A DNA stretch of 64,000 nt, taken from NCBI GenBank assembly GCA_963826105.1, contig CAWGWA010000011.1, positions 67,823 through 131,822 of the forward strand, in the 5' to 3' direction. Every line of letters begins with the position of its first letter. The first letter of the stretch is position 1. This document shows positions 1 to 64,000 of this stretch, piece by piece. A program made the translations under genes and the position numbers. Origin of the DNA: an uncultured Actinomycetes bacterium. GTDB lineage: Bacteria > Actinomycetota > CADDZG01 > WHSQ01. The notes below the pieces were generated by a model. It was not told the DNA's origin, did not search any database, and saw only the letters and a program-made list of their open reading frames with translations.

Positions 1-260
1 ACACCACAGGCCGCTTTAGGGAGTCGGTGTCCGCTCGACAGCGCCTAGACATGCTGGGCTAAAGGCCAAATCGTCTGAGAATCTCCGAGCTTGTCCGGCA
101 GGTTCGCCGGCACGCTCGGAGAACAACAACAGCGACACACGAAGAGGAGGTTTGGTGTTGATAGTCATTGCTGGAAAGCACCATCAATTCGGGCTCATTC
201 TCGCAACGCTGCTGCTGGTCCAAAGCACTGGCGCCTGCGACGAGTCACCACTCTAAGTCA

Positions 261-857
261 ATGCAACTCAGAACGCTGACCTTAGGGCTCTTGATCCTTG
301 CTCTCATTGTTCTGGGGTTCCCTGGTTCGAACTCCGCTAGGGCGGCGGAAGAACCTGCTAGCTTCAATCGAGTAGAGCAGGCGATCGGCGAATGGTTGCT
401 CCCAACAAAGCGCGCTAACCATTTCCTATGGCTCGCTGTTACCGTGCGCCGAGAGTACCCGGCCGGAGGCAGCGCTCCAACAACAACGGCCTCCCTAACC
501 AGAGGCACGTGCGAATCAAAAACCTCAGACGGGAAGGAAACCATTACGTGCTCCGGGAAGCCTCGTGAGTTTCACCTTCGAGAGGATCAGTTCTCTATCG
601 ACGCAGTCAGCTCCTCGGCTCGAGTGAGTTTCAAAACGAAGCGATTGGTTCAATCAATTCATTGGTCGACCGATAGCCGAAACGTCGATGGGACCTATTG
701 GGAGACTGAAGATTGCTCCGGAGAGAAGACCCTAGGAGCAGGTGCATCTCAGTTGACGATAGCGCGCGGGAGAGTCTTGGGACATCGTGTGAACACAACA
801 TCAGATCACCGAGGCTTCGCGGCACTGGATTTCGGAGCGGAGATGGGCCAGTGCTGA
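261..857 (+). CDS. hypothetical secreted protein
   Basis: ORF 168..857. An internal ATG at 261 gives a signal-peptide-like N-terminus (MQLRTLTLGLLILALIVLGFPGSNSARA). The region is about 48-50% GC versus 60-66% elsewhere. No family recognised. Confidence 0.45.
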   Translation: MQLRTLTLGLLILALIVLGFPGSNSARAAEEPASFNRVEQAIGEWLLPTKRANHFLWLAVTVRREYPAGGSAPTTTASLTRGTCESKTSDGKETITCSGKPREFHLREDQFSIDAVSSSARVSFKTKRLVQSIHWSTDSRNVDGTYWETEDCSGEKTLGAGASQLTIARGRVLGHRVNTTSDHRGFAALDFGAEMGQC

Positions 858-922
858 GGTGTGTAGCTGAGGCTCGCGGCGGACGATCATCAAAAGGGCC
901 ATCTACCAGGGGAAATACTCTG

Positions 923-994
923 TGGGCGGTGACGGGTTCGAACCGCCGACCCCTCGGGTGTAAACCGAGTGCTCTACCGCTGAGCTAACCGCCC
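923..994 (-). tRNA. tRNA-Val (anticodon TAC)
   Basis: The reverse complement reads GGGCGGTTAGCTCAGCGGTAGAGCACTCGGTTTACACCCGAGGGGTCGGCGGTTCGAACCCGTCACCGCCCA. It folds as a 72-nt cloverleaf: 7-bp acceptor stem, GCTC/GAGC D stem, CTCGG/CCGAG anticodon stem with loop TTTACAC, and a GGTTCGAAC T-loop. CCA is not encoded. Confidence 0.9.
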
Positions 995-1027
995 GACGAA
1001 CCCACAAACTACTCGTTGGGTAACACC

Positions 1028-1324
1028 CTACGAGTAGAAGTCACGCTCCCAGCGGTGAGCCTTGAGAGCTGCCAGTCGATCGGACGGCAGGCCCCTGCCC
1101 ATCGGCCACGGCACAGTTCCGCTCGACGTTGCGGAGGGAACGCATCCCGGGGATCGCGGTCGAGACCGCCGCATGACTTAGGACGAAGCGGAGTGCGAGC
1201 TCGGGGAGGTTTTTTGAGACTGATCATCCTGAGCACCGATCCACATCGTGCCGCCGATGCCCCAAGCGCCGTAGCCCACCTCGGAGATCTTGAGTCCGGT
1301 CCTACCCAGCTCCCGGTAGTTCAT
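1028..1324 (-). pseudogene. aldo/keto reductase remnant (large internal deletion plus frameshift)
   Basis: On the minus strand, ATG 1324 follows a GGGAGG SD and encodes [36 protein letters not shown], a typical AKR N-terminus. This is joined after about 36 codons to an AKR C-terminus ([40 protein letters not shown] / [20 protein letters not shown]), with a further frame change in a G-run near 1091-1095. About 230 central codons are missing. Confidence 0.7.
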
Positions 1325-1375
1325 GGAACCTCCCGCCGCTTCGGTTGCTCGATGAGTCCAGAATATCGACAGCCA

Positions 1376-2476
1376 TCAACCGAGAGCTTCGGCGAGCTCT
1401 TCGAGGCTCGTGACGTTGTGCCCGGAAAGAAAGGTGTCTACGTGTGGCAGAGCCGCGGCCATTCCGCGAGCTAAGGGTTCGTACTCCGGGCTCCCTTTGA
1501 GGGGGTTGACCCATACGACCTTGTGAGCCAGACGGCTGAGCCGAGCCATCGCGTTCTCCAGCTGAGACGGGTCTCCTCTCTCCAGACCATCGGAGCAGAG
1601 AACGACTACAGCACCGCGCAAGAAACCATGCTGGCCATACGCTCTGACGAGATTCCCCAAAGACTCCCCGATCCTGGTTCCGCCGTCCCAGTCAGCCACT
1701 TCGGCGGCAACGCGCGCCAGCGCCTCGTCCGTGTTGCCGGACTTCAGCGACCTCGTGACGCGCGTGAGGCGCGTTCCGAAGCAGAAGACCTCGACGACCC
1801 GGGAGGCTTCCATGGCCGCGAGTCCGAACTGAAAGAATGGACGTGAGTACGGCGACATCGAGCCCGAGACGTCGAGGATCAGAACGAGCGGACGAAGTTT
1901 CGTTCGGCGACCCTTCTTCGCTCGTAGGAACGGCTCTCCCCCGGTCCTCAGTGAGGAGCGCAACGTACGCCGAAGATCGAAACGATCACCGTGAACGTCC
2001 GGTCGCAGCCGCCTGACTTCACGGCGAGCGATGATCGGTGCTATCCGACGGATCAATTGAGCCACGTGTGCGCGCTCCTCTTCGGTGAGGTCCTCGAACG
2101 ACTTGGTGCGGAGTACCTCAAGACTGCTCGCACTGACCTGGATCGGCTCCTCCACCTCCGATCCGTCCTCAGCGAACAGCTCCCCACCATCGGAACCGGA
2201 CACCTCGATCTCAAGCTCGCTCTCATCGTGTGGCTCGACTGTCCCCTCGGGCAACTCTTCGGCTCCGAAGTAGTCGGCGAACGCCCGATCGAATGTCTCG
2301 AAATGGTCCGGATGCGATACCAGCGATGACCGCGCCGCCCAGTACAGGTCCTCCGGGGCGAGGGCGAGAATCGAGATCGCTTGAGTGAAGGTGACGATGC
2401 GTCCGGTCCCGACGGGCAGTCCACGTGCCCTCAAGTAGCGCCCGAACCCAACCATGAGGTCGAGCTCGGCGTTCAC
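1376..2476 (-). CDS. VWA domain-containing protein, CoxE-like
   Basis: 366-aa ORF with a MIDAS-type motif LILDVSGSMSPYS and a conserved C-terminus (VVLCSDGLERGD...VVWVNPL). Its start overlaps the stop of the upstream MoxR ATPase gene. Confidence 0.8.
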   Translation of the reverse strand: MNAELDLMVGFGRYLRARGLPVGTGRIVTFTQAISILALAPEDLYWAARSSLVSHPDHFETFDRAFADYFGAEELPEGTVEPHDESELEIEVSGSDGGELFAEDGSEVEEPIQVSASSLEVLRTKSFEDLTEEERAHVAQLIRRIAPIIARREVRRLRPDVHGDRFDLRRTLRSSLRTGGEPFLRAKKGRRTKLRPLVLILDVSGSMSPYSRPFFQFGLAAMEASRVVEVFCFGTRLTRVTRSLKSGNTDEALARVAAEVADWDGGTRIGESLGNLVRAYGQHGFLRGAVVVLCSDGLERGDPSQLENAMARLSRLAHKVVWVNPLKGSPEYEPLARGMAAALPHVDTFLSGHNVTSLEELAEALG

Positions 2477-3339
2477 TTCTCCAGGATCTCCGCGAGTTTC
2501 GCTCTGACGGTTGCTTCGTCGTCGTGATCCTTGATGACCGCGCCGAGCGTCGCTGCCATCGTCTCCTCGTTGAGTTCCGCTCCGTTGAGGAAGTTGAGCG
2601 CGTTGGCCCAGTCGATCGTCTCGGCGACGCCCGGACGCTTGATGAGGTCCATGCTCCGAAGGCGGCCAACGATACGAGCAACATCTCGCGTTAGGTCCTC
2701 AGGAAGGTCGGGTGCACGCAGACGTACGATCTCGACCTCGCGCTCCAGTGATGGATGCTCGATCCAGTGGTAGAGGCAACGACGCTTGAGTGCGTCATGC
2801 AGCTCTCGGGTTCGGTTCGAGGTGATTACGACGATCGGGGGATGCTCGGCGATGACGGTCCCGACCTCGGGGATCGTTACCGCGAAGTCGGAGAGGGTCT
2901 CGAGGAGGAAAGCCTCGAATTCGTCATCGGCACGATCGATCTCATCGATCAGCAACACTGCACCGGCCCCCGCTCTGATCGCGGCGAGCAGCGGCCGCTC
3001 GACCAAGAACCCGGGTCCGTAGAGGTCCTCCACCTGCTCGAGATGAAGGTCGGGGGTGCGTGCCGCCAGCAGCTGGCGCGAGTAGTCCCACTCGTAAAGT
3101 GCCTGGCTCGAATCGATCCCCTCGTAGCACTGGAGCCGGATCAGTTTGCGGCCGAGCGCCGAAGCGAGGACCTTGGCCACTTCGGTCTTCCCTACGCCCG
3201 CCTCACCCTCGAGCAATAGAGGTTTCGATAGGCCGGTCGCGAGGTGGATCGATGTCGCGAGCGCTCGATCGGCGATGTACGCCTGCTCGCGCAGCGCGGA
3301 CTGGACCTCCTCGACCGAACCAAAGATTGGATCTGACAC
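2473..3339 (-). CDS. MoxR-family AAA+ ATPase, CoxD-like
   Basis: Walker A LLEGEAGVGKTEVAK and Walker B VLLIDEIDRADDEFE. The tracked ORF extends to 3486 and overlaps the divergent xdhC-like gene. I prefer the in-frame GTG at 3339 (VSDPIFGSVEE...). Confidence 0.85.
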   Translation of the reverse strand: MSDPIFGSVEEVQSALREQAYIADRALATSIHLATGLSKPLLLEGEAGVGKTEVAKVLASALGRKLIRLQCYEGIDSSQALYEWDYSRQLLAARTPDLHLEQVEDLYGPGFLVERPLLAAIRAGAGAVLLIDEIDRADDEFEAFLLETLSDFAVTIPEVGTVIAEHPPIVVITSNRTRELHDALKRRCLYHWIEHPSLEREVEIVRLRAPDLPEDLTRDVARIVGRLRSMDLIKRPGVAETIDWANALNFLNGAELNEETMAATLGAVIKDHDDEATVRAKLAEILEK

Positions 3340-3395
3340 GACGTTAGTATCACTCTCATGCTCGCTATCCGCGACGAAAGGCTGGCTGAGGCGGA

Positions 3396-3710
3396 GTGAA
3401 GGACGTTCTCCCACAGATCGATCGCTGGCTAAGCGACGGCAAGAAGGTCGCCCTCGCAACGGTCGTCCGCGTCGAGCGTTCCGCACCTCGGGGCCCTGGT
3501 GCAGTCATGGCGCTGTCCGAGGACGGGGACGTCGTCGGGTCTGTGTCGGGTGGGTGCGTCGAGCCGGCAGTGTACGAGGAAGCCATGGAAGTGATCCAGA
3601 ACGGTAAGTCCAAGAACCTGACCTACGGGATCTCCGACGACCAAGCCTTCGAGGTCGGATTGACTTGCGGAGGCACGATCCACCTGTTCGTCGAACGACT
3701 GGACTGGTAA
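3396..3710 (+). CDS. XdhC/CoxI-family N-terminal domain protein
   Basis: 104 aa with ALATVVRVERSAPRGPGAVMAL...GSVSGGCVE...GLTCGGTIHLFVE, typical of the XdhC_CoxI domain. TAA at 3708-3710 is followed directly, in the same frame, by the ATG of the next XdhC ORF. Confidence 0.8.
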   Translation: MKDVLPQIDRWLSDGKKVALATVVRVERSAPRGPGAVMALSEDGDVVGSVSGGCVEPAVYEEAMEVIQNGKSKNLTYGISDDQAFEVGLTCGGTIHLFVERLDW

Positions 3711-4517
3711 ATGGGGTCGCTCTTCGACGAGCTGAAAGCCTCCATCGCAGAGGCTCGGCCGGTCGTCCTGGTCACCGTGATCAAAGGTCCGGGACAAGGC
3801 ACCAAATTGCTGGTCACCGACGCAGGAAGCCGAGGAACCCTGGGCAATGCGGATCTCGACTTCGCCGTCGTCGAGGACGCCACTCACATGTTGCAGTTGG
3901 GAGTGACCGGGCTCCGGTCCTACGGTCCTACCGGACGGCGGCGACTAGACGACGTCGAGGTGTTCATCGAATCCTTCACTCCGCCACCTCGCATGTACGT
4001 GTTCGGGGCGATCGACTTTACCGGGGCCGTAACGCGCATCGGCAAGCTGCTCGGCTATCACGTCACCGTCTGCGATGCGCGGGAGAAGTTCGCCACCCCA
4101 GAGCGTTTCCCGGAAGCCGATGAGGTCGTTGTCATGTGGCCCGACGCGTTCCTGGCCGAGGCTCCCGTCGACCGTCGCACGGTTATCTGCGCTCTGACCC
4201 ACGACCCCAAGTTCGACGTCCCGCTGCTCAAGGCGGCACTAGCCACCGACGCCGGCTACATCGGCGCGATGGGGAGCCGGCGGACACACGACGAGCGCGT
4301 AGCGCAACTGCGAGCGGAGGGGGTGTCGGACGAGGACATCGCACGGGTCGCCGGTCCCATCGGACTCGACATCGGTGCTCGAACTCCGGAAGAGGTCGCG
4401 GTGTCGATCGCCGCGGAGGTCATCGCACTGCGAAGCGATGCTTCGGGCCGCAGACTCGTCGACCTGCAAGGACCGGTCCACGCTCCCGGGAGCGAGCCGC
4501 CGGAGAGCGGTTCTTAG
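3711..4517 (+). CDS. XdhC-family molybdoenzyme maturation protein (second XdhC_CoxI domain plus Rossmann domain)
   Basis: 268 aa with PPPRMYVFGAIDFTGAVTRIGKLLGYHVTVCDAR...LTHDPKFDVPLL...YIGAMGSRRTH...GPIGLDIGARTPEEVAVSIAAEV, the classic XdhC C-terminal domain. Confidence 0.85.
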   Translation: MGSLFDELKASIAEARPVVLVTVIKGPGQGTKLLVTDAGSRGTLGNADLDFAVVEDATHMLQLGVTGLRSYGPTGRRRLDDVEVFIESFTPPPRMYVFGAIDFTGAVTRIGKLLGYHVTVCDAREKFATPERFPEADEVVVMWPDAFLAEAPVDRRTVICALTHDPKFDVPLLKAALATDAGYIGAMGSRRTHDERVAQLRAEGVSDEDIARVAGPIGLDIGARTPEEVAVSIAAEVIALRSDASGRRLVDLQGPVHAPGSEPPESGS

Positions 4518-5197
4518 GCTCGTCCGTAGACCACGAGACTCACTGCGATGTAGTGCGCGATCCATGCCAGCACCGTGAACGCGTGGAACACCTCATGGAA
4601 GCCGAACCAGCGAGGGGCGGGATCGGGCCATTTCGTCGCGTAGACCACACCGCCCAAGGTGTAGAGGATGCCTCCGACGATCACGAGAGTGACGGCAGCC
4701 GCTCCGGCGGCGTCAACCAGCTGCGGGATCACGAAGATCGCGGCCCAGCCCGTAAGCAGATAGAGCCCGGTGTAGAGCCAGCGGGGCGCATCGAGCCAGA
4801 AGAGTCTGAACAGGATGCCGCCGATGGCTCCGGCCCAAACGACCGACAAGATGATCGTCGACGCCGGACGGTCGAGAGCAAGAACTGCGAACGGCGTGTA
4901 GGAACCCGCGATAACGAGGTAGATGTTGGCGTGGTCGAGTCGCTTCCACACCGACAGTGCCTTGGGTCCCCAACGGCCCCGGTGATAAAGGGCCGACGTG
5001 GCGAACAGCAGGACCGATGCGACAACGAACACGGTCGCGGGTCTACGGGTCACTGCCCCGGGGGCCAATGCGATCAGGACGATCCCTGAAACCAATGCAA
5101 CCGGGAAGATCCCCGCATGGAGCCAGCCTCTTAGGCGAGGCTTAACCTCCTCGAGGACATCCTTAGCCCCCTGCAGTGCGCCGTCCGCCATCGCCAC
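4514..5197 (-). CDS. hemolysin III / PAQR family membrane protein
   Basis: 227 aa with seven predicted TM segments. Motifs RGWLHAG, LDHANIYLVIAGSYTPF and HEVFHAFTVLA. Confidence 0.8.
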   Translation of the reverse strand: MAMADGALQGAKDVLEEVKPRLRGWLHAGIFPVALVSGIVLIALAPGAVTRRPATVFVVASVLLFATSALYHRGRWGPKALSVWKRLDHANIYLVIAGSYTPFAVLALDRPASTIILSVVWAGAIGGILFRLFWLDAPRWLYTGLYLLTGWAAIFVIPQLVDAAGAAAVTLVIVGGILYTLGGVVYATKWPDPAPRWFGFHEVFHAFTVLAWIAHYIAVSLVVYGRA

Positions 5198-5208
5198 AGA
5201 TTAGGCCT

Positions 5209-6162
5209 TTACGACTCGATCGACTTGGCTGCGATCTGCTTCTCGGTTATGCGCCTGACGTTGCGAGCGAGGCCGACCTTCTCCATGCCGGAGATGATGG
5301 CTCCACTGATGTCGACCTGCGTCTTATCGATCCCCTGGATAGCGGCCGATGGGAACGCGTGGTGGTTGTTGTGCCATGACTCCCCGAAGGAAACGATCGC
5401 CAGCGCCCAGTTGTTGGTCGAGTACTCGTCGCCGTCGAACGGGCGCTTGCCGTAGAAGTGGCAGATCGAATTGATGCTCCAGGTGATGTGGTGAAGGATG
5501 AAGATGCGCGCCAGGGAGCCCCAGAGGAACGCTGTCAGAGCCCCACTAAGGGTTCCGGTGATCACGAAGCCCGCGAGTGGCGGAAGCCCGAAGGTCAACA
5601 CGATCCACAGCGGGAAAAGACGATCGATCTTCACCAACGCCGGGACCTTCAGCATGTCGGGGGCCCAGCGGCGAGCCGAGGTCTGCTCGTCGGAGAACAA
5701 CCATCCCATGTGCGCGTGCCACAAACCCTTGACCACTCCACGGATCCCCGGTCCCTCATCGAGATGTGGTGAGTGGGGATCGCCCTCCTTGTCGGCGAAG
5801 GCGTGGTGCCGACGATGATCCGAAACCCAAGTGATCACGGGACCCTCGACCGCCATCGAGCCCGCGATCGCCAGAAGTCCCCGGATGAAGGGGGTCGTCT
5901 CGAAACTCTGGTGAGTGAAGTAACGGTGAAAGCCGATAGTGATTCCGAGCCCAGTGAACACGTAAAAGAACAGCGCGATGCCAGCGTCGACCCAACTCAG
6001 ACCGTTACCCCATAGCGAGTAGATCGCGAACGCGAATCCGAGGAACGGCAGCACCGTCACCGCGAGGACGATCCGCTTCTGAAGTACCGCCCTCTTGCCC
6101 TCGAGCCGCCTGACTCCCGGGATCTGGATCTCCTGTGGTCGCTCCTGAAGCACCTGTGCCAC
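5209..6162 (-). CDS. acyl-CoA (stearoyl-CoA type, delta-9) fatty acid desaturase
   Basis: Three histidine boxes (HRYFTHQSF, HRRHHAFADKEGDPHSP, SWHNNHHAFP) and a membrane-spanning N-terminus. Confidence 0.9.
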   Translation of the reverse strand: MAQVLQERPQEIQIPGVRRLEGKRAVLQKRIVLAVTVLPFLGFAFAIYSLWGNGLSWVDAGIALFFYVFTGLGITIGFHRYFTHQSFETTPFIRGLLAIAGSMAVEGPVITWVSDHRRHHAFADKEGDPHSPHLDEGPGIRGVVKGLWHAHMGWLFSDEQTSARRWAPDMLKVPALVKIDRLFPLWIVLTFGLPPLAGFVITGTLSGALTAFLWGSLARIFILHHITWSINSICHFYGKRPFDGDEYSTNNWALAIVSFGESWHNNHHAFPSAAIQGIDKTQVDISGAIISGMEKVGLARNVRRITEKQIAAKSIES

Positions 6163-6183
6163 AGCTCGCTCTCCTCTTCGATC

Positions 6184-6240
6184 GGTAACTTACGATTCCG
6201 TAACCTACCATACCGTAGGTTACGCAGCGGTAACCCTACG
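6184..6240. promoter_or_regulatory. candidate operator array upstream of the desaturase gene
   Basis: Perfect 10-bp inverted repeat CGTAACCTAC (6199-6208) / GTAGGTTACG (6215-6224) with a 6-nt spacer. It is flanked by related half-sites GTAACTTACG (6185-6194) and GTAACCCTACG (6230-6240). The array lies 22-78 nt upstream of the start codon at 6162. Confidence 0.5.
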
Positions 6241-6258
6241 AGAGGAGATATTGAGGAC

Positions 6259-6903
6259 CTAGATCCCTTCGTGGTCCTCGGGACGTCCGGGGATAGCGGA
6301 CCCGCCTACGGTCAGAGCCGGGATCAGGACGTGGGCAAGCGGTCCGATCGACAGCGCGTAGGCGACCGTCCCAACACCGACGGAGCCGCCGAGTAACCAC
6401 CCGAGGATGAGCACACTCAATTCGATCGAGGTACGGACCACACGGATCGAACGTCCTCTCCGTGCGAGTCCGGTCATCAGACCGTCGCGGGGGCCCGGAC
6501 CCAATCCCGCACCGATGTAGAGGCCGGTAGCGAGGCCGTTCAGCAGGATGCCCGCGACGAGGAACCCGTATCGGAACCCCAGCTCCTCGGGCGCATCAAC
6601 CAAGTGGAGCGACACGTCCATGAATAGCCCGACCAAGATCCCGTTGCTGATGGTTCCGAATCCCGGTCGTTGGCGTATCGGGATCCATAACAGCAGGACC
6701 ATCGCCGACACCGCGATCGTGACGACGCCGATCGAGAAACCGGTGCGCTCCGCGGCTCCTTGATGGAACACATCCCATGGATCGAGCCCCAGGTTCGCTC
6801 GTACCAGTAGCGCGGTGCTGAATCCGTAGAGCGCCAAGCCCGGAAAGAGCTGGGCCATACGGCGGATGCGGCGGTCGGGAGGGATCGGAAGAAGGATCGA
6901 CAA
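6259..6903 (-). CDS. YczE/YitT-like integral membrane protein
   Basis: 214-aa polytopic membrane ORF. LYGFSTALLVRANLGLDPWDVFHQG resembles the YczE-type family. Family assignment is from memory only. Confidence 0.5.
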   Translation of the reverse strand: MSILLPIPPDRRIRRMAQLFPGLALYGFSTALLVRANLGLDPWDVFHQGAAERTGFSIGVVTIAVSAMVLLLWIPIRQRPGFGTISNGILVGLFMDVSLHLVDAPEELGFRYGFLVAGILLNGLATGLYIGAGLGPGPRDGLMTGLARRGRSIRVVRTSIELSVLILGWLLGGSVGVGTVAYALSIGPLAHVLIPALTVGGSAIPGRPEDHEGI

Positions 6904-7019
6904 GGTCGAGGAACCCTACTTGCGGTCGGGAAGACCTCAGATCAGTTGGTTGGAACACTTGGCCCAAAGTAGAACCGGGTCGAGCCCGAGAATCAGGAGT
7001 CGGACTGAGGGAGCCGTAC

Positions 7020-7730
7020 CTAGTCGTCGAGTGAATCGATACGGCGGGTGAGCTTGGCGATCTCGGCCTCCGCATCCTCGACGCGTTTGCGCGCTGAAGC
7101 TGCGGCCATGTCGGCCTCCTTCGCCGCCTTCTGAGCGCCGACGAGGAACTTTTCGGCCTCGGCGAGGTCGCCGGTCAGGTCCTTCCGGCGCTGGTCTCGC
7201 TTACGCTCCTGCGCCTTGCGCTCCGCCGCGTCCTCACCGACCGTTCCGAACGCCGCCTCCAGACCCGAAGGCTCGACATCGGAAGACAGCCTGCCCCGGA
7301 GTAGGTCCTCCCTGGTGGCTGCGTCGGCCGCCGCGAACTGCAGGTTCCTAACGATCCGCTCGAGGTGCGCGGCTCCCGCGTTGTGCCCGGCGTCCTCGAG
7401 TATCCGAGCCGCCTCCTTGCGAAGCGCGGTCAGAGCGCGACGCCGATCCGCCGTGGCACTCGAGACGGCATCTCCGCGGCCGGCCGACAACCCCTGTTCC
7501 ATCTTCTCCGAGGCTGCGATCAGGGCCTCGAGCTTCGAGCGTGCCCCCCGGGCCAGGAGGTTGGTTGCCCAGGCGGTCACCGGGGGCTTCTTGAGCTTCT
7601 TGACCTCGGCCGCCTCTGTGCCCCGATCCTCAGCCGCCAGCTCGCCTGCGATCTCGTTGCGCAGAGCCGTGAACTCGGCCAGGGGAGCCGAATAGAGATC
7701 GTCGAGCCTCGCTTCCTTGTCTATCGCCAC
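7020..7730 (-). CDS. hypothetical Ala/Glu/Arg-rich coiled-coil protein
   Basis: 236-aa ORF with coding-like composition and a C-terminal heptad-like region (KRVEDAEAEIAKLTRRIDSLDD). No family recognised. Confidence 0.5.
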   Translation of the reverse strand: MAIDKEARLDDLYSAPLAEFTALRNEIAGELAAEDRGTEAAEVKKLKKPPVTAWATNLLARGARSKLEALIAASEKMEQGLSAGRGDAVSSATADRRRALTALRKEAARILEDAGHNAGAAHLERIVRNLQFAAADAATREDLLRGRLSSDVEPSGLEAAFGTVGEDAAERKAQERKRDQRRKDLTGDLAEAEKFLVGAQKAAKEADMAAASARKRVEDAEAEIAKLTRRIDSLDD

Positions 7731-7866
7731 AAGGGATTCCTACAGGAAGTGCCCACCGAAGGCCACACGAGTACCGATCGTGACCCGCGGGTAGTGTCAC
7801 TGGGAAGGCGACTACCCAATAAGTGGTTGCATCAGATAAGCAAGCCCCGTCACGAAAGGAGCCACT

Positions 7867-8481
7867 ATGGCCGGCAAGTACACACTTCCGGACCTGCCCT
7901 ACGACTACAAGGCGCTCGAGCCGCACATCGACGCCAAGACGATGGAGATCCATCACACCAAGCACCACCAGACGTACATCGACAAGCTGAACGCAGCCTT
8001 GGAAGGACACGACGATCTCTACACCGAGAACGTCGATGATCTGCTACGCAACTTCTCGAACGTGCCCTCCGACATCCAGGGTGCCGTCAAGAATCACGGC
8101 GGCGGACATTCCAACCACTCGCTGTTCTGGACCGTCATGGGTCCCGACGGTGGTGGCGACCCCTCGGGTGACCTCGCCGCGGCGATCGACGAGTCGTTCG
8201 GCTCGTTCAAGCAATTCCAGGAGAAATTCACCGACGCCGCGGTCGCTCAGTTCGGTTCCGGTTGGGCATGGCTCGTGGTCGACGCTGGGAAGCTCGCGGT
8301 GACGAACCTCCCGAACCAGGACTCCCCGCTGATCGACGGTAAGACTCCGATCCTCGGGCTCGATGTCTGGGAGCACGCGTACTACCTCAACTACCAGAAC
8401 AAGCGCCCGGACTACATCCAGGCGTGGTGGAACACGGTCAACTGGGACGCGGTCGCCGAGCGTTTCGGCTCCGCCTCTTAG
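7867..8481 (+). CDS. sodA: superoxide dismutase [Mn/Fe]
   Basis: [37 protein letters not shown]...[28 protein letters not shown] lies upstream. Confidence 0.95.
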
Positions 8482-8501
8482 CCGGTACGGATCTTCGATC
8501 A

Positions 8502-8525
8502 GGGGCCCCTCCGGGGGCCCTTTTT
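8502..8525. terminator. rho-independent terminator between convergent sodA and GH25 genes
   Basis: GGGGCCCC-TCC-GGGGGCCC hairpin (8502-8520) followed by TTTTT (8521-8525), 21 nt after the sodA stop. Confidence 0.65.
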
Positions 8526-8534
8526 CGCGGTCGG

Positions 8535-10223
8535 CTAACCGCGCCAGACGCCCACCCCGTCGATGATCACCTTCTTGCCCGAGGAGAGCACCTCGATCGT
8601 GAGCGTCCCGCGCTGCTGGTCGGGGAAGGCGCCGACCACGATCGCGACGCGGTCCTTGCGGGCCCCCGACTTCAAAGAGATCGTCTGAAGCACCTGGCCG
8701 TCGAAGCGGACCTCGATCTTGCCGCAGCTCGGACACTTCGAGACGAGAAGACCGAAGCGTCGACCCCGGATGTCCTTCAGCTTGAGCGTCTTCCCCTGCT
8801 GCGCGGTTTCCTTATAGGTGCTCCGGTAGAAGTCGGACCCGGCCCCCTTGCTCCATCCACCGCCGGTGAGAGAGCGATCGTCGGCCCGCACCGCGACACA
8901 CTTCTCCGGCCCCCACGACGAGGTGTTGCCGGCTTCGTCGGTCGCTCGAGCGGAGTAGCAGTAGGTGCGGCCGGGCTCGCCCTGCATGTCGCCGGACTTC
9001 GCATCGGTGTCGTTCTGCCATTGGCTCTGGGATGAGAAGTGACCCCGGAGGCCCGCCTCGCGGTAGCGAACGTCGTAGGTCAGGGCGTCACTGACGTCAT
9101 CGGTCGCCGCCCATCGCACCTCAACGCGACCCGATGCTGAGACGTCGCCTTCCGGTGACTTGACCGTGGCGTCTTCGGGCGCCTTGCCGTCCCCGATCTC
9201 TCCGGTACTGGCCGGGGATTGCGCGGTGCCGCCTTCGTTGGTTGCCGTCACCTGTCCCTTGAGCGTCTTCCCGTGGTCGGCGCGATGCACCTCGTAGACG
9301 GGATCGGTTGCGCCGGCGATCACTTCACAGGTGTTGGCCGCGGTGCATCGTTTCCACTGATAGGAGAAGGCGATCGGCTTCGTTCCCTTCCACTCTCCGG
9401 GGGACACGGTCAGGGTTCCGCCGGTCTTCTCCTCACCGGAGATCTCGGGCTCGGTCTTGATGGTTGGCGGAACCGGGATCCGGAACTCCTTAAGAGCGCC
9501 GGTCTGCGCGTGATTCAGATCGACATTCCCCTTGATGCCGGGGACCGAGCCCTGGCTCGTGTACTGCCAGAACGACCACCCGTTCCCGCCCCAGTTGTTG
9601 GCGAACTCCATCGGGTTGTTGGCGGTGGTGTAGTGCGCGACCCAGAGTCCGTAACCCTCGAGAGCGAATTCCTCGGTGTCGTCGATGCGCGTCTTCCACG
9701 TGTTCGGGCTCGTGTAGATCAGGGGTTTCACTCCGGTACCGGCCTCGACCCGGTTCAGCCACGTCCGCACCCAGATCTTGAGGCTCTGCGCGTCGAGCCC
9801 GCCGAGGTCGGCCTCGAAGTCGAGCACTGGGTAGAGGTCGCCGGGGGCCGGGGCTCCGGTGGCGAGGAAATGGTTCGCCTCGCCGCGCGCATCCTCCCTA
9901 ACCTCTTCGTCCGTGCCCCCGTTGGGGCGGGCGAAGTGATAGGCGCCGATCCTGAGGCCGGCCGCGTTCGCATCCGTGCGGTTGGCTCCGTAGTAGGGGT
10001 CGACGTACGTGTCTCGCTCGGTGGCTTTGATAAACGTGAATCGGTACCCGGCCTCGGCGACTTGGGTCCAGTCGATCTCGCCCTTGTCGTTCTGCCAGTG
10101 GGACACATCGATGCCGGGGATCCGTGCTGCCTGCGCGGTGCCCGATGCGAGGGTCGTCACGATCAGGGCCAGGCCGACAACAGTCCGCCGGCCCCATGAT
10201 CCCCGCCTGGTCCTTCCGAACAT
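8535..10223 (-). CDS. secreted GH25 muramidase (lysozyme) with Ig/FN3-like C-terminal domains
   Basis: GIDVSHWQNDKGEIDWTQVAEAGYRFTFIKATE...GAYHFARP is the GH25 signature. I prefer ATG 10223 (MFGRTRRGSWGRRTVVGLALIVTTLASGTAQA, a signal peptide) over the tracked start at 10622. Confidence 0.8.
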   Translation of the reverse strand: MFGRTRRGSWGRRTVVGLALIVTTLASGTAQAARIPGIDVSHWQNDKGEIDWTQVAEAGYRFTFIKATERDTYVDPYYGANRTDANAAGLRIGAYHFARPNGGTDEEVREDARGEANHFLATGAPAPGDLYPVLDFEADLGGLDAQSLKIWVRTWLNRVEAGTGVKPLIYTSPNTWKTRIDDTEEFALEGYGLWVAHYTTANNPMEFANNWGGNGWSFWQYTSQGSVPGIKGNVDLNHAQTGALKEFRIPVPPTIKTEPEISGEEKTGGTLTVSPGEWKGTKPIAFSYQWKRCTAANTCEVIAGATDPVYEVHRADHGKTLKGQVTATNEGGTAQSPASTGEIGDGKAPEDATVKSPEGDVSASGRVEVRWAATDDVSDALTYDVRYREAGLRGHFSSQSQWQNDTDAKSGDMQGEPGRTYCYSARATDEAGNTSSWGPEKCVAVRADDRSLTGGGWSKGAGSDFYRSTYKETAQQGKTLKLKDIRGRRFGLLVSKCPSCGKIEVRFDGQVLQTISLKSGARKDRVAIVVGAFPDQQRGTLTIEVLSSGKKVIIDGVGVWRG

Positions 10224-10685
10224 CAGATCCCTCACTTCTGAACCCCTTTTGTCATCGTCTGGCCAGTCTCCGCCACCGTGGGAACTAGGGAGGAGAACAC
10301 GGCTCGGGAGATATGTCCACGAAGCGAAGGATTCGTCCGCCCGCGTCAGCGAGGCAAGCAGGTCGTAGCTCGAAACTGCCTGTTTTGTCGCATACCGACA
10401 AGCGTATGTGGCTTGAGGCGCCCAGAAATCGGGAATATGGGGACACGGCGGGGGGTTATTTGTACATGCGACACAAGGATTGCCCCCTTCCCACCGGGAA
10501 GGGAATCCCTTACCATTGTGGAATTGGTACAGGACTACAACGAGTTCGATCCGGCCCCCGGCCCCGCCACAAATGTGGCAATCAGGAACATTTCGCCGGC
10601 CGGTCACTCGGAGTGGAAGCACGAGAAATCGATCGTGCGCCCTAATAGATGCTGAATGAGCCGGGAATGAGAGGTTGATGCACCG

Positions 10686-11645
10686 ATGAGCCAGACGTCG
10701 CGACCGTCACGGTCGTACGAATCGCGAGAGGAAGCCGCCCACGAGGATCTCGTTAGGCAGTATCTCCGCGAGATCGGTCAGTACCCTCTCCTCACAGACG
10801 TCCAAGAGGTCGAGCTCGCCAAGGCGATCGAGGACGGCGAGAAGGCCCAAGAAAAGATGGACAAGGCCAAGAAGCTGTCCGACAAGCAGCGCATCGAGCT
10901 GCAGACCCGCATCCGGGTCGGTCGCCAGGCCAAGCGCCGCTTCATCCAGTCCAACCTCCGCCTCGTGGTTTCGATCGCGAAGAAGTACTCCGCGGCAGGA
11001 CTCCCCCTCCTCGACCTGATCCAGGAAGGGAACCTCGGCCTGATGCGAGCGGTCGAGAAGTTCGACTACCAGCGAGGCTTCAAGTTCTCCACCTACGCGA
11101 CCTGGTGGATCCGTCAGGCCATCACCCGTGCGATCGCGGACAAGGCCCGCACGATCCGGATCCCCGTGCACATGGTCGAGACCCTCTACCGGGTCCGCAA
11201 GGTCCAGAGCGAGCTCCTCGAGAAGCTGGGCCGAGAGCCCACCATCGACGAGATCGCTGACCAGTCCGACCTCACTCCCGACAAGGTGCGCGAGGCGTTC
11301 CGTGTGCTCCCCGAGCCGGTCTCGCTCCACGAGCCGGTTGGTGACGAGGACGCGGAACTGGGCGACTTCATCGAAGACGAGGACGTCGAAGGTCCCTTCC
11401 AGGCCGCCGCCGTTGCGCTGCGCCAGGAGGACCTGTGGAACATGCTGGGCTCGCTGTCCGATCGTGAGCGCAAGGTACTCGCGCTCCGTTTCGGGCTAAT
11501 CACCGGCGAGCCGCGGACGCTCGAAGAGGTCGGTAAAGAGTTCAACCTGACCCGTGAGCGGATCCGTCAGATCGAGGCCAAGGCGCTCAGCAAGCTGCGC
11601 CACCCCTCGACCCCGGGCAAGCTCCGCGACATGGTCACCATCTAG
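10686..11645 (+). CDS. RNA polymerase sigma-70 factor, RpoD/SigB-like (group 1/2)
   Basis: Region 2 ([12 protein letters not shown]...[40 protein letters not shown]), region 3, and region 4 ([24 protein letters not shown]). At 319 aa it has a short region 1. Confidence 0.9.
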
Positions 11646-11680
11646 CCACCTCCGAAGCGGCAACGAAGTACGCTCACGAG

Positions 11681-11971
11681 ATGGTTACAACCGTTGTCTT
11701 AGCCAACTGCGACATCGACCGCGTTCCCGAAGCGGCCCAGCAGGTCGCCGATCTCCCGGAGGTATCCGAGGTCTATTCGGTCGCGGGCGATTACGACCTC
11801 GTCATCATGATCCGGGTGCGCAAGCACGAGGATCTCGCGCGGGTCGTGACCGAAGGGATCCGGCGGGTGCCGGGGATCGAGCAGACGCGGACCCTCGTGG
11901 CGTTCAAGGTCTATTCCCGCCACGACGTGGAGTCCTTGTTCTCGCTGGGGTTCGACGAAGAGACCTCCTAG
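11681..11971 (+). CDS. Lrp/AsnC ligand-binding (RAM) domain-only protein
   Basis: 96 aa. [29 protein letters not shown]...[13 protein letters not shown] is typical of the AsnC_trans_reg domain. No HTH is present. Confidence 0.6.
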
Positions 11972-11984
11972 AACGGGTGGGGCC

Positions 11985-13160
11985 ATGGATGCTCTGATCG
12001 CCCACTATCACGAGATCGGTCTCAAGGGCCGCAACCGGATGTTCTTCGAGGACGCCCTCGTAAAGAATCTGAGGCGCGCGCTCGAAGGCACCGGTTACAG
12101 GAAGGTGCAGCGCAACTACGGGCGCGTCCTGATCGAACTGAACCCCGATGCCGATACCGAAGAGGTCATCGCGCGGGCCTCCCGAGTCTTCGGCATCGCC
12201 TACGTCGGAGCCGGTGTCCAGGTTGCCGCCGACCTCGATGAGATCAAAGAGGTCTCGTTGTCACTCCTGCAAGCGGAACCCTTCACGTCATTCGCGATCA
12301 GGGCACGCCGGCAGAACTCTAGCCTCGAGATGAAGAGCAACGAGATAAACATCGCGGTCGGCTCGCATGTCCAGGCCGCGATCGATGCCCCCGTCGATCT
12401 CTCGAATCCGGACGCGACCGTGTGGATCGAGTTGTTCGACGAGGGTGGGGTCGTGTTCCGACGCAGAGTACGGGGGCCGGGAGGACTTCCCGTCGGGACC
12501 TCCGGGCGCATGCTCGCGCTGCTTTCGGGCGGGATCGACTCCCCAGTCGCGGCGTGGCGCATGGCGCGGCGCGGCGCCGTCGTCGAATTCGTCCATTTCC
12601 ACGGACAACCGTTCACCGATCCCTCATCGGTTCGCCAGGCCCAGGAACTCGCCGAGGTTCTCGCTCGGTACCAGCTCAAAGCCAAGCTCCACCTCATCCC
12701 GCTGGCCGACGCCCAACGCGAGATCGTGACCCATGCGGCCTCGAGCATGCGCGTGGTCCTCTACCGGCGGACCATGATGCGCATCGCGTCGGCGCTCGCT
12801 GATGAGCTGGCGTGCAAAGCATTGATCACCGGGGACTCACTCGGACAGGTGGCGTCGCAGACGATCGAGAACATCAAGACCGTCGACGATGCGATCCCCG
12901 GCGTCGAGGTGCTGCGGCCCCTGATCGGCAACGACAAGCAGGAGATCATCGACCTCGCGATCGAGATCGGTACCTACGACATCTCGACCCGTGCCTATCA
13001 GGACTGCTGCGTTCTCTTCGAGCCCCGCTCCCCCGCCACCCGATCGAAGGTCGAGCAGGCAGAACTGGGCGAGTCCGAACTGGACATCGACGCGCTGGTC
13101 GGCAAAGCCCTCGCCGCCCGCGAGACGATCCAGATCGCGTTTCCCCCAAGCGTTAGCTAG
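11985..13160 (+). CDS. thiI: tRNA 4-thiouridine(8) synthase ThiI (no rhodanese domain)
   Basis: THUMP-like N-terminus and PP-loop ALLSGGIDSPVAAW, followed by LITGDSLGQVASQT. Confidence 0.9.
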   Translation: MDALIAHYHEIGLKGRNRMFFEDALVKNLRRALEGTGYRKVQRNYGRVLIELNPDADTEEVIARASRVFGIAYVGAGVQVAADLDEIKEVSLSLLQAEPFTSFAIRARRQNSSLEMKSNEINIAVGSHVQAAIDAPVDLSNPDATVWIELFDEGGVVFRRRVRGPGGLPVGTSGRMLALLSGGIDSPVAAWRMARRGAVVEFVHFHGQPFTDPSSVRQAQELAEVLARYQLKAKLHLIPLADAQREIVTHAASSMRVVLYRRTMMRIASALADELACKALITGDSLGQVASQTIENIKTVDDAIPGVEVLRPLIGNDKQEIIDLAIEIGTYDISTRAYQDCCVLFEPRSPATRSKVEQAELGESELDIDALVGKALAARETIQIAFPPSVS

Positions 13161-13758
13161 AGAGCCAGGGCTCCGGGAGATCGATGTACTTCGGCTCGCC
13201 GTCGGAGAGCGCCTGCATCTCGCTCATGTACTTCTCGAAATCGGGGGACGACGACGCCTCTGCCTCCTTGGCGCGGGCCTCGGCCTCGGACGTGAAGTAG
13301 ATGGCGCTGGTAAAACGGCCATTCTCCGGGTGCCACGCGGTGATCCCGCCGATGACGTCGGGGCGCATACCCGCCATCTCCTTCTGCATCTCCTGGTCGA
13401 GCGCACGTGACTTGTCGACGTCGGTCACTTTGCCCTGGATCACCTGCACGAAGCCGGCGGCGTCGGAGCCTCCATCGCCCATGAGGTCCACCTCGCGGCA
13501 GTCGTGGAACATCGGATCCTCGACATACTTCGAGGTCTCCTCCCACCAGGCCCCCTGCTCGGGCCGGTCGCTGTTGGCGCGAGCGACCTCTTCGCTCTCG
13601 AACCTGGCCAGAAGGACGAACTCGCCGTCCGGGGTGATCCCGCCCGTGCTCCCCAAGAAGCCCTGGACCGCGGGCCTCACGTCCCGTTCCCACGCCTCCA
13701 CCTGGTTCTTGAACCCCTCTGTATCCTTCACTTTTCCCTGAACCACCTGAACGAACAT
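13153..13758 (-). CDS. hypothetical protein with two tandem ferredoxin-like (ABM/Dabb-like) repeats
   Basis: 201 aa with an internal duplication (MFVQVVQGKVKD... and FVQVIQGKVTD...). Its 3' end overlaps thiI by 8 nt. Confidence 0.5.
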   Translation of the reverse strand: MFVQVVQGKVKDTEGFKNQVEAWERDVRPAVQGFLGSTGGITPDGEFVLLARFESEEVARANSDRPEQGAWWEETSKYVEDPMFHDCREVDLMGDGGSDAAGFVQVIQGKVTDVDKSRALDQEMQKEMAGMRPDVIGGITAWHPENGRFTSAIYFTSEAEARAKEAEASSSPDFEKYMSEMQALSDGEPKYIDLPEPWLSS

Positions 13759-13793
13759 GACTCCCCCCTTCGCGTGACCCTTGCCTATTCGAC

Positions 13794-15467
13794 CTAGAGC
13801 TTGTTCTTGAGAACTTCAGCGATGTTGTTGAAGAACTTCGGGGCTTCATCGAGCTTCTGTCTGAAGGTCGGTGCGGTCATCACCCTGACGACGCCATCCC
13901 ACATATCGCGAGTCGCGTCGTTGTAGGGGTACCACCACAACTTCTTCATGTTCGGCATCGTCGACTTCCCGATGTGCAGTGGAACCGAGAACTCCATGAG
14001 TCCGAGGTGGCCCTGAAGGCGCCCGTAGCCGGACTCGCCGACGCCGCCCCAGGGAGCCCACACCGCGCCGGCCGCACCGGCGTGGTCGTTGATCCCCACC
14101 GCGCCTGCCCTCAGTCGCTTGGCGATCGCCTCGCCCTTCCTCTGGTCCTTGGTCCATACCGATGACGTGAGGTTGAACGAGTCCTCGTTGGTCCGGCGGA
14201 TCGCCTCTTCCTCGTCGGCGACCCTGAAGATCGGAAGGATCGGGCCGAAGGTCTCCTGCTGAGAGAGGTCCATGTCCGGCGAGACGTCGGTAATGACGAC
14301 CGGCTTCTGCCACAGCGAGCCGTCCTTGTTGCGAGCGGCGTCTTCCTCGCCTCCGGACAGGACCCTGGCTCCCTTGGCGATGGCGTCCTTGAGATGGCGC
14401 TGGACGATATCGAGCTGGTTCTTGAAGGTCAGCGAGCCGACGTCGCCCTCGTCGGGCTGCTGCCTCAGGCGCTCGACCTTGTCGAGCAGGATCTCGTTGA
14501 ACTCGTCGGCGACCGAATCGACCACGTACGTCCGCTCGACCGCAGCACAGGTTTGGCCGGTGTTGGTGAACGAACCCCAGACGATCCCCGCGGCAGCGAT
14601 GTCGAGGTTCGCATCGGCACACACGATCGCAGCGTCCTTGCCGCCGAGCTCCATGACCACCGGGGTCAGATGCTTGGACGCAGCCTCTGCGATCCGCCGA
14701 CCGGTCCCGGGGGAACCGATGAAACAGATCTTGTCGCACGGAGCATCGACCAGTGCGGCGCCGACTTCCCCAGCGCCCTGCACGACGGTCGCCACTCCGG
14801 CGGGCAGAGGGTCGAGGATCTTGCGAATGACCTCGCCGACGCCGGGAGTGACCTCCGACGGCTTCAGCACGACAACGTTTCCGGCGAAGAGCGGCGCGGC
14901 GATCCCCATGAAAGTGAGGAAGAACGGATAGTTCCATGGGGTGATGCAACCGACGACGCCGAACGGCTTCCACTCGATCTTGCTCGACATCCCGGCAAGG
15001 GGGCCGATGATCGGACCGACGCGCTTGGGGCGTAGGAACTTCGCCGCGGTGCGCTCGTAGTACATCAAGGTCATAACCGCGGGCATGACGTCGGCGAACA
15101 GGGCTTCGGTGCGGGGCTTACCGGTCTCCCTTGCGATCGTCTCAACCAGTTCGTCGAGGTGTGTGTAGATCGCGTGCCGGACGTCTTTCATGATGTGAGC
15201 GCGTCCCGCCGGGGAGATCGACGCCCATTCCGGCGCCACCTTGCGGGCCAGGGCTACGGCATCGGCGACATCGGCTGGTGAACTCGCGGGGAATTCGGCC
15301 GAGTACTCGCCGGTCCTCGGGTTGAACGACCGCAGCACCGACGCGGCCGGGGTCGTCACCTTGGCACGCGAACGCGTGGTCGTCGTTTTCTTAGTCGTGG
15401 TCTTCTTAGCCGTGGTCTTCTTGCGGGCGGTCGTCTTCTTGGCGGTGGTCTTCTTTGCCTCGGCCAT
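13794..15467 (-). CDS. aldehyde dehydrogenase family protein with a Lys/Thr-rich repetitive N-terminal tail
   Basis: ALDH core (ITPWNYPF, ELGGKDA, FTNTGQTCAAVER) preceded by MAEAKKTTAKKTTARKKTTAKKTTTKKTTTT. SD AGGGGG lies upstream of ATG 15467. Confidence 0.9.
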   Translation of the reverse strand: MAEAKKTTAKKTTARKKTTAKKTTTKKTTTTRSRAKVTTPAASVLRSFNPRTGEYSAEFPASSPADVADAVALARKVAPEWASISPAGRAHIMKDVRHAIYTHLDELVETIARETGKPRTEALFADVMPAVMTLMYYERTAAKFLRPKRVGPIIGPLAGMSSKIEWKPFGVVGCITPWNYPFFLTFMGIAAPLFAGNVVVLKPSEVTPGVGEVIRKILDPLPAGVATVVQGAGEVGAALVDAPCDKICFIGSPGTGRRIAEAASKHLTPVVMELGGKDAAIVCADANLDIAAAGIVWGSFTNTGQTCAAVERTYVVDSVADEFNEILLDKVERLRQQPDEGDVGSLTFKNQLDIVQRHLKDAIAKGARVLSGGEEDAARNKDGSLWQKPVVITDVSPDMDLSQQETFGPILPIFRVADEEEAIRRTNEDSFNLTSSVWTKDQRKGEAIAKRLRAGAVGINDHAGAAGAVWAPWGGVGESGYGRLQGHLGLMEFSVPLHIGKSTMPNMKKLWWYPYNDATRDMWDGVVRVMTAPTFRQKLDEAPKFFNNIAEVLKNKL

Positions 15468-15523
15468 ACCAACCCCCTGGTCTCTGTGTAAAGAAGAACC
15501 TCAGGGTACCCGCTACGGAGTGG

Positions 15524-15763
15524 CTATCCGCCCGAGTATGGGGGCATAAGGGTGATCTCCGCTCCGTCGTGAACCTCGGAATCGAGCGGCGCCTGCAGAC
15601 CGTCGAGGAGAACCCCGAAGACGAGCGCACGGGGAGCGCCCAGGGCGTCGACCACATGGCCCACGGTCGACCCTGCGGGAACCTCAACCGATCCTCGATT
15701 GCCCTCGGACGCCTCGGGAAGGAAGTCTTTGAACGCTCCGAAGCACAGGACGGCGACTCTCAT
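15524..15763 (-). CDS. MoaD/ThiS-family sulfur carrier protein
   Basis: 79 aa, beta-grasp size, ending in ...ITLMPPYSGG, the C-terminal Gly-Gly typical of sulfur carriers. Lies directly downstream of the rhodanese gene. Confidence 0.7.
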   Translation of the reverse strand: MRVAVLCFGAFKDFLPEASEGNRGSVEVPAGSTVGHVVDALGAPRALVFGVLLDGLQAPLDSEVHDGAEITLMPPYSGG

Positions 15764-15831
15764 GGTCCCAGCCTAAGCCGGACGCGCGGAGGGGGCGCCG
15801 CATCAGCGACGCCCCCTCCAGCATTCCCGCC

Positions 15832-16680
15832 TTACGACTCCTTGACGATAGGAACTCCGACCAGTGATCCGTACTCGGTCCACGAACCGTCGTAATTGCG
15901 CACGGTGCCGTAGCCAAGCAACTCGTTCAGGACGAACCACGAGTGCGACGAACGCTCACCGATCCTGCAGTAGGCGATGACGTCCTTGTCCGGGGTGATC
16001 CCCTCGGCCTCATAGAGGGCCTTGAGTTCGTCCGCCGACTTGAAGGTGCCGTCCTCGTTCGCGGCCTTCGACCAGGTGATGTTGGAGGCGCCGGGGATGT
16101 GGCCCGGGACCTGTGCCTGCTCCTGCGGGAGGTGCGGAGGGGCGACCGCTTCGCCCCGATACTCCTCCGGCGAGCGGACGTCGACCCATGCCTCGTTGCC
16201 GGCGATGGCACGCTTGATGACCTCGTCGCGGAATACCCGCAACTCCGGTCGGTCGGTTCCGGGCGTGAAGCTTGCCTTCTCGCGCGACGGCTCGTCCTGC
16301 GTGAGCAGCCTGCTTTCGAGCTCCCACTTCTTACGCCCACCGTTCAGCAGCTTGACGCTGTCGATGCCGCGGTACTTGAAGAGCCAGTACGCATAGGTAG
16401 CGAACCAGTTGTTGTTGCCGCCGTACAGAACGACGGTGTGATCGTTCGAGACGCCCTTCTCGCCGAGCAGCTTTGCCAGTTGCTCACCGGAGACGAACTC
16501 GCGACGAGGCTGATCGTGAAGCTCTGTCTCCCAGTTGATCTGGATCGAGTTTGGGATGTGGCCCTTGTTGTAGGCATCCGCATCCTCATCGACCTCGACG
16601 ACCACGACTGTGGGATCGTCGATGTTGGCCTCGAGCCAGTCAGTGTCGACCAATACCTCGGGATGTGCGTACTCAGCCAT
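15832..16680 (-). CDS. thiosulfate/3-mercaptopyruvate sulfurtransferase (tandem rhodanese domains)
   Basis: 282 aa with active-site loop AYCRIGERSSHSW. The N-terminus (VDTDWLEANIDDP...YNKGHIPNS) is typical of SseA/CysA-like enzymes. Confidence 0.85.
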   Translation of the reverse strand: MAEYAHPEVLVDTDWLEANIDDPTVVVVEVDEDADAYNKGHIPNSIQINWETELHDQPRREFVSGEQLAKLLGEKGVSNDHTVVLYGGNNNWFATYAYWLFKYRGIDSVKLLNGGRKKWELESRLLTQDEPSREKASFTPGTDRPELRVFRDEVIKRAIAGNEAWVDVRSPEEYRGEAVAPPHLPQEQAQVPGHIPGASNITWSKAANEDGTFKSADELKALYEAEGITPDKDVIAYCRIGERSSHSWFVLNELLGYGTVRNYDGSWTEYGSLVGVPIVKES

Positions 16681-16732
16681 GCTTCCTCCTTACGGTTCCT
16701 GCTTGCCCAATCGAACTAACGAGGTGAATGAG

Positions 16733-17164
16733 TTACTGCGGCGGGGGAACGTCCTTACATCGCTCGACTACGAGTTCCCGAAGCCGGGCGATCTGAGCCT
16801 GGGCATCGGCGAGGGTTCGCTCGAGGATGCGCATCTCGAGCTCGAGGTCGTCGGTGGTGTCCTGACGCTCGGCAGGGATGTCGATCCCGGCCTCCTCGAG
16901 CGCTCCGATCTCGCTCTCCCAGGTGAAGTACACCTTCGCCGGGCGGCCCTTAGCCTGGCGGCGGGTGTCGGTGGCGAGGAATCCCGCCTCGACCATCAGA
17001 TCGAGGTGCGCTCGGGCCACGTTCGGGTGGATCTGGAACATGTCCGAGATCTCTTTGACCGTCTTCGGCCCACTCTGGAGGAGCTTCGCCAGGATCGCGG
17101 CCCGGGTGGGCAGCGAAAGGACTTTGGCGGTCCTGGTGGCGGAGTCATCTCCCAGATTGGACAT
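16733..17164 (-). CDS. winged-helix (ArsR-like) transcriptional regulator with coiled-coil C-terminus
   Basis: LPTRAAILAKLLQSGPKTVKEISDMFQIHPNVARAHLDLMVEAGFL is wHTH-like. It is the last gene of the suf-side minus-strand block and lacks the Cys cluster of classical SufR. Confidence 0.5.
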   Translation of the reverse strand: MSNLGDDSATRTAKVLSLPTRAAILAKLLQSGPKTVKEISDMFQIHPNVARAHLDLMVEAGFLATDTRRQAKGRPAKVYFTWESEIGALEEAGIDIPAERQDTTDDLELEMRILERTLADAQAQIARLRELVVERCKDVPPPQ

Positions 17165-17217
17165 GCGGACGTTCTACCAGAAGAACGCACCCTAAGCAAC
17201 TGGCTAATAGTGCAAAA

Positions 17218-17460
17218 TCAGCGGGCTGCGGCTCCGTCGACGATCTCGCGGTCCCCCAGGGGTTCGTCGAGCTCCACGATCGTGGCCTTCTTCATGGCTA
17301 TCTCGATGCAGGCGACGTCTTCTTCGGTCTCGGTGTGGCCTTCGAAGAGGGTCATCGTGACGGCCTCATCGGTGTACTCGACCTCGACCCGATCGAGGAC
17401 GTTGCAGGGCTCGACCCCGGACCACCAGAAGAGTTTGACCGCCGCCCCATCGTCGAGCAC
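17218..17460 (-). CDS. hypothetical protein, probably the C-terminal part of a disrupted lipoprotein gene
   Basis: 80-aa ORF with a GTG start. The same frame stays open 44 codons further upstream (Pro/Gly/Ser-rich linker) without an ATG/GTG/TTG. A lipobox-like MLLFAACGD lies in another frame at about 17630-17650. Confidence 0.4.
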   Translation of the reverse strand: MLDDGAAVKLFWWSGVEPCNVLDRVEVEYTDEAVTMTLFEGHTETEEDVACIEIAMKKATIVELDEPLGDREIVDGAAAR

Positions 17461-17754
17461 CTTGGCTCTCGTCCAGGGGATCGGTCGGACGTCGGCCTGC
17501 CCAGGCTGAGGCTCTACCAGGGTTGCACCGCCGCCCGAGGGGCTTTCGTTGGGATCGGGAGTCGAGGAGACGGGGTCATCGGGAGTTGCAGGACCGCCGC
17601 CGCCGGGATCGAATCTGGGTCACCGCAGGCCGCGAAGAGAAGCATCGAGAGCGAGCAGGGCAAGCCGCCGAAATGAGATGTCTTGCCCGCGAGGTTCCTC
17701 GTGTTTGTCTCATATCTCTTTGACCGAATGAGACCCCGAGATTGTTCCCCCGAA

Positions 17755-18204
17755 CTAGGAAGGGGTTCCTTTGCCGGCCTCGTCGAGGGCCTCGAGGAGC
17801 GTCGTCCATCCGAGCATGGCGCACTTGATGCGGACCGGGTACTTCACGACTCCCTTGAGGGCGATCAGGTCGCCGAGTTCGTCGGCGTCGCCTTCCTCCT
17901 CGCCGGCCATCATCTTTCTGATACCACCGGCAAGATCGGTCGCGTCCTTGATCGAGATCCCCTGGAGGCGCTCGGCCATCATCGACGCGCTTGCCTGCGA
18001 GATCGAGCAGCCCTTGCCGTCGAACGACAGGCCCGAGAGCTGGTCTCCATCGAACTTCAGGAACAGTTCGATCTCGTCGCCGCACAGCGGGTTGTTCCGC
18101 TCGAGCACGATGTCGTGCGGATCGAGGCGGCCCTTGTGCCTCGGCGACCGATAGTGGTCGAGGATTACCTCTTTGTAAAGATCCTCGAGACTCAGATGAA
18201 CCAC
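17755..18204 (-). CDS. sufU: SUF system Fe-S cluster assembly sulfur-transfer protein SufU
   Basis: LYKEVILDHYRSPRHKG, NPLCGDEIELF, GKGCSISQASASMM and RIKCAMLGW. Confidence 0.9.
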   Translation of the reverse strand: MVHLSLEDLYKEVILDHYRSPRHKGRLDPHDIVLERNNPLCGDEIELFLKFDGDQLSGLSFDGKGCSISQASASMMAERLQGISIKDATDLAGGIRKMMAGEEEGDADELGDLIALKGVVKYPVRIKCAMLGWTTLLEALDEAGKGTPS

Positions 18205-19480
18205 CCCTTCGATTTCTCGAGAGCGTCGATCAACGCGTCGACGTCTTCTTCGGTGTTGTAGATGTAGAACGACGCCCGCGCGGTCGCGGCCACTCCTAGC
18301 TTTCTCATCAGCGGCTGAGCACAGTGGTGCCCAGCGCGGATACAGAGTCCTTCTTGGTCGACGATCGTTGCCATGTCGTGGGGATGGACCTCATCGAGGT
18401 TGAAGGAGATCACGCCACCGCGATCGTTGACGTCCTTCGGCCCGTAGATCGTGGCCCCGATCGAGGAGATCTTGTCCATCGCATACTTCGTCAGCTGCAT
18501 CTCGTGCTCGCGTACGGCATCCATGCCCAGGTCCTCGAGGTACTCGATCGCAGCACCCATTCCGATCGCCTGCGCGATGTTGGGCGTCCCGGCCTCGAAC
18601 TTCTGTGGCACCTCGGCCCAAGTGGCACGGTCGGCCCAGACCTCGCGGATCATCTCTCCCCCGCCAAGGAACGGTGGCATCGCCTCGAGGAGGTCCTCGC
18701 GGCCGTAAAGCATCCCGGCCCCCGTCGGTCCGCACATCTTGTGAGCGGAGAACGCAAGGAAGTCGCAATCCAGTTCGTTCACGTCGAAGGCAAGGTGGGG
18801 TGACGCCTGCGCGGCGTCGACAAGGATCCTGGCCCCGACCGCGTGCGCGGCGTCGGCGACGGTCCGCACCGGGTTGATCGTCCCGAGCACGTTCGACATG
18901 AGGTTCATCGCCACGAGCTTCGTCTTGTCGGTGAGGTACTCACCGAGGAGATCGATCCGGAGCTTGCCGTCATCATCGATCGGCAGGTGCTTGAGCACGG
19001 CGCCGGTCTCATCTACCAGCATCTGCCACGGGATCAGGTTCGAGTGGTGCTCCATCTCGGTGACGAGGATCTCGTCGCCCTCGTGGATGTTGGCGCGGCC
19101 CCAGGTGAACCGGACCAGGTTGATCGACTCGGTTGTGCCCCGCGTGAAGATGATCGACTTCGGGCTGCGGGCACCGATGAACCGGGCAACAGAGTCCCTC
19201 GCTCCCTCGTAGGCGACCGTGGCCTTCTCGCCCAGCTCGTAGATGCCCCGGTGGACGTTGGCGTTCTCTTCCTCGTAGAAGCGAACCATCCGGTCGATGA
19301 CCGCCCGGGGCTTCTGCGAAGTTGCTGCCGAATCCAGATAGACGAGTCGCTTGCCGTTAGCGAGCGTCTCGAGAATCGGGAAATCCTTCTTGATCCTCTG
19401 TACATCAAGACTCATGAGGCCCCGATCGCGATGGGCGCACCGCTCAAGAGTTTGCTTTGACTCGCTCTCATGTTCCGCCA

Positions 19481-19481
<1 letters not shown>
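18192..19481 (-). CDS. sufS: cysteine desulfurase SufS
   Basis: IKKDFPIL...VYLDSAATSQKP...FSAHKMCGPTG...RAGHHCAQPL. The GTG at 19481 overlaps the sufC stop. An alternative ATG at 19415 is possible. Confidence 0.9.
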
Positions 19482-20259
<778 letters not shown>

Positions 20260-20263
<4 letters not shown>

Positions 20264-20594
20264 GACACTCTCTCCTTCTCGGGACCGATGAAGTACGTTC
20301 CCTTGGTCGATCTTCACTTGGTAGGCGGCGACCGGCTTGGTGGCCGGAAGGATCCGGACCGCACCCGTCTCGACGTTGAACCTCGAGCCGTGCAGGGGAC
20401 ACTCGACCTCGCAGTCGTCGACATCGAACTCGCCGCCGGTGAGGAAGGTCTCCTCGTGCGTGCACATGTCGTGCAACGCGAAGACCCTGTCACCGACGCG
20501 GTAGATACCGAGCGGTTCGCCCTTGAACCGTCACCTGCACCATCTCCTTGTCGGGGAAGTCATCGAGCGCCCCGATGTTCACGAACTCATCCAT
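20260..20594 (-). pseudogene. Rieske [2Fe-2S] ferredoxin of the actinobacterial suf operon, frameshifted
   Basis: ATG 20594 overlaps the sufD stop. MDEFVNIGALDDFPDKEMVQVTV is in one frame and KGEPLGIYRVGDRVFALHDMCTHEE...CPLHGSRFNVETG in the next, with the shift near 20524. The second frame has no stop before sufC. A third frame would end at a TGA overlapping the sufC GTG. Confidence 0.7.
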
Positions 20595-21828
20595 CAGACC
20601 TGTACCTCGAGACGCTGGTCGCCCTCGACCTTCGCCGAGATCGCCTGACTGAGCTCGTCGCTGACCTGCGGGACGAGGATGCGGTCGAGGACCTCACCGA
20701 AGAACCCGAAGACGATCAGTTTCTGGGCCGTCACCCGGTCGATCCCGCGGCTCATCAGGTAGAAGAGGTGCTCCTCCTCGACCGGCGAGACCGTCGCGCC
20801 GTGAGTGCAGCGGACCTCGTTGGCCTCGATCTCAAGCTGCGGGATCGAGCGGGCGATCGAGTCCTCCGACAGCGTGAGGTTCCGGTTGGCCTGGTAGGCA
20901 TCGGTTCCCTGCGCGCCCTTGGCGACCTTGATCAGTCCCGAGTACTCGGACTTGCTGCGCTCTTTGAGCGCTCCCTTGTAGAGGAGGTCCGAGGTCGTGT
21001 GTTGGGCGTTGTGGTGCTGCAGGGTCCGCTGCGCGAAGTGCTGATCGGCGTCGGCGAAGTAGAGGCCGAGCATCTCGGAGAAAGAGCCCTCGCCGTTGAG
21101 TACCGACTCGACCTGGGTCCGTGCGAAGACGGAGCCAAGGTTCACGGCCAAGACTCCTCACGGTGGAGTCGCGCTTACCGGTGAATCGCTGCGTCTGGAA
21201 GTGGTGGACGTTCCGACCCCAGGTCTGGAGCGAGATGTAGTTGACCGTCGCCCCCCGACCGGCCTCGACCTCGACGACACTCGAACACAGCGAAGCGGCA
21301 GCATCGTCCTCGGATGCGAATCGGTCCACGAACGTGAGGCTCCCCATCTCTTCGACGACGATCGTCGTGTGCGGGAAGGTCGAGCCACCGGGGGTCACCT
21401 TCCGCATCACCTCGAGCGGAAGCTCAACCTCAACCCCCTTGGGAACGTAGACGAGGGTGTCATCCGAGTGGAACGCCGCGTGCGAGAGCGGTGAACTTGT
21501 GCTCGTCGACCGGAACCTCGGTGAAGAAGTGCTGCTTGAGGACCTCGGGGTGCTCGGCGGCCGCGGTCTTGAAGTCGGCGAAGATGACTCCCTTGCCGGC
21601 GACCTCGTGTGGAAGTACCGGAACCTCGGTCGCCGCAACCGGTGCGGCGAAGGCGTCGAAATCGAACCCCCGCACGTCGGTGTAGCGCCATTCATCGCCC
21701 TTGGGATCGGGCAGTTCGAGCTTCTCGAACAGGTCGAAGGCCTCGAGCCTCCGTTCGGCGAGCCACGAGGGCTCTCCGGAGTCGTCCGATAGGCGTTTGA
21801 CCGCTTCTCGCGTGAGCTTTTCCGTCAT
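20594..21828 (-). pseudogene. sufD: Fe-S cluster assembly protein SufD, two frameshifts
   Basis: The N-terminus (ATG 21828, MTEKLTREAVKRL...EHKFTAL), the middle (HAAFHSDDTLVYVPKGVEV...QTWGRNVHHFQTQRFTGKRDSTV) and the C-terminus (LAVNLGSVFARTQVESVLNGEGS...[21 protein letters not shown]) lie in three different frames. The switches are near 21483 and 21155. Confidence 0.8.
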
Positions 21829-21932
21829 CTTTCGCAGATCACTTCCTGTGGGTCGTGGGTCGGACGCCGGCCCAGGAGGGCGCATCCGGACGAGGTCCTT
21901 GTGAAGCGTTTCACGAATCCTATCGCGCCCCT

Positions 21933-21949
21933 GGTTAGGCGGGCCTAAC
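21933..21949. promoter_or_regulatory. palindromic motif GGTTAGGCGGGCCTAAC in the sufD/EamA divergent region
   Basis: Arms GTTAGG (21934-21939) and CCTAAC (21944-21949) with a 4-nt spacer. 13 of 17 positions match the motif upstream of sufB (24409-24425). Confidence 0.45.
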
Positions 21950-21998
21950 GTCATGAACCAGACGGGGGCCGGGAACCTTCCCGGCTAAGGTCTGGCGC

Positions 21999-22916
21999 AT
22001 GTCCCGCCCCAAAACCACCTCGATCGAGCCCTCGGTTCTCGGCCTGGTAGCCATCGGGACGGCGGCGGCGCTGTGGGCGATCGCCGCGGCCGTGGCCAGC
22101 GACCTTTTCGATCGAGGGGTCAAACCCCTCGAGCTGGCCGAGGCGAGGTCGGTGATCGCCGTCGTGGGATTCGGATTCATCGCCCTGCTACGCCGGGAAC
22201 GCCGATCGGCCGTACGGGTCCCGGCCCCCCATCTGATCATTCTCGGCCTCTCGATCGCTCTGGTGAATGCCGCCTACTACCTGGCGATCGATCACCTCGA
22301 TGTCGCGGTTGCGATCGTCCTCCAGTACACGGCTCCCGCTTTCGTCGTCACCTACGCCGCGCTGCGGTTGAAGCGGATGCCGGACGTTCAGATCACCACC
22401 GCCCTGGTGCTCGCTTTGATCGGGGTGGTTGTCGCCTCGGAGATCCCGGCCGGAGACCTGGGGAACCTCGACCTGATCGGGATCCTCTTCGGTCTCGCGA
22501 GTGGCGTCCTGTTCGCCACCTACACCCTCCTGAGCGAGGCGGTGGGCGCCGCCTATGGGCCGATCGGGGGCATGTTGCGAGCCTTCTCGGTCGCGACGAC
22601 GTTCTGGCTCGTCTACCAAGTGTTCAACGGGTGGCCCGGCGAGCTGTTCGTGGCACGCAACCTGATCCCCATCCTCTACGTGGGGATCGCGGGGACCCTC
22701 ATCCCATTCCTTCTGTACGTGTGGGCGATCGGCCACGTTGTGCCGGAACGGGCTGCGATCGCGGCAACGCTGGAACCCGCCCTCGCGGGAGTCGTTGCGT
22801 TCATCTGGCTCGATGAAGCCTTGTCGGCGATGCAGATCACAGGAGGCATCATCGCCCTGGCCGCAGTGGTCACATTGCAGATGAAACGGAAGGCACGCAT
22901 CGCGCCCGAACCGTAA
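21999..22916 (+). CDS. EamA/DMT-family transporter
   Basis: 305 aa, ten TM-like segments arranged as two EamA-like halves. It lies on the opposite strand between sufD and sufB, and its stop is 9 nt from the sufB stop. Confidence 0.8.
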   Translation: MSRPKTTSIEPSVLGLVAIGTAAALWAIAAAVASDLFDRGVKPLELAEARSVIAVVGFGFIALLRRERRSAVRVPAPHLIILGLSIALVNAAYYLAIDHLDVAVAIVLQYTAPAFVVTYAALRLKRMPDVQITTALVLALIGVVVASEIPAGDLGNLDLIGILFGLASGVLFATYTLLSEAVGAAYGPIGGMLRAFSVATTFWLVYQVFNGWPGELFVARNLIPILYVGIAGTLIPFLLYVWAIGHVVPERAAIAATLEPALAGVVAFIWLDEALSAMQITGGIIALAAVVTLQMKRKARIAPEP

Positions 22917-22925
22917 GGGTGTGCG

Positions 22926-24359
22926 CTAGCCGACCGAGCCTTCCATCTGGAGTTCCACCAGACGCTGGAGTTCGACCGCGTATTCCATCGGAAGCTCACG
23001 TGTGATGGGCTCGATGAACCCACGCACGATCATCTGCATCGCCTGGGTCTCGTCGAGGCCTCGGCTCATCAGATAGAAGAGCTGTTCGTCGGAGACCTTC
23101 GAGACGGTCGCCTCGTGGCTCACCGCGGAGTTCTCTTCCTCGATCTCGATGTAGGGGTACGTGTCGCTCCGGCTGTGATCGTCGAGGATCAGTGCGTCGC
23201 AGATCACGTGACTCTTCGCGTGCGTCGCGCCCTCTTCGATCTTGACGAGCCCGCGGTAGCCACCCCGGCCCCCGTCCTTGCTGATCGACTTGGAAGTGAT
23301 CGAGGACTGCGTGTTCGGCGCCGCGTGCACGACCTTGCCGCCAGCGTCCTGGTGCTGTCCCTCACCCGCGTAGGCGATCGAAAGGACCTCGCCCCTCGCA
23401 CCTTCACCGAGGAGGTAGCAGGCCGGGTACTTCATCGTGACCTTGGATCCGAGATTTCCGTCCACCCATTCCATGATCCCGTTCTCGTAAACCGCGGTGC
23501 GCTTGGTCACGAGGTTGTAGACGTTGTTGGACCAGTTCTGGATCGTCGTGTAGCGGCAACGTCCGCGCGGCTTGACGATGATCTCGACGACCGCGGAGTG
23601 CAGCGAGTCGCTCGTGTAGATCGGCGCCGAGCAACCCTCGACGTAATGAACCCACGCATCCTCGTCGACGATGATCAACGTGCGCTCGAACTGACCCATG
23701 TTCTCCTGGTTGATCCGGAAGTAGGCCTGAAGCGGGATATCGACGGACACGCCCGGCGGCACGTAGATGAACGAGCCACCCGACCACACCGCGGAGTTAA
23801 GCGCCGCGAACTTGTTGTCGGCCGGCGGGATGATCGTGCCGAAGTACTGCTTGACGATGTCCTCGTGCTCGCGGAGCGCGGTGTCCATGTCCATGAACAA
23901 GATGCCCTGGTCCTCGAGCTCGGTTTTGGTCTTGTGGTACACGACTTCGCTCTCGTACTGTGCTGACACGCCGCCGAGGAAGTTCTTTTCGGCCTCGGGG
24001 ATCCCCAGCTTGTCCCACGTCGCCTTGATGTCCTCGGGCATGTCGTCCCACGACTTCACCTGGTTGGTGGGCTTGATGTAGTAGTAGATGTCGTCGAAGT
24101 CGATCTCGGAGAGGTCGGCACCCCACGACGGCATCGGCTTCCGATAGAAGGTGTCGAGCGCCTTGTGCCGGAACTTGCGCATCCAGTCGGGCTCGTTCTT
24201 ACGGTCGCTCATCATGTCGATGACGGCGTGGGAGACGCCCTTCTCGGGCTTGATGTCGTAGCTGGTGGCGTCGTGCCAGCCGTATTTGTAGGCACCCTTA
24301 AGAGCCCGAACCTCTTCGTTCTCTTGCTGGACCTTCAGGTCTTCGGCCTCAGTTGCCAC
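22926..24359 (-). CDS. sufB: Fe-S cluster assembly protein SufB
   Basis: YKYGWHD...[13 protein letters not shown]...[23 protein letters not shown]...[22 protein letters not shown] prefer GTG 24359, which has GAGGAGGA 8 nt upstream. The tracked start is 24407. Confidence 0.95.
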
Positions 24360-24408
24360 AGGAGCTTCCTCCTCAGGATTCGCTTCGAAAGTCGAGTTTA
24401 GCAGCACA

Positions 24409-24425
24409 GGTTAGGCATACCTAAG
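24409..24425. promoter_or_regulatory. palindromic motif GGTTAGGCATACCTAAG upstream of sufB
   Basis: Arms TTAGG (24411-24415) and CCTAA (24420-24424) with a 4-nt spacer, about 50 nt upstream of the preferred sufB start. Same motif as 21933-21949. Confidence 0.45.
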
Positions 24426-24527
24426 TGCTCCCCCTAAATAACCCCTGAGGGGGCTCGGATGTTCCTCTATCAGCGGGGGTGAGGGGAGGATGATGCCTGA
24501 AGTGATTTCCTAAAGGAGAATCGTCCC

Positions 24528-25175
24528 ATGTCGCTCGTCCGAGTCCACAACTTCGCCATCTCGCTCGACGGCTTCGCCACCGGCGAAGGTCAGAGCCTGG
24601 AATCGCCGTTCGGCCACGCCGGCGAGAGGCTGCACGAATGGATGTTCGCCACCCGATTCTGGAGCAAGATGGTCGGCGAGCCCGGCGGGAGCGGCGGCGT
24701 CGACGACGTCTTCGCGCAGCAGCACTCTCCCGGGATCGGCGCCGAGATCATGGGTGCTGGGAAATTCGGCTACCCCGGATGGCACGAGGACCCGGAGTGG
24801 AAGGGCTGGTGGGGCCCCAACCCGCCGTTCCACTCACCAACGTTCATCCTCACCCACCACACACGCCCTTCGATCGAGATGGAGGGCGGCACGACGTTCC
24901 ACTTCATCGACGCGTCGCCCGCCGAGGCCCTCGAGATGGCCCGCGAGGCTGCGGACGGCCAGGACATACGCCTCGGCGGGGGTCCCACCATGATCCGTGA
25001 CTTCCTTGCCGCGCGGCTCGTCGACCACCTGCACACCGTCGTGGTCCCGCTCCTGCTCGGCCGAGGCGTACGCCTCTGGGACGGATTGGAGGGCCTCGAG
25101 GAGGACTACGAGATCGAGGCCACCTCCTCGCCCAGCGGAGTCACGCACTTGACGTTGACCCACGCTCGGGGCTAA
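24528..25175 (+). CDS. dihydrofolate reductase-like (RibD C-terminal domain) family protein
   Basis: 215 aa with N-terminus MSLVRVHNFAISLDGFATGEGQS and C-terminus GGGPTMIRDFLAARLVDHLHTVVVPLLLGRG. SD AAAGGAGA lies upstream. Confidence 0.7.
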   Translation: MSLVRVHNFAISLDGFATGEGQSLESPFGHAGERLHEWMFATRFWSKMVGEPGGSGGVDDVFAQQHSPGIGAEIMGAGKFGYPGWHEDPEWKGWWGPNPPFHSPTFILTHHTRPSIEMEGGTTFHFIDASPAEALEMAREAADGQDIRLGGGPTMIRDFLAARLVDHLHTVVVPLLLGRGVRLWDGLEGLEEDYEIEATSSPSGVTHLTLTHARG

Positions 25176-25987
25176 GGCGGCGTGTCCCCGGAGGGCTTCG
25201 TCGCCGGGGCGGAGCGGGGGTCCAGCGGCAGTGGTCCGAAGTCGAAGTCGATCTCGTCGAGTTCGTCGGGATGGAAGCCCGGCCCCCGATTGGTCACCAC
25301 GAACGATTCACCGTAGGCGTAGCCCGCCGGGGCTCCCTCGGCCGCGGATCGCTCTTTGATCCAGGCGGAGATACGTTCGGCGTCATCGCCGACCTGGCTC
25401 CGGTGGCAGAGCAGGGCCTCGATCTTCCGCTCGATCGTGTCGGTGACGTCGACCACATGGGGGCCGGTACTCGGGCTGAAGATCCACAGTTCCCGGAGCC
25501 CTCGCCAGGGATCGAAGCCCTCCTCGATCAGCTCGGGGAAGTGCCCCGGGGTGGTACCCGCGGTCAGGGTTACGTCCAAGGACGCATTCCCGACCGCCTT
25601 GTGGTCCGGGTGATTGACGAACCACCCATCGATCATCGGGGTCGGGTCGATAACCATGTACCGGTGTGGTTTCACCTTGCGGAAAGCGCGTGCGATATCC
25701 CGGCGTAGATCGAGCGAATACTCCACGTATCCGTCCCGGTGACCAAGCCAGATAACTTCCTTCGCGCCGAGCACTTCGGCCGCTCTCTGAGCTTCATCGA
25801 CACGGATCTGGTTCAGGCCTTTGCCGATCAACGACCGATCCTGGGTTCCGGTCGAGCCATCGGTGGCAAGGCAGATGCTTACCGCCGCACCTTCGTCGAC
25901 CCACTTAGCGATCGTCCCCGCACATCCGAACTCGATGTCATCCGGATGAGGAGCGACGACCAGAACCCGATACCGAGGATCGGTCAC
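25172..25987 (-). CDS. PIG-L/LmbE-family deacetylase
   Basis: VLVVAPHPDDIEFGCAGTIAK...HPDHKAVG is typical of the PIG-L zinc deacetylase fold. Confidence 0.8.
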   Translation of the reverse strand: MTDPRYRVLVVAPHPDDIEFGCAGTIAKWVDEGAAVSICLATDGSTGTQDRSLIGKGLNQIRVDEAQRAAEVLGAKEVIWLGHRDGYVEYSLDLRRDIARAFRKVKPHRYMVIDPTPMIDGWFVNHPDHKAVGNASLDVTLTAGTTPGHFPELIEEGFDPWRGLRELWIFSPSTGPHVVDVTDTIERKIEALLCHRSQVGDDAERISAWIKERSAAEGAPAGYAYGESFVVTNRGPGFHPDELDEIDFDFGPLPLDPRSAPATKPSGDTPP

Positions 25988-26844
25988 GCGGTGTGCAGGA
26001 TCAGGACGTCGACCGGTGAGTGGTGCGAGATCCGGTGCGGAACATTCCCCAACATGAACCGCTTGGCTCCAGTCATCCCGACGCTACCGACGACGATGAG
26101 GTCGAACCCCTCGGCCGCGGCCGTATCGATGAGAACCTCAGCCGGTGAACCCTCAACGGCTCTGAGCTCCGCTGTTCCACCTCGCTCGGCAACACTATCC
26201 TCGGCGCGCTCCAGAACATCGTGCGCGTGGGTTGCCTCGACGATCCGCCAGCGGAATTCCTCGGGGACCGAGTCGCTCGATCGATCGGCACTCCATTGGG
26301 CCAGGATGTCGCCCGAACCGCGGCGGAGCTTGTTCTCCTCCGATTCCGACAGAGGTTCGTAAACGCACACGACGACCGCGGTCGCCAACAGTTCCTTGGA
26401 GAGACCGGCGGCGGTCTGGACGGCGCTCATGGCGGTCTTGGAACCGTCGGTACCAACGAGGAGCTTCTTGTAGGGGCCGGTGGAGGTCTGCGGCGACGTC
26501 GTCTTGACGATGAGGAGATCACTCTTTGCCTGATGCGAGATCTTGTTCGGGACGTTGCCGAGCATGAACCTCTTGGCCCCGGACATCCCGACGCTTCCCA
26601 CGACAAGCAGGTCCGCTCCCCGAGCCTCAACCTCGTTGTTCAGGACCTCGACCGGGTTCCCGCCGACCGCGACCGCGGTGGCTCCGTATGACTCCGCAAG
26701 CGTCTGCAGCGGCTCTCCAGGATCGGTCCCAGCATGAACGAGGATCAGTTCGGAACCGAGACCCTGCGCGAGTGCGGCCGCCCTGTCGGTTGCAACCCGG
26801 GCGGTATCCGATAGATCGGTGCCCACCACGATCTTCTCGTACAT
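25984..26844 (-). CDS. universal stress protein (tandem Usp domains)
   Basis: Two repeats, each ending in ...DLLVVGSVGMSGAKRFMLGNVPNKISHQAKSDLLIV / DLIVVGSVGMTGAKRFMLGNVPHRISHHSPVDVLIL. Confidence 0.85.
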   Translation of the reverse strand: MYEKIVVGTDLSDTARVATDRAAALAQGLGSELILVHAGTDPGEPLQTLAESYGATAVAVGGNPVEVLNNEVEARGADLLVVGSVGMSGAKRFMLGNVPNKISHQAKSDLLIVKTTSPQTSTGPYKKLLVGTDGSKTAMSAVQTAAGLSKELLATAVVVCVYEPLSESEENKLRRGSGDILAQWSADRSSDSVPEEFRWRIVEATHAHDVLERAEDSVAERGGTAELRAVEGSPAEVLIDTAAAEGFDLIVVGSVGMTGAKRFMLGNVPHRISHHSPVDVLILHTA

Positions 26845-26863
26845 CCTCGTCCCCTCTCGCCTT

Positions 26864-27274
26864 CTAATGCTCGTTGTTCTCGAACTTCCTTACCGCCAGC
26901 GTGCATCGAGCAACCGAGATGATGACGCCATCACCGTCGACCAGTTCTATCGACCACACATGAACGGTACGACCTTTACGCACCGGTATCGCTGTGGCCC
27001 GCAGAACGCCCGACCGCATCCCCCGGAGGTGGGTGATGTTCAGATCGACGCCGACCGCGTAGCCGTCCGGAGTGCAGTTCATGTAAGCCCCCATGGATGC
27101 GGCGCTCTCGGCGAGCACAGCCGATGCGCCCCCGTGCAACAGACCCATGGGCTGATGCACTGATCGACCGACCTCCATCTCTAGTACAACCCGGTCTGCT
27201 GTGGTTTCGAGCGCGCGGATGCCGAGGGTTTCGTGGATCGTGTTTTCATACGGCAGGCCTGCGATGTCCTCCAT
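26864..27274 (-). CDS. PaaI-family hotdog-fold thioesterase
   Basis: 136 aa with HQPMGLLHGGASAVLAESAASMGA and a C-terminal GRTVHVWSIEL. Confidence 0.75.
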   Translation of the reverse strand: MEDIAGLPYENTIHETLGIRALETTADRVVLEMEVGRSVHQPMGLLHGGASAVLAESAASMGAYMNCTPDGYAVGVDLNITHLRGMRSGVLRATAIPVRKGRTVHVWSIELVDGDGVIISVARCTLAVRKFENNEH

Positions 27275-27285
27275 GGAGGACGATG

Positions 27286-28200
27286 CTACAGGGCCGCTCG
27301 TTCCGCTAGGTTCGCCCGACCGGCTTTGCGCAGCGCCTTGTCGACGTACATGGCTGCGTCCGCGGTCGCAAGGAGTTCTTCGGACGTCTTGCCGTCTTCG
27401 CCCGCCAGCGCGACCCCGGCCGAGACGAATAGGTGAGCGTCGGGGACCGAGGGGACGCCCTCGTTGAGCAGCGTCGTCCGGACGCGGTTGAGGACGATCT
27501 GGCAGCCTGTGCGGTCGGTCCCTCGCAGGAGCATCACGAACTCATCCCCGCCGTAGCGAGCGATGGAGTCGGTTCCTCGGGTCGACCGCCTCAAGACATC
27601 GGCGACGGCCTGGATCGCCGCGGAACCAGCTTGGTGTCCGTAGCGATCGTTCAGGAGCTTCAGATCATCCATATCCATCATCACGACGGCGTAAGACGCG
27701 CCGGCCCTCTCCAGCGCCTCCAACTCTTCATAGAACGTCGTGATGTTGGCAACCTTGGTCAGGGGGTCGAGGCGCGCCAGACGCTTGAAGCTTGTCTGGA
27801 CCGCATAGTGGGCCTCGGCGAAGGCGCCGAGAACTCCAGCGGTGATCCCGTACAGCGCAAAACGAGCCGCGAACACGGTGGAGATCAGCGCACTGTTGGC
27901 CGCCTCGTCCGAGCGAGAGACATCGAACAGGGCTGCCATCGCAGCCGCTCCCAGGGACACCACAAGACCTTCCTTAAGTCCCGCGGCGATCGACGAGATC
28001 GCTACCGGGATGACGAAGAGCCACCCGGAGTCGACCTCGACAGGCGTCTCAACCAAGCTGAAGAGCGACGCCAGCGCGATGAGGATGCCGACTACGAAGA
28101 AGCGAACCGCGCGCTCTTCGAGCACGAAGCGAAGACTTTGAGTGAGGATCCGTTGCGATCGAGATCCAGCCTCAAGCTCGCCATAGGCGGCCTGCGTCAT
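27286..28200 (-). CDS. membrane-anchored diguanylate cyclase (GGDEF)
   Basis: N-terminal TM region, then LDPLTKVANITTFYEEL...MMDMDDLKLLNDRYGHQAGSAAI...ARYGGDEFVMLL. Confidence 0.85.
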   Translation of the reverse strand: MTQAAYGELEAGSRSQRILTQSLRFVLEERAVRFFVVGILIALASLFSLVETPVEVDSGWLFVIPVAISSIAAGLKEGLVVSLGAAAMAALFDVSRSDEAANSALISTVFAARFALYGITAGVLGAFAEAHYAVQTSFKRLARLDPLTKVANITTFYEELEALERAGASYAVVMMDMDDLKLLNDRYGHQAGSAAIQAVADVLRRSTRGTDSIARYGGDEFVMLLRGTDRTGCQIVLNRVRTTLLNEGVPSVPDAHLFVSAGVALAGEDGKTSEELLATADAAMYVDKALRKAGRANLAERAAL

Positions 28201-28273
28201 CGATCAGCCTTTCTCATGGGACGAGCAGCGTCGGTCTCAAGCGATATCGGTCCCTTCGAACTCGTGACTCAAA

Positions 28274-28951
28274 TCAGGAGGTGATGTCCATAGGGAAAAC
28301 GGCACGGATATGCGACTTCCGCACTTCGATGAAGGAGGGAGTCGCGATGGTTGCATCCCCGTCTGAAGCCAGTACCCGGCACTCGGTTACCGGAACGAAC
28401 TCCCGGTGGTCGCGCATGACCGATTCCCAGGCGTCGGAGAAGCGCCCCAACTCCGGTGGGAGGTGGACATTGCCTTCGATCCGATAGCCGTCGAGGAGCA
28501 TGACCACTCCGATCGAAACCACACCGATCTCGGACGCCAGTGCCGATGGAGCCGGTGCGTCATGGGTGGAACCGGCCTTCCCGTTGGATGACGCGGGGAC
28601 CAGATTCTTGATCTTGCTTAGCAAGGCCGACGCGGCGAACGGTTTGCTGAGGTATTCGGCCCCCATGGACGCGGCTCGGTCGGCGATGTCGGGCTCGAGC
28701 AGTCCGGTAAGGACCACCACGGGCAGATGACGGAAGCGCCCATCGCCACGGATCTTCTCGAGGAGGCTCCAGCCGTCGGATCCGGGCAGCTTGATGTCGA
28801 GAACCGCGACGTCGGGCTGTTCCTGAACGATGTGACGCCAGGCTTCTTCGACATCGCCCGCGAAGACGCCGTCGAACCCGGCGTTCTCCAGGTGATATCG
28901 AACGATCGCGACAACTGAGGGCTGATCTTCAACGACAAGGATCTTGGGCAT
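28274..28951 (-). CDS. response regulator: receiver domain plus an unrecognised ~95-aa C-terminal domain
   Basis: ILVVEDQP...DVAVLDIKLPGSDG...VVVLTGL...YLSKPF is a REC domain. I do not recognise the C-terminus (IGVVSIGVVMLLDGYRIEGNVHLPPELGRFSDAWESVMRDHREFVPVTECRVL...). Confidence 0.8.
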   Translation of the reverse strand: MPKILVVEDQPSVVAIVRYHLENAGFDGVFAGDVEEAWRHIVQEQPDVAVLDIKLPGSDGWSLLEKIRGDGRFRHLPVVVLTGLLEPDIADRAASMGAEYLSKPFAASALLSKIKNLVPASSNGKAGSTHDAPAPSALASEIGVVSIGVVMLLDGYRIEGNVHLPPELGRFSDAWESVMRDHREFVPVTECRVLASDGDATIATPSFIEVRKSHIRAVFPMDITS

Positions 28952-29052
28952 GGGCAGTTTTACCTCCGTTGTCCTAATCGGTCGCCCGAGGGGCCATGTT
29001 TAGCCGAGATGGGCTCTACCCCCAAAAGACCTTCTCCCCGTACCCTGGCAAG

Positions 29053-29727
29053 ATGACCGCCCCGAGCGACCGCACCACCCTGCGACGCATCCCCGAGAAG
29101 GGTGTCTTCGAGCGCGAGGTGATCGACGCGATCCTCGACGAGGCCCTTTATTGCCACCTGGGTTTCATCTACGAGGGGGCGCCCTTCGTGATCCCAACGA
29201 TCCACGCCCGACACGAGGACACCGTCTTCGTCCACGGCTCGGCCGGGAGCCGGATGCTCAAGCACCTCCGCAGGGGCTTCGAGGCGTGCCTCACGGTCAC
29301 GATCCTCGACGGCCTCGTTCTGGCTCGATCGGTGTTCGAGCACTCGATGAACTACCGCTCGGTCATGGTCCTCGGTCCTGCCTATGAGGTCACCGATCGG
29401 GACGAGAAGATGGTGGCGCTCGAAGCCGTCTCCGATCACGTTGCCCCCGGGCGCTGGCGGGATGCTCGCGGCCCCACCAAAGTGGAGCTAGAAAAGACCC
29501 GAGTGATCGCGATGTCCCTCGATGAAGCCTCGGCCAAGGTCAGCACCGGTCCCCCCGAGGACAACGAGGAGGACTACGCCCTCGATGTTTGGGCGGGTGT
29601 GATCCCGGTCGAACTCGTCCCCGGCGGCCTCGTCCCCGATCCGCGACTATCCCCCGGGATCCAGCCTCCGCCCGAACTGGTCGAGTACGCCGATCCCACC
29701 GGAGACTTCCGCTCCCGGCCATCCTGA
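29053..29727 (+). CDS. pyridoxamine 5'-phosphate oxidase family (FMN-binding split barrel) protein
   Basis: RRIPEKGVFEREVIDAILDEALYCHLGFIYEGAPFVIPTIHARHEDTVFVHGS. I prefer the ATG at 29053 within ORF 28996..29727. Confidence 0.7.
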   Translation: MTAPSDRTTLRRIPEKGVFEREVIDAILDEALYCHLGFIYEGAPFVIPTIHARHEDTVFVHGSAGSRMLKHLRRGFEACLTVTILDGLVLARSVFEHSMNYRSVMVLGPAYEVTDRDEKMVALEAVSDHVAPGRWRDARGPTKVELEKTRVIAMSLDEASAKVSTGPPEDNEEDYALDVWAGVIPVELVPGGLVPDPRLSPGIQPPPELVEYADPTGDFRSRPS

Positions 29728-29747
29728 GGAACGCTTAAGGTCGGCAC

Positions 29748-30653
29748 ATGGACGTGATGCGGACGCCGGACGAACGGTTCGAGGGTCTCTCGGGTTTCCC
29801 GTTCGCTCCGAACTACATCGAGGTGACCTCGGGAAACAGCGGTTCGCTACGCATGCATTACATCGACGAAGGCTCGGGGCCGGTGGTTCTGCTCCTCCAC
29901 GGCGAACCGTCGTGGAGCTACCTCTACCGAAAGATGATCCCGCCGCTCGTCGATGCAGGCCTGCGCGCGGTAGCCCCCGACCTGATCGGGTTCGGACGCT
30001 CCGACAAACCGGCGGCCCGCACCGACTACACCTTCCAGCGCCATGTCGACTGGATACGCAGCTTCGTCGAGGCGCTCGATCTCAAGGACATCACTCTTTT
30101 CGGTCAGGACTGGGGTGGGCTGATCGGTCTGCGATTGGTCGCCGAAGAGACCGACCGCTTCGCGCGCGTGGTTGCGGCCAACACATTCCTTCCAACCGGC
30201 GATCAGCCGATGCCCGAAGCGTTCCACAACTGGAGGAAGTTCGTGCAGGAGGTCGAGGCGTTCGACATCGGCCGATCGGTACAACGAGGATGCGTGGGTG
30301 AGCTTCCTCCGGAAGTAGTCAGCGCCTACAGCGCGCCATTCCCGGATGAGAGCTACAAGGAAGGTGCCCGGCAGTTCCCCACACTGGTGCCTGCGAATCC
30401 CGACGATCCGGCAACTCCCGCCAACCGAGCCGCGTGGGAGGTGCTATCGCGCTTCGAGAAACCGTTCCTCACCGCGTTCGGTGATTCGGATCCGATCACC
30501 AGGGGTGGGGACATGCTCATGCAGGCCATCATCCCCGGCGCGGCGAACCAGCCCCACAGGACACTCGAACGTTGCGGTCATTTCATCCAGGAAGACCGGG
30601 GCGAAGAGATCGCCGGGATAATCATCGACTTCGTAGAAAGGACGTCGCCGTGA
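29748..30653 (+). CDS. haloalkane dehalogenase-type alpha/beta hydrolase
   Basis: RMHYIDEGSGPVVLLLHGEPSWSYLYRKMIP...FGRSDKP...LFGQDWGGLIGL (Asp nucleophile) ...GHFIQED. Confidence 0.8.
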   Translation: MDVMRTPDERFEGLSGFPFAPNYIEVTSGNSGSLRMHYIDEGSGPVVLLLHGEPSWSYLYRKMIPPLVDAGLRAVAPDLIGFGRSDKPAARTDYTFQRHVDWIRSFVEALDLKDITLFGQDWGGLIGLRLVAEETDRFARVVAANTFLPTGDQPMPEAFHNWRKFVQEVEAFDIGRSVQRGCVGELPPEVVSAYSAPFPDESYKEGARQFPTLVPANPDDPATPANRAAWEVLSRFEKPFLTAFGDSDPITRGGDMLMQAIIPGAANQPHRTLERCGHFIQEDRGEEIAGIIIDFVERTSP

Positions 30654-30655
30654 CC

Positions 30656-31087
30656 ATGGACCCCGCTCAGATCGGACCCGAAGAATTCGCTCAACTCGTC
30701 AAGACCGCTCCGGATGACCAGATCGAGGAAGTCATCCACTCGGTGGGGACCGAGAAGACCCTTACCCGGATCTTCGAGGGCTTCGAAGAGCGCTTCGTTC
30801 CGGCCAAGGCCGAGGGCGTCTCCGCGGACATCCTGTTCGTGATCAAGGACGACAAGGAGGAGCACCCCTACGTCGTCTCGATCAAGGACGGGACCTGCAC
30901 CACCCGCCGTGAGCAGATCTCCGATCCGAAGACCACGCTGTCGCTGAAACTGCTTCCGTTCGTGAAGCTCGTAACCGGTCAGGCCGACGGCATGAAGCTG
31001 TTCATGACCCGCAAGCTCAAGATCTCGGGCGATCTCATGTTCGCCCAACGGGTGATGACGTTCTTCGACCGCCCCAGCGCCGACTAG
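30656..31087 (+). CDS. SCP2 sterol-binding domain protein
   Basis: ATG 30656 lies just after the dehalogenase stop. C-terminal KLLPFVKLVTGQADGMKLFMTRKLKISGDLMFAQRV is the SCP2 signature. Confidence 0.7.
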   Translation: MDPAQIGPEEFAQLVKTAPDDQIEEVIHSVGTEKTLTRIFEGFEERFVPAKAEGVSADILFVIKDDKEEHPYVVSIKDGTCTTRREQISDPKTTLSLKLLPFVKLVTGQADGMKLFMTRKLKISGDLMFAQRVMTFFDRPSAD

Positions 31088-31302
31088 ACCCGACTAGAGA
31101 TACCAACCTCTCAAGCAGGGGCCCCGGCGGACCACGTAGTACCCAGCGTCGGGGGACGGGAATCGTGGCATCACTCCGCCATTCGGCGCAGTGAGAATAA
31201 GACGTCTGGGGTCCTGGAATGAGACTCCCGGAGGATGAATGTGCCAAGGCCCGCAAGCAAGATGAGGTCGTTCTGGAACTCAGCATCCCCTAGGGAGGAA
31301 AC

Positions 31303-31389
31303 GTGACGTTCGAGGCGCCCCGCGTGATCGACTTCGGCTCTATCGCTCAGCACACCTTTGCCGGCGACAAAGGCAAGGACAAGTTCTGA
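31303..31389 (+). CDS. lasso-type RiPP precursor-like peptide (28 aa)
   Basis: GTG 31303 lies 4 nt after GGGAGGAA and encodes MTFEAPRVIDFGSIAQHTFAGDKGKDKF. Residues 3-19 match the lasso leader motif YxxPxLx3Gx5Tx at every conserved position (F,P,V,G,T). It is followed by a hairpin and a PqqD gene. The ORF is too short for the ORF track. Confidence 0.55.
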   Translation: MTFEAPRVIDFGSIAQHTFAGDKGKDKF

Positions 31390-31390
31390 T

Positions 31391-31413
31391 GGCAGGGCTT
31401 TTCCTAGCCCGCC
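31391..31413 (+). promoter_or_regulatory. intercistronic stem-loop after the precursor ORF
   Basis: GGC(A)GGGC-TTTTCCTA-GCCCGCC forms a 7-bp stem with one bulge, starting 2 nt after the TGA. There is no U-tract. This fits the attenuator or mRNA-stabiliser hairpins often found after RiPP precursor genes. Confidence 0.4.
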
Positions 31414-31468
31414 AACGGCATCCCGCCACTTCGGCGAAACGGTCGCGCTGTCTACTAGGGGAGGATGG

Positions 31469-31753
31469 ATGAACGAGGTCTACGTACACGCTCCACGGGT
31501 CGTTTTCCGTAGCCTGAAAGAGGGAGAGGGCGGCGTCCTTCTCCACATGGGCACGGGTCAGTACCACGGCGTCAACGAGACCGGTGCATACCTGTGGGAG
31601 AAGCTCGACGGCGCCCGCACCCTCGAGAACATCGCCGCCGACGTCACCAAGGACTTCACCGACCCGCCCAAGGGTCTCGAGACCTTGATCAAGGACTTCT
31701 TCTCCGACCTCGCCGAGCGTGAGCTCGTCGTTGCGGAGACCGTCGACGCCTAG
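31469..31753 (+). CDS. PqqD-family protein (RiPP recognition element / lasso B1-like)
   Basis: 94 aa from ATG 31469, with GGGGAGGA upstream. GGVLLHMGTGQYHGVNETGAYLWEKLDGARTLENIAADVTKDF...IKDFFSDLAERELV is the PqqD-family pattern. Confidence 0.75.
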   Translation: MNEVYVHAPRVVFRSLKEGEGGVLLHMGTGQYHGVNETGAYLWEKLDGARTLENIAADVTKDFTDPPKGLETLIKDFFSDLAERELVVAETVDA

Positions 31754-31777
31754 GGCATCGAGCGCGACGCTAGAACG

Positions 31778-32686
31778 GTGAACTCACTTGGGACCTGTTA
31801 CGGCTACGACGTCCATTCCACGATGGAGTTGTCGTACCTGCGCGGGGGAAAGGGCGATCGTCTGCACGTCTCCGTGGTCGACGTCGATCACCCGGTGCCG
31901 GACGAGGAGCCGCTACTTGAGTGGCTCCCCACCGAACACCCCTTCGGCGCGGCCCTCTGGAAACTTCCCACCGGCCTCTGGCAACTATGGGTCGATGGCG
32001 TCGGTTGGTTCCGGATCGATCCCCAAGGCCTCCGCATCGAGGTCCCGGTTTCGACCGATCTAGTAAGGCTGGAAGAGCGGATCTGGGGTATCCCCACGCT
32101 GCTTTGTTTCCTGGAACGCGGCGACCTGCCGCTTCACGCGGCCGCGGTCGAGATCGACGGCAAGGCCGTCGTCCTGGCGGCACCGGGGCACGCCGGCAAG
32201 ACCACCCTCGCGGGGGCCTGCGCCACCGCCGGCTTCCGGGTGTTGAGCGAGGACCTCACCTGCATCCGATTCAACGACGGGCACCCCTCGATCATCCCGG
32301 GTCCCGCGATGATCCGGTTGCGCGAAGACGTCTCCTCGCACGTGAAGGTTCCCGGCAACGTCCTCGGCACCAGCGAAGGCCGCGTCCACATCGGACTCGA
32401 CACCGCTAACCGTGGCACTTGCGAACCAGTGCCGCTCGCAGCCGTCTACCTCCTCAACAAGACATCAGAGGGGATCGCCATCGAGCCGCACTCCCCCGTC
32501 GATGCCCTGTCCGATCTCTGGGGGTTGTCGTTCCGTGTGCCGACCGACGAAGACCGTACGAGGTGTTTCAACGGGGTCGTCGACCTCGTGAGTGCGGTTC
32601 CCGTTTACGACCTCTATCGTCCGCTGACCTACGGGACGCTCCCGCAGGTGGTCAGAGCACTTGAAGGCTCGGTGCTCCATGGTTGA
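31778..32686 (+). CDS. HPr kinase-like (HprK-related) serine kinase-family protein
   Basis: 302 aa. LPLHAAAVEIDGKAVVLAAPGHAGKTTLAGACATAGFRVLSEDLTCI resembles the P-loop core of the HPr kinase C-terminal domain and of the HprK-related kinases found in peptide-modification loci. Confidence 0.7.
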   Translation: MNSLGTCYGYDVHSTMELSYLRGGKGDRLHVSVVDVDHPVPDEEPLLEWLPTEHPFGAALWKLPTGLWQLWVDGVGWFRIDPQGLRIEVPVSTDLVRLEERIWGIPTLLCFLERGDLPLHAAAVEIDGKAVVLAAPGHAGKTTLAGACATAGFRVLSEDLTCIRFNDGHPSIIPGPAMIRLREDVSSHVKVPGNVLGTSEGRVHIGLDTANRGTCEPVPLAAVYLLNKTSEGIAIEPHSPVDALSDLWGLSFRVPTDEDRTRCFNGVVDLVSAVPVYDLYRPLTYGTLPQVVRALEGSVLHG

Positions 32687-32827
32687 GATCAAGGTCGCGA
32701 CGTTGTCACGGTTCCAGAAGATTGCACTCGCCGCGCGCATCCAGATCCTCGGTGCGAACGACGACGCTGCGTGGTGCAGTCGCTCGTCCTTCATCGCCTC
32801 CTCGCGGCGCAGGGAGACCGCCGGTAG

Positions 32828-33031
32828 CTAGTGGTGATGGGTCGCTTCTACGACCGCTCCTAGCTTCTCGCTCCAGGTGTTGTGTCCGTGGATCAAGGTG
32901 TGGATCAAGTCATCGACGACCTCATGGTCTGACGTGGGATCGGCGGCCGCCGTCAACCACGCATCGACCGACTTCTGATAGTCGCCCCAGGCCCCCTTCA
33001 GGTCGTTCCAATCGACTGACTCGGCCATCAT
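32828..33031 (-). CDS. small acidic hypothetical protein (66-67 aa, C-terminal THHH)
   Basis: Strong SD GAAGGAGGA lies directly upstream of the tandem ATG ATG. Helical, acidic composition. No family recognised. Confidence 0.45.
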   Translation of the reverse strand: MMAESVDWNDLKGAWGDYQKSVDAWLTAAADPTSDHEVVDDLIHTLIHGHNTWSEKLGAVVEATHHH

Positions 33032-33164
33032 TCCTCCTTCGCGGCCCGTGGGCCGATCATCTGAACCGTCAATTATCGTTCCCTGAGCCTGCCATGCCCG
33101 GGAGTACGTCTACGAGGCCACCGAAGGAGAGCGGATCAGCAAGCCGATCGAGGACTATGCGCTC

Positions 33165-34961
33165 GTGGGCGATACGCACACGGCTGCCCTCATTGCGCGC
33201 GATGGCTCGGTCGATTGGCTGTGTCTGCCCCGTTTCGACTCGCCGGCGATCTTCGCGGCGCTCCTGGACACCGAGGATGCGGGGCACTGGTCGATCACCG
33301 TCGTCGATCAGGTCGGCGAGCCGACGCGCTCATACACCGAGGGCACTCTCATCCTCGAGACCACGCTCAGAGGGCCGTCAGGGGCCGTCACAGTCACGGA
33401 TCTCATGCCGCTCGAACGCACTCTTGATGTCGACGACCCGACGCCGATCCGGTCCGACAACGCATTCCTTCGCCTCGTGCGCTGCGACGAAGGAACCGTA
33501 GATCTCGAGATGACGTTCTCGCCCCGATTCGGCTACGGGCGCGATGAACCGACGCTCGAGCAACGAGGCGGTGAGCTGCGGGCCGAGGTTAAGGACCTGT
33601 CGGTGAGCCTGCGAAGCGAGATCGACCTCGAGGTCGACGGCGGAACCGCTCGCGGTGCCTTCAGCCTCGCGGTCGATGAAAGAAGAGCTTTCGTCCTCCA
33701 AGTCAACGGCGACCAAGGGATCGGACGACTGCTCCCGGAAGATGTCGAACCGGCGATCGAAACGAGCACGAAGTTCTGGCGTTCATGGCTAGGTCGCTGT
33801 ACCTACGGAGGGATGTGGGCGGCAGAAGTGCGGACCAGCCTCCTCACGCTCAAGGGACTCACCTACTCGCCCACGGGAGGGATCGTCGCGGCGCCGACCA
33901 CTTCCCTTCCGGAAGACCTCGGAGGCGTAAGGAACTGGGACTACCGTTTCTGCTGGCTGCGCGATGCGACGTTCACGCTCGACGTCCTGTTGGAGTACGG
34001 ATTCACCGGCGAGGCGGTCGAGTGGCGCAACTGGCTCCTCGGAGCCATCCGCGACAACGGGGGCAAGTTGCAGCCGCTGTTCGACGTGAGAGGCGGAACC
34101 TTGCTCCCCGAGCAGGAGATCGATTGGCTCAAGGGCTACGAGAACTCCAAACCGGTGAGGATCGGTAACGCCGCCAGCGAGCAGTTCCAGCTCGACATCT
34201 ACGGCGAGATACTCGACGCGATGCACTCAGCTCGTCGTGCCGGTCTCCGGACCGCCCCCGACGAGTGGGAGATGGAGCGGAAACTCATCGGGCTGGTGCT
34301 CGAGCGGTGGATGGAACCCGATGCCGGCATCTGGGAGGTCCGTGGTCCACAGCACAACTTCGTTCACTCCAAGGTCATGGCCTGGGTTGCGCTCGATCGT
34401 GGGATCAAGGCGGTCGAGGTGTTCGGCCTCCCCGGAGATACCAAGCAGTGGCACGATGCCCGCACCGTGATCAGGAACGACATCCTTGCCAACGGCGTCG
34501 ATGAAGCACGGGGGACATTCAAGAGATCGTACGAAGACGCGGGGCTCGACGCCTCGCTTCTGATGCTGCCGATGGTCGGGTTCGTTGACGCGAACGACGA
34601 CACGATGCGGAACACGATCGATGCGATCGAAGCGGATCTCGTTCGAGATGGGTTCGTCATGCGGTACCTGAGTCCCGATGGACTTCCCGGCGACGAGGGG
34701 ACGTTCCTGTTGTGCACCTGCTGGCTCGTCGACAACCTCGTGATGGTCGAAAGAGAAGACGATGCCCGCGTCTACCTCGATCGCGTCCTCGGGGTTACCA
34801 ACGACCTCGGACTGCTCGCCGAGATGTACGACGTCCGAGCCGGACGACTCGTCGGTAACTTCCCCCAAGCCTTCTCTCACATCGCGGTGGCGGCCGCGGC
34901 GATGGCGTTCGAGAGCCACGGACAGACCCCGACGATCCACCGGGAGTCGCAATGGAAGTGA
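33165..34961 (+). CDS. glycoside hydrolase family 15 (glucoamylase/trehalase-like)
   Basis: GDTHTAALIARDGSVDWLCLPRFDSPAIFAALL...RNWDYRFCWLRDATF...CTCWLV. The conserved PIEDYALVGD begins upstream of the tracked GTG. ATG 33094 (MPG) is out of frame by -1 in the C/G run at about 33097-33102, so the true 5' end is probably 33094 with an indel. Confidence 0.85.
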   Translation: MGDTHTAALIARDGSVDWLCLPRFDSPAIFAALLDTEDAGHWSITVVDQVGEPTRSYTEGTLILETTLRGPSGAVTVTDLMPLERTLDVDDPTPIRSDNAFLRLVRCDEGTVDLEMTFSPRFGYGRDEPTLEQRGGELRAEVKDLSVSLRSEIDLEVDGGTARGAFSLAVDERRAFVLQVNGDQGIGRLLPEDVEPAIETSTKFWRSWLGRCTYGGMWAAEVRTSLLTLKGLTYSPTGGIVAAPTTSLPEDLGGVRNWDYRFCWLRDATFTLDVLLEYGFTGEAVEWRNWLLGAIRDNGGKLQPLFDVRGGTLLPEQEIDWLKGYENSKPVRIGNAASEQFQLDIYGEILDAMHSARRAGLRTAPDEWEMERKLIGLVLERWMEPDAGIWEVRGPQHNFVHSKVMAWVALDRGIKAVEVFGLPGDTKQWHDARTVIRNDILANGVDEARGTFKRSYEDAGLDASLLMLPMVGFVDANDDTMRNTIDAIEADLVRDGFVMRYLSPDGLPGDEGTFLLCTCWLVDNLVMVEREDDARVYLDRVLGVTNDLGLLAEMYDVRAGRLVGNFPQAFSHIAVAAAAMAFESHGQTPTIHRESQWK

Positions 34962-35818
34962 TCCTCGGGCTCGGTGCGGCCATCGCCTACGGAGCCGGCG
35001 ACTTCGCGGGCGGACTTGTCTCGCGCCGGACGAACGTCCTCGTCGTAGTGGGGTTGTCACAGGTCATCGGGACCTCCACGTTGATCCCATTCCTTTTCCT
35101 CGTTGGCGGCGAGCTCACTGCTTCGGCGATGGGATGGGGAGCGCTCAGCGGGATGGCCGGAGGGATCGGCGTGATCCTCTTGTACACCGGCCTGGCCCGT
35201 GGACGGATGAGCGTGGTCGCCCCGGTCACCGCGGTGCTGGCCGCGATCGTTCCCGTCGGGTTCGGCTTGTTCGGGGGCGAGAGGCCGACGATCTTGGCGC
35301 TCGCCGGGGTAGTCGTCGCGCTCGGCGCAGTCGGCCTCGTGTCAGCGGCTCCCGATCCCGGAGCGCCCGGGGGCGGCGCAGGTACCGACGATCCGACCGC
35401 TCGGAAGGAACGCTCCGGGATCATCGAGGCCCTCGGAGCAGGCGTTGGCTTCGGATTCTTCTTCGTGCTCCTGGCCGAAGCCGGATCCGATTCAGGGCTC
35501 TATCCGATCCTGTTCGCTCGGGTCGGCTCCCTTGCCCTCGTGGGGACGATCATCCTGTTCACACGTCCGGCCGTCACAGGACTGCGCGAGTCGCGCGCCG
35601 GCATCATCGTCGCCGGGGTCCTCGATGTGGCCGCCAACGTGCTCTATCTGCTGGCAACGCGTCAGGGGCTCCTCTCGCTCGTAGCGGTGCTGACCTCTAT
35701 GTATCCCGCCACCACCGTCCTTCTGGCTCGAACCGTGCTCCACGAGCGCTTCGCCCGGGCCCAGACCGTGGGCTTGATCCTCGCCGCGGCCGCCGTGGCC
35801 CTCATCGCCACCGGCTGA
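34952..35818 (+). CDS. EamA/DMT-family transporter
   Basis: 288 aa with ten hydrophobic segments. N-terminus ILGLGAAIAYGAGDFAGGLVSRR. Overlaps the GH15 stop by 10 nt. Confidence 0.7.
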   Translation: MEVILGLGAAIAYGAGDFAGGLVSRRTNVLVVVGLSQVIGTSTLIPFLFLVGGELTASAMGWGALSGMAGGIGVILLYTGLARGRMSVVAPVTAVLAAIVPVGFGLFGGERPTILALAGVVVALGAVGLVSAAPDPGAPGGGAGTDDPTARKERSGIIEALGAGVGFGFFFVLLAEAGSDSGLYPILFARVGSLALVGTIILFTRPAVTGLRESRAGIIVAGVLDVAANVLYLLATRQGLLSLVAVLTSMYPATTVLLARTVLHERFARAQTVGLILAAAAVALIATG

Positions 35819-35851
35819 CAACGTTTCGGGGTCCTCGTGCGTCTGTGGAAT

Positions 35852-36763
35852 CTAGTCTTCCAGGAGCCGGTCGAGACGGGATCGCGCCGCGTCGAGCGAC
35901 TTGGCGCGACGACGCCATCCCTTCCACGGATCGTTCTCCGCGCGTTTGAGCGCGTCTTTGAATGAGTACTTGCGTGGATGGAAGCCTCTCGCGCCGACCT
36001 CTTTCCAATCGAGGGGGACCGCGACCGGAGCGCCCGGGAGGGGACGTACGGAGTACGGAGCGACGACGGTTGCGGCCGGAGCGTTGCGCATCCAGTCGAG
36101 AAACAGGCGGCCCTTGCGTTTGTCCTTGCGTCCCTCGATCGTCAGTTCCTCGGGATGCCTGCGTGCGAGCAGCTCCATCACGTCGCGAGCGAACGGCCTC
36201 GTCTCGTCGTAGGTGGTCCCTTTGACTGGAACCGTCAGATGCAGGCCGCTTGACCCACTCGTCTTGACGAACGGTACGAATCCGAGGTCCTCGAGCAACT
36301 CCCGGGTGAGCTTCGCCGCGTGCCTTACCTCCGAGAAATCGTCCGACGACGGGTCGAGATCGAAGACGATCTGATCGGGCGCGTTGAGATCGTCGACTGT
36401 GTTCAACGACATGTGCACGGTGATGGTCCCCTGGGTCGCGAGGTACGGGAGAACCGGTCCCGCGCCGACCACGTGATCGACCGTTCCTCCACCGCGTTTG
36501 CCGACTGTCTGGCGCTCGATCCAGTCGGGAAAGTGCTTCGACGCGTCTTTCTGGAAGAACATCTTTCCGGAGATCCCGTCGGGGAAGCGCTCCATCGTCA
36601 AAAGGCGATCGGCAACGTACGAGCCCATGGCCGGCGCGATATCTCGGTAGTACTCGAACAGATCGGTCTTGGTGAAGCCCTCCTTGGGCCACAGAACCTT
36701 GTCGGGGTTCGACAGGCCGATCGATCTGCGACCGACCTTCATCATGACCTTCTTGCTCGCCAT
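35852..36763 (-). CDS. standalone LigD-type NHEJ polymerase/primase domain protein
   Basis: LSNPDKVLWPKEGFTKTDLFEYY...FFQKDASKHFPDWI...IVFDLDPS...FVKTSGSSGLHLTVPV...DWMRN is diagnostic of the LigD Pol domain. No ligase or Ku gene is adjacent. Confidence 0.85.
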   Translation of the reverse strand: MASKKVMMKVGRRSIGLSNPDKVLWPKEGFTKTDLFEYYRDIAPAMGSYVADRLLTMERFPDGISGKMFFQKDASKHFPDWIERQTVGKRGGGTVDHVVGAGPVLPYLATQGTITVHMSLNTVDDLNAPDQIVFDLDPSSDDFSEVRHAAKLTRELLEDLGFVPFVKTSGSSGLHLTVPVKGTTYDETRPFARDVMELLARRHPEELTIEGRKDKRKGRLFLDWMRNAPAATVVAPYSVRPLPGAPVAVPLDWKEVGARGFHPRKYSFKDALKRAENDPWKGWRRRAKSLDAARSRLDRLLED

Positions 36764-36776
36764 CAGGTCCTCCGGT

Positions 36777-39470
36777 TCAGGTTCTCATCACCTGCGCGAT
36801 GTCCGCTCGGTCGATGCTTCTTTGTACCCGCCAAGCCGAGACTGCGGAGGCGCCGCAAGTGACCACCACCGTTGCCGCGATCGTCATCATAGGGATGACG
36901 AGTAGCGGATCCGGAGGAAGGGTGGGCCGCAGATCCAGTTGCACGTGCATCAGAGCCGCGACCGGCAGGCCCGCCGCCGCAGCGACTCCGAGCGAGATTA
37001 GCGCCGCGCCGAGGATCTCGGCGAGCGAAGTCATGAACTCCGCCCCGCGTGAGAACCCCATCCTCCGCGTGATCGCGCTCGCGATGACTGTGTCCCGATG
37101 GCGCGCCTGGAGATAGAGGAACAAACCCAGCATCGCGATCAGACCGGCCGCGGCTCCGAGGGCGCCAAGAACACCCAGGGTCCACAACAGCGACTGCAAA
37201 CCCGGTGTGTCCAACACCACGGCGGTGTCGACCGTGCGCAAGAAACTGATGTCATTCTCGATCAACGTCGGGAGGATCGTCTCTGGATCTCCCGAGGCCC
37301 ATAATTCTTGATCGGGCGGCGAGATCGACGATCCGATCGTCTCGAGGATCTCGTGGAAGTTGTCGATCGTCACCACGACCGCATTCTCGTCGCCGGCTAT
37401 CCCCGGGAAAGAGTCGAGGGTCTCCACTACCTGAAGGGGCACCTGCTCGCCGCCTCCGTTGAGTGGTCCCGACAGCCGCTCACCGACCGAGGCCGCGGGG
37501 GCTGAGTCTCCTTCGGCGGTCAGCTCCTCGAGCAGCTCGGCCAACGAGATATCGGCGAACGTCGTATCCCAATAGGCCGCCTCCTCGAACGTCGTGGGGT
37601 CGATCCCGACCAGGGTCACTTGCTGGAACCCATCCCCCGCCGAGATGCCATCGGCTTGTGACACCAGCGTGGTTGGGAACGGCAGACCCTGCGGCTGCTC
37701 GGCGGACGATGTCACCGCAGCGAAATCACTTCCCACGAAAAGCCTCGCCTTGGCTTCCGTCGACGCCTTAACTGAGGAACCGACGGTTATCCCGTACAAC
37801 ATCACTCCGAGAGCACACGCCCCCGCGGTGACGAGAACCTGCGTCATCCCGGGGGCCCCTGCGAGTCTGCGAGAGGCTAGGTAAAGAGAAGGCGTCCCAT
37901 CCCGGAGCAAGCGCCCGACGCGCGGCATCAGGAGGCGCAGGCCCATCGCGCCGACCACCGACACGCAGAGGATCAACCCGATCGGCAGAGCCATCGTCAT
38001 CGGATCGCGCAAACCGGCACCTTCGGAAGCTTCGAGATGATTCCGCAATGCGATCATCGCGGCCACCCCGAAGATGGCGAAGGCGATGGCTACCCCCAGG
38101 GCTCGGTGCTCCGTGGTCACGTCCCCTTCTTCGGCGATCTCCTTCTCGGCCCGTCGAACCGCGAAGGCAGCGCCAACCGCCATCGTGGCGAGCCCGACCA
38201 GGGCCATGATCGTTACCCGTGTCAGCTCCGACGTCGCGGCCGATGTCGAAAGGTCGCCCGCAGGACCGAGGAGTCGGACAAGGGTGAATCCGACATAGAC
38301 GCCTGCGGCCGTTCCGATCGCCGCTGGCATGGCTCCCTCCAAGCCGTATCGCAGGCCCTGCGCCAACGGACCGATCCCCCGCGCGGATAGAGACCGGGCC
38401 TCGACGACCCGGCGCCTGACGAGATAGAAGCCTGCCGCCGCCATGACGCCCAGTGCGACCAGGCCCCCGGCCACGGCAAGGAGATCAACAACCGGAGTGA
38501 CCGAATCGATCCTCTCGGCGGCGGCCGAGCGCACGAGGGGCAGAAGGCTTCCAACGTCAAAGGTGTAGTTGTCGATGGGGAGTTCTCCTCGCTGCACCCT
38601 GACCCTCGTAGCCCGCGCCGCCTCGTCGAGGCGGTCCACGAGCGAGTTCACCTCAGCCATGGTGGGCTCGGGCAACTCGATCGGAGCTTCCCACCGGATA
38701 TCGGGAAAGTCGCCGAGGCGTGCGGTGAGCTCGTAATACTCGTCGCTGGTGACGATCGCGAAGCTAGCCGGAAAGGTCTCGTCAGAGGTTCCTCGATAGA
38801 TCAGCTCCCCGAATCCCTGCCAGAACGGGCGCGGTTCGTCGAGCGGCAGGAACCGGTAGATGCCGGCCACCCGGATCTCCCTTTCCCGCGTCGGTCCCGA
38901 GATCTCGATGAGGTCACCCGGTTCCGCCCCGATCTGTTCGGCGGTGACGTCGGCGAGCCAAACTCCGTCGTTCGGATTGTCCGCCTCGGCGAGCTTCACC
39001 ACGTTGTCGAGTGCGCCTTCGCGCTTGATCAGCCTGATTTCCTTCTGGACATCTCCGGCCGAAACCCGGCTGATAGCGCTGACAAGTGAGGTGGATACGC
39101 GGCCAAGCTGAGGGATGCCCTCGATCTCCTCGGTTATCGCGGCGCGCACCTCCTCCTCGATCGCCCTCATCCTTCGAGCGTCACGCAGGGGATCCTCGGG
39201 CCCCCCGCCCAGGCGGAAGCCCGTCGAGTAGCTAGCCCGGAGGCCGGCTCCCCACTTAGAGACGTCGCTTATCTCGGTACGCAGAGACGAGGTTTCACTC
39301 GACTGCAGGAATGCCGGACCGGACGATGTCGCGATCGCGAGGATCGCCGCGCTGAGAACCGTGATCCCGAGGATCTGTGGGAACCGGCGAAGGAGCAGTG
39401 GAGCTCTCACCCACAGGATCGCTGCGCGGCCGGCGCGCTTCCGTCGGGTCCTCTCCTTCGGTGAAGTCAC
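36777..39470 (-). CDS. large FtsX-family ABC transporter permease (~897 aa)
   Basis: GTG 39470 overlaps the TGA of the upstream ATPase (GTGTGA). The N-terminus VTSPKERTRRKRAGRAAILWVRAPLLLRRFP leads into TM segments, with large extracytoplasmic loops and two FtsX-like TM bundles. It is tracked as part of the 1120-aa ORF 36777..40139. Confidence 0.7.
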   Translation of the reverse strand: MTSPKERTRRKRAGRAAILWVRAPLLLRRFPQILGITVLSAAILAIATSSGPAFLQSSETSSLRTEISDVSKWGAGLRASYSTGFRLGGGPEDPLRDARRMRAIEEEVRAAITEEIEGIPQLGRVSTSLVSAISRVSAGDVQKEIRLIKREGALDNVVKLAEADNPNDGVWLADVTAEQIGAEPGDLIEISGPTREREIRVAGIYRFLPLDEPRPFWQGFGELIYRGTSDETFPASFAIVTSDEYYELTARLGDFPDIRWEAPIELPEPTMAEVNSLVDRLDEAARATRVRVQRGELPIDNYTFDVGSLLPLVRSAAAERIDSVTPVVDLLAVAGGLVALGVMAAAGFYLVRRRVVEARSLSARGIGPLAQGLRYGLEGAMPAAIGTAAGVYVGFTLVRLLGPAGDLSTSAATSELTRVTIMALVGLATMAVGAAFAVRRAEKEIAEEGDVTTEHRALGVAIAFAIFGVAAMIALRNHLEASEGAGLRDPMTMALPIGLILCVSVVGAMGLRLLMPRVGRLLRDGTPSLYLASRRLAGAPGMTQVLVTAGACALGVMLYGITVGSSVKASTEAKARLFVGSDFAAVTSSAEQPQGLPFPTTLVSQADGISAGDGFQQVTLVGIDPTTFEEAAYWDTTFADISLAELLEELTAEGDSAPAASVGERLSGPLNGGGEQVPLQVVETLDSFPGIAGDENAVVVTIDNFHEILETIGSSISPPDQELWASGDPETILPTLIENDISFLRTVDTAVVLDTPGLQSLLWTLGVLGALGAAAGLIAMLGLFLYLQARHRDTVIASAITRRMGFSRGAEFMTSLAEILGAALISLGVAAAAGLPVAALMHVQLDLRPTLPPDPLLVIPMMTIAATVVVTCGASAVSAWRVQRSIDRADIAQVMRT

Positions 39471-40139
39471 ACCCGCTCCCCGACGATCCGGCCGTCTTCC
39501 ATCTCGATGATGCGGTCGAGATGCTCCATGACGCGCTCGGCTATGGGTCGCGACGAGACAGGAAGCCCCACTCGAGACCGCGGCGCGGAACGCGGCGAAG
39601 ACGATCTCCTCGCGTTGCGCGTCCTGGTGTCCGGTCGGCTCATCGGCGATCACAAGACGAGGAGACATCACGAAAGCTCGAGCTAGGGCCGTCCGTTGCT
39701 GTTCACCCATCGACACCTGGCGCGGCCGGCGACCCACGAGGTGGCCTAGCTCGAGCAGATCGACGACCTCATCCACCCGAGCGGCACGCTGCCGGGACCT
39801 CTGCCCGGTAAGCATCAGTGGGAGGCCGATGTTGTCGGCCAGACTGAGCTCATCCAGCAGGCCGAGCCTTTGCGGGACAACGGCGATCTGGTCCCACAAC
39901 AACCGGCCCATCACCGGCCTCGAACCCATCCACGACACCTCACCGTGATCCGCGTGCTCCCAGCCGCACAGGACGTTGATCAGGGTCGTCTTGCCCGAGC
40001 CCGACGGCCCCACTACGCCAACGAGCTCGCCCGGGCCGATCGAAAAGCTGACCTCCCTTAGGGCGTGGACGGTTTCGGGTCCACGGTGGTAGGCCTTGCT
40101 GATGTCGGAGAGCTCGGCGAGGGCCTGAGGCGAGGTCAT
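39467..40139 (-). pseudogene. ABC transporter ATP-binding protein, frameshifted near its 3' end
   Basis: GPSGSGKTTLINVL, VSMGEQQRTALARA and LVIADEPTGHQD. After ...CLVATH the expected tail (IAERVMEHLDRIIEMEDGRIVGERV*) is in the +1 frame, with the shift near 39545. This artificially fuses the ORF to the permease. Confidence 0.8.
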
Positions 40140-40843
40140 TCCACTCTCCTGCCGGACTCGAGACGGATCGTGACCCCTGCCCGTTCCGCAACTACCGGAT
40201 CGTGAGTCGCGAACACGACCGCGGTGCCACGCTCCGCGATCCGCTCCACCACCTCCAACAACGCCGCCGCCGAAGCGTGATCGAGTTCAGCGGTGGGCTC
40301 GTCCGCGACCAGCAGTGGAGGCGCGCCAAGGGCGGCCTGGGCGAACGCGAGTCGTTGTTGCTCGCCTCCGGAAAGTTCGTCCGGGTGATGACCTCGGAGG
40401 TGCGCGATCCCTAGTAGGTCGAGCAGATGGATGATCTCGCGGGTGCCGACGCCGCCTCTCATCTGAGCCGCAAGGGTCATGTGTTCGCGGAGGCTTAGAT
40501 AAGAGATGAGGTTCTCAGACGGTCGCTGGAACACGTAGCCGACCAGTCGCCTGCGGGCTCGTCGTCGAGCCCCCTTCCTCAGGTCCGAGATATTCAACCC
40601 TCCGACCTCGACCTCGCCGTACGACGGACGATCGAGCCCCGAGAGGATGCGCAATAGGGATGACTTTCCAGAACCTGAGGGACCCACGAGAGCAGTCATG
40701 ACACCGGTATGGAACTCGGCGTCCACGTGATCCAGAGCCTGGACATAGCTGTCCGCGGCTTGATAGACCCTACTGACCCCGCGGCAGATACCGGCGGGCG
40801 CGTCGCTCAACCGACCCCCTGGTTGCTCCCCCAGCAAACCCAT
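40136..40843 (-). CDS. ABC transporter ATP-binding protein
   Basis: I prefer ATG 40843 (MGLLGEQPGG...). GPSGSGKSSLLRIL, LSGGEQQRLAFAQA and LLVADEPTAELD. Its stop overlaps the start of the next ATPase gene. Confidence 0.85.
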   Translation of the reverse strand: MGLLGEQPGGRLSDAPAGICRGVSRVYQAADSYVQALDHVDAEFHTGVMTALVGPSGSGKSSLLRILSGLDRPSYGEVEVGGLNISDLRKGARRRARRRLVGYVFQRPSENLISYLSLREHMTLAAQMRGGVGTREIIHLLDLLGIAHLRGHHPDELSGGEQQRLAFAQAALGAPPLLVADEPTAELDHASAAALLEVVERIAERGTAVVFATHDPVVAERAGVTIRLESGRRVE

Positions 40844-40850
40844 CGGAACC

Positions 40851-41771
40851 CTACAGCGAGGAGGGCCGCTCTTGTGGGAGGCCGTCCTGAGGAACGAGGT
40901 CGTCACAGGGATCGCATTCGAGCTGCAGTGTGGCGTGATCGATACCGAATCGCTCGCGCAACATCGCTTCGATCCGAGCCCCATCGGCCTGTGCATCCCG
41001 CAATGAACGACCACCCGATACCCGGACGTGCGCGGAGAGGGCGGGAGTGTCGGAAGCCAGGCTCCACAGATGGAGGTGGTGAACCCCCTCGACCCCCTCG
41101 ACCGCCGCTATTGCGGCCTCGACCTCTGCCGTGTCGAGATGGCGAGGCGTTGCCTCCATCAGAACGTGGGTCGTGTCCTTTAAGAGGTGGATCGCCGAAT
41201 ACACGACGAGCAGACCGATGCCGATCGAAGCCGCGGGGTCGACCCACCCCGCGTCCCAGACCACGATCGCGATGCCTGCCGCCAGGGCCCCTACCGAACC
41301 GATCGCGTCCATCACCATGTGGAGGAACGCGGCGCGCAAATTGAGACTGTGGCCCCGGTTGCGGTGGAGGAACACCGCGCTGCAGATGTTGATGAGCAGC
41401 CCGAGCGTTGCCACGGCCGCGATCCCCGCACCCTCCACCTGGACCGGGTCTCCGAACCTTTTGGTCGCCTCGTAAAGTATCCATCCCGACGTAGCTAGCA
41501 GGACGACTCCATTCAGCTGGGCTCCCAGGACCTCGGCTCGCTGCATCCCGTAGGTATGCCGGATCGACGACGGTCTACTGAGCAACCCGTGGGCCACCAG
41601 TGCGATCGCCAGGCCACCCACGTCGGAGAGCATGTGGGCCGCATCGGCCAGCAAAGCGAGCGAACCGAAGACCAGGCCCCCGGCTACCTCGACGCCGAGG
41701 AAGAGGCCGTTCGCCACGAGAGCGATCCGGAGTGCTCGGCTCTGCGCGGTTCGATCGTGGGGACCCGTCAT
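40851..41771 (-). CDS. cation diffusion facilitator (CzcD/ZitB-like) transporter
   Basis: I prefer ATG 41771. LALLADAAHMLSDV...HMVMDAIGS and a C-terminal cytoplasmic domain (VHHLHLWSL...HATLQLE). Confidence 0.85.
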   Translation of the reverse strand: MTGPHDRTAQSRALRIALVANGLFLGVEVAGGLVFGSLALLADAAHMLSDVGGLAIALVAHGLLSRPSSIRHTYGMQRAEVLGAQLNGVVLLATSGWILYEATKRFGDPVQVEGAGIAAVATLGLLINICSAVFLHRNRGHSLNLRAAFLHMVMDAIGSVGALAAGIAIVVWDAGWVDPAASIGIGLLVVYSAIHLLKDTTHVLMEATPRHLDTAEVEAAIAAVEGVEGVHHLHLWSLASDTPALSAHVRVSGGRSLRDAQADGARIEAMLRERFGIDHATLQLECDPCDDLVPQDGLPQERPSSL

Positions 41772-41863
41772 CTGAGTATTTTCCTCGAAGGTGGTTGTCC
41801 TTACCAGGATGAACCCCCACCATACGGGGCGACTCAACCCTGACCTATCGCCGTGGAGGACTC

Positions 41864-42874
41864 GTGAAGATCAGCCGCAGATCGTTGCTCGGAGGGGCAG
41901 GTGCGTCCCTCGCCGGTCTGGCAGCAAGCGGCCACCTATCGAGAGCGCTGGCCGAACACTCCAGAGACGCTCCTTCGGTGTTCACGCCCGAACCCACCCG
42001 CGTCAAAGTGGACGACGGAGACACGGTGGAGCTCTTCGCCAGCCGGATCGGCAGGGCACGTGTTGGTTACGGACTCGAGCCTGGAGCACCAACAATCCCG
42101 GGGCCGACGATCGAGATGGACGAGGGCAGCACGATCTTGGTCACGCTGACGAACGAGAACTCCTCTTCGGTCAGTTTCCACCCGCACGGCGTCGACTACT
42201 CGGTCGACTCCGACGGAACCGGCTTCAACCTCAGTGCGGTGAAGCCGGGCGCGTCGCACACCTACGAGCTTCGTAGTCACGCTCCGTCCGTGCGCCCCGA
42301 TGGAACCGTCGATCCTGGCTCGGCCGGCTACTGGCACTACCACGATCACGTCATGGGAACGCCGCACGGCACCGGCGGCATCGCGGCCGGGTTGTACGGA
42401 GCCTTGATCGTTCGACGCGCCGGCGACCCGCTTCCCGAGAACGACCCGATCGTGCTGGTCATGCAGGGCAACGCATTCAACCTGAAGAAGGCACCGAAGA
42501 CCCCGATGCCTACAAGGAAACTCGGCGAGAGAGTCGAGTTCGTCGTCATCACCCACGGCGAGCTGTTCCACACCTTCCACATCCACGGCCATCGGTGGGT
42601 CGATACGCGTACCGGTGTGGCATCGAGCATCGATGACTCAGCGCGACTGATCGACACGAAAACCGTGGGTCCCGCCGACTCCTTCGGGTTCCAGGTCATC
42701 GCCGGCGAGGGCGTCGGTGAGGGGGCCTGGATGTACCACTGCCACGTCCAGGCGCACTCCGATATGGGGATGTCCGGTCTCTTCGTGGTCGGCGACGCCA
42801 ACGGGAACATCTCGCCCGCCACCGAGGCGGCGATCGCCCGCTGGAAGAAGTCGGAGCAGACCCACCAGCACTAG
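41864..42874 (+). CDS. two-domain multicopper oxidase (small laccase, SLAC-like) with Tat signal
   Basis: MKISRRSLLGGAGASLAGLAA is a twin-arginine signal. Copper-binding motifs: SFHPHGVDY, WHYHDH, HTFHIHGHRW and WMYHCHVQAHSDMGM. Confidence 0.85.
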   Translation: MKISRRSLLGGAGASLAGLAASGHLSRALAEHSRDAPSVFTPEPTRVKVDDGDTVELFASRIGRARVGYGLEPGAPTIPGPTIEMDEGSTILVTLTNENSSSVSFHPHGVDYSVDSDGTGFNLSAVKPGASHTYELRSHAPSVRPDGTVDPGSAGYWHYHDHVMGTPHGTGGIAAGLYGALIVRRAGDPLPENDPIVLVMQGNAFNLKKAPKTPMPTRKLGERVEFVVITHGELFHTFHIHGHRWVDTRTGVASSIDDSARLIDTKTVGPADSFGFQVIAGEGVGEGAWMYHCHVQAHSDMGMSGLFVVGDANGNISPATEAAIARWKKSEQTHQH

Positions 42875-42940
42875 CGTTAATGCGAGGTAGGCACGCCCTT
42901 GCAGAACTGCTTGCCGTCGACGGTCTTCTCGGGCCGTGGT

Positions 42941-44240
42941 TCAAGGATCAACGGCTCGCGCGGGTTCCTGATCGAAATCGAACAGATCCAGCATGTCGTT
43001 GGCGTCGCGATCGCGATGGGTGAGCGGCTCGATGTCGAACAAGGATTCCTGCAGAGCTAGGAAAGACGAGAACTCGAACGTCGTGTCGCTGATGTGGCCG
43101 CTCTTCGCCCAGGGCGAGATGACTATGAGTGGAACCCGGGGGCCGAAACCAAGATCGTCGACTTGTGGCGGCGGCGTGTGATCGTAGATCCCTCCGAAGT
43201 CGTCCCACGTGATGAAGATCGCGGTGCGCTCCCAGTCGGGCCCTTGCATCACTGCGCTGACCTGTTCGATCGTCCAGTTCTCGCCCACGCACAGGCTGCG
43301 TCCCGGGTGCGGGTGGTCGTTCCACTTTGCCGGGGGCAGCACGTACGACACCTGCGGCAACGATCCCGCCGCCGCGTCCTCGAGGAAGCGAGCGGGGTCG
43401 ATCACGTGCTCCCAGCGTTCGGTGTTGCGGATCTCGTCCACCGCCAGGAGTGGGTTGTGGAACTGCTCGGGCTTCCCGTAGTAGTTCCACGAGACACCGG
43501 CCTTCTCCAACTCGGGAAAGATCGTCCGCACGTCGATACACGCACTGATCTCTCGGAACAACGCACGGATCCTGGCGATCTTGAGGGTTCGCTCCCATTC
43601 CATGAGCTTCGGATGGTGAGCGAGCCGGTTGAAGCGTTCGCGCTTGTCCTCGCAGTAGAGGCCCTGGCCGTCCTCGGGAGTGAGTTTGTTTGACACCACA
43701 CGGCTCAGCGCTGGCGGCGACGGTGTACATGTGCTCGGGGATCGTCGGCCCGTACATCGACGAGAACATCCGCTCCCCCAGGACGTACTCCTCGGCGTAA
43801 GCCCAGTAGGCCGGGATATCCACCTCTCGGTACTGCGTATAACCGTCGAGGAATCGGCCCCCGGGGATGCGGTCGAACCCATTCATCTCGCCGCCGTTGA
43901 TCACCACGAGGCCGGAGATGAAGTCGTGACCGATGTCGTGCTCGTAGACATCCGGCGCTCGGGCCAGAGGGATCTCGGTGCCGTCCGAGAGTCGGCCGGT
44001 CGTGGCACCGTCCGCTCCGGGGAAGCGCCCGAAGAGATTGTCGAAGGTGCGGTTCTCCTTGACGATGAAGACGACCTTCTCGATCGGCACCCCGGTAGGG
44101 ATCAACCCCTCGTCTGACGGCGGACCACCGGACTCGTTCGGCCTTACCTCACCGGACGCGGCAGGCGTCGGGGGCTCGGATGACCCGGTGCATGCCCCGG
44201 CCATCATCACGATCGTTAGGCCAGCAAGGAGGCGGCGCAT
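42941..44240 (-). pseudogene. phosphoesterase-family (phospholipase C / acid phosphatase AcpA-like) lipoprotein, frameshifted
   Basis: Lipoprotein signal MRRLLAGLTIVMMAGAC, then VVFIVKENRTFDNLFG. The N-terminal frame (to ...[12 protein letters not shown]) and the C-terminal frame ([13 protein letters not shown]...[13 protein letters not shown]...[14 protein letters not shown]) differ by one base near 43701. Confidence 0.75.
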
Positions 44241-44311
44241 CCCGGGAACGATAGCCGCAGCGAGAGATCGACCTCGTTCCGGTGCCGCCTTCCACCTGAT
44301 GAACTGAGACC

Positions 44312-44321
44312 GGGGGGGGGG
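44312..44321. repeat. G10 homopolymer tract in a divergent promoter region
   Basis: Ten consecutive G at 44312-44321, 17 nt upstream of ATG 44338 and 72 nt from the start of the minus-strand phosphoesterase gene. Confidence 0.9.
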
Positions 44322-44337
44322 CGGCTAACCTGCTCCG

Positions 44338-45123
44338 ATGTCTGAGTCCTTCTTCGTTCCCGACGGAACCGACGTCTTCATCCCTACCGACCACACGATC
44401 GGCCCGTGGGACGCACGTTCGCAACATGGCGGGCCCCCGGCGGCGCTGCTGGGCCGGGCGATGGAATCCGCCCCCGGAGGGGAGGACAAACGCGTTGCCC
44501 GGGTGACCTTCGATCTCCTTCGACCGGTCCCCGTCGATCCTCTGACCGTTGGCTGCGAGGTGACCCGGCCGGGACGCCGCGCCGATCTTGTCGAAGCGTC
44601 GCTCCACGCCGGCGACAAGGTCGTCATGCGCGCAGCAGCGTGGCGAATCCGGACGACTTCTCTGGACCTCCCCGAGCCGACCCCCGATCCCGTCACCGGG
44701 CCGGACGACGCGGCAACGTTGGAGCCATTCGGTAGCCCGGCGACGCACACCGACGATTATTACCTCGCCGCTATGGACATCAGGTTCGTCGAGGGAGCGT
44801 TCCTGACCGGGGGCCCGGCTACCGCCTGGTTCCGGGCGCGCTATCCGCTGGTCGCCGGCGAAGACAACTCACCGCTTACGGTCGTCCTGATCGCCATCGA
44901 CAGTGCCAGCGGGATCTCCGCCGAACTGGATCCGAGGGAGTGGCTGTTCATCAATCCCGACCTCGATGTCCACCTCGCCCGCTATCCGACCGACGAGTGG
45001 ACCCGCATCGACGCCCGGAGTCAGATCGAGCCCTCCGGGATCGGCATGGCCGGCGCAACGATCCGAGACCGCACCGGCGTCATCGGTCGGAGCTCCCAAA
45101 GCCTCCTGATCGCCCGCCGCTAG
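44338..45123 (+). CDS. acyl-CoA thioesterase-like (double hotdog, TesB-like) protein
   Basis: 261 aa. IGPWDARSQHGGPPAALLGRAM...TFDLLRPVP, with a second half ...DLDVHLARYP. Assignment is from pattern memory only. Confidence 0.6.
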   Translation: MSESFFVPDGTDVFIPTDHTIGPWDARSQHGGPPAALLGRAMESAPGGEDKRVARVTFDLLRPVPVDPLTVGCEVTRPGRRADLVEASLHAGDKVVMRAAAWRIRTTSLDLPEPTPDPVTGPDDAATLEPFGSPATHTDDYYLAAMDIRFVEGAFLTGGPATAWFRARYPLVAGEDNSPLTVVLIAIDSASGISAELDPREWLFINPDLDVHLARYPTDEWTRIDARSQIEPSGIGMAGATIRDRTGVIGRSSQSLLIARR

Positions 45124-45516
45124 GCCTTCTCATCCGCCCAGATCTCGTCGAACGCGTACTGATCTTCGGGGAGAACGCGACATTCGACGATCTTGCCGCC
45201 GGCGAACCGGTAGAGACCATGAGCGCGCCACTCGTGGGACCGGCCGCCGCGCTCCGCATGGCCCGTTGCGATCACCAGAGCCCATTCGTCACCGACCAGG
45301 ATGTCGTCCACCACAATCTCGAATGACCCTTTGGCGAGGTCCTGTCGGCGACGCGTAAGCCATGACTTCTTCACGGCCTCGATAGGTACCGGCGATGGCA
45401 CTTCTCCCAGGGACGTGCCACTCGATGTCGTCGTGGAAGACCTCATCGAGGGCGCCCCAGTCCCTGGTCGCCCGAGCCTCATACTCGCGCCTGAGGAGTT
45501 CCTCATTGGGGTGCAT
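45120..45516 (-). pseudogene. SnoaL/NTF2-like protein, frameshifted
   Basis: The N-terminal frame (MHPNEELLRREYEARATRDWGALDEVFHDDIEWHVPG...YRGREEVM) and the C-terminal frame (LTRRRQDLAKGSFEIVVDDILVGDEWALVIA...FAGGKIVECRVLPEDQYAFDEIW) differ by one base near 45357. Confidence 0.6.
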
Positions 45517-45572
45517 GGCTCGGTTCTATCCGACCTCGAGGAATCCCTCCAGCGCGCGGGCTTCCCATCCTG

Positions 45573-45597
45573 CTCAGTCGTTCTATAGCCGACTGAG
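45573..45597 (-). terminator. stem-loop downstream of the stomatin-like gene (possible terminator without a U-tail)
   Basis: CTCAGTCG / CGACTGAG forms an 8-bp stem with a 9-nt loop, 16 nt after the TAA at 45613-45615. No T-run follows. Confidence 0.35.
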
Positions 45598-45612
45598 CTG
45601 GAAAGGAAGGCG

Positions 45613-46491
45613 TTAGGGCTTCGGTTCGAAGGCGGTTTTCGCTTGGCCCGTGACGTTGGCCAGGAGGTTGGCGAACTCCATCGGGATCACCAGCTTGGTC
45701 GAGTCGCTTGCGCCCAGTTCCTTGAGAGCTTCGAGGTACTGGAGGCTCATCGTGTTCGCCTCGAGACCCTGGGCAACCTCCGAGATCTGCTTCAAGGCCA
45801 GAGCGAACCCCTCCGCCCGTAGAACGGCGGCCTGACGCGCTCCCTCAGCCTCGAGGATCGAAGCCGCCTTGGAGCCCTCGGCCACGGTGATCGATGCCTG
45901 CTTGGAACCATCGGCTTCGGTAACAACGGCACGCCGGGTCCGCTCCGCCGACATCTGGCGCGTCATCGCGTCCTGAACCGCAGGAGGTGGAACGATCTCG
46001 CGGATCTCGACGTTGGTGACCTTCACACCCCAGCGCTCGGTGACCTCATCGAGCTTCGTTCTGAGGACCTCGTTCATCAGCTCGCGCTTCGCAAGGACAT
46101 CGTCAAGGCTCATGTCGCCCACTACCGATCGCAGGGTGGTCGCCGCAATCGTCTGAGCGGCCCCGGCGAAGTTCCCGACCTCAACGACCGACATGACGCC
46201 GTCGACAACTTTGTAGAAGACGATGAAGTCGATCGAGATAGTCGCGTTGTCTTCCGTGATCGCGCTTTGGTGGGGGATGTCGAGATAGAGCTCTCTGAGA
46301 TCGACCCATACAGCGCGGTCGATCAGAGGGATGAGGATGACGAGGCCGGGACCCTTGATCCCAAGTACGCGGCCGAGTCGGAAGACGACGAGGCGCTGAT
46401 ACTCCCGGACGATCTTGAGGATCGACATCGGGATAATCACAACGAAGAAAAGAACCAGGATCCCGAGACCGATCAGTACTTCATTACTCAC
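45613..46491 (-). CDS. SPFH/band-7 (stomatin/slipin-like) protein
   Basis: N-terminal TM segment, then IVREYQRLVVFRLGRV...GPGLVILIPLIDR...LRTKLDEVTERWGVKVTNVEIREI...AEGSKAASILEAEG. Confidence 0.9.
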   Translation of the reverse strand: MSNEVLIGLGILVLFFVVIIPMSILKIVREYQRLVVFRLGRVLGIKGPGLVILIPLIDRAVWVDLRELYLDIPHQSAITEDNATISIDFIVFYKVVDGVMSVVEVGNFAGAAQTIAATTLRSVVGDMSLDDVLAKRELMNEVLRTKLDEVTERWGVKVTNVEIREIVPPPAVQDAMTRQMSAERTRRAVVTEADGSKQASITVAEGSKAASILEAEGARQAAVLRAEGFALALKQISEVAQGLEANTMSLQYLEALKELGASDSTKLVIPMEFANLLANVTGQAKTAFEPKP

Positions 46492-46508
46492 TTATCCCCC
46501 TCATCTCT

Positions 46509-46597
46509 TCTGCGATTACGCCGAGGCGAATCGCTCTGTTCTGCGATTACGCCGAGGCGAATCGCTCTGTCCTGCGATTACGCCGAGGCGAATCGCT
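46509..46597. repeat. three tandem copies of a 31-bp palindromic unit
   Basis: TCTGCGATTACGCCGAGGCGAATCGCTCTGT occurs at 46509-46539 and, identically, at 46540-46570. A third partial copy (46571-46597, first base C) overlaps the nfeD stop codon. Each unit contains GCGATTCGCC..GGCGTAATCGC, which can form a hairpin. Confidence 0.9.
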
Positions 46598-47946
46598 AGG
46601 TGCCCTCGCCTGTTGTCGACAACGATCCGGTTTCAGTTACTTCCGATCCACGCGGTGCAACCAGGAGATACAAGCCCTCGGCGGCGGTCACCACGATCCT
46701 CTCCCCCTCCGCAAGTGGATCCCCGGTCACCGAGCGTGCGCTCCACTCCTCTCCTGCGACCTGGACGACGCCCAGCGGATCGATCGCCTTCTTGACCACG
46801 CCCTTCTGTCCGGTGACCCGATCCTGAGCCATCTTGGACGGGACGTTACGCTGCCGCAACGCGGTCGGGATGACGAGCGCGAAGAACAACGCGCTGACCC
46901 CAGCAACCGGGATGATCGCGGCCCACGAAACGCTCGCACCTGGTGTCGCGGGATCGAACAAGAGCAGGCCCCCGGCGATGAGTGCGATCACTCCACCGGC
47001 GGCGGGCAGACCGGTGCCCGGTGTATTGAGCTCGATGATGAAGAAAACGACCGAGACCAGCAGCAGCGCGATGCCCGCACCTTGCACCGGGAGCATCCCG
47101 AATCCGGCCAGCGCCGCTATCAGACAGAGCACGCCTGCGATGCCTGGGACCGTGACCCCTGGATTGGTGATCTCGACGAACAGAAGGATCAGTCCGGCCC
47201 AGAACAAGATAAACGACAGGTTGGAAGTGAACAGGCTGTGCAGGAACCTCGAGGCGAGGCCCATATCCCGCTCGAGTGATCGAGGCGTCCGCCGAGGCAA
47301 TAGTGACTTCCCCACTCGGCGTCTCGACAGTCGTGCCGTCGACCTCGTCCAGAAGACTCGCCTTGTTCGGCGCGATCAGATCGATCACTCCCAGCTCGAG
47401 AGCCTCCTCGGCCGAAACGCTCTCCGCTCGGCGCACCGCGCCCTCGACCCAATCCGGATTGCGATCCCGCTGCTCGGCCAAGCCCCTGATGTACGCGACC
47501 GCGTCGTTCACCACCTTCTCGCGCTCGATCACGCCCGAGACACCGACCGGGTGCGCCGCACCTACGTTCGTTCCCGGCGCCATGGCTGCGACGTGACAAG
47601 CGGTAAGGATGAACGTACCGGCCGAGGCCGCGCGCGCTCCTTGCGGCGAGACATAGCAGATGACGGGCTGCTCGGAGTTGAGGATCGACTGGATGATGTC
47701 CCGCATCGACGAATCGAGGCCTCCTGGAGTATCGATATTTATCAGGATCGCGGCTCCTTCGGCGTTGGCCGCCTCGATGCCCGAGGTCACGTACGAAGCG
47801 ATCAGCGGGTCGACGACGCCATCGAGATTAAGTTCGATCATCGGGGGCCCATGCTCGGACGCGAGTGCCGGTCCCGAGAAGGCACCGAGGGCAAGGAGCA
47901 ACACGAGAGACGCACGAAGCTTCACCGCCCCATCATGCACCCCCAC
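46596..47946 (-). pseudogene. NfeD-family membrane-bound ClpP-class serine protease, frameshifted
   Basis: The protease domain (LINIDTPGGLDSS...SAGTFILTACHVAAMAPGT) is in one frame. The TM region plus the NfeD OB-fold C-terminus (GQKGVVKKAIDPLGVVQVAGEEWSARS) is in another, with the switch near 47277. Lies upstream of the stomatin gene, as in classical nfeD-stomatin operons. Confidence 0.8.
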
Positions 47947-47991
47947 GAACCCCTATTCCACAGGCTGGACCCTTAACGTAGGCTTCGTCTC

Positions 47992-49950
47992 GTGAAACCT
48001 TGGGGGGCTCGATCCGTAACTCGACGCGCACACGGTCGCGTGCCGACCGCGACCGCTCTGGTGTTGTTGGCGGCCATCTTGGGAGCATCTCTGGCCTCTG
48101 CTGCACCGAGACCCATCGATGAGCGCGGCCGGATACCTATCAAGGACATCCCCGACTGTCCCAAGATCGAGGATGCGAAATGCGGCTTCGTCACCGTGCT
48201 CGTCGATCCCAGCGACCCGCTCCTCGGGACTATGGAGATCGGCTACGAGCTTCATCCCCGAACGGACCGATCGAAGCCATCGCTCGGCACGATCGTGGCC
48301 GTGGAGGGCGGACCCGGCTACTCGACGACCGCCAGCCGTAGCTATTTCAAGGACATGCTCGGACCGCTGCTGAAACGTAAGCGCCTGCTACTAGTGGACA
48401 ACCGAGGGACCGGGCGCTCCGGTGCCATCCTCTGCCAGCCCCTGCAGTCCTACGAGGGCGACTACGTCAAGGCGGTCGGCAAGTGCGGCCGCCAACTGGG
48501 CGAGGCTTCGGATATCTACGGCTCGGCATTGGCTGCCGACGACCTCGCCGCGGTTCTGGATGAACTCGAGATCGACGAGGTCGACCTCTACGGCGACTCC
48601 TACGGAACCTTTTTCTCGCAGGCCTTCGCTGTCGCGCACCCCGATCGCCTACGGTCACTGGTTCTCGATGGCGCGTACTTCATCGGTGGAGTCGACCCCT
48701 TCTACATCGATACGAACAGGGCGATGGTGGATGCATTCCGATACATCTGCGAGAGGAGCCCCGTCTGCGTCGGGCGCAGTGAGACCACTAACGACACGAT
48801 CATCCAGATGACCGAACTGCTCCGCAAGAAGCCCATCACGGGACGCGCGCCAAACGCCGACGGCGAGATGGAAGAGGTCACGTTCGATGTCGGTGCGTTG
48901 ATCTACCTGACGACGGCCGCAGCAACGTCGCCAACCCTGTACCGCGAACTCGACGCCGCTATGAGGGCAGCGTTGCGCGCTCAGCCGTACAACCGACCTC
49001 TACTTCGCCTTGCACGCGAGACCTTCTACGTCGGAGGAGCGGGGCAGGTTAGGGAGTACTCAGAAGGTCTCTACGTCGCGGTCGCGTGTAACGACTATCC
49101 CCTCCCGTTCGATCGGATGTCACCAGTGGCGGAGCGTCCCGCGCAGTACAAGGCGTCCCGTGACCAACTGCGCAACGATGCTCCCTACTCGTTCGCACCG
49201 TTCACGATCCACGAGTGGGTGACGGCGCCGGTCGAGTACTTCGACACCTGTCTGAAATGGCCGGTGCCGAGCAACTACGTCCCGCCGATCCCAGACGGTG
49301 CCACCTACCCGGATGTTCCCACCCTCGTGCTGAACGGCGACCTCGATTCCTTGACCTCGCCGGAGGGAGGCATCGCAACCGCCAACGCGTTCCCGAATTC
49401 CACCTACGTCGAGGTCGCTAACGCGACTCACGTAACCGCGATCGGTGACTTCGATAGGTGCGCGTCGCTGATCGTGCGGCGATTCATGCGCAACCTCGAT
49501 GCCGGCGACACGAGCTGCGCTTCCAAGTACAACGAGATCAGGCTCGTCGAACGTTTCGGCAAGAAGGCAGGGTCGCTCGAGTGGGGCACCCCCAAGCAAA
49601 CGACTGCCCGGGTCGCTGCAGCCACCGTCGCCGATGTGATCGCTCGATGGTGGAGCATGGGCGGGTTCAAGGGCGTCGGTCTCCGAGGCGGAACGTTCCA
49701 GACCGCCGGGAACGATCATGTCTCCTTCGATCTCGACGCGGTGCGGTGGGTAGATGACGTCGCGGTCTCCGGGTCGGTGACCTGGAACCGAACGACCGGA
49801 GCGATCGACGCGGCGGTCAAGATCACCGGCAAAGGAGCCGTTGCCGGAACCCTCGCCCTGAGTTGGAATGACTGGCACCAGATCGCGCTGGCCACCGCCG
49901 GCGGCACCCTCGGCGGCGATCCGTTCGGCGCGAATTTCCCCGCCCCCTAG
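47992..49950 (+). CDS. secreted alpha/beta hydrolase (tripeptidyl-aminopeptidase / S33-like)
   Basis: Signal peptide, then VEGGPGYS, LVDNRGTGRSG and the nucleophile elbow LYGDSYGT. A long C-terminal extension follows. Confidence 0.75.
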   Translation: MKPWGARSVTRRAHGRVPTATALVLLAAILGASLASAAPRPIDERGRIPIKDIPDCPKIEDAKCGFVTVLVDPSDPLLGTMEIGYELHPRTDRSKPSLGTIVAVEGGPGYSTTASRSYFKDMLGPLLKRKRLLLVDNRGTGRSGAILCQPLQSYEGDYVKAVGKCGRQLGEASDIYGSALAADDLAAVLDELEIDEVDLYGDSYGTFFSQAFAVAHPDRLRSLVLDGAYFIGGVDPFYIDTNRAMVDAFRYICERSPVCVGRSETTNDTIIQMTELLRKKPITGRAPNADGEMEEVTFDVGALIYLTTAAATSPTLYRELDAAMRAALRAQPYNRPLLRLARETFYVGGAGQVREYSEGLYVAVACNDYPLPFDRMSPVAERPAQYKASRDQLRNDAPYSFAPFTIHEWVTAPVEYFDTCLKWPVPSNYVPPIPDGATYPDVPTLVLNGDLDSLTSPEGGIATANAFPNSTYVEVANATHVTAIGDFDRCASLIVRRFMRNLDAGDTSCASKYNEIRLVERFGKKAGSLEWGTPKQTTARVAAATVADVIARWWSMGGFKGVGLRGGTFQTAGNDHVSFDLDAVRWVDDVAVSGSVTWNRTTGAIDAAVKITGKGAVAGTLALSWNDWHQIALATAGGTLGGDPFGANFPAP

Positions 49951-50004
49951 AAACCGGTGGCGCGCGCCACAGCTTGAACGCTCGACCCTCTCTACCTTCG
50001 GTTC

Positions 50005-50436
50005 ATGGATACCGATAGGGACGACCTCATCGCGAAACTGAACGCCGTCAAACCAAAGCTCGAACAGATCCTTCGCAGTCAGGGAGCGCACGAACCGGAC
50101 TGGGAACCGCTCGAGAAGGCGCTCCCGTTCGAATCGTGCGGTGGCTTCATGTTCATGGGTTACTCGGGAGTCATCCGGATGTACAAACACGGCCTCACAC
50201 GCAGATACTTGAATCTGGACCCCGAAGGGAACTCATACCGTTACGACTGGAAGGACCATCGCTACATCCCCCAATCCCTCAGCGACGCGCTCGATGTCGC
50301 CTTCGAAGGGATCGAAGCGATGGGCTACACGCGCGAGACGCCGTACACGGATGACGTGCGAGCGGAACGAGTCAAGGCGCTTGCCGACGCGGGGTGGACG
50401 ACCGTGACGGTGAGCCCCGAAGTGGACGAATCCTAG
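50005..50436 (+). CDS. hypothetical protein
   Basis: 143-aa ORF with coding-like composition. No family recognised. Its stop overlaps the ferrochelatase stop on the other strand. Confidence 0.45.
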   Translation: MDTDRDDLIAKLNAVKPKLEQILRSQGAHEPDWEPLEKALPFESCGGFMFMGYSGVIRMYKHGLTRRYLNLDPEGNSYRYDWKDHRYIPQSLSDALDVAFEGIEAMGYTRETPYTDDVRAERVKALADAGWTTVTVSPEVDES

Positions 50437-51496
50437 AGCTCTGCCAATGCCGGCTTGAGCTTCGGTCCGGGGCAACAGTCCCGGGCACAGATGTCATGGC
50501 TCGGAGGAAGTATCCCGACACACGCTCGCTCCGGACGATCGCTCATACGTTCGCGGATCAAGCCCAACGATCATCTCGATGTACGCGGGGTGGATACCGA
50601 CCGTTTCGGAGCGGACCATGTTCAGCCCCACGCTTACTGCGGTTCTTGCCGCCTCGACGTCCAGGTCGAACAGGATCTCGATGTGATCGGACACGAATCC
50701 GACTGGGACCACTACGACATCGGAGACCCCGTCGGCCGACAACTTCTCGAGATGCTCCGAGATATCCGGCTCGAGCCATGGGATGCGAGGGGAGCCTGAT
50801 CGAGACTGGAAAACCAACTCCCACGCGTGTCCGCCGGTGGCTTCATCCACTAGCCTGCTGGTCTCGCGGAGCTGGGCGACGTAACTCGAAGTAGCTGCCA
50901 TCGATGCGGGGATCGAGTGTGCAGCGAAAGCAAGATGGGCATCAGCACGCCGTTCAGCCGGGATCTCCATGAGAGCCACGGTTACCTTCTCGGCGAGGGG
51001 TTCGACGAAGCCCGGGTGATTGAAGAAGACCCGCAGTTTGTCGATCGCCGGAGCACCTGTAACCGCAGCGCTCGCCGCCGACAAGTCTTCGCGGTACTGC
51101 CGGCAGCCGGAGTAGGACGAGAATGCTGACGACACAAAACAGATAGCGCGCCCGACCCCGTCGTTTGCCATCCGCTGCAGCGCATCGGTCACGTACGGCT
51201 TCCAATTGCGGTTCCCCCAATAGACCGGCAGATCGAGGTCCGCAGCAGCGAGGGCCTCTTCCAGGGCCCCGATGACCGCACGGTTCTGGGCATTGATCGG
51301 GCTGACCCCACCGAAGGCCAGGTAGTGCTCGGCGACCTGGGCGAGGCGTTCCTCGGAGATCCCCCGGCCCCGGGTCACGTTCTCGAGGAAAGGCATCACA
51401 TCCCCGGGGCCCTCGGGGCCGCCGAAGGAGAGGTAGAGAACGGCGTCGTAGGACCTCGCCGGGTCATCGAACGCCCCGTGGGGACTGCGTAGTCAT
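50433..51496 (-). pseudogene. hemH: ferrochelatase (coproporphyrin type, with C-terminal Cys cluster), two frameshifts
   Basis: The core ORF 50494..51399 carries VMPFLENVTRGRGI...SYSGCRQY...FAAHSIP...PVGFVSDHIEILFDLD. The 5' end (ATG 51496, MTTQSPRG) is one base out of frame near 51470. The Cys-rich tail (IRERMSDRPERACVGILPPSHDICARDCCPGPKLKPALAEL*) is in another frame from about 50560. Confidence 0.85.
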
Positions 51497-51742
51497 GAGG
51501 GAAGCATAAGAGCGCCTGGGGACGCCCGATCCGAGCCTGGACCAGGGTTCAAGGAGGGGGCCCAAAGTGCCGAATCGTAACGAATACCCACCTGGGCCCC
51601 CCGCCCTCGAGATGGAGGACCGGAACTGAAGACCGCACCAGCAGTTGCCTCCACGGCACCGGCACGGGTCGTCGCCTGGATCCGACGCGTCGCGCCCGAG
51701 GGCAACTACCTGACCGAAACGAGCTGGCGCAGCCGTCATGCC

Positions 51743-53980
51743 GTGATCGTTGGGATCCTCTGGGTCCACGTGATGGTCCTTCCCCTTTTCGGGGCCGCCA
51801 ATGGACGAGGTCTCCTGCATTCCACGCTCGAAAGCATCGTCGTAGCAGCGTTCGCTGTCGGAGCGAGCATGAGAAGTGTCTCCAACTCCGGGCGGTCGGT
51901 GCTCGCCACGCTCGGGTTGACCACGTCGTCGGCACTCTTGACTCACTTCTCCGGGGGCCTCATCGAGATGCACTTCCACTTCTTCGTGGTAGTCGCGATC
52001 GTCACGCTCTACCAATCGTGGCTCCCCTTCGTCTGCGCGATCGGATTCGTCCTCATCCATCACGGAGTCGCAGGGGCCATCGAACCTGGCGGCGTCTACA
52101 ACCACCCCGACGCGATCCTCCATCCTTGGAAGTGGGCATCCATCCACGCACTGTTCATCGCCGGAGAGAGCCTCGCCTGCGTCGCAGCATGGCGCCTGAA
52201 CGAAGACGCACTGGACCGCGAGAGGTCGGCCCGAGGTGCGCTCGAGAAGGCCAACAACGATCTTGCCGAAGCCCAGGAGATAGCGCGCATCGGCAGCTGG
52301 GAATGGGATCTCGAAGCGGGCTCCGTTTGGTGGTCGGAAGAGCTGCATCGGATCTTCGGAATACCACCCGACTCGTCGACCGGGGGAAGGGGATCGTTCC
52401 TCGAGCTGCTTCATCCCGAGGATGCTCCGGGCTTCACGGTCCTAGTCGGGCAGGTCAAAAGGGGTGCCCTCTCGCGTCTCGAAACGGAATGTCGGATCGT
52501 CCGTCCCGACGAAGAGATCCGCGTGGTTCGCATCATCGGATCTGCGACCCTCGAGTCGCCCGGCAAGGGACGAGTCGTGGGCACGTGCCAGGACATCACC
52601 GAGCAAAAGCAGCTAGAGCAAGAGATCGAGTACAAAGCGTTCCACGACCCGCTCACCGACCTCGCCAACCGTGGACTGTTCCGCGATCGCCTCGTGGATG
52701 CCCTGAATCTCCCTCACCCGGTATCGGTCATCTTCATGGACCTCGACGATTTCAAGTCGGTCAACGACACCCTTGGGCACATCGTCGGAGACGAGCTGCT
52801 GGTGAAGATCGCGCGGGTGCTCGAATCCTTGGTCCGACCCACCGACCTGGTCGCACGCTTCGGGGGTGACGAATTCGCCATCCTGGTCGACGACGGGACC
52901 TCCGCTGCCGATGTCGCAGAGCGGATCTACCAGGCGCTCGAGGCTCCCATGATCCTGGAATCGGTCGAGGTCGTGACCGGCGTGAGCATGGGAGTCGCAA
53001 CCGCCGAGGGCACGCACACCGCCGATGAACTGCTTCGGGATGCCGACATCGCCATGTACACGGTCAAGGCCAGCGGCGAGAGCGGCTTTGCTGTCTGCAG
53101 CTCCGAGATGCGTTCGACAGCGATCAGACGCCTCGAGCTGAAGACCGAACTGAAGCGCGCTCTCGAGAACGAAGAGTTCGCCGTCCACTACCAGCCGATC
53201 GTGTCGCTCGTAACCCAGGAGATGGTCGGTCTCGAAGCCCTGGTCCGTTGGAACCACCCTCAGCGAGGTCTGGTCCCTCCCATCGATTTCATCCCGCTCG
53301 CAGAGGAGTCTGGCGCCATCGTCCCCCTCGGTTCGTGGGTCCTCCACGAGGCAGCTCGAGAGACCAAGGCGATCCAGGAGCAGATGGGTCGCTCGTACTC
53401 GATCAGCGTGAACCTTTCGGCTCGTCAACTGCATGAGGTCGACCTTCTGGACACCGTCCACTCCGCGCTCCAGAGCTCCGGTCTGAGCGCCGAGGACCTC
53501 GTTCTCGAGATCACCGAGACATTCCTGATGGGGAGCCCGGAGTCGAGCATCCGCACCCTCGACGGCCTGCGGGAGCTCGGAGTGAGGATCGCTGTCGATG
53601 ACTTCGGGACGGGGTACTCATCGCTCAGCTATCTCCACCGATTCCCGATCGACGTCCTCAAGATCGACAGGGCCTTCGTTGCGGGAGTGGCGGAGAGTCC
53701 TGAGAAGACCGCTCTGGCGCAGGCCGTCGTCAAGCTGGCGACCGCCCTGGAGCTAAGGACCGTGGCCGAAGGGATCGAAACACCCGATCAACTGGTTGCT
53801 CTGGAGGCACTTGGCTGCCTGAACGGACAGGGTTACCTCTTCTCTGAGCCCCTGCCGATGACGGAGCTCCAGACCTGGATCCTCGGTCGCGCTCCGAGGG
53901 GCGTGGCCCGGGTCAACGACGCGCGACTGACCCCGGGACCATCGGGGATCAAGAGCACGAATAACCGCCTCTCACTCTGA
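51743..53980 (+). CDS. membrane sensor with PAS, GGDEF and EAL domains (c-di-GMP turnover)
   Basis: N-terminal TM region, then PAS (IGSWEWDLEAGSVWWSEEL), GGDEF (DPLTDLANRGLF...ARFGGDEFAILV) and EAL (EEFAVHYQPIV...EALVRWNHP...DDFGTGYSSLSYL...KIDRAF). Confidence 0.9.
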   Translation: MIVGILWVHVMVLPLFGAANGRGLLHSTLESIVVAAFAVGASMRSVSNSGRSVLATLGLTTSSALLTHFSGGLIEMHFHFFVVVAIVTLYQSWLPFVCAIGFVLIHHGVAGAIEPGGVYNHPDAILHPWKWASIHALFIAGESLACVAAWRLNEDALDRERSARGALEKANNDLAEAQEIARIGSWEWDLEAGSVWWSEELHRIFGIPPDSSTGGRGSFLELLHPEDAPGFTVLVGQVKRGALSRLETECRIVRPDEEIRVVRIIGSATLESPGKGRVVGTCQDITEQKQLEQEIEYKAFHDPLTDLANRGLFRDRLVDALNLPHPVSVIFMDLDDFKSVNDTLGHIVGDELLVKIARVLESLVRPTDLVARFGGDEFAILVDDGTSAADVAERIYQALEAPMILESVEVVTGVSMGVATAEGTHTADELLRDADIAMYTVKASGESGFAVCSSEMRSTAIRRLELKTELKRALENEEFAVHYQPIVSLVTQEMVGLEALVRWNHPQRGLVPPIDFIPLAEESGAIVPLGSWVLHEAARETKAIQEQMGRSYSISVNLSARQLHEVDLLDTVHSALQSSGLSAEDLVLEITETFLMGSPESSIRTLDGLRELGVRIAVDDFGTGYSSLSYLHRFPIDVLKIDRAFVAGVAESPEKTALAQAVVKLATALELRTVAEGIETPDQLVALEALGCLNGQGYLFSEPLPMTELQTWILGRAPRGVARVNDARLTPGPSGIKSTNNRLSL

Positions 53981-54062
53981 GCACGGGGAGGAACCTGGTC
54001 CTCCACGACGAATAAGCTGGGCACGACCCATACCCAGAGGACTTCGACCAGGGGGGCCCAGA

Positions 54063-55736
54063 GTGAGCCGTTCATCCACGACCCGTCTTCTCGCAATCGT
54101 CCTGCTGCTGGGGCTCGTCGCCGTACCTGGGATGGCGGGAGCACATGCCGAGCGGGAGGCGTTCTTCCCCGACGGGACTGGGACCGTTCCTCACTACCGC
54201 CCGATGATCGCCGATCGGCATCTCGTGGTCTGCCGCCCCGAGAGCGAGCGGAGGATCGAGAAGATCGAGAACGACCGGCTCCGCAAGGACAACAAGGAGC
54301 TGCTGAAGGAATGTCGTTTCCGGAACATCCAGGACGCGGTCAACGCGGTCAAACGCAAGAACACGACTATCTACATGCTTCCCGGCGTCTACGAAGAGAA
54401 GCCGAATCGCAATCAGCCGAAGTGCGGGCACAAGTACGCGCATTCGGGTGAGGAGGAAGGGGCGCCGATCCTCTCCTACAAACAGCAGCTCCGCTGCAAG
54501 CACCACCAGAACCTGATCGGGATCTTCGGTGACGATAACCCTAAGGACGACGTTAGGGAGTGCAACGCGGTCGTTTGTGGCCTCCAGCTCGAAGGAACCG
54601 GCGAGACGACCGGTGACGTCCTCATCACCGGTGGATTCAACAAGAAGGGCAACTTCGCCAAGCTGAACGGGATCCGGGCGGATCGCGCCGACGGAGTCTT
54701 CTTCAAGAACTTCACGATCGAGCTATTCGAGTTCAATGCCCTCTACATCCTCGAGACCGATGGCTTCGTGATCGATGACGTGACGGCCCGCTACAACGAC
54801 GAGTACGGCTTCCTGACATTTGCCGTCGACCATGGGGTCTACAAGAACTGCAACGGCTACAACAATGGCGACTCCCTGATCTACCCGGGTTCCGCCTCCG
54901 ACGTGAACAATGGGAACGAGGACTACACGCAGACGGAGCGGTGGGCGATCGAGATCTACGGTTGCAAGAGCCACCACAACGCCTTGGGGTATTCGGGCAC
55001 AGCGGGCGATTCGGTCTACGTGCACGACAACGAGTTCTTCGCCAACCAGTCCGGCATGGTGACCGACTCGATCTTCCCCGGCCACCCGGGGCTACCCCAG
55101 AACCACGGGTGGTACACGGACAACCTCATCTACTCGAACAACACGAACTACACCGAAACCAACGTCCAGTCCGGTAAGTGCGATGTCCCGCCGGTCGAGC
55201 GCGGCTACAAGCCCGCCAAGGGTGAGCCGCGGACCTCGGGCATCGTTTGCCCGGTCGTCCCCGCGCCCGTGGGGGCCGGGATGGTGATCGCTGGCGGCAA
55301 CTGGAACCTCATCGAGACCAACCAGGTGTGGGACAACTGGAGGGCCGGCTTCATGCTCTTCACGGTGCCTGCCGCGATCCGCGAGGAAACCGACCCCGAG
55401 AAGGCGTACGACACCTCGCACTTCAACAGGTACTTCGGCAACTTCATGAGCCTCACACCTGGCGGTGAAGCCGACCTGAACGGCTACGACTTCTGGTGGG
55501 ACGACCAGGGTGAAGGCAACTGCTGGCAGGAGAACGACGCCCCCGAGGGCGGCGTGACGTCGAACACCTTGTATCCACTGGGCCTCCCGGACTGCGACAG
55601 CGGCGGGTCAGTGCTGCTGCCCGTCAACCCGGCGAAGAGCGCGTTGATCGCGGCGTGCGCAACCTACGATCGGAACGATGAGACGCTCAGAGATCCACCG
55701 GGTTGCGACTTCTTCGACACCCCTCCGGAGCCCTGA
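54063..55736 (+). CDS. secreted Cys-rich right-handed beta-helix repeat protein
   Basis: Signal peptide MSRSSTTRLLAIVLLLGLVAVPGMAGAHA. Repetitive Gly/Asn-rich beta-helix-like segments (GDVLITGG, FFKNFTI, NGDSLIYPGS, NLIYSNN, NLIETNQVWDN). Somewhat lower GC (about 55% in one 60-nt sample). Fold assignment is tentative. Confidence 0.45.
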   Translation: MSRSSTTRLLAIVLLLGLVAVPGMAGAHAEREAFFPDGTGTVPHYRPMIADRHLVVCRPESERRIEKIENDRLRKDNKELLKECRFRNIQDAVNAVKRKNTTIYMLPGVYEEKPNRNQPKCGHKYAHSGEEEGAPILSYKQQLRCKHHQNLIGIFGDDNPKDDVRECNAVVCGLQLEGTGETTGDVLITGGFNKKGNFAKLNGIRADRADGVFFKNFTIELFEFNALYILETDGFVIDDVTARYNDEYGFLTFAVDHGVYKNCNGYNNGDSLIYPGSASDVNNGNEDYTQTERWAIEIYGCKSHHNALGYSGTAGDSVYVHDNEFFANQSGMVTDSIFPGHPGLPQNHGWYTDNLIYSNNTNYTETNVQSGKCDVPPVERGYKPAKGEPRTSGIVCPVVPAPVGAGMVIAGGNWNLIETNQVWDNWRAGFMLFTVPAAIREETDPEKAYDTSHFNRYFGNFMSLTPGGEADLNGYDFWWDDQGEGNCWQENDAPEGGVTSNTLYPLGLPDCDSGGSVLLPVNPAKSALIAACATYDRNDETLRDPPGCDFFDTPPEP

Positions 55737-55764
55737 GCTCCGGATCCCTGATAAAACCGGTGGG

Positions 55765-56553
55765 ATGAAACTCATCTCCTACCCGGACGGCTTCGGTCGT
55801 CTCGAGGGCGACCGGCTGATCCCCATGGGACCGGATATCAACGAGTACCTCCGCTCGGGGGCATGGGAGGACGCGAGCCCCATCGCCGCCGAGTCGATCA
55901 CATGGCTGGCGCCCATCCCGTCGCCGGGCAAAGTGATCTGCATCGGCCTCAACTACCGCGACCACATCATCGAGACCAACGGCGTGGCTCCCACCGAACC
56001 GGTGCTCTTCCCCAAGTTCCAGAACTCCGTCATCGGACCGAAACAGCCCATCGTGATCCCCGACGCCGCCAAACAGGTGGACTACGAAGCAGAGCTTGGA
56101 GTGGTCATCGGAAAGCGGGCATCAGGTGTGTCGGCATCGAACGCTCTCGACCACGTTGCCGGATACACCTGCATGAACGATGTCAGCGCTCGCGACCTTC
56201 AGTTCTCCAACGGTGGGCAGTGGATGAGGGGTAAAGCCGTCGATACGTTTCTTCCGACGGGACCGTGGATGGTGACCGCAGATGAGATAGACGACCCACA
56301 GGCGCTCTCGATCCGATGTCTGGTCAACGGTGAGGTGATGCAGGACTCGAACACCTCCGAGATGGTCTTCGGAGTCGCCGAGTTGATCTCGTTCGTCAGT
56401 CAAACCCTTACGTTGGAGCCGGGTGACCTCATCTCCACGGGGACACCCGCGGGAGTTGGTTTCGTTCGCGAGCCGCCCGTGTTCCTTTCTCGTGGGGACG
56501 AGGTCTCGATCGAGATCGTCGGGATCGGGACACTGACCAACCAGGTCACCTAG
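55765..56553 (+). CDS. fumarylacetoacetate hydrolase (FAH) family protein
   Basis: I prefer ATG 55765 (MKLISY...). KVICIGLNYRDH...DYEAELGVVIGK...TCMNDVSARDLQ...ISTGTPAGVG. Confidence 0.85.
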   Translation: MKLISYPDGFGRLEGDRLIPMGPDINEYLRSGAWEDASPIAAESITWLAPIPSPGKVICIGLNYRDHIIETNGVAPTEPVLFPKFQNSVIGPKQPIVIPDAAKQVDYEAELGVVIGKRASGVSASNALDHVAGYTCMNDVSARDLQFSNGGQWMRGKAVDTFLPTGPWMVTADEIDDPQALSIRCLVNGEVMQDSNTSEMVFGVAELISFVSQTLTLEPGDLISTGTPAGVGFVREPPVFLSRGDEVSIEIVGIGTLTNQVT

Positions 56554-56873
56554 TCGACGATCAGCGAGGCCTCGTTCAGCGCATAGTCGACCCGGATGAC
56601 CTCGCAACCACGAGAGAACACCCACTCGCTGAATGACACGTGGGCCGGTTGTGCGTAATAGGCATCCAACGCTTCCTGGCTCTCGAAATCGGTCAGCAAC
56701 AGATACGTGTACCCCTCGTTGCGCCCGCTGGTGTCCTTTCCGAAGCGGAGACCCGTGAACCCAGGGATGGCGTCAGGCCACGCCTGGATCTGTTCCGCCA
56801 TCTCCCGTTCGTCTGCATCCGTCAATTCCTTGGCGAACTTGAACAGAACGACGTGCTGCGCTCGCTCACTCAC
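56550..56873 (-). CDS. Dabb (stress-responsive A/B barrel) family protein
   Basis: 107 aa. HVVLFKF...FESQEALDAYYAQPAHV is the typical Dabb pattern. Confidence 0.75.
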   Translation of the reverse strand: MSERAQHVVLFKFAKELTDADEREMAEQIQAWPDAIPGFTGLRFGKDTSGRNEGYTYLLLTDFESQEALDAYYAQPAHVSFSEWVFSRGCEVIRVDYALNEASLIVD

Positions 56874-56938
56874 AGATACCTCTCCTCTCGATCACTGGTA
56901 GAACCATATCGAGAGGTCACTTCACGGGGAGGGGGGTT

Positions 56939-58159
56939 ATGGCGATCGTTCCTGATACCAGCACGATCTGGCAGCGAGCGTTCGCGACCCGTGCCGGGAG
57001 TGACGAGGAGGGCGGTCTTGCGGCGATCCTGGCCCTCGCCGGGGCGACCGACATCATCTCCTTCGCAGGCGGCTTCCCAGACCCCGAGACCTTCCCCGGC
57101 CGGGTCCTCAGCGATATCTTCGAGCGCCTGATCGCTTCGGGCGATCCATCGGTGCTCCAGTACGCGCCCGTGGCTGGATTGCCGGGTCCGCGTGACTTCA
57201 TGGCCGGACGTCTCGAGCAGCTCGAAGGCGCAAGACCGGCCGACGACGAACTGATCATCACCAGCGGCACGATCGAGGCGATCGAGCTCCTGAGCAAGAG
57301 CCTCCTCGATCCGGGCGATCTCGTTCTCGTCGAGGGACCTACCTACCTCGGTGCCATCATGGCGTTCGAGAGCTACGAGGCCAACGTCGTCGTCGTTCCG
57401 ATGGACGAGCACGGCGTCGATGTCGAGCAACTCGACAGCACTATCAACCGCCTCGGGCCCCCGAAGTTCTTCTACACGATCCCCGACTACCAGAACCCGG
57501 CGGGCATCACCCTGAGCGAAGAACGTCGGCAGTCGCTGGTGGACGTCGCACGCAAACATGGCTTCCTGATCGTCGAGGATGTGGCCTACCGCGAGCTCGG
57601 CTTTGCTGGCGAGCGCCTCACTAGTCTGTGGACCCTGGCTCCCGACGTCGTGCTCCAGGCAGGGACGTTCTCCAAGACGTTCGTTCCCGGGACCCGGCTT
57701 GGCTGGGGCGCCGGACCGAAAGAGATCGTCGCCAAGATGGTGTGGGCAAAGCAGAACACCGATCAATGCGCCGGTGCTCTCGGGCAGCGGCTGCTCGAGG
57801 AGTATGGCCGTGCCGGCGGACTTGACGATCAAGCGATCCGCTCCCGCACGCTCTACGGGCGGCGTTGTGGACTCTTGATGGACGCCCTCGACGCGCACAT
57901 GCCCGGATCGGTGACTTGGACGAGACCGACCGGAGGCTTCTTCTCGTGGATGTCGCTCCCCGAAGGCAATGACGGGATCGAGTTGGCTCGTCGATCTGTC
58001 GCCGAGGGCGTAGCCATCGTTCCGGGGGCTCCCTTCTTCCCGGGAAGCGGTGGAGCGCAGAACGTTCGTCTGTCGTTCAGCCGGGTTCCCGACGCATCCA
58101 TCGATGAGGGGATCGAACGACTCGCCTCTCTCATCACGCCGACGAAAGGATCCAACTGA
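56939..58159 (+). CDS. PLP-dependent aminotransferase (class I/II, LysN/2-aminoadipate-type)
   Basis: 406 aa. ISFAGGFPDPETFP...YTIPDYQNPAGITL...GTFSKTFVPGTRLGW (PLP Lys) ...NVRLSFS. Confidence 0.8.
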   Translation: MAIVPDTSTIWQRAFATRAGSDEEGGLAAILALAGATDIISFAGGFPDPETFPGRVLSDIFERLIASGDPSVLQYAPVAGLPGPRDFMAGRLEQLEGARPADDELIITSGTIEAIELLSKSLLDPGDLVLVEGPTYLGAIMAFESYEANVVVVPMDEHGVDVEQLDSTINRLGPPKFFYTIPDYQNPAGITLSEERRQSLVDVARKHGFLIVEDVAYRELGFAGERLTSLWTLAPDVVLQAGTFSKTFVPGTRLGWGAGPKEIVAKMVWAKQNTDQCAGALGQRLLEEYGRAGGLDDQAIRSRTLYGRRCGLLMDALDAHMPGSVTWTRPTGGFFSWMSLPEGNDGIELARRSVAEGVAIVPGAPFFPGSGGAQNVRLSFSRVPDASIDEGIERLASLITPTKGSN

Positions 58160-58584
58160 TGGCCGATGCCGACCGCTACTTCGCGCAGCAGAGTGGCGCA
58201 CGTCCCGAGGGAGAGGGGTCATTCGTCAACTGGGGCGGCCTGGAACCGATCGAGGTCGTCCCCGGACTCCGATTCCAGCCCGTGCTGGGAGACCGTTTGA
58301 TGGTGAACATCGTTTCGTTCGCTCCTAACACCGAGGCGCCGATCCACTGGCACGACGAGGAGCAGATCAGCTTCGTGATCGAAGGCGAATTCGAGTTCGA
58401 AGTCGGGGGCCAGAAGCAGACGGTCACGAAGGGCGGGGCCGTACACATCCCGCCTAACGTTCCTCACGGAGCTCGTACTTACGACAAGAGCTGTGTCCAG
58501 GTGGACGTTTTCAATCCGCCGCGCAAGGGACTGTTAGAACTGATGGGACTGATAGGGGCGGACGGAGAAAGGACCGATCGATAG
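58159..58584 (+). CDS. cupin domain protein
   Basis: 141 aa with EAPIHWHDEEQISFVIEGEFEFEVGG...VHIPPNVPHGA. Start overlaps the aminotransferase stop (ATGA). Confidence 0.7.
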   Translation: MADADRYFAQQSGARPEGEGSFVNWGGLEPIEVVPGLRFQPVLGDRLMVNIVSFAPNTEAPIHWHDEEQISFVIEGEFEFEVGGQKQTVTKGGAVHIPPNVPHGARTYDKSCVQVDVFNPPRKGLLELMGLIGADGERTDR

Positions 58585-58586
58585 TC

Positions 58587-59371
58587 ATGGATCTTCAACT
58601 CGACGGCCGCAAGGCGATCGTAACTGGAGGCTCCAAAGGTCTGGGCCGAGCCATCGCAGAAGAACTGGCACGCGAGGGCGCTCACGTCGCGATCTGTTCG
58701 CGCGATCACGAGGAAGTCAGTAGCGCCGGAAAAGAACTCGAGGAGCACGGAGTGAAGGTCTTCGCTCAAGCCGCCGACGTCACGGATCCCGAGCAAGTGA
58801 AGGGGTTCATCTCAGCCTCGGCGGATGCTCTCGGTGGGGTCGACATCCTCGTGAACAACGCCGGCCGCGCCCACCCCGGAACGTTCCAGACCCTTACCGA
58901 CGAGGACTGGAAGGAGGACCTCGATATCAAACTCTTCTCGATGATCCGCTGCTCGCGCGAGGTCCTACCTCACCTCAGGAAGTCGGGCGGGGGTCGCATC
59001 ATCAACATCAACGCGGTGCAGGGCAAGTCGCCGGACCCCAAGTTCTTCGCCACCACGACCGACCGGGCCGCGTGCCTCGCGTTCACGAAGGCGCTGGCAC
59101 TCGAGCTGGCGCCGGACAACGTGCTCGTGAATTCGGTGAACATCGGGTTCGTGGTCACCCCTCAATGGAAGAACATCCACCAGTTCCGGGCCCCCGACCT
59201 CGCCGGAAGAGGAGTTCTTCACCTCCCTGAGTAAGGCCGAGGTTCCCGCTGGGTCGCATGGGAGACGCGACCGAGGTCTCCGGGATCGTCGCGTTCCTGG
59301 CGGGCGGCCGGTCCAGCTACATCACCGGAGCCAGCATCGACGTCGCCGGGGGCATGGGTCGTTACATCTGA
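58587..59371 (+). pseudogene. short-chain dehydrogenase/reductase (FabG-like), two frameshifts near the 3' end
   Basis: TGGSKGLGRAIA and NNAG. After ...RAPDL the expected PEEEFFTSLSKAEVPAG is in the +1 frame (shift near 59203). GRMGDATEVSGIVAFLAGGRSSYITGASIDVAGGMGRYI* is in the +2 frame (shift near 59252, G-run). Confidence 0.85.
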
Positions 59372-59728
59372 TCAACGCTGGGCGGCGCACGAAACACACA
59401 GGGTCGCCCAGGGAAGGCCTTCCACGCGCGCCGGAGCGATCGGGCCGCCGCATACGTCGCAGATCCCGTAATTTCCCTCGTCCAGCTTGGCGAGTGCCCG
59501 GGTGACATCGGCCAGTACGACCTGCATCTGATCGTGGAGTTCGACCTGAACCAACCGTTCGACCGCGTAGCTCGTTCCCTCGCCGACGCGCTTCCCGAAG
59601 GAGATGTTGCTCGCGTCCTCGGGCGGAGCCGTCATCCGGTCCATGTCGGCCACAAGTTGCGACCGCTTGCCTTCTAGTGCCGCACGTACGGACCCTTCAT
59701 CCATCCCCCGACCATAGTCGGAGCCCAT
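59372..59728 (-). CDS. TraR/DksA-family C4 zinc-finger protein
   Basis: C-terminal GNYGICDVCGGPIAPARVEGLPWATLCVSCA (CxxC-N17-CxxC). Start is uncertain: ATG at 59728 or 59704. The tracked ORF extends to 59905. Confidence 0.75.
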   Translation of the reverse strand: MGSDYGRGMDEGSVRAALEGKRSQLVADMDRMTAPPEDASNISFGKRVGEGTSYAVERLVQVELHDQMQVVLADVTRALAKLDEGNYGICDVCGGPIAPARVEGLPWATLCVSCAAQR

Positions 59729-59744
59729 GGCATGATGACGCCCG

Positions 59745-61292
59745 ATGCAGACCCTGAGATCGAGAGCGGCGTTGCGGCCACGATGGATCGCCGCCGCGGT
59801 CGTCGTAACGATCGCTCTGGGCCTTCCGGGAGAACCGTTCGTCCGTGCCGCCAAGAGTGTCCCCGAGTGCAAGAAGGGGAAGTCGGTCACGCTCAAAGGC
59901 TCCATCGGTGTGGATCAGATCAATACCTACCTCGAGGTTCCCTTCAAAGTTGCTGAGGGCGTCTCAAAGTTGAGCGTGACCTACAAATACACCGGGGAGA
60001 AAACCGTTCTCGACCTGGGCATCTGGGACGCCGACGGTTTCAACCACTGGGGGTTCCGAGGGTGGTCTGGGAGCCGCCAAGGGCGGCTTCCCGATCAACC
60101 GCCGGTCGTGATCCAAGCCGACAAAGCTTCTCGCAACTACAACCCGGCCCCCATCGAGTTTGGGAAGTGGCACGTCGAACTAGGCGTGGGCCACATCGAA
60201 GAGGAATCCAACTACACGATCGTCGTGAAGTGTCGCAAGGTCCCAGTGCGAAAACCACCTAAGCCCGATCCGGTCGATGTCACGCACGTAGCAAACCCGG
60301 ATGCTGGTTGGTACTTCGGTGACTTCCACATGCACGCGTACCACTCCAACCTGAACGCTCCGACCCAATCCGAGTTCGTCGGCTATGCAGAGGCTGCGGG
60401 GCTCGACTTCCTGCCGATCACGGAGTACCAGATCAACCGGCACTGGAACGAGTGGGGCACAACCGCTGAAGAGAATCCCGAACTGATCTTCTGGCCGGGA
60501 CGCGAGGTCATCACGTACTTCGGACACGCGAACATCATCGGTGAGACGCCCAAGATGGTGGAATACCGGCACGACTACAAGAACGTCTCGATCGCGAACA
60601 TCCAGCAGAAGTCGGTGGATGCTGGCGCGTTGTTCCAGATCAACCACCCGACCACTACTCCCCCTCCGACCGACTATCTGTGCCGCGGATGTTTTTGGGA
60701 ACTTGACCCCGAAACCGACTACTCGCTCGTCGACACGATCGAGATAGCGAACGGTGGCAGCGGCGGCGAAACCTTCTACAACACGGCGATCGAATTCTGG
60801 GAAGAGAAGCTCTTGGCCGGCCATTTCATCGCGCCAACCGGAGGTTCCGATGACAAGCTCGGTCCGAGCTACGGGGTCCCCGCCACTGCGGTCTACGCCG
60901 AAGAACTGTCCCGTCCCGCCTTGATCGAGGCTATCCGTGCGGGGCATGTGTGGGTGGCAGTTCTGGGCGTGGCGGCCAGCCCCACGATCGAGTTCACCGC
61001 TTCAGGCGGCGGGGAAACAGCGATGTTCGGCGGAACAGTGCCGGCGGCAACCGCCGACTTCACCGTCCACGTCACCAACGGGATGGGGCAGACGCTGCGC
61101 ATCTTCCAGGACGGAGAGCTACTCCCCACGGAAGCAGTGATCCCGATCACCTCGGACGATTTCATCCACGAGTTCGAGGGCACTGCCGCCACCACCGAAA
61201 ACCCTCTGGGGAGTTACTTCCGGATCGAGACCCGCGGCGTGGACGGTCTCAGCACCCTCGGGATGCCGATCTTCCTCCTTCCCCCGGGCTGA
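59745..61292 (+). CDS. secreted CehA/McbA-like (PHP-domain) metallohydrolase
   Basis: Signal peptide, an N-terminal beta-rich domain, then GDFHMHAYHSN...LPITEYQ...INHPT...IANGGSG, consistent with a PHP-fold metal site. Family is from memory. Confidence 0.6.
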   Translation: MQTLRSRAALRPRWIAAAVVVTIALGLPGEPFVRAAKSVPECKKGKSVTLKGSIGVDQINTYLEVPFKVAEGVSKLSVTYKYTGEKTVLDLGIWDADGFNHWGFRGWSGSRQGRLPDQPPVVIQADKASRNYNPAPIEFGKWHVELGVGHIEEESNYTIVVKCRKVPVRKPPKPDPVDVTHVANPDAGWYFGDFHMHAYHSNLNAPTQSEFVGYAEAAGLDFLPITEYQINRHWNEWGTTAEENPELIFWPGREVITYFGHANIIGETPKMVEYRHDYKNVSIANIQQKSVDAGALFQINHPTTTPPPTDYLCRGCFWELDPETDYSLVDTIEIANGGSGGETFYNTAIEFWEEKLLAGHFIAPTGGSDDKLGPSYGVPATAVYAEELSRPALIEAIRAGHVWVAVLGVAASPTIEFTASGGGETAMFGGTVPAATADFTVHVTNGMGQTLRIFQDGELLPTEAVIPITSDDFIHEFEGTAATTENPLGSYFRIETRGVDGLSTLGMPIFLLPPG

Positions 61293-61346
61293 GGACTCCT
61301 ACGTCTGGCCCATACGGGCTACTCGGGGGGGCGCGGTCGCTGGGTC

Positions 61347-61397
61347 CCCAAACCGTGATGATGGGAGCGCTTCACTCCGTTGAGCGCCGCGGGGACT
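61347..61397 (+). other. orphan 51-bp copy of the kinase H-box coding segment
   Basis: 46 of 51 nt are identical to 62176-62226. It encodes P.TVMMGALHSVERRGD versus PLTVMMGALHTIERRGD in the kinase. It ends at a TGA (61397-61399) and has no flanking kinase sequence. Confidence 0.8.
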
Positions 61398-61469
61398 GAA
61401 TGACATTCCCCGGACATCGGGGTCTGCGGGCTCATCTATGCGGGCCTCGAAGAAGGTCTCGATACCCAT

Positions 61470-62849
61470 TTGGTGCTGGCCCGCTCGGGCCCCGTTGGTT
61501 TCAGCCGAGATGAAGCCGCACTGCTTGGCAATATGGCGCGGTCGCTGGGTCTCGTGGTCAGGATGCTCCGCACCTTGGAAGCGGAGCGAGCGGCCTCGGC
61601 ACTACTTCTGGAACGGCAGCAGCTGTTCGAACGTCTCTCGGAGATCCAGAGATCGATCTCGCACCGCGCTCCTCTGCAGGAGGTGCTCGACGCGATCACC
61701 GAAGGTACCGGTGCTCTGATCGGTGACGACACTGCGGGACTCAGATTCATCGACCCGAACGATAGGAACTTCCTGTACCTTGCCTCCTCACGCGGTGTCG
61801 ACGACGCCATGCTCGAGCAGATCCGCCGAGGGCCCGTCCACGAGGGAGCCGGCGGCCGCGCAGTAACCGAGGGCAGACTGGTGATCATCGAGGACTACGC
61901 AACCGCGAGCAACACGGTCGGTCAGCTCGCGGGACAAGGTTTGCAGAGTGCCATGGCCGCCCCGGTGTATCAGGAAGGCGAGATCGCCGGAAGCCTCGTC
62001 ACTGCGAGCTACAAGGTGGGGCGCACCTATTCCGAATGCGAGAAAGAGGTTCTCCTCGCCATGGCGGCCTACGCAAGCATCGCGGTCACCGACGCGAAGA
62101 CGGTAGCGGCGATGAAGGAGGCGCGCCAGGCGAAGGAGATGTTCCTAGCGATGGTCTCCCATGAGCTCAAGACTCCCCTAACCGTGATGATGGGCGCCCT
62201 TCACACCATTGAGCGCCGCGGGGACTCGATCGACAAGCAGCTCCGCGACGAACTGCTGCACGCGGCCATCAAGCGGGGCCATGACCTGCAACGACTCATC
62301 GAGATGCTGCTCAAGGGAGCCCGGGCAGAGCTGGCAGGAGCGAGCAGCAACGTCAGGCTCTCCGACCTCGTCGGCTCGGCTCTCAAGGGATTCGATGCGG
62401 TACGACCGATCAATGTTGAATCGCACACCGACCTCTCTCTGTTCGTCGACGACGCTGCCGTTGCTCAGATCCTCGGAGTCTTCCTCGACAACGCGATCGC
62501 ACACAGCGAGGAAGGCTCGCCCATCACCGTCACATCTGCCGTCGAAGAGGCGAACGTACGTATCTCGGTAAGGAACGAGGGAAGCCTGGGGCCCGAAACC
62601 GACCCGGAGGATCTCTTCAAGCCCTTCCACCGGGGGGCGGATGCGACGTCTTCGGGAGTGGGCCTCGGCCTCTATATCGCGCGACAGCTCGCCGAAGCCT
62701 TGGACGGACGCGTGGATGTCGCGAGCGATGGGGGCGTCACGTTCATGCTCTCGTTCCCGGTCGTCGCTCCGGCGGCATCCGGATCGATCGACATGGACGT
62801 CTCGGCCATTACCAACCGGAAGCCGGTCGAGATCCCATCCATCGGGTGA
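61470..62849 (+). CDS. GAF-domain sensor histidine kinase, apparently 5'-truncated
   Basis: HisKA (MVSHELKTPLTV) and HATPase (NAIAHS...GVGLGLYIARQLAE) domains. One complete GAF domain. The N-terminus begins in the middle of another GAF domain (frame open from 61404: HSPDIGVCGLIYAGLEEGLDTHLVLARSGPVGFSRDEAALL). The first ATG/GTG/TTG is TTG 61470. Confidence 0.8.
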   Translation: MVLARSGPVGFSRDEAALLGNMARSLGLVVRMLRTLEAERAASALLLERQQLFERLSEIQRSISHRAPLQEVLDAITEGTGALIGDDTAGLRFIDPNDRNFLYLASSRGVDDAMLEQIRRGPVHEGAGGRAVTEGRLVIIEDYATASNTVGQLAGQGLQSAMAAPVYQEGEIAGSLVTASYKVGRTYSECEKEVLLAMAAYASIAVTDAKTVAAMKEARQAKEMFLAMVSHELKTPLTVMMGALHTIERRGDSIDKQLRDELLHAAIKRGHDLQRLIEMLLKGARAELAGASSNVRLSDLVGSALKGFDAVRPINVESHTDLSLFVDDAAVAQILGVFLDNAIAHSEEGSPITVTSAVEEANVRISVRNEGSLGPETDPEDLFKPFHRGADATSSGVGLGLYIARQLAEALDGRVDVASDGGVTFMLSFPVVAPAASGSIDMDVSAITNRKPVEIPSIG

Positions 62850-62853
62850 TCCC

Positions 62854-63699
62854 CTAAGGCTGGTTTCCTTCGCCGGGCGGAGCGTTGCGCAGATACCTCT
62901 CGATCTCGGTGGCCAGTTGTTCACCGGAGACGATCGGTTGGTCCGCCTGCATGGATTCGAGCGACCGCACGTGCTCCTGCGCCTCGGGCTGCCCGGCGAT
63001 CAGTTCGTCGAGTTGGGCTCGATGGACCTTTGCATCTTCTTCCAGGGAGTCCAACGGGACATCGATCCCGAGGTGAACGCCGACCCTCTGGAGCAGCGCG
63101 ATCACTCCGGGTGGATAGGAGCCCGGTGCGTAGTGGGGCACCTGGACGAAGAACCCGACCGTCGGTACCCCGGCCTCCGAGACCTCCTTGTCCACCATGC
63201 TTACCGCCGCTGCCGGGACCCGGAGCAGCCCCGAGGGCGGGCGAACATCTCCCGCGAGGAGGTCGGGATCCGAGGCGGTCGTAAGGATCGGGGACGGAAG
63301 GGTGTGAGGGACCGCAGCCGGGACCGAGCCCAGGGTGATCAGCTGCTCGATCTCGAAGTGAGCCGCTAGCTCGGCGACCGCGGCCGAAAACCGCTTCCAA
63401 CCGAGGTCCGGCTCCTGACCGGTAAGGAGCAGGAGGTCCTTGTTCCCGATCGTCGCATGACGAAGGACGACCTCCGGCCACACCACCTGTGTCATGGCGC
63501 CATCGACGATGTCTAGCACCGGCCGTTGTGATCGGTAATCGAAGAGCGAGTCCGGATCGAACGTCGCCACGATCTGCCCATCGCCGGCGAGGTGGCTCGC
63601 GGCGCTGGTCCCGACCGCGCCGGCGTCGACCCATCCGGACAGCGCAGAGAGCATCACGGGGTGGTTGAGAGCCGGTTCCTCGGACAGCGTGTACATCAT
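62854..63699 (-). CDS. PAC2 (proteasome assembly chaperone 2-like) family protein
   Basis: I prefer ATG 63699 (MMYTLSEEP...). PVMLSALSGWVDAGAVG...LLLLTGQEPDLGWKRF...LGSVPAAVPHT...VQVPHY is typical of actinobacterial PAC2 proteins. Confidence 0.75.
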   Translation of the reverse strand: MMYTLSEEPALNHPVMLSALSGWVDAGAVGTSAASHLAGDGQIVATFDPDSLFDYRSQRPVLDIVDGAMTQVVWPEVVLRHATIGNKDLLLLTGQEPDLGWKRFSAAVAELAAHFEIEQLITLGSVPAAVPHTLPSPILTTASDPDLLAGDVRPPSGLLRVPAAAVSMVDKEVSEAGVPTVGFFVQVPHYAPGSYPPGVIALLQRVGVHLGIDVPLDSLEEDAKVHRAQLDELIAGQPEAQEHVRSLESMQADQPIVSGEQLATEIERYLRNAPPGEGNQP

Positions 63700-63739
63700 C
63701 TCGGCAAGGCTAACCGCCCTCGCCGGGGCCACTTTCGAA

Positions 63740-64000
63740 CTACCCCGCGCTGAGGGCCGCCGACCAATCGATGCTGACTCCATCTTGGACGTCGCTACGT
63801 CGCTTCGCCGGGAGGTTGGCACCGGGGAACACCAGAGCCATCGCATCCGCGGGGACCCCTATCCCGATCCTGACCTGGCTCGACGCTTCTCCATCGGCGA
63901 TCGCGTTTAGAACGAGGCCCCAGACATCCAAGCCGTCCTTCTGGAATCCGAGTGGCTGGGCCGACTGAACGACGGCTCGACACGACGTTCCCGTCGCGAG
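63740..64000 (-). CDS. hypothetical protein, 3' end only (continues beyond the window)
   Basis: The minus frame is open from the window edge to TAG at 63740-63742 (...GLDVWGLVLNAIADGEASSQVRIGIGVPADAMALVFPGANLP...). No family recognised. Confidence 0.3.
   Translation of the reverse strand, partial: LATGTSCRAVVQSAQPLGFQKDGLDVWGLVLNAIADGEASSQVRIGIGVPADAMALVFPGANLPAKRRSDVQDGVSIDWSAALSAG

Follow-up and report, generated by a model that had tools for sequence, protein, structure and literature searches.

Three adjacent genes in the window (the 64-kb stretch of DNA analysed here, from an uncultured Actinomycetota lineage) encode a small peptide with a lasso-type leader, a PqqD-family protein and a 302-aa HPr-kinase-like protein. 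Do these genes form a pathway of their own, a part of one encoded elsewhere, or what is left of a lasso-peptide cluster? All three ORFs, the small ORF (sORF), the PqqD ORF and the 302-aa ORF, are present on the + strand just as the original prediction had described them. Together with their surroundings, they are a real, partly eroded gene cluster of the kinase-tailored lasso-peptide kind.

A lasso-type precursor gene cut short by a stop codon

The sORF runs from a GTG at 31303 to a TGA ending at 31389 (28 codons). Its product, MTFEAPRVIDFGSIAQHTFAGDKGKDKF, consists of the leader MTFEAPRVIDFGSIAQHTF and a remaining core, AGDKGKDKF. The lasso leader motif Y-x-x-P-x-L/I-x3-G-x5-T-x is matched in register by F3, P6, V8, G12 and T18. 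A leader HMM was built from 66 distinct leaders of other loci, the window's own clade being left out, and among the 1612 six-frame segments of the window it had a sole match, at 31294–31386 (E 4.7e-11; next best E 0.87). This is far beyond chance and bears out the view of the sORF as a precursor gene (A); the sequence evidence supports a true lasso-type precursor. Compared with the related contig L006, nine leader codons carry synonymous changes only and three carry non-synonymous ones.

The TGA at 31387–31389 is premature: it aligns with CGA in the related contig L005 and with TGG in L006. Beyond it, the former 3′ end of the gene (31390–31407, + strand, now untranslated) continues in frame as TGG CAG GGC TTT TCC TAG (WQGFS*), and the TAG (31405–31407) is shared with L005, L006 and L008. 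Read through, the core would have 15 residues and a C-terminal Ser, AGDKGKDKF(R/W)WQGFS, and the ORF would match the length and terminal TAG of an intact 34-codon precursor ORF found in the same frame in L006 and L008. As translated, the core has nine residues, with Asp7 followed by a two-residue tail, and contains no Ser, Thr or Tyr. A core of threading length (about 13 residues or more) with Asp/Glu at position 7–9 requires read-through of the TGA at 31387, and the only Ser lies in the untranslated WQGFS*. The nine-residue, hydroxyl-free core pointed out in the original prediction is correct for the translated product, but it is not the native design; both oddities arise because of the premature TGA, as the continuing frame finishes with a Ser codon. 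A base-calling error at the TGA is conceivable.

The precursor gene carries a different lesion in each of three close relatives: the TGA in the window, a TAG two codons earlier in L005, and deletion of the leader in L009. In L006 and L008, both of which lack the leader peptidase gene B2, the otherwise invariant Thr(-2) has been lost.

Sequences flanking the precursor gene

A ribosome binding site, GGGAGGAA, lies at 31293–31300, with the GTG start 2 nt after it and 4 nt after its GGAGG core. It is part of a region (31170–31302, + strand) that is conserved in L005 and L009 and, block-wise, in L006 (about 75% genome identity). We infer that this region is probably a promoter, an operator or the 5′ leader of the operon. 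A sigma-70 promoter scan of it found no consensus site, and an Rfam scan of 30900–33200 found no family.

The hairpin predicted 3′ of the sORF is real but unremarkable (z -1.1, no T-run); it overlies what used to be the 3′ codons of the precursor. A role as terminator or attenuator was rejected, as the fold is no better than those of shuffled sequences and comes without a T-run or a terminator-like site. Recoding of the UGA at 31387 (selenocysteine or read-through), raised by the position of the hairpin after the UGA, was also rejected: in L005 the same hairpin follows a CGA codon, in L006 the position is occupied by TGG, and the hairpin is not significant.

The RRE and kinase genes are intact

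The PqqD ORF (31469–31753, + strand) encodes 94 aa and is intact. It matches PF05402 (E 3.2e-15) and, at E about 1e-33, an HMM of 69 B1 proteins from the lasso-kinase family; its best NCBIfam match is ScmD, and it scores higher against ScmD and lasso PqqD models than against TIGR04353. Judged by these profiles, the protein is a lasso B1/RRE, the role originally proposed for it.

The 302-aa ORF (K; 31778–32686, + strand) is likewise intact. A Pfam search with the protein gave no match, PF07475 included; precomputed annotations show that its homologues carry PF27840 (‘ScmC’), a newer family. Among the models named in the original prediction, PF05402 matched the PqqD protein, but PF07475 found nothing in the 302-aa protein and the TIGRFAM pair scored below cutoff, although TIGR04352 is the best NCBIfam match of K (E 4.3e-14). 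The AF2 model (pLDDT 93.8) is matched by Foldseek to PEP carboxykinase (PEPCK; E 7.5e-9) and HprK/P (E 3.6e-7), and a PDB sequence search with the K profile gave weak P-loop matches to HprK/P only (E 0.003). The P-loop region aligns with that of HprK/P, whereas overall identity to HprK/P and PEPCK is 10–16%, K has an extra N-terminal beta domain, and its gene context is peptide modification rather than the PTS. K keeps every invariant column of its family, including the motif residues H120, G140-K141-T142-T143 and E158-D159. The description of the protein as HPr-kinase-like thus held up on fold, motif and the TIGR04352 match, and the evidence supports an HprK/PEPCK-fold protein, predicted to act as an HprK-like kinase such as lasso clusters encode.

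K is also comparable, by motif rather than by alignment, with the characterised lasso kinase BsfK (H148/K169/D186-D187; PMC10368454). Spacing is equal in the two proteins: the His stands 21 residues before the P-loop Lys (H120 and K141 in K), and the acidic pair 17–18 residues after it. The pair is E-D in K and D-D in BsfK, and the P-loop of K reads GK-T-T.

A peptidase remnant, a lost nucleotidyltransferase and no cyclase

If the locus derives from a lasso cluster, then traces of its other genes might be expected. The claim that the window holds no leader peptidase stands for an intact gene, but a pseudogene remnant of B2 (transglutaminase-like; Transglut_core3) was found at 32680–32819 (+ strand). 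It begins with an ATG that overlaps the K stop codon and retains codons 1–26, after which about codons 71–92 follow out of frame. The rest of B2 and the whole of the nucleotidyltransferase gene (NT; NTP_transf_5) are deleted, exactly where both genes are intact in L005 (95% identity) and L009 (98%); the L005 products match PF13471 and PF14907, respectively. In blastn comparisons, the window lacks L005 positions 10988–11103 and 11176–12476, i.e., deletions of 116 bp and 1.3 kb. With the L005 B2 protein as tblastn query, residues 1–26 matched at 88% identity and residues 71–97 at 81% in another frame, and an HMM of 65 B2 proteins matched the remnant at E 1.4e-5.

The reported absence of a lasso cyclase from the 64 kb was upheld. 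Neither tblastn with two lasso cyclases (best E 0.3) nor an HMM of 54 family cyclases (best E 0.21) detected an Asn-synthetase-like cyclase in the window, which extends 31 kb on either side of the locus, and none was present in the four related contigs L005, L006, L008 and L009. With its precursor truncated and hydroxyl-free, B2 a remnant, NT deleted and no cyclase near, the local peptide can be turned into neither a lasso nor a phosphopeptide.

Relationship to kinase-tailored lasso clusters

The relatives of the window locus have the same parts as characterised kinase-tailored lasso clusters (paeninodin PadeK, ThcoK, SyanK, pseudomycoidin PsmK/PsmN and Bradymonas BsfK/BsfN), namely a precursor, split B1 and B2, an HprK-like kinase and a nucleotidyltransferase homologue. 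They share the leader logic Y-x-x-P-x-L/I...G...T-x, and many family cores, including the read-through core of the window, end in Ser as in those clusters. Those examples are from Firmicutes and Proteobacteria, whereas the host here is an uncultured actinobacterial lineage, and unlike them the whole window clade has no cyclase at the locus; in the window, A is truncated, B2 a remnant and NT deleted as well.

Closer still are uncharacterised lasso-kinase clusters of Actinomycetota, Gemmatimonadota and Chloroflexota (for example L001, L004 and L021), whose K proteins are 45–53% identical to that of the window. These are complete, with Asn_synthase, PqqD, Transglut_core3, usually NTP_transf_5 and often ABC genes, and a precursor with the same leader adjoins K in nearly all of 79 loci. 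The B1 HMM of this family is the one that matches the window protein so strongly. Their leader, YEAPxIxDFGSIAxHTF, is nearly identical to that of the window, and the window core keeps the GDK and DKF motifs of their cores (xNPGxGDK...TDKFGEYSHP..S). The latter are 25–40 residues long, against 15 (now nine) in the window, and the window clade differs further in having no cyclase genes. A metagenome scan with the kinase for close relatives gave a best match of 49% identity and added no members to the clade. On balance, the ancestor of the locus was probably a split-B, kinase-tailored lasso cluster (A, B1, K, B2 and nucleotidyltransferase).

Characterised lasso kinases act on the linear precursor, in most cases phosphorylating its C-terminal Ser; they require the leader and are sped up by B1, and a nucleotidyltransferase homologue acts on the phosphate (PMC9266682, PMC8498205, PMC10368454). 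By analogy, B1 of the ancestral cluster would have bound the leader through its Y/F-x-x-P-x-I/V...G...T motif, and K would have phosphorylated the linear precursor held by B1, most likely at the C-terminal Ser. The nucleotidyltransferase homologue may then have elaborated this phosphate, B2 would have cut after Thr(-2)-Phe(-1), and the Asn-synthetase-like cyclase would have joined Ala1 to Asp7.

An RRE–kinase pair that probably still works

In comparisons with relatives, dN/dS is 0.024–0.10 for K and 0.125–0.19 for B1, against 0.16 for B2, 0.18 for NT and 0.05–0.18 for flanking genes. Conservation of K is highest in L009, which has lost the leader; K therefore does not depend on the local peptide. 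The suggestion of a decayed lasso cluster fits the precursor, B2 and the nucleotidyltransferase, but not B1 and K. Because these two genes are under strong purifying selection, the trans-acting tailoring module, also raised in the original prediction, is the best reading of the still-working part; the distinct leader-dependent system suggested there is a further candidate. With moderate confidence, we favour a lasso-derived, partly eroded locus whose RRE–kinase pair is still functional, most likely with a different precursor: B1 and K are probably today a leader-dependent peptide kinase whose substrate is encoded at another site in the genome. That substrate is hypothetical, the search for precursors and cyclases having covered the 64 kb of the window. 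Against a trans-acting module, a complete lasso cluster at another site would be expected to include a B1 of its own; and if all the lesions are very recent, dN/dS would still be low, although this needs three coincidences.

The best surviving alternative dispenses with the cyclase altogether. The locus would then be a stand-alone RiPP system in which leader peptide, B1 and K, joined in some relatives by B2 and NT, would yield a linear peptide that is phosphorylated or further decorated, and never a lasso, the window being a somewhat damaged member; this we regard as unlikely. A cyclase HMM found nothing within 10 kb on each side of K in 19 loci; cyclases could sit farther off than this view reaches. 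About a dozen loci besides this one, from several lineages, are likewise without a cyclase. The 19 loci show three recurring layouts, A-(ABC)-B1-K-B2-NT, A-K-NT and A-B1-K triads, and fall into several coherent clades of the kinase tree. Three Acidimicrobiia triads (L083, L084 and L086) have two precursors each and a K dN/dS of 0.10–0.17; in a Thermoleophilia cyclase-less clade, dN/dS gives no usable signal, because a GC3 of 0.97–0.99 compresses dS. The core of L050, HGRRKKRRRRKHHPGTSNF, cannot form a lasso ring because it has no Asp or Glu, and the loss of Thr(-2) in the B2-less L006 and L008 points the same way. Clade-wide absence of the cyclase, across a dS of about 1.4, also fits a stable cyclase-independent system better than erosion. 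Beyond this family, RRE-Finder reported that about half of ‘discrete lasso RRE’ matches are without both peptidase and cyclase (PMC7470986). Such a system is hard to reconcile with a translated window core that offers no hydroxyl residue, and with L009, where the local peptide is evidently dispensable to K. More generally, and as a tentative possibility, leader peptide, RRE and HprK-like kinase (with or without B2 and nucleotidyltransferase) may be a self-sufficient pathway that arose from lasso biosynthesis on several occasions in Actinomycetota and whose products are linear peptides, phosphorylated or phospho-decorated, with the window clade and the Acidimicrobiia A-B1-K triads as its minimal forms.

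It is quite improbable that the whole cluster is dead, with B1 and K open only through the recency of inactivation. The nonsense codon, the two B2 deletions, the lost NT and the absent cyclase would all suit a dead remnant, but codon changes on the terminal branches of K are overwhelmingly synonymous: 29 synonymous to 2 non-synonymous in the window, 32 to 7 in L005 and 39 to 3 in L009, each of these contigs having its own precursor lesion. The strong purifying selection that has kept B1 and K intact extends to the window's own lineage. K retains all invariant family residues, and both genes are intact across a dS of about 1.4 to L006 and L008, which are also without B2, NT and cyclase.

An ordinary lasso pathway split over two sites is very improbable. 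It would place the cyclase and a working B2 elsewhere and make the TGA a sequencing error within a 15-residue core ending in Ser. That core, with Asp7 and bulky residues after it, would be a plausible lasso core, and some MAGs carry two K loci; however, the B2 lesions are large deletions and not base-calling errors, the precursor lesions of L005 and L009 are independent, and nothing cyclase-like lies within 31 kb.

The proposal that the sORF is the missing substrate of the HPr-rel-A system can scarcely be credited: TIGR04352 (HprK-related kinase A) and TIGR04353 (HPr-rel-A PqqD, among the PqqD matches) represent the same pairing of an HprK-like and a small PqqD protein, but the similarity is distant and the subfamily different, with scores far below the curated cutoffs (K, 52.3 bits against 200; PqqD protein, 21.6 against 35), and the true K relatives sit in lasso clusters. 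As the locus is not a member, it cannot supply that substrate. Membership of the SynChlorMet cassette (ScmC/ScmD; TIGR04249/TIGR04248), from which PF27840 takes its name, was also rejected, with 33.7 bits for a cutoff of 125 and 36.9 bits for a cutoff of 100, and with no radical SAM/SPASM genes nearby. A literature search on ScmC, SynChlorMet and ‘HprK-related’ returned nothing relevant.

Significance of the locus

The apparent ‘orphan’ triad becomes explicable as a locus of lasso origin whose precursor is truncated by a nonsense codon and whose peptidase is deleted. The puzzle left is an RRE–kinase pair held at housekeeping-level constraint beside a broken precursor and with no cyclase near. 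B1 and K are tightly constrained despite a precursor damaged in three ways, and the cyclase is absent both near the locus and in the four related contigs. The comparison also brings to light a large family of kinase-type lasso clusters, so far uncharacterised, in uncultured Actinomycetota from soil, in which cyclase-less relatives recur across several lineages, some with cores unable to form a lasso ring. Should the RRE–kinase pair prove to act independently of a cyclase, it would establish a simple peptide-kinase pathway guided by a leader, and would explain part of the many ‘lasso-type’ RREs mined without lasso machinery.

The precursor gene and its leader

The three open reading frames of the original prediction, a short precursor gene (A), a PqqD-family gene (B1) and a gene for a 302-aa protein (K), are all present in the sequence. 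The precursor gene runs on the forward strand from a GTG at 31303 to a TGA at 31389, is preceded by GGGAGGAA (31293–31300, forward strand) and encodes MTFEAPRVIDFGSIAQHTFAGDKGKDKF. The lasso-type leader proposed for it was recovered with an HMM of 66 distinct 17-residue leaders adjoining K homologues in other loci (the window's own clade left out); the sole match among 1612 six-frame segments of the whole window is at 31294–31386 (E 4.7e-11; runner-up 0.87).

At the position of the premature TGA (31387–31389) the related loci L005 and L006 carry CGA and TGG, respectively, and all three precursors have the identical frame, length and closing TAG (31405–31407 in the window). The ancestral precursor is predicted to have had 34 codons and the core AGDKGKDKF(R/W)WQGFS, with Asp7, then bulky residues and Ser at the C-terminus. 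The objections that the core is too short to thread and lacks Ser, Thr or Tyr hold for the translated 9-residue core, but are answered by this 15-residue ancestral one. The L005 gene has a separate TAG two codons before the window's TGA position, a single-base feature to be taken with caution given the evident frameshifts in neighbouring genes of that assembly, and in the L009 gene a loss of about 25 codons has taken the entire leader with it. The 34-codon ORF is still intact in L006 (6404–6508) and L008 (6586–6690), with the product MTFEAPRVVDFGSIARHAFEGEENVTNDWWHGLF. Of 19 leader codons compared between the window and L006, nine differ by synonymous change only and three by non-synonymous change, and the leader has therefore been under constraint as a translated sequence. 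Leader position −2, linked to processing by the transglutaminase-like peptidase B2 (PMC10368454), is Ala in L006 and L008, both of which lack B2, and Thr in 66/66 other family leaders.

About 130 nt upstream of the precursor gene (31170–31302) are conserved in L005 and L009, and in L006 (~75% genome identity) in the blocks AAT.AGAC.TC, GAGACTC.CGG.GGATG and CAAGATGA.G.CGTTC. No Rfam family or sigma-70 consensus was found in this region, which may be an operator, a promoter or the 5′ leader of the operon.

B1, K and the kinase-type lasso family

The product of the B1 gene (31469–31753, forward strand; 94 aa) is a PqqD-family protein, as predicted (PF05402, E 3.2e-15). K (31778–32686, forward strand) has no match in the Pfam release searched; its homologues are annotated with a newer family, PF27840 'ScmC', and K itself matches the NCBIfam model TIGR04352 (HprK_rel_A, E 4.3e-14). 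The top fold matches of its AlphaFold model (pLDDT 93.8) include PEP carboxykinases (E 7.5e-9) and HprK/P (E 3.6e-7), so K is predicted to be a kinase-fold P-loop protein of the HprK/PEPCK type. All invariant family columns are kept, including H120, G140-K141-T142-T143 and E158-D159, and together with the NCBIfam and fold matches they bear out the proposed HPr-kinase-like enzyme. The kinase BsfK depends on the leader, works much faster with B1 and has the motif His, G-x-x-G-x-G-K-S, D-D (PMC10368454). Its spacing is the same in K, where the His precedes the P-loop Lys by 21 residues and the acidic pair follows it at 17–18.

Among the candidates scored, the K family comprises 581 clusters at E < 0.001. 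Homologues with 45–53% identity are located in complete lasso clusters (L001, L002, L004) made up of a short precursor, an Asn_synthase cyclase, a PqqD protein, a ScmC-like K and a Transglut_core3 B2, usually with an NTP_transf_5 nucleotidyltransferase (NT) and often with ABC transporter genes. Scanning species-representative genomes turned up 79 K loci. Uncultured Gaiellaceae, Thermoleophilia and 'Actinomycetes' MAGs supply most of these, and Gemmatimonadota, Chloroflexota and Acidimicrobiia some. In the majority a cyclase lies no more than 10 kb away, and in nearly all the peptide adjoining K combines the leader Y/F-E-x-P-x-I/V-x-D-x-G-S-I-x-x-H-T-F with a hypervariable core often ending in Ser or Ser-Pro. 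Since its homologues lie in complete clusters and the same leader accompanies K, the window's precursor, B1 and K are, judging by sequence, genuine components of a kinase-type lasso system.

Two motifs are common to cores across the wider Actinomycetota family (L001, L004, L016, L021, L028 and others): x-[NT]-P-G-x-G-[DT]-K at the N-terminal and D-K-F-[GC]-E-[YF]-S-[HC]-P...S at the C-terminal end. An Asp/Glu at positions 7–9 counted from HTF is missing from many of these cores, so any cleavage site or ring assigned to this lasso family would be tentative.

Gene loss at the locus

The gene order of the window (SCP2 upstream; a 67-aa gene, GH15 and EamA downstream) is common to the contigs of L005, L009, L006 and L008, whose K proteins are 95%, 98% and, for the last two, 80–81% identical to that of the window. 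Directly after K, L005 and L009 carry an intact 135-aa B2 gene (PF13471) and an NTP_transf_5 gene (PF14907); L005 10988–11103 and 11176–12476 are absent from the window. The predicted lack of a leader peptidase is correct in that there is no intact B2, but a pseudogene remnant is present (32680–32819, forward strand), in which the start codon overlaps the K stop and 26 codons give way to an out-of-frame fragment from the middle of B2. Both tblastn (two pieces, 88% and 81% identity) and a B2 HMM built from 65 proteins (E 1.4e-5) detected it. The predicted absence of a cyclase from the 64-kb window was confirmed both by tblastn (E at least 0.3) and with an HMM built from 54 cyclases of the family (E 0.21), and none is detectable in the L005, L006, L008 and L009 contigs. 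Three defining features of a lasso cluster, a cyclase, an intact B2 and a threadable core, are absent from the window today.

The DNA around the cluster is liable to indels and rearrangement: L005 has an 88-aa DUF7218/Rho_N gene (8996–9262, minus strand) between SCP2 and the precursor that is missing from the window (31087–31129), and in L009 a 407-aa beta-propeller-like protein takes the upstream position. Immediately past the deletion junction lies the gene for the conserved 67-aa protein, which has a terminal HHH (32828–33031, minus strand; no Pfam match); in L006 it is shortened to 36 aa, and GH15 is missing there too. Where the window has a single 1120-aa ORF (36777–40139), L005 (16425–19780) has two genes, one for an ABC ATPase (223 aa) and one for a permease (895 aa). 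Conversely, response regulator, alpha/beta hydrolase and LigD genes are whole in the window and split or shortened in L005, so the two assemblies often differ by single-base indels.

Cyclase-less loci in other genomes

The cyclase HMM found no match in 19 loci, about a dozen of which have 8–10 kb on both sides of K. Layouts without a cyclase are A-(ABC)-B1-K-B2-NT (L042, L050, L056, L068, L061, L036, L024, L005, L009), A-K-NT (L066, L073) and the A-B1-K triad (L006, L008, L083, L084, L086 and, with its B2 remnant, the window), and in a simple neighbour-joining tree of K they group into several coherent clades. The Acidimicrobiia triads have two precursors apiece (K dN/dS 0.10–0.17). Two cyclase-less loci of one Thermoleophilia MAG encode precursors (L050 9215–9361; L066 7914–8069) with highly cationic cores, HGRRKKRRRRKHHPGTSNF and DGRRRRRRRPSRPKPPNGPGLSSTF; the former, from L050, has zero acidic residues and so cannot form a macrolactam. 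These recurring layouts and clades, the L050 core and the Ala(−2) of the B2-less L006 and L008 keep a cyclase-free pathway alive but unproven, as cyclases could lie beyond 10 kb, and a stand-alone cyclase-independent system is an unlikely reading of the window, though the most probable of the alternatives to the favoured one.

In Ca. Fervidifonticultor-type loci (L056 11246–12607, L068 11247–13328, L061 1209–3248) NT is ~690 aa long with two NTP_transf_5 matches, and looks like a tandem duplication or fusion.

Selection on B1 and K

Pairwise dN/dS (Nei–Gojobori) is 0.024–0.10 for K and 0.125–0.19 for B1, compared with 0.05–0.18 for flanking genes; B2 and NT gave 0.16 and 0.18 (L005 versus L009). 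Purifying selection on B1 and K equals or exceeds that on adjacent housekeeping genes. Terminal-branch codon changes in K (synonymous/non-synonymous) are 29/2 in the window, 32/7 in L005 and 39/3 in L009, three lineages in which K is kept beside three different precursor lesions. A fully dead remnant is improbable given this selection, and it would take a coincidence for all three lesions to be so young that no trace shows; it is simpler to read K, with B1, as independent of the adjacent precursor.

The dS between the window and L005 is patchy (0.02–0.11 for SCP2, the 67-aa gene, GH15 and GGDEF; 0.40 for K). For K the window, L005 and L009 are equidistant, and for GH15 the window and L005 are far closer to each other, which suggests recombination or allele exchange across the B1-K-B2 patch (31451–32764).

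Proposed function

Slightly less probable again than a dead remnant is an ordinary split cluster in which the TGA is a sequencing error; the two B2 deletions in the window cannot be base-calling errors. Membership of the HPr-rel-A system, whose missing substrate the locus had been proposed to supply, is not supported and is very improbable, with 52.3 bits against a cutoff of 200 for TIGR04352 and 21.6 against 35 for TIGR04353. The NCBIfam search also rejected membership of the SynChlorMet cassette.

Among known systems, those nearest to the locus are the kinase-tailored lasso clusters found in Firmicutes and Proteobacteria. It has parts and logic in common with them, but in its present state lacks the cyclase, B2 and a threadable core. 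PadeK, ThcoK, SyanK and PsmK phosphorylate the C-terminal Ser of the linear precursor, not the folded lasso, and the nucleotidyltransferase homologue PsmN adds a hexose onto that phosphate (PMC9266682, PMC8498205). In the ancestral pathway, the leader would have been held by B1, the C-terminal Ser phosphorylated by K, the phosphate elaborated by NT, the precursor cleaved by B2 after Thr-Phe and an Ala1-Asp7 ring closed by the cyclase. Only the first two steps are encoded in the window today and the local peptide has no hydroxyl residue; B1-K is therefore read as probably a working leader-dependent kinase module with its present substrate elsewhere. The locus is ordinary in origin, and its moderate interest lies in an RRE-kinase pair maintained by selection and in the recurrence of cyclase-less layouts.
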